NCBI GenBank assembly: GCA_037834085.1
Contig: JBBMKC010042907.1
Span: forward strand, 1-40,150
From: Bipalium vagum
Lineage: Eukaryota
DNA: 40,150 nt
Reading direction: 5' to 3'
Below are positions 1 to 40,150 of the stretch, piece after piece; the first letter of the stretch is position 1, and the number at the start of each line of letters is the position of its first letter. Below the pieces are notes generated by a model. The model was not told the origin of the DNA, made no database searches, and saw nothing but the letters and a program-made list of their open reading frames with translations. A program made the position numbers and the translations under genes.

Positions 1-13370: not shown

Positions 13371-16300
13371 CATTACAAATCGATTATCAATTTCTAATTA
13401 TTATTACTGAAAATATATTTATAATATTTTGTTAATGATTTTTAAAATTTCTTTGATTCCAGATATATTATCAATTTTATATTTTCTCGTTCTTTATAAA
13501 ATTTTATTTCCAAAATAATTTTCAATATTTCAGTATATATTGATATCGATTTTTAATTTATATTTTTAAAAAACTATTGATTTTTAAATTGTCTATTTTT
13601 CGTAGACTTTTTAATTTATTTGATACTAATTTATTGATTCTACTATATACATTATTCAATTTATATCGATTTTTTCCTGTTTTTCAACGGAACCTATTAT
13701 TTAAAAATTATTTATTGATTATTATACCCTAATAAAGTATTGTTGATTTATCCATTCAGAAATTGGTGGCTTCTGTTTGTCAATATGTGATACACGTTCT
13801 GTTGAGTGAGAACGACTGTGTTCGTGAAAAGGCCGGTTTAGTTTTGCGTCAATTATCGAAAATAACGGGCAGAAATCTGAATGCTCTGTTGCAGCCTCAT
13901 TTGCACATCGTGTCGGACATTTTGCCCCCAAGTCCACTGACGTTCAAAGCGTATCCTTTATCGAAACAGATTGCGATTTTGGTGAGTTGGCTGAAAATTG
14001 TGATTATCGATTTATTATTATTATTATTGATTAATTATTCTTATTATATTAGTTATTTGACTGCTATTGATTAATAATAATTAATATTATTATTATTATT
14101 GATAATATTAATGTCTAGGAAACGAATTACTTGTTCGGTAACCATGTCAATTGTGGAAACTGTGTCCACTATGACATGGACATTGTGAGCCATGAGAAGT
14201 TCATTTGTGAAATTCGCAACATCCTCGAATCGTCGTCGAGTTCAGAGGACGATCTGATCTTACCAGGTTCCGGTTCCGCTTCTTCTAGTGGTTCCAGTCA
14301 GGGTGTTGGCATATCAAATTTGAATCGATCCACACATGCATGTAATATCACCAATCAGCAACAGTGCACCGTTCGACAGGCATGTGCATATACCGATATG
14401 AGTACGGGTGTTGCACTGAAAGTGGCGGCGTGCAAGTTGCTGTCCACCTTGTGGTACTTGGATTCAGGCAAGGACAAGAATTTCCAGGCACTATTTAAAG
14501 GTGGGCTCACCGTTTTTAAAATTTTCTATATTCAATTCTTTTCTTCATGACAACGAATAATCAAGATTATTATTCCTATGATTATTATGTTCATCAACTT
14601 ACTAGGAACTCATCTTACTGAACGAAATAAATGTCCGTTTTCAAATATATATTTGAATAATTAATTATAGTTTCATCGGTTAATAAATTTTAGCCAATTA
14701 GTTAAGTAAAAATAACAAAATAAGTTATTCGATTTAATAATAATACCAATAATAATAATAATAAATATTAATATTAATAATTAAATAAAAATTATTATTT
14801 ATCTGAATTAATTCAAAATATTATTTATCTGAATTAATTCAAAATATTATGTATAATTGATTTTATTATAATTAAAATAAAATTGATATCAGATAATTAA
14901 AATCTGTTATTCATTAGTTTTATTTTAAAAATGTGATCAATAATCGTTAAAGATAATAAAGAATATTAATTTTAAATTTTGATTGATTGTGTTAATTATG
15001 TCTCTAAGAAATTATATGAATTAGTCAATTTTCCTGAAAATAATGTCAAAATTTATTCCATGTTCTTGATTAAAAACGATATTCGAAACATCATTGAATT
15101 CATGAAACGAATCGATTATTTCAGCAATGTGCTCAAAAGACACTGAGGTGCACGAAACAGCCTTTAAAAGTCTCCAGGAATTCCTGAGCCACACAAATGT
15201 CAGTCTGGAATTGCGCAATTCCAACCTGAAACCACTATTGACCACGTTTCGTGAAAATTATTCTATCTCCACCAATCGCCAATTGTATTATTGTGCTCGC
15301 TTGTTCCACGCCAGCTTTAGTGAGCGAATGTGCGAGAGTCTGCTCGTTGTATGATTTCTTTCGTTTCTCCTTTGCAGAGTACATTGATTTTTAACGATTT
15401 ATTGTTTTCCAGACTAAAGTGAAGCCCGTCCTGGACATCCTGTATGAGAAGTTTGACAAGAACGGTTGCATTGACACTGAAAACGATGAGGTTTTCCCAT
15501 AAGTTCATTTCTCTAAATTTTTTTCTCTTATCTACGTGAAAAAACTTTTTTAAAATAATTTTTTACCTTAGAAATTTCAACTACTCATCAAAACCGTAGA
15601 ACTGTTCCACGTTCTCCACGCTGCTTCCAACAAATACGTGCAGTCCTTGTCGGAACTGGTGCTGAAAGTGGAACAGAGAATTTACTGCTACTCGACCAGT
15701 CAATTGAGAAGACCGCTTGTGCTCTATTTGGCCAAATGTCCAGTGGAAACCGTCAAATTGTTTTTGCAGACCCCTAATTTTGTCGAAGATTTCTATGCCA
15801 ATAATTTTTTCGTTGTGAGCAAACCATCTTTTTTACCCATCGCTTTTATTATAATAATTATTGATTTTATTTATTTGTGTAATATTATTACAAGGATTTT
15901 GTCATTGATCATTTTAATATTATTATTACTACTGATTTATTTTTCATTGATTTTACTTCCTTGTATATTATTATTTTTTAATATTTTCTGAAAATCGATA
16001 TTTTCCAATAATATCGATTATCGATCACAATTACGAATTAATCAATGTAATATGATTAATATAGTGAAGAATTTTTAAAAAATTAATTTGAAAAATAGTT
16101 GTCAATCTTTTAAAAATTGACATTGATTTTAATAAAATTTTTATTGATTATTTCAATGATTTGATTTTTTCGTCTGGATAAAGACTTTGCATTTTATTAA
16201 AACGTCGAATTCACGTTTCTTTAAAATTTGAAATCAATTCGGTTTTTAGTATTGATATTTTAAAAAAGAAAATTTTCAAAATCAATAAAACTGTTTGATT

Positions 16301-19300
16301 GTATTTGTAGGAGATTTATTAAAAGTCGATTTATCACATTACTCAAAATAAATTTTATGTTGTCATTATTGATTTTGTTAAAATATATTTACTTAATAAT
16401 TATTAATCATTGATTAATTTAAAGGAACGTAATTCTAATTAGTATTCATTATTTACATTTATTATATTCTACAAGATTTTTTAAAAACTGATCTCCTTTA
16501 TTGATCGAATGATTTTTTTTCCATAGGATTGTTTGGATCTGAAAGAAGCGAAACCAATTCGCGACTATTTACAGAACAATGTCGATCTGATTATCGATTT
16601 ATTGAATAAAAGGCACTCAAGCTCGGACTCCTCTTCCTGTAACATGGATAAATTGAAAGACAACTCCACTGAAATTGCTGCAAATATTCCATGTATATAT
16701 ATTTTTATCGATCGTTTTATGTTTCAAAAATTTATTTTTCTGTTTCTGATTTTAACTTTGTCTTCAAATTTCACGCACTCATCGTTAGATTACAACCTTC
16801 ACCATTTGGCCATCAAAATTGTCGATCGCCTTGCTAAATGGAATTCGGCTTGGTGGCTCAATTCCAAGCGACTGGTCGAAGCCGTCAATCGATACTGGTG
16901 CTCAACGGATTTTCAAAACCGATTGATGAGATTTGACAAAATCCATTACAGCCACTGGAAGGACATCGACACAATTCTCGACCTGCTGATGCGATATATC
17001 GAGTAAGAATGCTTCGCTGTAATTTTCTAAAATATTGATTTTTCAATATTATTATTAATCTAATTATTATTATTTTTTTTATTATTTTTATTGATTTCTA
17101 GTATTTTTTTTCATTTAGTCTTAAACGGCTATTGATTGTTTTATCTAATAACTATTTTTCAAATAAAGTAACTTAATTTGTTTTATTAATTTTTAAAAAT
17201 TGATTTCTTAATTATTATTATTTGAAAGTCGTTTCCTTCATTATGTATCAATAATGAAATTTGGATTGTTATACTATCGATCTAATATTATTATGATCAC
17301 CAACTCTTGTTAACACATGTTAATTATTGATTATTTTTTATTGTCCTTTAAAGTAAAAGACAAAAAATATTATTAATTGAGAAGAAAGGTTTTTAAGGTC
17401 TCAATATCATTAGAGATAATTTTGTTTTTTTCTTGCAAAGCTCTATTAAAATTCTTTGTTCTCTACATGTTCCCACTAACTTTCACCTATTGTCATTATT
17501 GATTCGTTTTTCAGATATTATCCCGACGCGTACGATATTCTGTTTTCCGTTGCCAGAGCATTTAAGATGCGAGCGTTGGGAAGTCTTCATAAATTGAGAC
17601 AATTTCTGACAGATCTTTATCAGACCAGAAATTTCACATGGAAACAGAATATTTTCCGTCATTATACGACCCAAGCGAGTAGTAAAGCCTTTCCTCCTGA
17701 CATTCTGTATGTTATTTTCGCACATATTATCTTGCCCGCCTGGTGTGTGGCTTTGGAAACGATGGCTCATTCATCGGACAAAATTGAACTTTTAGGTGGA
17801 CCTCCAAGACCCAATGAGGATGCAGGTGACAATTTTTTGCTCTGAGAAATAATTCAGTAATTAAGTTAAAATTTAATAATAATAAATCAAGGTTCCACTT
17901 TATATTAAATCAATAAATTATAATAGTTAAAAATCAATAATGACGTTTGATATTATTCAATAAATAAATATTTAAAAAAATAATTATAAATCAATATTAA
18001 TAATAATAACTTAAAAATGAAAAATGTATATTGATTATTTTAATAAATCATATTTAAAACTTGTTACTGGTTATATTAATACTACATTTTTAATTGTTTG
18101 AAATTATTAAAAAATATTATTATTATTAATTTATTATTGTACTTTTGTACAATGTTTAAACTTATTGGTTTTTTTATATTATTTACATATTATATACATT
18201 TGAAATATAAAGCAGATGTTGACAAGTTTCAGTTTCTTTAAAATTTCTAAAAACCTTTATTCCGGATCTAAATTTTTCAAATATATAACAAATCAATTTG
18301 TTACAACTAAGAGATTAAATTGTTTTTCCCATTCAGATGACATTGTCACCCTCTTTCTCAACAAATTAATCGATAATCAAGAATGCTGTGACGGAGGCCT
18401 CCGGGTGGCATATTGTCAGTTTTGTATATTGATTTTGGAATATGCTCCGAACTACATACACGAAATGTCCAACAAAAAGCAAGGCCACAAAGCACGAATT
18501 ATCCTGACGTTCGCGTGGCCCAGTGTCACCAATCAGCAACAATTTACGGATTTATTGGAAAAATATGTCGGCCTTCAGACCATTGCTTATTTGATCAGCA
18601 AATTCAACATCAATCGGAAAATAATCGTGCGAGTCTTCACTTGTCTGGCCAAAGGAAATTGTGTAGAACCCAAAAAAGTGATCAATGCCGCTCTGGGCGT
18701 TTTGGTCCCAGCTTGGTTGCAAAGAAAAGACGATTTGGTATTCTTTTTTTCTGTTCGCTTTGTTTTCGGATTTTATTTGGAACTTTTTCAGAATTTCTTG
18801 GTCTTGCACACGAAAAAGGTTTCCATGGACGACGTAACATCCCAGTCTCAATTACATATTGGGTAGTGTCAATTTTTTCACTTTCTGTTGTTTGTCTCTT
18901 AACAAATTCTTTTTTTCATATTTCAGGAATCTCATCGTTCGACATTCCGATATATATTATCAGGCCCGAATGCACATTTTGCCTCTTATGCAATATTTCA
19001 TCTCCAGACTCAGTACTCAAAACGTAGAATTGATTTTTTCTTTATCACTTTAATCCTTTTTACTTATTACTTTTGCTCTCTAGTTTCAGCCGGATCAGAG
19101 GAGATGTCTCTTGGACATGATTGAGCTTATTATACGTTGGGACATTCGATCGAAAGAAGAAGCCAATATGATAGGAAATACCTCAGTAACATTTAATCTT
19201 TTCTTTTTATCTCTGTTTATGTAACTTTTTTCCGGTTACTTATAAATCATCTTTTCCATAGGTTATAAGTGGCAACCCAAACACCAGCACCATCGGTTCT

Positions 19301-22300
19301 GTGGCAAGCACAGTTGGTATTTGTTCCGGCAACAGCAGCAGTTCCTTACAAGATAAATCTCTCAGTGATCAACAAAAGGAGTCATTGGCCAATCTCATAG
19401 TTCGATTGATGGTCCAGGTCGGTTATAATTGGCTGTCACAAATATCATGATCTTTACTTCAACAATCTCATTTCACTTCACAGATCTTGGACCAGAGTCA
19501 AACCAATTCCGTAATGGTTGACACCGCCTGTCGAAGGGCTTTGTTGCTCCTGGAAACGGCATTTCACCCTTTGGTGTGGGGTCCGATAAATCTCAACATC
19601 GAATCATTGTCTCGTTACTTTAAGCTGGAGCTAGGACCGGTCTTGAATCCGCAAATCCAAACTCAACTCAACAACATGTTTCTCTGTCTCGATCTACTGA
19701 CAACGTTCTTTAAACTCATGGTACGTGCTTTGACTTAAATGGATCTCCATTTTTCATATTAACGATTTTGTCTTTCATTCTCCATTGATCACCCACCTTA
19801 ATTAAGGAACCAAACAACATTCTGTTAAACATCAAATTCTTCACTAAGCCTCTTTGTGACAATCTCAACAATCCCAAAGTTGCACAGAGTCGCTTTATCA
19901 AATATTTCGGTCTCGTCTTGAAAGCACTCCTGTTGAGGTTCCCGGCCGAACCGTCCAATAAACAACGCATTACTCAATATACGGAACTGTTGGACTTGTA
20001 CAATACAGTTTTGAAGGTCATTCAAGAAGCGTTCACGAGCTATGAACAAAAGTCAGTTTTTAGTTTCTTTAATCGATTTTATTTATAATATTATTGTTTT
20101 TATTTATTATTTTTATTTTATTACTATTGTTAATTATTTTTATTATCTTATTATCGATTTTAATTCTTTTTATATTAATATTATTATTGGTTAATTTTTT
20201 ATTTTTATTATAATAATATTCTGCTTTATTTTAATATAATTATTGATTTTTCTATATTTCATTCTATTTTTTTTATTTAGTTATTCTTTATTATTATTAT
20301 TATTGCTTTTTGAAATTGTTTTTCTCTTTTCCAGACAATCTTCACAGAACTCAAATCGAGTTCAATCTGCTCTTTATTTATTAAATATTTCGCAGCAAGT
20401 CAAGCAGAACACTTTCGCTTTTGTCGATCGTTGTCTGTTACATCTCGTCAATATGGCATACAAATTGGTATCAGAAATTATCAAAAACACAAATCAAAGT
20501 GGTATGTTCCAAAATTAATTTTATATATTATTTATTATTTAAATTATTGATTTTTTTATATATTTTCCTTATTCATTATTATTATTATATTAAAATAATG
20601 ATATTTTCCTTTAATAATTATTTTAATTATTAGTAGTTTTGTCGATTATAAAATCATTTTTGACGGTTTTATTTAATAAATTTTTTATGTAGTTATTGAT
20701 CATTAAAATGTGTCTAGTGATTTTTTCCTTTGTCTCAACTTTCCTATTTTTAAATTGACCAGAAATTTTCTCGAATTTGTTCCCTCTATTAACCCATTAT
20801 TATATTAACCCATTAATTATTGATTTCCGGTTTAGAAGAAGTGGAGCAGTTGATTGGGGCCATTGAAATCATCAAAACCCGTTTCAATGTTCTTGGAGCT
20901 GATATGCGTCGAAACAAAGTCATTCGGATATTTATCGATTCTATTTACGTGGTAAAAGATGCCAAATTGTTGCGCGTCATTATGACGGCGTTGAGACACT
21001 GGATGAAATTGCCGAAACAGGAAGAACACTTTGCACCGGGAATGCGGGAGAAATCGGAGCTTTTCGTGAGACTGTGGGCCAAATATCTGAGCTGGTCAGA
21101 CAATCCGGAAATTCAAAAAGAAATTCTTAGCGTTTTGTTGCTTGTCTTCGAGAATGAGCAGTTGCAAATTGACGACACCAACAACACGTTCCAGACTGCG
21201 TTTTGCACTGGCATGGTTAGTCCGTGGACAGAGGTCAGAGAAAAATTTCTGGAATTCTATCTCGAGCCGATCCGGTCCATTAATCTTCTGGAACGGTTCT
21301 TGTTCTTGATATCAGCCAACGAATGGGATTCCAGATATTTCAAACTCGTCAATTGGATCCCGACATTTCTCGACGTTCTCCTCATCGATATCAAACTGGA
21401 TGATGATTTCAATGTAAATTTTAAATCGTTTTCTCACCATACTGGTAACGACAGTGCCATGGAGAACGATAGTGGGACTTGCAAATTGGAGGAATTGGAA
21501 CCGATGGATATCGATTTATTTAGTGGTGGTGGTGGTAGTGGCAGTGCTGATTGCACGACTAGTGGAAATGTTGGCGCTCAGATCAATGTTGCCAGTTTTG
21601 CCAATTTATCCTTGAAATCGTTGACCGATCACAATTCTCACCATTTGATGGAAATGAAATCGTCAGGCACCGTGGTGGATCGATTTTACAAAAATTCCAT
21701 TTACACATATTTTTCCTGTTCGAATAACAAACCTAATTTTTCCAATTCTTCAGTTGATATAGAATCACTCGTCTCACAACACAATCGAACGTGGAACAGT
21801 ATCAAGAAAGTGGGTCAATTACAGATTTTAAAAAGAAATTATTGATTATTTAAAATAATAATTATAATTTATCGATTTCATAAGATTCAATTCATTTTTC
21901 ACTTTAATTTGTTAATTCATTATTGATAAATTAAAATCGTAATATTTATTATTAATTTAATTGACTTCCCCTCACTCTAATTTATTGATTTATTATTGAA
22001 ATAATAAAATAATTATCTTTGATTTTTATTGATTTATGTTTGAAAATTTTTAATCGTTATTTTTTGATTTTTAAAATAATATATTTTTAGATTTTATTGA
22101 TCAATATATTTGAGTTTTAATTTTATAAATCTTACAATTTAAATATTAATTTCTATTATATTTGGCCGATTTAATTGCATTTATTAATTATTTGAATATT
22201 AAATTTTTTTTCATTTCAGGTGCAATTGACCGATATAATGTCGAGTATCTTATTAATGTGTTACAATTCACAAAAGTTGTCGAATGTTATTTTTCAAAAC

Positions 22301-25300
22301 CTATTTCCTCAACTTTGGCATCTTTTCCTCACAAAATATCCCGACATGTGGTCGATAATCAGACAAGAAATGATCCATTTTCTCTCCAATCCCAGTCACA
22401 ATCAACACATCGGCCAATGGACGCCCAACCCGATGACATGCTTTTTGGAAGCCGTGTCAAAAATCCCAAACTTGTTCAGCTGGTTTCAGGACTCGACTTT
22501 TGTGGTAAAAATGAATTATCTATCGCTTTTTAAGTGAAATATATAATTCATATTTCCCAGTTTTTGGCCTCATCTCATAATCAATGGTTTCTCGGTACAA
22601 TGATAATTGAAGACTGTCTTTATCGACCTAATCGATCGAAGAGTGTTACTTACAAACAGAATCAGCATCAAGATCACGAAAACAAGGACAAAAGTGATGA
22701 TGATGACGACACCAACAACAACGACGAAGACGAGGACGATAACAACATAGGTTACAATCCTAAAGACATCAGCGATCATCATCAGGATCACCAACAACAA
22801 CAGCATTCGGGAAACAATACCATTCTCTCTGCTTCCTCATCCTCCGCTACGAAGCACGAAGGAATCGAGTCGAATGGAATTATTTATAGACCGGATTTTT
22901 TTCTCAGCCTCAATTGTCTGTATGAGCTACTGGAGGAAGAGGACTACCAATTCGGACTATGGGCCGAGAAGTGTTCGTTTCTCACCCAGGAAATGCAGCA
23001 GAGTATGGTTCTGGCTCAACAGGGCCAGTACGACAAAGCTTTGAAAGTCAGCGTCGAAGTAAGAGTGCCGCTACCTTTTGTTCTTTTATTTTCCCTCAAT
23101 GACTCTCTTTATCTCTTATATTCCTACTTTCCAGTTCGTGGGTCAATCACTCAGCTCCAGTGTGGAATACCGAGATATTGTCACACGTCAGAAATTTTAC
23201 GACTTCAATTATCGGTTGGCAGTTTGTTTTAATACTGGTTTATGATTAGCAATTGGCTTTTAGTTTAACGCTAACTATCCCTTATCTCTTTGCTTTATCA
23301 TTTTTCAGATATCTCAAAAAATTGGGACAATGGGACATGCTTGATAAATTTCTTAACGGAGAGAACGTCAATTATTTGATCAAAGCCGAATCGTTGTGGC
23401 GCAAGGGTCAATGGAAAGAGATCATTCAGAATCACAAATTGGTATTTACTTCTTATTACTTTGAATCGATTTTAGTTTGAATGATTTATTTTATATCGAT
23501 TGATTTCTGATTTTATTATTTATTATTATTATTGATTTTATATTTTCTTATTAGTATCAATAAGTTTTTAAAAATTTCACATTTGATTCATTAATGTTTA
23601 TTTTTTGAGGATCTTTTTAATAGACCTTATTGATTATGATGACTATATTGATCCTCTATTAAAAAATAATATAATCAATATTTTATATTTCTTAATTAAT
23701 CTATTCAAAATGATTTTAATAAATGAATCCTCACTACACTTTTGAATTCGATTGATTGGATGGGTGTAGAATCAAAACAGCGTGCCCGAAATCGATAAAT
23801 GGCGCTCTCAACTCATCTATTGTTATGCTTTGATCATGAACAAGATGCCTTTGTTACCGAACAATGAAGATCTGGCCAACACTCCGCAGCTTGACAACGA
23901 GTTCAATAAAGTGACGGCATTGGTGTTGCAACAATGGAAATCTTTGCCCAACAATTGTATCATTACACCACGACACGTGTCCATGTTGCAGGCCTGTAAT
24001 CTGGCCGTCGAGGGCTGGGACGGAATGCAGCTGTTCAGTGGAAACCATCCAAACAATGTCATCAGTGAAGTGAAATCAATGGTCAAATCGTGGAAGTATG
24101 ATCGAGTTTTTCTTTGTGCAAATCTTCATCTCTCTCTTCACTCTCACTCGGATCCAGAAACAGATTTCCTCATCACAGCGACAGCTTCTCTTTCTGTAGT
24201 GATATCGTTTTGTGGAGAAAGGCTGTCTTCGACAAATTGATTCACATGACGACCAGTGCCGCCAATGATTCGTCTCGAGCGTACCGAAATGAAATTTATT
24301 TGCTTTTATTAGAGTTGGTGCGCAATGGTCGAAAACAACATCTTTCTTCATGCACTAAAAATTATGCCGACAAGTATGTTTTAAATTAATCATTAGTGCT
24401 ATGGTAATCGTTTATTAGTTTTATTTTATTTTAATGTATTTTATCAATATTTTTTTAATATTTTGTTTTTAATAATAGATTTTATTAATTATTTTATATA
24501 ATAAGATTTTATTTTATTCAGGGTATTGTTTATTTTTTATCTCTTATTATTTATTTATAATTTTGTTTTGTATATATTGTATTATTTTTTTAAAATATAA
24601 GGGAGACATCGATCAACTCGAAAAAGCACCCCTATACCGGGGGATTCCTATAATATAACAATGACCAAAGAAAATTCCCTTCTAATGAGGTGACCCTTAT
24701 AAAACAATAAATATGTTTATTTATTTTATATATTATTTACTTTAATTTGTATATTTCGTAATTTATTATTATTTAATACAAATGAAATATTTATCTTATC
24801 TGACTGGTTGATATCATGTCTGAATTGAATAGATTAAAGCAACAATTACCAGAGATGGTGTCGAACTCGTTCTCGCTCTACAAGCAGGAGTGCAAAGTGA
24901 AAATGTTCGAAGAAGGCTGGCGGCACAGTTACGTTGAGGTACAATAGCTTTCCCTTTCCTCGATTGTGTGTGTTAATCTTTGATTTGTTTGTCACAGTCG
25001 CTGGAAATGCTGGAGAATGTCGATGCTCAACGGTTCAAAGAGAAGCGTGACCTGGCCAAGTTCTACTGTTACAAAGCCATGTTGTTCTCGTACTTTAACA
25101 AGTTTGTATTTTTCTTTTTCCATTCATCGTTCTCTATGTTTTCCGATTTCGATTTTTTATATTTTTGGTTCAGGGGTGACGAAGCCACTCGGCATTTCGG
25201 ATACGCGCTGCAGATTGATCCATACAATAACAAGATTTGGAGTATTTACGCCGACTTTCTCGAGAATGTGTTCTCTAACTATCCAGGAGAGTGAGTTGAA

Positions 25301-28300
25301 AATTCATTTTTAGTAACATGATTTATCGACTTTTCTGCCTCTCAAACAGACGTCGTCAAAGGGCCAGTCATACGACGGGAATATTTGCCATCACAGCTCT
25401 GGTTGAAGCGGCGTCGGCCTTGAAACCTCCTGGACTCGGTGGTTCCGGTGGAGGAGCAGGGGGACCGGGAGGGGTTGGCGGAACTGGTGGTGTCAGTGGA
25501 GGAGGTGCTGGAGGAGTTGGAGGTAACATCGGTGGTAGTGGGGGTAGTGCTGGCAGCAGCAGCGGTGGTGTTGGCACTGCCGGAGGCGTTGGTAGTAACA
25601 GTAGTGGCACAGGTAGTACCGGCAGCAGCAGTGCCTCAAGCAGTCATTTGCGTGACAATCGTGTCTGTTCCAATCTGGCTAAATGTCTCTGGTTGATTAC
25701 TCTCGATGATGACCAGTTACTTATGTCGCGTCACCTGGAGGATATTAGTAACAAATTGCCCGCTTCGACATTGTTGCCATGGGCACGCAGTCTTGTCACT
25801 TGTCTATTGCGACCTGAAGCCAAAAATATCGTACCGATGATTATTAGATTGTGCAATGAATTCCCTGAGGCCGTCTACCAACCGTTCCGATGTTTGCGAG
25901 ATAAAATCGATAGAGAACTATTCTTCAATGAAAATTCTTCGAAAGTCTTGTTAGGACAATCATCTTCGTCATCAGCAGCAACGGCGGCCGCGGCTTCATT
26001 ATATGATAATATTCTGAATCAGGTAAGTCAGAAAGAAATAGAAATTAAGAGAGATAGAGATTTTGGAAAGAGAGAGAAACAAAAAAGAAATTTTGAAAGA
26101 GTGAAAAGAAAGCTTAAGGGGAGATGAGTAAAGGAAAGAGAAGTTTTGATGGAGAAAGATAATGTAAAGAAAGAGAAAAAGTATAAAATAAGAAACTAGA
26201 GGGACAAGGAAAGAAGAAAATAGTGAGTGAAGAGAGAAAAAACAAGAAAAAGATGGAAAAACAAAGAAATTTGAAAATAGGAGTAAAATAGAAAGAGATG
26301 GAAGATAAAATAGTAGAGATAATAAAAAAGGCGGAGAAAGGGATATGATAAGATAATAAAATTAAGAACATAATAGAAATAGATTAAAAGGAGAGAAATA
26401 GAGCAGAGAGATAAAAGAAAGTGGTTATTGAAATAGGAAAAGAGAGATGGGGAAAGAACGATGGAATGATTATGAAAGAGATAATATAATTATTATTACA
26501 TGTTTTAATAACCAATTGTTTTCGTTTCAGATGAAAAAGCACAACGGGTCGAAGCTGTATTTGGTCGACGAGTTCTGTCAGCAATTGGAATGGCTCTGTC
26601 CTAGTTGGAGCGAGCAACTTCTGGCGCAGCTCGTTTCTATCACCCGCCGATTGGAAGATCACGCTTTTGATTTACTCATTGCATCGTCCCACGGCTCTTC
26701 CACGCTAACTAATGAAAAGCTACCTGACAATTTCATCGTGGAGCTGCACCATTTGGGCATGCTGCTTGACTTTTCTACAGACTCCAGCATGGATATAGAC
26801 AATGAGGATCCGTGCTCGACAATCAATCGATTGTGGTCCGTCTGGTTATCAATTACAAGTAACGAGGTCGTCAGTGCCCGTTACCACGCCTATTTGAACA
26901 GTCGATATTGTCAAGACATTCGTGTTCGATTTAGCAACGATTTTGGCAATTCAATGTTATTGTATTTGATGGTCTGTTGCTTATAATGACTTTTTGTGTT
27001 TTTAATTGTTTCAAAATGTTTTATTGATATTTTCTTTTCAGCCGACTTTGAACAAATTGAAAAAAGTTTGGATTCCTCTGATGAAAAGAATTGTCAACAT
27101 GACCCCGAAAAGTCACTTTTTGGACGAAAAAACTCGACTGTTGACCGAAATCGCTCAATCAAGTTGTGAGCTCAGTCTCCCTGGAGATTTGAGCATAATT
27201 AAACGAAAAGAACACCAGCTTCATGTAACCGATTTATTTTAATTATTTATCAGTTTAATTTTTTATTTCAATTATTTTATTGTTGATCAATTTATTTAAT
27301 ACTATTGATTTATTTAATTATTATCTACATTATATTTCATTTCCCACATCTTCGAAACAGATCGCGTCTGTGAGCCCATTGGTGGAACGAGTGTGGAGCA
27401 ACCATCAGTTTTGTCGTCGAATCAGAATCCGTGCCAGCAACGGACACAATTTTGATTATTATGTGCAATCATCGATCACCGATTTGCATTCGTTGGTTGT
27501 CGATTCGAAAAACGATGGATGTTCGATTTATCGATTTTGGATGCAGGAGAGACTGTTCCAGATTTTCCGAGTCATCAATGAAAGTTTGGCCAAAGAACGA
27601 GAAGCCTGTCGACGAGGGCTGACACTCCACGCAACAAGGTGATCATTATTCATTTGTGTATATGTTTAATTTTTTTGTGTTTAATGATATCTATTATTAT
27701 TTTGTCATTAATTATTTATGTTTATTGTGCTCAGATTAATGGAAATTAATTGTCGCGGTGCACACCTTCGAGAGGTTGGTTGTGGCATGAATCCGATATT
27801 GCAAAAGGATTTTGATCTGGACAACGTTCGAATTGTGTCGCTGGAGAACGTTTGGCATTGGTATTGTAATGATAAAATTGATTCGCTTCAGTTTTCACTA
27901 AGAAACGATTCAATTAATAATATTGGTAATAGCAACAATAACAATAGTGACATCGTCGGTAGTGCGACAGCAACAATTACAATTCCCAACAAAATCGATA
28001 AACAACTGTCGACTACCATAGAAGTTTTATCCGATCCGGAAAAATCAATAATCACTTTTATGGAAGAAGAAAATCTCCGTTCTGTTTCATCTATAAACTC
28101 TAAGGCCATCAATAAAGTAAATTATCGATTTTTTAAAATTGATTATTCTAACATTAATTGATTTATTTATGGTCAATTTATTGTTACAATGTAAAAAATT
28201 AATATTTTGTAAAACATGAAATTATTTTATTTTTATTTCAATAAAATAATAAATATATTTTTTTAATTTATTATTTTTCTTTATGAAAAGTAATTTATTG

Positions 28301-29176
28301 AAATAAATCATTTTTTGTCTCACAGAAACTGTCCAATTGCTCAAATCGATTGCAACAGCACACGAAAAATGAGGCCCTCATCAAATTTTCTCGAGCCTTC
28401 TCTGTTGGTCCCGAGGACTATTGGATGTTGCGCAAGCAGCTTACCAATGATTTCGCGACGTTCAACATGATTCAATATCTGCTCCAAATCGCTCCTATGG
28501 ATCCACATCAATACATTATCGATTTGAGGAAAGCCACTTTGCAAGTTCTGTCTCCTGAACTCCATTTGTCCGATGAGGGTTTGTTCATATGGCTTATCAA
28601 TTATTGATATCAATTAATCCTATTGATTTCACAGCATGTCTGGAACCTCATCGATCCAACATCCCGTTCCGACTGAGTCCGAATATTGCCCAATTCCTCC
28701 AACCGAGCGGCCAGCTCGACAGTCTTTGGAACAGTTCCAGCCAACCGTACACAGCCAGCATGATTGCCACCGGTCACGTGATCTATTGGTGCAAAAATAA
28801 CTTGATGGCGCTCATCCGAGCACTACTGCGTGACTATTTTGTCTTGTGGCACAAGTTCACTTCGACCACGGCTACTGCCGCAATCGCCAATAGCAACAAA
28901 GACCTTTCATCATCGCAACAGCAGCATCCAACGGTGGTGGAACTGGAAAATTCCGTGCTCGAGAAATGGCTGTCGTCTGCCACTGAGCAGATTTACAACA
29001 GAATTTCTGGTTTGAGAATTTCTTTTAGTTTTTATTGATTTTTTTTCATTTCCTCTGTGGTGTGCGCAGGAGTTGGTCGAGTTGATGATGACACGATCAT
29101 TCGTGACAAAATCAAAGGCGCTCTGGACCCCGTCAATCAGGCCTGCACGAAACTCAGCTATCAGCACTGGATTTGA
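6532..29176 (+). CDS. TRRAP: Transformation/transcription domain-associated protein (TRRAP/Tra1), PIKK pseudokinase scaffold of SAGA and NuA4/TIP60; 52 exons, ~4258 aa
   Basis: Diagnostic motifs: QFLQENPLQQLRK, ENEEN.MIC, IIPKSCYSLKVMQEIP, DFLAAQVKTLSFLAY, RPLAYSTLADLIHYV, LLRYLFRSIGGG, ELCVIVPVRLSTLLPHLSLLMEPLV, GLRTLELCVDN, then FAT, a pseudokinase (IPFRLSPNI, no DRH/DFG) and a FATC-like end. Hand exon model: 6532-6604,6647-6696,6751-6966,7021-7299,7352-7518,7577-7673,7735-7879,7978-8056,9046-9351,9418-9544,9617-10111,10220-10465,10522-10848,10966-11292,11692-12019,12094-12272,12629-12846,12937-13207,13760-13981,14119-14500,15125-15348,15413-15490,15572-15814,16527-16692,16789-17002,17515-17825,18337-18737,18792-18862,18927-19023,19084-19185,19262-19417,19484-19720,19807-20051,20335-20501,20836-21809,22220-22504,22561-23058,23135-23214,23309-23441,23770-24095,24158-24373,24833-24938,24998-25101,25174-25290,25350-26022,26531-26971,27042-27224,27361-27638,27735-28116,28326-28578,28635-29009,29070-29176. 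All introns are GT-AG and the total of 12777 nt stays in frame. Individual boundaries may be off where alternative sites exist. Confidence 0.96.
12290..12595 (+). repeat. CT-rich (polypyrimidine) low-complexity tract filling a TRRAP intron
   Basis: About 300 bp dominated by ttctctct/tctttc words, unlike the AT-rich neighbouring introns. Confidence 0.8.
13300..13368. repeat. (TTA)n microsatellite in a TRRAP intron
   Basis: Perfect TTA array; it causes the poly-Tyr tail of ORF 12965..13369. Confidence 0.97.
14795..14846. repeat. Perfect 26-bp tandem duplication, each unit containing the palindrome TGAATTAATTCA
   Basis: ttatttatctgaattaattcaaaata occurs at 14795-14820 and again at 14821-14846. 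Confidence 0.9.
24596..24701. mobile_element. Putative ~100-bp MITE-like insertion in TRRAP intron 24374-24832
   Basis: GC-richer island bounded by tataagggagacatc...gaggtgacccttata, a 12/15 inverted match with TA at both ends. Confidence 0.4.
26030..26480 (+). repeat. GA-rich (polypurine) low-complexity tract filling a TRRAP intron
   Basis: About 450 bp almost devoid of C, made of gaaagag/agaaata words. Confidence 0.85.
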
Positions 29177-29441
29177 TGAATCGGAACGCGTGATCGTGAT
29201 GCATGATTTGTTATATATATATATATCAGTTGTATTCGTCTGTACAGTTTTCTCCTTTTTGTTTTCAAATAACCATTGTCCACTGTCGTGACAATATAAA
29301 TCTCTTGTATTTATGTATATATCTTTCTCTGTCTGTGGCTTTTGCTTTTGATTTGTTGTGGCTCAAAATGTGTCTGGGATCGCAAAAATGCATGGATTTG
29401 TGAAAATTTTTCATGCAATTCTTATTTCAAAATTTTCATGG

Positions 29442-29447
29442 AATAAA
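29442..29447 (+). terminator. Candidate TRRAP polyadenylation signal AATAAA
   Basis: AATAAA about 265 nt after the stop codon, followed by T-rich sequence. The AT-rich background weakens the call. Confidence 0.35.
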
Positions 29448-29749
29448 ATTATTTATTTTTGAAATTCTCTTTTGTATTAGAAAATATTAAAATTTATTGA
29501 ACATTAATTTTTTAGAATTTTAATCGTTTGAACTTTCTGTTCCTGTTGTAGTTTAATTCTGTTTTTCTTCTGGCTGTGGAAAAATCTGAGAGTTTCTCAT
29601 ATAGTCTCCAGCTTTCTTCCATCGACCAATCACTACTATCAACATTGATATCTTTCCTTTTCACATATAGAAACACGCTTTCAATTATTCAGCTCAATCT
29701 GACCTTAGTCGCTTTAACTGAATGATTGATTCTTTGGCTGCTTTCAGTA

Positions 29750-30910
29750 ATAAGCCAGGAATGGCGAAATCTTGTCTTAGTGAAAAGACGTTTCTGAAAG
29801 TTGTCAAAAAAGTTACATACGATTGAGATCTATAACCAATAAAAAAGATTAGCTCGAGAAATGGATTATTGTAATTTTCGGGAAAAGGTATGAGGTATAA
29901 TGGACTGTGGATGACATGCAGAGAAAGACACGGTAATTTTGTGGTTCCGATAGATAGCAACGGACAGGGGGTGATGGCAGAAAACAGTTATGAGAAATTA
30001 ATCAACCACTCTTGCCATAGAAATGTGAACTGTCTGAAGCACTGAGACATAGAAGAAATAATAAGAACCGAAATTGTAAATCCTGATTCAGTGGTTTTGA
30101 AAGAAGTATCATATGAAATAGAATCACGAGGAGGCAGAGAAATATCGATACCAGAGCAAGTTCGAGAATAATTCTTAACGGGAGAATTATAACTAGAAAT
30201 ACTACAGTAAAAGAAGCAACCAAAGCCATGACAAGGAAGACTCGAAAATAATCCAGTAGAAAGGCCAAGAAAGACCCTGATGTACCACTTCTACAAGGGA
30301 TTAGCAAGGAGACCAAAAGAATACCACGTAATGAAAATTTACACTAATTTACTGATCTTTATATTAATTAATATATATATATATTAATAGAAGATAGTAC
30401 GAAGAGGAAGCATATGATGGAGCTACAAAAAAAATCAAGAGCAGTTAAGAAGATTGATAGAATTAATGAATTCGTTAACGGAAACAGCTGGAGACCTGGC
30501 CATTTAACAAAAGAAATATTTCTAGAAATATCAATTTTTTTAGCAGACATTGAAGAATTTGTTGAGGAGCTGGTAGCACTAGTGATGAAAATGGTTAGCA
30601 CAATTGTGTGAAGGACGAATGGATAAATAAAAGGCAATGGTTGATATAGAATTAATTTTGAAGAGTTGAAAAAATAAATCGGGACTCAGGAGAGCAAAGC
30701 ACAAATATATAGGGAGTAAAAAATAATTGAAGCTTATTTTTTTACCATGGATGCAGTTTAACCAACGATGAGGCAGTTTACTGGGAACAAAGTCAGAAGA
30801 AGGGTCAATTATTGAGAAATCACTAGAACATCCAAGAAGTAGACAGTCAGAATTTTGACAAAACCAAGATAAGAAAAGTAACAGAAAGATCTGAGAGAAA
30901 CCTTTAGTGG
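29750..30910 (+). mobile_element. Decayed non-LTR retrotransposon remnants (probably two pieces)
   Basis: Purine-rich, stop-riddled sequence. ~29930-29995 reads WFR*IATDRG*WQKTV, like the LINE ORF-terminal W..AQDR..WR motif. ~30430-30890 reads EQLRRLIELMNSLTETAGDLAI, DIEEFV..GSTSDENG, YHGCSLT, LLRNH*NIQEVD..KIRKVT in RTE-like order. Confidence 0.45.
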
Positions 30911-32832
30911 GGGAAAAAAATTTTTTTCTCACACTTGTAATTTTTGTGATAAAAGATGAATTAATATATTTTTTTTGAAAATTGTTAATATTTATTGATT
31001 CCGCTTGCTAATTAGACACTTACTATATGTCTAAATTTTGAAGACTTGCTTAAATAATATATCCAAATTTTAATTTCTTAAATTTTATAAATTATTATTG
31101 AAAAATTTTTTTCTGACAGTTAGTACATTTTTACTTATAATAGTTTAAAGTAAAGATTTTAGGTATTTATTCAAAAGAATTAAGAAATATTGTCATGTAC
31201 AAACGTTCATTGATTGAATCGTACAGTTTTTTATTATTAAATAAATAAATACTCAAGCCAGGACTTCAGCATTATATAATTTTTTTAATTTTCTGTCCCT
31301 TTTACTTTTTTTATTTTGTTATTTCATACTCTAAGTAGGGCGGTGAGATAGATTGTTCTTTATCGAGGACCTCTGAGTCTAAGTGAGAGAGAATTTTTCA
31401 TAATAATAATAACTATAATTAATAACTTATTTTTTGATCAATCAGGGACTATATCACTCTTTTGTAAATTTATACTTTATTTTAATAAAAATAAAAGTTT
31501 TAAAAATCAAATCGTTTTCTCAGTCACTTTAAATTATAATAACGAACACGTAAATAAGCAACCTTCAAACGTTAAGACCTAAACACAATAAGCTCCACTC
31601 TTTAACTTTCTATCCATCTTTTAGGATCTTAACAATAATATAAAGGATTATATAATAAGCTTTAAATCAATAATAAATTTAGAATGTACTAACTTAGTTA
31701 CACTAAGTACAACAAATTGTGTATTTAAATATATAAAAGAAGATAAATTACGTTTAAAAATAAATAAGCATATAAACTAGAAGTCGTTTTTGTTTTTCGA
31801 TTTTGATTTTTCTGCTTGGTCGGTAACTCTACTGGCTGCTTGTCGTAGTATTTTGTGTTATTTTTTTTTCTATTTTTAAATGTTGCTTTCCGTATTTATA
31901 TATATTGTTTGGTTCCGAATATAATGTAGGTGTTCGTCGTTCCAACTTGATGGCTTGCGTAGGATATACAATCTTTTTTGATTTTGATAATAATCACTGC
32001 TTCTTGTTAGCACTCGCTAAATTTAAGTTTTGCTTGCTATTATATATTTTGTCTGACTTCTTATGATTTTTCTTTCCTTTTATATTATTAACTTTGCTTG
32101 TTTTTCTTATAATAGTAAATCTCTTGTTTCTTCCAATGGCAAAGAATGGAAGTTTAACACTTAAACAAAGTTTGTTGTCATAGGATCACAAACAAATATT
32201 TAAAAAATTGCTGTCAACAGAAACAAATATTGTTGTCATCATTGTTAACAGAAAGATGATTGTTTCTTTGGATTTGGTTGTGCTTGGGGGGATCACTCTC
32301 CACTGATGTTGTTGACTGAATTGACTGTTTTTGCTTGCATAAAATAAAAATAAAATATAAAAAATAAAGATTTGAAGAATGCATTTACAACTTCTAACTT
32401 TATATTAGTTTTTTCATAAATCTTTCAATTTTAATTTTATTCTGAATATGGAACACTTAAATATTTATTTTTTCATGTTTCATTCCACGTGGATTGGAAT
32501 TTAAAATAAAGTGGCATTGAAAATAAAAAATTTCCTTAATTTAAGATATGAAAATTATTTAAATTTAAAGTAGTTTAAATTTGGCAGATTACAGTTTTTG
32601 AATTACAATTCTTTTACTAATTAAAATAAACTGGTTTAAAAAAAATAAAAATCAATGATAATGTTATTTAGGATTGGGATAAAAGTAAAAAAATAATTCA
32701 ATTTAATAATAAAATTAAGAAATATAAAATTCATTTATCATTAAATTCATTTAATAAATGAAATAAAATAAATCTCGTGTTTAAATTTATATCCAAAATG
32801 TCTGAGTAAAATCATTTTTTAAAATATTTAGT

Positions 32833-33680
32833 ATGGCCGCAAGTGATTTTCGAAGAAATAATTTTTATTGTCGTTTTTAAAATTGTAGATATGCCACGAA
32901 AATCAAAGGAAATCGTAACGAAAGAAGAGCCTCCTCAATCAAATCGACGCAGAAGTGCTAGGTTAGCAGCAGTTGAGCCGAAAACAAAAACAAAAGAAGA
33001 ATCTCCAACGAAAAAGTCAAAGAGACAGGCAGCAAAAGTAATTTTTGATATTTACATTACAATAATCCAATAAAATTTTCAATTTAGCGTGCTTCAAACG
33101 AAGTAAAGAAGACAATGGTGGAAGAGGAGAACGTCAATTCCAATATTGAGTCAACACCATCGTTAGACAAAGTGGAACAAGATGGCGACAAAAATCCCGT
33201 CGAAGCCCAAGACGAGACGGAATCCAAAAAGGTGAAATTGGACGACGACAACACTTTGATAAGTACTTTTTTTATTTCACGAACCAACAATCGTTTATAT
33301 TCAAATTTAAGAAAAAGATGAGGAAAGCACCGAAATGGTGGTTGAAACACCTAACGACAAGGAACACCAGTCTGAAGAACCGGTTATTGTGGAAACAAAA
33401 CAACCCGAACAGCAGCATCAACAAGAAAAAAGTGAGAACAATGAACCGGAGAATGTGAAGCAGGACCAACAAACAGGTTCCGTCATGAAGACCTCATGAT
33501 TTTTGATTGAATACATTCCTTTGACGTTTAGATCTAAAGACGGCAGCTGAGTTAGCGCCCAGTAAAACTGCGGAACAGAATCACGTCAATGACGTTCAAT
33601 CAATCGAAGACAAGGACGACCCAAAATCAAGTGTCGCGTTGCCCGTCACCGCCGCTGCCGCTGCTCCTATCAGCAATTAG
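32833..33680 (+). CDS. Small intrinsically disordered nuclear protein with an HMGN-like nucleosome-binding motif and a long acidic tail (211 aa from ATG 32891; 215 aa if micro-exon ATGGCCGCAA 32833-32842 is used)
   Basis: Exons (32833-32842), 32889/32891-33037, 33088-33262, 33312-33476, 33532-33680, separated by 46-55 nt GT-AG introns, with the frame intact. Protein: MPRKSKEIVTKEEPPQSNRRRSARLAAVEPKTKTKEESPTKKSKRQAAKRASNEVKK...E/D/Q-rich...PVTAAAAAPISN*. The gene structure is well supported; the HMGN-like function is inference. Confidence 0.82.
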
Positions 33681-36600
33681 ATCGATAGTCTCAATTGATT
33701 GTGTGTTTGCGTGTCTGTCTGGTGTTAATGTGTTTGATATATATATTGTGTCATTTATCAATTGTATTGTCATTGTGAATAATCATATATTTAAAAAATA
33801 ATGGTCTTGTGAGGGTTTTTCTCTTTTCCAATCTCGTTATATCTATTTTTCCCTATTTTGCCTCATTCACAAAGGTCTGATGTGTACAGAAAAACGTTGA
33901 AAGAACGGTTTTTAATTGTTTCCATGCTTCGTATTTAGAAATTTTCAAAAAACGATTTTGTTTGATTAATTTTTCATGTTTAAATCAATTAATGAAAGAT
34001 TTTTAATTATTATTGTTTTATGTAATTAATATTTTAACAAATCGATTTTATTAATCTATATTATAATTAGTTTATGTTTGGGATGTGTTTTTTATTAAAT
34101 GTTAGTTAAAGTTATGCCAGGAATGACTGATATTTAATGAGATTTCGATCTGACTTGACCGTATTTGAAAAATGAACAAGGATAATTACATTCCGCGTCT
34201 TAAGCTGGTTCAGTTCTCTTTGTTGATTCTCAATAAATTTTATTAGGTTTTAAGGTAATTAGAATTTTATTTTGTAATGCCATACCTCAGATTGTGAATG
34301 GTATTAGGTCAGTCGGTTAGGAATGGAAATTTTAAAAAAGAAATGTTAATTTTAGTGAAAGTCATCGTTGAAAAAAAGATTTTAATTGTTTCATCGAAAT
34401 TCTAAAATATTTTCTTTTCATTAAATGTTTAAAATGATAGTGAAAAATAAGAAAATTTTAATTATTGATATTTTGTAAAAAAATATTTTATAAATTGATT
34501 TTAATTTTTTTAGATCTTATTTGTTAAATTTGTGTCAAGCATCAATTTACCGTTTTTATCATGTTTGAAAAATTAAAGTTCGTTCCTTTCAGCTCATGAC
34601 GTGCTTTCTCGAAATTGTTCCAGCTATTTCTGATTCTTATACATTTTTTTGGATTTTTTAAATTGTAGAAATTGTCCTGTTTCATTATTTCTTATCAATC
34701 TAAATTTCATGGCTAAAGTGAAAGAGCAGTCGTTTGGGATGTCAATTTTTCTACTAAACCGCTTTTTTCTGATCAAACAATATTTTAATGTCTGTCTTGC
34801 ACAATTTATACAAAATTCATTTCTAATGAAAACAAAAAAAATTCTAATATTGATATATTGTAATTAATGTATTGATTTATTAATTTATAAGAGTTAAGTT
34901 TCAAGGGCTTTATTTTTCTGTAAATACTAAGTTCCACAACATATCCTTAACTTTATTTAAGACAGAGAAGACAAAATTGATCTTCCAATTTCGTATCGTT
35001 AAAATTGATAATTTATATTTTGAGTTTAAGGTTAAAAGTGATCTTCATTTTTTGTTTAACATTATTTCTTTGAAATTTCTTTTGTATTGATTGTAACAAT
35101 TCGCAAGTCGTGAATGGGCCTGATTTGTCATATCGTATCCTAGTTTTAATAAAACTTTAGCTTCGACTTGAATGACAAGATGAGTTATCGAGATAGGACA
35201 AACTACAGTGGACATTACACTTTTCAATTTAGGCTCCTCTTAGCTTCACCATTTTTTGGGGCAACATTAAATTCTAGGGAGTCTAACTATCTAAATAAGT
35301 TTTCTGTGCAATTTAAAATTCCTTTGTTCCGGCTAACATTCACCTTCACCCGAATTTTTAAAGTCTTCAACTATCAAGTGAGTCAAGGTAACATAAAACA
35401 TTTAACTGAGCCTTTCATTGTGGAATTGTCGATTAAGAATGCAGATATTTTAAGAGAACAACAAGGTCAAATAAATTTTACGACAAATATGTTGATAACA
35501 TGATCGTTATGTTATTGATCCATCTTGAAGTTCTCTTAAACATTTGAGGTGCACCTTCAGGTGAGCTTTGTAGAATTATGAAATGTGATTTCTGGACGAT
35601 TTCCACGACACGGTTCGGAAACCTTAAAAGCTGGTTAAGCAGATCACGAGTGTTAATGCCGGTGTCGGTGATTAAATAACATTTTTTAAATAAGACAATT
35701 TTTACAAAATTCCTCAGTAAAAACAGCTCTGATAAGTACGCATACGAAATGATATAATTATATTTTTCATATCCAACTGCTTGGGTCGTTATCTGTTGAT
35801 CAGGAATCCACGCTAACAATAACCAACAACGGTTTTCTGAATAGAGCCATATTAAAAGGTTTCGTATGAATTTGTTTTTACTCAAAAAACGTCAAATAGT
35901 ATTTATCCTGGCCTTAACTTTTACAATAACATTTTCAGTGTTAATGAAAATGTCATACTGGTTATATTTCTGTTTGCAGCATATCTGTACAAACCAATTC
36001 TGTTGAATAGTACAACATAAGACTGAATATAAGCAAGCATTGTTCTTTAATTGCGGACTGTCCTATCAAAATTCCATTGAATTTAGTGTAAAAATATTCT
36101 TATGTTTTAATTGTGTATTATGCTTCAGTATAATGGACAAAAGAGGCATTAGTGTCGAAGAATAAAATGTACTAATTGTTGTCATATTTTTTCAATCTAA
36201 CATTTTTTTGCTAATAAAATCAATACATGACAGAAAAGTTAATATTTTCAAAACATTCTAAGCTCCTTATTAAAATCAGAACCCCTCGATATTACGTACA
36301 CCTCGTTATGATGTGTGTTGAATTGGATAAGTTTTAACAATTTTAAAACATTCACTTTAATATGATAATAGTTTCAATACAGATAAAAATGAACATAAAT
36401 AATCAATATATCACAGAAAATTTAAATAATCGTAAAATTAAATATTTTCAACTTTGAAATAAAATATTCTGAACATAATAAAATAATCGATATTTTTGGG
36501 ATATTTGTGTGATTATTTTGTTGAGTCAATTTTTCAGATAATTATTTTAAAAGTAAAATTAATTTAATATAAATGAATAAAGGCACATCCCTGGAATATC

Positions 36601-37250
36601 ATTGTGATATAAATTTAACATTCACATGCCTGATTATCCTATTTGGAAATCTAAAAATAATAAAATTCAATATTCAATATTTTCCATTCTGAGTACTCCA
36701 TCACAAACCCAAAAGGGTCTCACATTTGAGCAAATGAAAAAGTCTGGCCTTTATTGTCATTTATTATTTTTACAAACTCATTGAAGGATATTAATTAAAT
36801 TAAAATCTTTTAAATTAAATTCAATTAAAAGGAATAAAAAATCTAATTAAATCTATATCAGAAAATTTTTTATCAATAATTGGAAATGTTACACTTAATC
36901 ATTTTTTGACAAATATTTTTTTTTTCTTAATTTTTTTAATTTCTTCTTGGATTCTCAAATTTTATTAAATCAGTTCAACATTTTCTGAACTTTTACATCT
37001 TTATCTCTTCATGTACGTCTTCAGTGTTAAATTCTTAAAAATGGTTTTAAATTCTTATTTTTATCAAATTAATTTTTGCCCTAATCAATTCTCTGGTCTC
37101 CAAATGTCCAATTTCTCATTGTCCAATTTTACTGGTATCTACTTCCATTGTAAATTGGCTTAATAAATCTAAAATAACTCCCATGAAACACAGACGCATA
37201 GGATGAAACCAATTAACTCGTGGTTATTAAGTTATTTTATTATTTTGGTA

Positions 37251-38390
37251 TAGGTCGAGTGAAAAGTCTTTAGTCTTTCACACTGATGGCATTATTATCT
37301 GAAAAAATTATATATAATAAAAAAGTTCATCAATTAACTGTATATCTTTTAAATTTCAAATAAATCTATAAATTGAATATCATTACCTTAAATAAATATA
37401 AATAAGAATAAATGTACGTTAAATCGTTTGCTCTTTTAGAATGCAAAATTTGAAAAATTATGCAATTATTGAGTACTTATTTTAAAAAAAATTAACAGTA
37501 AAAGAAATTCAAATGAGTGTGGTAAACGTGATGAGTGAATGGGATTTTTCAAATTCCACAGTTAAATATTGGGTCACTGCATTTAAATGTGGTCGTAAAC
37601 TGTTTCAGGATGACCTAGACAAAAATTATTGATGAAGTCCAAGATACTGATAGTGTAATATCAGGTTTGAATACTCGTAAAATAGATCACACAAAGGGAA
37701 GAATGAACATACACGCCACATTTTGAAATGTAAATGACATATGAAAAAGATATTAAAATTAAAGGAGTGTCCTATTCCTTAACCATGCAAGGAAAACGCG
37801 GACGAAAAGAAATTTCCGATGAATTGAAACATTTTAAGCAGAATAAAATGATTTCATAAGCTGTTGTTTTAAATTGCCAATGAGACATGGATGTATCATC
37901 AGTATCCTAAATTAGAATAGGAATGATTGCAGTTGACAGAAGCATAATGCTTCTCTTCAAAGCAGCTCAAGAGAGATTAATCAGTGGGAAAGGCTATGGT
38001 ACCAATTTTCGAGGATACAAAAGCTAGTTTGATGATCGACTAACCTGGAAAATGTAAAACAATCAACACAGATTACTATGTTAACCTTGAACAAAAAGAT
38101 TCGTAAAAGAAGTCCAGAGTTGAAGAAGTAAGAAGTAATACAAAGCTTAAGAAACTAAATTACGAATCGATAAAATTTATTATATTCCCCCGATTTGAGT
38201 CCCAACTATTTTAACTTTCCCGAAAATTAAAAAAATATTTGTGGCAGCTTCTTTCATCTAATTAAAAAGCTTTAGCACCTGTAGAACATTACTTTGAAGA
38301 CCGTCCAGAAGTACACTCTAGACATGGAATTAAATTTATTGATAATCACTGGGATGTATTGCAATGTCAGGAAATTTTTTTGATTAATAA
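37251..38390 (+). mobile_element. Decayed mariner transposon, irritans/Himar1-like
   Basis: Left end ta-taggtcgagtgaaaagtctttagtct..gatggc resembles Himar-type ends. From ATG 37441 the broken ORF reads MQNLKNYAIIEYLF*KKLTVKEI..STVKYWVTAFKCGR, NETWMYHQYP, SVGKAMVPIF, KTINTDYY, YSPDLSPNYF, VEHYFEDRPE..GIKFIDNHW. No right TIR was recognised. Confidence 0.88.
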
Positions 38391-39067
38391 ATGTTTGTGA
38401 TATATTTCAAGTATTTTTATTTTTTACAAAATCAATATGGTCACAGTTTTTTATTATAAAAGATCTTCAAAGTTTTTATTAAATAAAAGTTAGTGAAATT
38501 TTGCTACATTGGAAGGTTTGACTTTCTCCAGGTTTTTAGATAAAAAATAAATTCTACCAAAAAGTGACTTTTTTTGCTCTTTACTAAATTTCGGATATCT
38601 TTTCCAGAATGGAATTTCTCTAGACAAAGTACAGCCCTTGTACAATGCTATAAAATGGTTATTAGAAGAAGTAGTATCTGGTGAATACAGGATTAACATA
38701 AAAGTTTCCAAATTCTAAATATTTTTTGAGAATATATATTTAATTTGCATATATCTAATTTTTTTCTCTTTTTTGTCTTCAAAATAAAAAATTCAATTTT
38801 CACAGTTTAATGAGTCTTTTGGTTAATTCACGTTGAATATTTCACTTATGATTTCTTTTTTAGGTTTAATGCCGAGATTCATTACTGAATCAGAAAATCA
38901 GAAAGCTACCCAAGAATGTACTGATTATAGCCTTTAAACAGTGATATTGTCAATTTCATAAGGATTTATAATCAACAAAACCTCACTTTGCAATTTTTAA
39001 TCGATACAATACAGCTAAAAAGTACTTAGACTACACTAGAAATAAAAAAAAATCATTTTTTTAACTA

Positions 39068-39723
39068 TCAGGTATTCGGATTGGTAATGTCGTTTATTTA
39101 AATTGTAAATTGCTTTGTTAAAATAATTTGCTTATCTAATATATTTGTATTTATTTAAAAGAAAATTTGTTTTAATGCACTTTTTGATATAAAGTTTAAT
39201 ATACGGTATATATTATTTAAATTTTAAAAATATTTTAGATCAAACATGAGTGATAAAAATACGGTATGTAGACTTGCCTTCTGTATGATTTCAAATTAGG
39301 AATAAAATGCATCTGAATCCCACCATAGTTTGTCCAAAGTATTTGATAATGATGTTCAATCACATTGCAAAAGTCTCTCAGAAGAAAATTGAGGAATTGA
39401 AGTTGCAAATTCTTTCTCATTCATCATGCAGCCTGAACTTTGCTCCATTCGATTACTATTTGTTCCTATCCATGCAGAATGTTTTGGATGGAAAGAAATT
39501 TAAAAACCGATGCGAGATTGAAATTTTGATATCTAACTTCTTCGAAATTGCGACAGGCTGATTTCTTTAAGATGGGCATTTCTTCTTTATGTGAGCGTTG
39601 GGAACATGTCATTGATATTTCTGGAGATTATATATTGGATTAATATATCTTTTAATAATAATAATAATAGTTTTTATAATAATCTTTTTTGAAAAAAAAG
39701 ACATTTCTAATCCGACAACATGA
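39068..39723 (+). mobile_element. Internally deleted (non-autonomous) mariner with both TIRs and TA target duplication
   Basis: Ends 39066-39095 and 39696-39725 match at 24/30 inverted, including the flanking TA. The N-terminal piece (CLLYDFKLG..ASESHHSL.KVF) is fused to the C-terminal piece (HIAKVSQKKIEELKLQILSHSSCSLNFAPFDYYLFLSMQNVLDGKKF..FFKMGISSLCERWEHVIDISGDYILD*). Confidence 0.92.
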
Positions 39724-39865
39724 TATAAGTATACATTTATAGATCTCCTTCGACCATTACATTAAAGCCTATTTCAATGAAATTTTTCTTTTGGTTATTA
39801 AAGAGGAACCTTATCCTTCATATCATACTTTGAAACAAATTTATGTCCTCGTATGTTTCTTCAGA

Positions 39866-39955
39866 TGATTGAGCAACCAAAAATTCCTTGGTGCAAGATC
39901 TAGCTACAGGGTGATTGAGCAACCAAGAATTCCATTCTAGGGTGATCTAGCTACA
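39866..39955. repeat. Two-copy ~46-bp imperfect direct repeat
   Basis: TGATTGAGCAACCAARAATTCC-N9/10-GATCTAGCTACA at 39866-39908 and 39912-39955. Confidence 0.85.
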
Positions 39956-40074
39956 CAAACTGAGATTTTGTTATTGTCTTGTTTACTTAGATGTATGAAA
40001 AGAAACATTATTATGGCACAAAATCGTTCCTGGATGCTTGACTTGCATCAGATGGTTTGGGTTTCAAGTATGAG

Positions 40075-40143
<69 letters not shown>
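40075..40143. repeat. (ATT)n microsatellite
   Basis: Perfect ATT array near the window end. Confidence 0.97.
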
Positions 40144-40144
<1 letters not shown>

Positions 40145-40150
40145 TTATTA

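What the first reader, a model, noticed from the sequence alone, without database searches (positions are those of the whole stretch)
32833..33680. HMGN-like nucleosome-binding protein in an apparently non-vertebrate animal
Seen: a cleanly spliced gene encoding MPRK..KEEP..RRRSARLAA.EPK..KK..AAK, followed by ~150 aa of E/D/Q-rich disordered tail with a second basic patch (SKKVK). Known: HMGN proteins begin MPKRK, carry KEEPKRRSARLSA (the octapeptide that docks on the H2A-H2B acidic patch), then a Lys/Pro linker and an acidic tail (very long in HMGN5), and are described as vertebrate-restricted. Inference: the tiny introns, high AT and very divergent TRRAP argue against a vertebrate. This may therefore be an unrecognised invertebrate HMGN homologue or a convergent analogue. 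The second Ser of the motif (a mitotic phosphosite in HMGN) is Ala here, and a CDK-type SPTKK site follows, hinting at different cell-cycle control. Caveat: RRSxRL motifs arise convergently in many chromatin proteins.
Basis: partly seen in the sequence, partly recalled or inferred. Interest (0 to 1): 0.8.

Follow-up and report, generated by a model that had tools for sequence, protein, structure and literature searches.

The report
Planarian protein with HMGN-type nucleosome-binding motif
A small, disordered flatworm protein carries, near its start, an almost exact copy of the eight-residue peptide that vertebrate HMGN proteins use to grip nucleosomes. It is therefore probably a flatworm counterpart of HMGN, although nothing beyond that short motif shows common descent.

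Summary
**Observation: confirmed.** A four-exon gene on the plus strand (coding sequence 32891-33680, GT-AG introns of 49-55 nt) encodes about 211 residues.
- It has no aromatic or Cys residues.
- The first 49 residues are basic (net +10) and the rest is acidic (net -22).
- Residues 20-27 read RRSARLAA, against the published HMGN core RRSARLSA.

**Conservation.**
- The genome holds a second, old copy. Synonymous sites between the two are saturated, yet every motif residue is kept, through synonymous changes at all four Arg codons and the Leu codon.
- One public protein from a related species (P0001) has the same motif and the same first two exon junctions.

**Not a member of the HMGN family.**
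- Pfam HMG14_17 misses all three proteins and the whole genome, yet scores 46 bits on a 31-residue HMGN2 fragment used as a positive control.
- Outside the 8-mer, similarity to HMGN2 is no better than in shuffled sequences.

**Mechanism.** A controlled complex prediction puts residues 19-25 on the H2A-H2B acidic patch (score 0.76, best control 0.01).

**Context.** HMGN-like motifs outside vertebrates are already published (tardigrade Dsup, yeast Dot5). This looks like the closest non-vertebrate match and the only one with an HMGN-like overall layout.

**Limits.** I found no RNA data and there is no binding experiment. The host is taken as a planarian from earlier scan notes, which I did not test.

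The parts
32773..32842 (+). Conserved non-coding block upstream of the start codon. It includes a TATA-like TTTATATC at about 32786-32793. Presumed core promoter and 5' leader.
   Evidence: About 90% identical between copy A and copy B over about 70 nt, although synonymous sites of the two genes are saturated. The promoter role is inferred.
32891..33037 (+). Exon 1. Its 49 codons form the basic N-terminal module (net +10, pI 10.8).
   Evidence: It is 82% identical to copy B and 74% identical to P0001.
32948..32971 (+). HMGN-like core motif RRSARLAA (residues 20-27), preceded by a third Arg (R19).
   Evidence: - 7 of 8 residues match the published HMGN core RRSARLSA.
- Invariant in A, B and P0001.
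- Arg and Leu codons differ synonymously between A and B.
- Predicted to contact H2A E61/E64 and H2B E103.
33002..33013 (+). S-P-T-K, a CDK-consensus site (residues 38-41) inside the Lys-rich stretch that follows the motif.
   Evidence: S-P-x-K is kept in all three sequences. Copy B and P0001 add a T-P-K-R site. Phosphorylation is inferred only.
33038..33087 (+). Intron 1 (50 nt, GT..AG, phase 0).
   Evidence: The same junction is present in the P0001 protein model and in copy B.
33088..33262 (+). Exon 2. It begins with a second strongly conserved block (RASNEVKKTM..EENVNSN.ES.PS) and contains the KK.K patch at 33223-33237.
   Evidence: pN is 0.17 against pS 0.91 between A and B.
33263..33311 (+). 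Intron 2 (49 nt, GT..AG, phase 1).
   Evidence: The junction position matches P0001 and copy B.
33312..33476 (+). Exon 3, part of the acidic, Glu/Gln-rich tail.
   Evidence: DEES.E....T.N.K is conserved; the rest has diverged (pN 0.47).
33477..33531 (+). Intron 3 (55 nt, GT..AG, phase 1). This is the least certain junction.
   Evidence: Reading through the donor would end the protein at a stop at 33497-33499.
33532..33680 (+). Exon 4, the end of the tail with the stop codon TAG at 33678-33680.
   Evidence: The pentapeptide QNHVN and a following I.DK-like stretch recur at the C-terminal end of copy B, which supports this frame (sequences, read by eye).
33741..33783 (+). Conserved block in the 3' untranslated region.
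   Evidence: Nearly identical between copies A and B. Its function is unknown.

Best explanation
The gene encodes a small, intrinsically disordered chromatin protein that so far is seen only in this flatworm lineage.

**Proposed mechanism**
- The N-terminal RRRSARLAA segment docks as an arginine anchor on the H2A-H2B acidic patch of the nucleosome.
- The Lys-rich stretch after it probably touches nucleosomal DNA.
- The long acidic tail probably modulates neighbouring histone tails or competes with other chromatin binders.
- Ser22 inside the motif (an RRxS site) and the conserved S-P-x-K site are plausible phospho-switches that release the protein.

This is the way vertebrate HMGN works. The protein is not demonstrably a member of the HMGN family: it may share only the short motif, by convergence or by very old descent.

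**Shown here:** the gene, the motif, its conservation and the protein's composition. **Inferred:** binding, phospho-regulation and cellular role.
For: - **Match to the functional core.** The motif matches the published core RRSARLSA in 7 of 8 positions and has all three arginines shown to be essential in Dsup and Dot5. It starts at residue 20, against 22 in HMGN2.
- **Strong purifying selection on the motif.** It is invariant in three sequences while synonymous sites are saturated.
- **HMGN-type layout.** The first 49-50 aa have net +9 to +10. The rest has net -13 to -22. There are no aromatic or Cys residues and GRAVY is -1.4.
- **No fold.** The AlphaFold model of P0001 has pTM 0.20.
- **Arg-rich then Lys-rich order.** This matches the NMR description of the HMGN nucleosome-binding domain.
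- **Complex test.** Exon 1 was modelled with this genome's own H2A and H2B.
  - The score was 0.76 against a best control of 0.01. In the tool's calibration, 51 of 78 solved complexes and 2 of 108 mismatched pairs reached the mark.
  - The runs share at least 52% of their contacts, and the partner's pLDDT is at least 51.
  - Contacts run from residues 19-25 and 28 to H2A A60, E61, E64, L65 and to H2B V42, Q45-P48, E103, L104, K106, H107.
- **Weak lead.** The two nearest ESM Atlas clusters to P0001 are HMG14_17, at a score of only 0.80.
- **True paralogues.** TRRAP is single-copy in the assembly, so the two copies are not a mix of two genomes.
Against: - There is no RNA evidence and no binding data.
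- The complex test is uncalibrated for peptides and disordered chains. It may score high because similar acidic-patch complexes have been solved.
- The HMGN2 cryo-EM paper reports that AI structure predictors handle HMGN-nucleosome complexes poorly.
- The predicted contacts do not list H2A D90 or E92, which belong to the canonical anchor triad.
- An RRRS sequence is also a generic basophilic-kinase site, and basic stretches also serve as nuclear import signals.
- The family is known from only two species, so its breadth is unknown.
Confidence: 0.55

Rival explanations
1. It is a true HMGN family member. On this reading the nucleosome-binding domain plus acidic tail descends from a gene already present in the bilaterian ancestor, and has diverged beyond profile detection outside the core motif.
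For: - 7 of 8 core positions match, at almost the same distance from the N terminus as in HMGN2.
- It has an MP+basic start, a similar charge layout and a similar size range.
- The nearest ESM Atlas clusters are HMG14_17 (weak).
- Alegrio-Louro et al. argue that the motif predates the protostome-deuterostome split.
- A medaka Hmgn2 variant is reported as undetectable by standard homology searches (abstract).
Against: - PF01101 finds none of the three proteins and nothing in the genome at E up to 10, but scores 46 bits on a 31-aa HMGN2 fragment.
- The flanks of the motif are no more similar to HMGN2 than shuffles.
- KEEP is not conserved in copy B or P0001, which read KKEEAP.
- The exon-1 profile found no vertebrate HMGN at E up to 0.001 among 1.84 billion proteins. 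A 50-position profile has little power at that database size.
- A conserved second block (RASNEV..EENVNSN) does not appear in the 31-residue HMGN2 fragment I had. The rest of HMGN could not be compared.
- Yeast Dot5, described from my own knowledge as a peroxiredoxin-type enzyme, also carries the motif. A fold unrelated to HMGN would mean the motif can arise independently.
Confidence: 0.12
2. It is a nuclear or nucleolar acidic disordered protein, for example a histone-chaperone-like or phosphoprotein scaffold. On this reading the RRRSARL segment acts as a kinase site or as part of an import signal, not as an acidic-patch anchor.
For: - RRxS is a generic basophilic-kinase consensus, and several basic clusters (PRKSK, KKSKRQAAK, KK.K) look like import signals.
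- The strongly conserved second block, residues about 44-75, points to a partner other than the nucleosome.
- The tail is long and acidic, as in histone-binding chaperones.
Against: - Conservation extends over the whole 13-residue RRRSARLAAVEPK. That includes L, A, A, V, E and P, which a kinase site or an import signal would not need.
- The complex model singles out exactly residues 19-25 for the acidic patch, with near-zero controls.
Confidence: 0.2
3. It is a Dsup-like genome protector. On this reading the protein coats chromatin through the motif and shields DNA from hydroxyl radicals, rather than regulating chromatin.
For: [quoted passage not shown] It is also highly charged and disordered.
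Against: - In Dsup the motif sits near the C-terminal end (residues 363-370 of 445), and the Dsup region from 360 to 445 is essential for binding. Here the motif is N-terminal and the remainder is net acidic, which should repel DNA.
- No sequence similarity to Dsup was found in any search.
Confidence: 0.08

Closest known systems
Vertebrate HMGN1-5 (Pfam PF01101, HMG14_17)
   Same: - Core motif: RRSARLAA here against RRSARLSA.
- The motif starts about 20 residues from the N terminus.
- An Arg-rich segment is followed by a Lys-rich segment, then an acidic disordered tail.
- No fold, and small size.
- A Ser inside the motif at the position whose phosphorylation is modelled to break HMGN2 binding.
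   Different: - No Pfam match, with a working positive control.
- No similarity beyond composition in the flanks, and no Pro/Lys-rich KPxPPKPEPKPKK segment.
- The second Ser of the motif is Ala.
- A conserved block after residue 44 does not appear in the HMGN2 fragment compared.
- The whole basic module lies in one exon.
- The host is a flatworm.
Tardigrade Dsup (Chavez 2019, PMC6773438; Alegrio-Louro 2025, PMC12487698)
   Same: [quoted passage not shown] In Dsup the motif binds the acidic patch through an arginine anchor and is needed for nucleosome binding.
   Different: - The Dsup motif is RRSSRLTS (5 of 8 matches to the HMGN core) and lies near the C-terminal end of a 445-aa protein.
- The planarian motif matches 7 of 8, is N-terminal, and is followed by an acidic tail.
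- No sequence relationship to Dsup was detected.
Yeast Dot5 N-terminal HMGN-like motif (NAR 2026, PMC13347269; read here as bioRxiv 10.64898/2026.01.14.699602)
   Same: An N-terminal RRSAR-type motif (RRSARIAT, residues 6-13) mediates acidic-patch binding. Its arginines are required.
   Different: In Dot5 the motif is an appendage on a folded enzyme (enzyme identity from my own knowledge) that also has a C-terminal DNA-contacting region. The planarian protein is wholly disordered and has no enzyme domain.
Other arginine-anchor binders of the acidic patch (for example the LANA N-terminal peptide)
   Same: A short basic peptide inserts an Arg into the H2A E61/D90/E92 pocket (cited).
   Different: Their sequence motifs are unrelated, and the proteins have other functions.

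Membership tests
HMGN (Pfam PF01101 HMG14_17) | Significant match to the family profile (curated cut-off 23.5 bits). | tested here: not met
   - No hit at E up to 10 for exon 1 of copy A, exon 1 of copy B, or full-length P0001.
- No hit in a six-frame search of the whole assembly. That search also rang in none of its 14 control genomes, so it has no working positive control and adds little.
- Positive control: a 31-aa HMGN2 fragment scores 46.1 bits, E 9.7e-12.
HMGN (Pfam PF01101 HMG14_17) | Core octapeptide RRSARLSA in the nucleosome-binding domain. | tested here: met
   RRSARLAA at residues 20-27, a 7 of 8 match with all Arg residues present. It is invariant in three sequences.
HMGN (Pfam PF01101 HMG14_17) | Similarity across the roughly 30-residue nucleosome-binding domain beyond the octapeptide. 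| tested here: not met
   In shuffle tests against the HMGN2 fragment, the N-flank gives p 0.07-0.67 and the C-flank p 0.44-0.78. Only one HMGN fragment was available as a comparator.
HMGN (Pfam PF01101 HMG14_17) | Disordered protein with a basic N-terminal part and an acidic C-terminal tail. | tested here: met
   Net +10 followed by -22, no aromatic or Cys residues. pTM is 0.20 for P0001.
HMGN (Pfam PF01101 HMG14_17) | Specific binding to nucleosome core particles through the acidic patch, with two molecules per nucleosome. | not testable with these tools
   There is only a model: score 0.76 against a best control of 0.01, with contacts on H2A E61/E64 and H2B E103. This is support, not a demonstration.
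HMGN (Pfam PF01101 HMG14_17) | Shared descent shown by orthologues, intron positions or synteny. | not tested
   No vertebrate HMGN gene sequences could be fetched with these tools. The profile search over 1.84 billion proteins linked no HMGN, but it has little power for a 50-position profile.
Proteins with an HMGN-like nucleosome-binding motif (HMGN, Dsup, Dot5) | An R-R-S-x-R-[LI] motif with three arginines, which are essential for binding in Dsup and Dot5. | tested here: met
   R20, R21 and R24 are present and invariant.
Proteins with an HMGN-like nucleosome-binding motif (HMGN, Dsup, Dot5) | Motif-dependent preference for nucleosomes over free DNA. | not testable with these tools
   This needs gel-shift or equivalent assays.

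The most novel reading that the evidence does not exclude
Planarians carry a genuine, very divergent HMGN-type gene family. If so, the nucleosome-binding domain plus acidic tail architecture arose before vertebrates, and the description of HMGN as vertebrate-specific is wrong. An RNAi-tractable, stem-cell-rich invertebrate would then become available for HMGN biology.
Probability: 0.12. Interest if true: 0.8.

Novelty: new variant of a known kind. Interest (0 to 1): 0.6.

Why it matters
HMGN proteins are abundant regulators of active chromatin and are described as confined to vertebrates.

[quoted passage not shown] They called for systematic searches across lineages.

- This planarian family matches the HMGN core more closely than the other two published non-vertebrate motifs (7 of 8 positions, against 5 of 8 for both Dsup and Dot5).
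- It is also the only one of them whose whole layout resembles HMGN.
- If binding is confirmed, the result is either a striking case of convergent evolution of an entire protein design or the first sign of a pre-vertebrate HMGN.
- Planarians allow RNAi and stem-cell chromatin studies, so the function is testable.

Tried and rejected
- **Word-index protein search** with the open frame around exon 1, scored on residues 28-76: no candidates.
- **Same search with P0001:** it found only itself.
- **PDB sequence searches** with exon 1 and with the two-copy profile found nothing relevant. They carry no weight, because even the HMGN2 fragment itself finds nothing there.
- **P0002**, the second hit of the big search, is a repetitive unrelated protein and was dismissed.
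- **Exact look-up of P0001:** no encoding contig. Its cluster has one member, with only a UniParc identifier, so its species stays unknown.
- **RNA evidence:** the only run found is colinear with the genomic DNA, introns included, and shows no splice joints.
- **Host identification from TRRAP failed.** ESM Atlas taxa were uninformative. The word search gave two unnamed proteins at 65-66% identity, one from a Logan run whose organism I cannot look up.
- **Third RRSARLAA locus (C70247):** a 270-bp GC-rich contig with no supporting open reading frame in that frame. I rejected it as a probable contaminant or chance match.
- **Joined four-exon protein:** it was not sent to any search or folding tool. 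Searches were done exon by exon by reference, with P0001 standing in for the full length. The joined model was assembled only inside scripts for translation, alignment, substitution counts and composition.

Full report
**1. What is in the sequence**

Reading 32400-34200 and translating the pieces gives a four-exon gene on the plus strand.

| Part | Coordinates | Note |
|---|---|---|
| Exon 1 | 32891-33037 | 49 codons |
| Intron 1 | 33038-33087 | 50 nt |
| Exon 2 | 33088-33262 | |
| Intron 2 | 33263-33311 | 49 nt |
| Exon 3 | 33312-33476 | |
| Intron 3 | 33477-33531 | 55 nt |
| Exon 4 | 33532-33680 | TAG stop |

- All three introns are GT..AG and the phases fit, giving about 211 residues.
- The SKKVK patch is at residues 95-99.

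**2. It is a real, selected gene**

- The assembly (G000, 440 Mb in 272,664 contigs) holds a second copy on contig C238224.
  - Its exon 1 is 82% identical and it has the same intron positions.
- A profile of the two exon-1 peptides was run against 1.84 billion representative proteins. It returned one true relative, P0001.
  - P0001 is 145 aa and is known only by a UniParc identifier.
  - It is 80% identical to copy B and 74% to copy A in exon 1, so it comes from a related species.
  - Its sequence runs across the same exon 1/2 and exon 2/3 junctions.
- Between copies A and B, synonymous differences are saturated (pS 0.76-0.91). Non-synonymous differences are 0.15 in exon 1 and 0.17 in exon 2.
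- In and next to the motif, all four Arg codons and the Leu codon differ, yet the peptide RRRSARLAAVEPK is identical in all three sequences.
- TRRAP, the neighbouring gene, is single-copy. The two copies are therefore paralogues and not a mixture of genomes.
- A loose DNA pattern for RRSARL[SA]A matched 10 places in the whole assembly.
  - Only copies A and B and a 270-bp GC-rich contig, probably a contaminant, translate to the motif.
- I found no RNA support. The single run holding the stretch is colinear with the genomic DNA and is probably its source.

**3. Character of the protein**

- The first 49-50 residues are basic: net +9 to +10, pI 10.6-10.8.
- The rest is acidic: net -13 to -22, pI 4.3-4.4.
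- There are no aromatic or Cys residues, and GRAVY is about -1.4.
- AlphaFold on P0001 gives pTM 0.20 and mean pLDDT 64, with only isolated helices, so there is no fold.
- Conserved features beyond the motif:
  - an S-P-x-K site, with an added T-P-K-R in copy B and P0001;
  - a KK.K patch;
  - a strongly conserved block at about residues 44-75 (KRQAAKRASNEV.KTM..EENVNSN.ES.PS);
  - a QNHVN element near the C-terminal end of copies A and B.

**4. Is it an HMGN?**

[quoted passage not shown] The planarian motif matches 7 of 8 positions and starts at residue 20, against residue 22 in HMGN2. The family test nevertheless fails.

- Pfam HMG14_17 gives no hit at E up to 10 for exon 1 of A, exon 1 of B, or P0001.
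- It gives no hit in the six-frame assembly either. That genome search rang in none of its 14 control genomes, so it adds little.
- The same model scores 46.1 bits on a 31-residue HMGN2 peptide taken from the abstract of PMC3298710.
- In shuffle tests against that peptide, the whole exon 1 scores above chance (p 0.002-0.014). With the 8-mer removed, the flanks do not (p 0.07-0.78).
- KEEP is not kept in copy B or P0001.
- The ESM Atlas puts two HMG14_17 clusters nearest to P0001, but at a score of 0.80. The tool itself calls that only a lead.
- The PDB sequence searches were uninformative, because even the HMGN2 peptide finds nothing there.

Conclusion: the motif and the architecture are shared, but family membership is not shown.

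**5. Mechanism**

- Cryo-EM shows HMGN2 R26 and Dsup R367 acting as arginine anchors on H2A E61, D90 and E92.
- I took H2A and H2B from a histone cluster of this genome. Their acidic-patch residues are intact.
- I ran the controlled complex test with exon 1 as the partner.
  - The score was 0.76 (three runs: 0.74-0.77) against a best control of 0.01.
  - In the tool's calibration, 51 of 78 solved complexes and 2 of 108 mismatched pairs reached the mark.
  - The runs share at least 52% of their contacts, and the partner's pLDDT is at least 51.
  - Confident contacts involve partner residues 19-25 and 28.
  - These touch H2A A60, E61, E64, L65 and H2B V42, Q45-P48, E103, L104, K106, H107.
  - R24, the counterpart of HMGN2 R26, lies against H2A E61 and H2B E103-H107.
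- Caveats:
  - The test is not calibrated for disordered peptides.
  - Similar complexes have been solved, so a pass may only reflect likeness.
  - D90 and E92 are not among the named contacts.
  - The HMGN2 cryo-EM authors found that AI predictors handle HMGN poorly.
- I read the result as support for "works like HMGN", not as proof.

**6. What is already known**

- HMGN-like motifs outside vertebrates are published:
  - Dsup, RRSSRLTS;
  - yeast Dot5, RRSARIAT.
- Both match the HMGN core in 5 of 8 positions. Both sit in proteins whose layout is unlike HMGN.
- I found no paper linking HMGN to planarians or other flatworms. In the three papers that hold both "HMGN" and "planarian", neither word is in the title or abstract; I did not read them.
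- Earlier notes of this scan call the genome a planarian.
  - I did not verify this independently.
  - The 30% GC content, the 49-55-nt introns and the absence of HMG14_17 fit a non-vertebrate.

**7. Verdict**

The protein is best described as a lineage-restricted, HMGN-like nucleosome-binding protein, that is, a functional analogue that shares the core motif.
- True homology is unproven and, on present evidence, unlikely (about 0.12).
- It is a new variant of a known kind.
- Interest is moderate to high, because the field has asked for exactly such proteins and planarians are experimentally tractable.

**Procedural note.** The joined four-exon protein was not submitted to any search or folding tool. 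It was assembled only inside scripts for translation, alignment and counting.

Noticed in passing
window 32773-32842 and L002 about 1700-1770 (minus strand): About 70 nt upstream of the start codon are about 90% identical between the two paralogues, although their synonymous sites are saturated. The block contains a TATA-like TTTATATC and the sequence TTTAGTATGGC.GCAA. It may be a shared promoter or leader element.
   Followed up: partly
window 33741-33783 and L002 about 865-905 (minus strand): A block in the 3' untranslated region (ATATATTGT..CATTTAT..TTGTATTGTCATTGTGAATAAT) is nearly identical between the paralogues. It may be a regulatory or polyadenylation-region element.
   Followed up: no
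window 33019-33165 (residues about 44-75 of the protein): A second block is conserved as strongly as the HMGN-like motif in all three sequences. It does not appear in the HMGN2 fragment I compared, and it may bind a different partner.
   Followed up: no
L002 1228-1272 and 1060-1107 (copy B, minus strand): In copy B the second and third introns are 45 and 48 nt long, in frame and free of stop codons. Retaining them would still give an open reading frame. P0001 ends exactly at the position of the third junction, so it may be a truncated or intron-retaining model.
   Followed up: partly
window about 9000-29000, plus strand: This is a large multi-exon TRRAP/Tra1 gene, with Tra1_ring hits at 18216-18863 and 20820-21842. 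It is single-copy in the assembly, and the best public matches to one 341-aa exon are only 65-66% identical.
   Followed up: partly
L035 (G000 contig C70247, 270 bp); also L008 (contig C227334): These are GC-rich short contigs in an assembly that is otherwise about 30% GC. C70247 looks bacterial. C227334 carries an H2A-H2B pair with GC-rich codons. Together they suggest some foreign DNA in the assembly.
   Followed up: no
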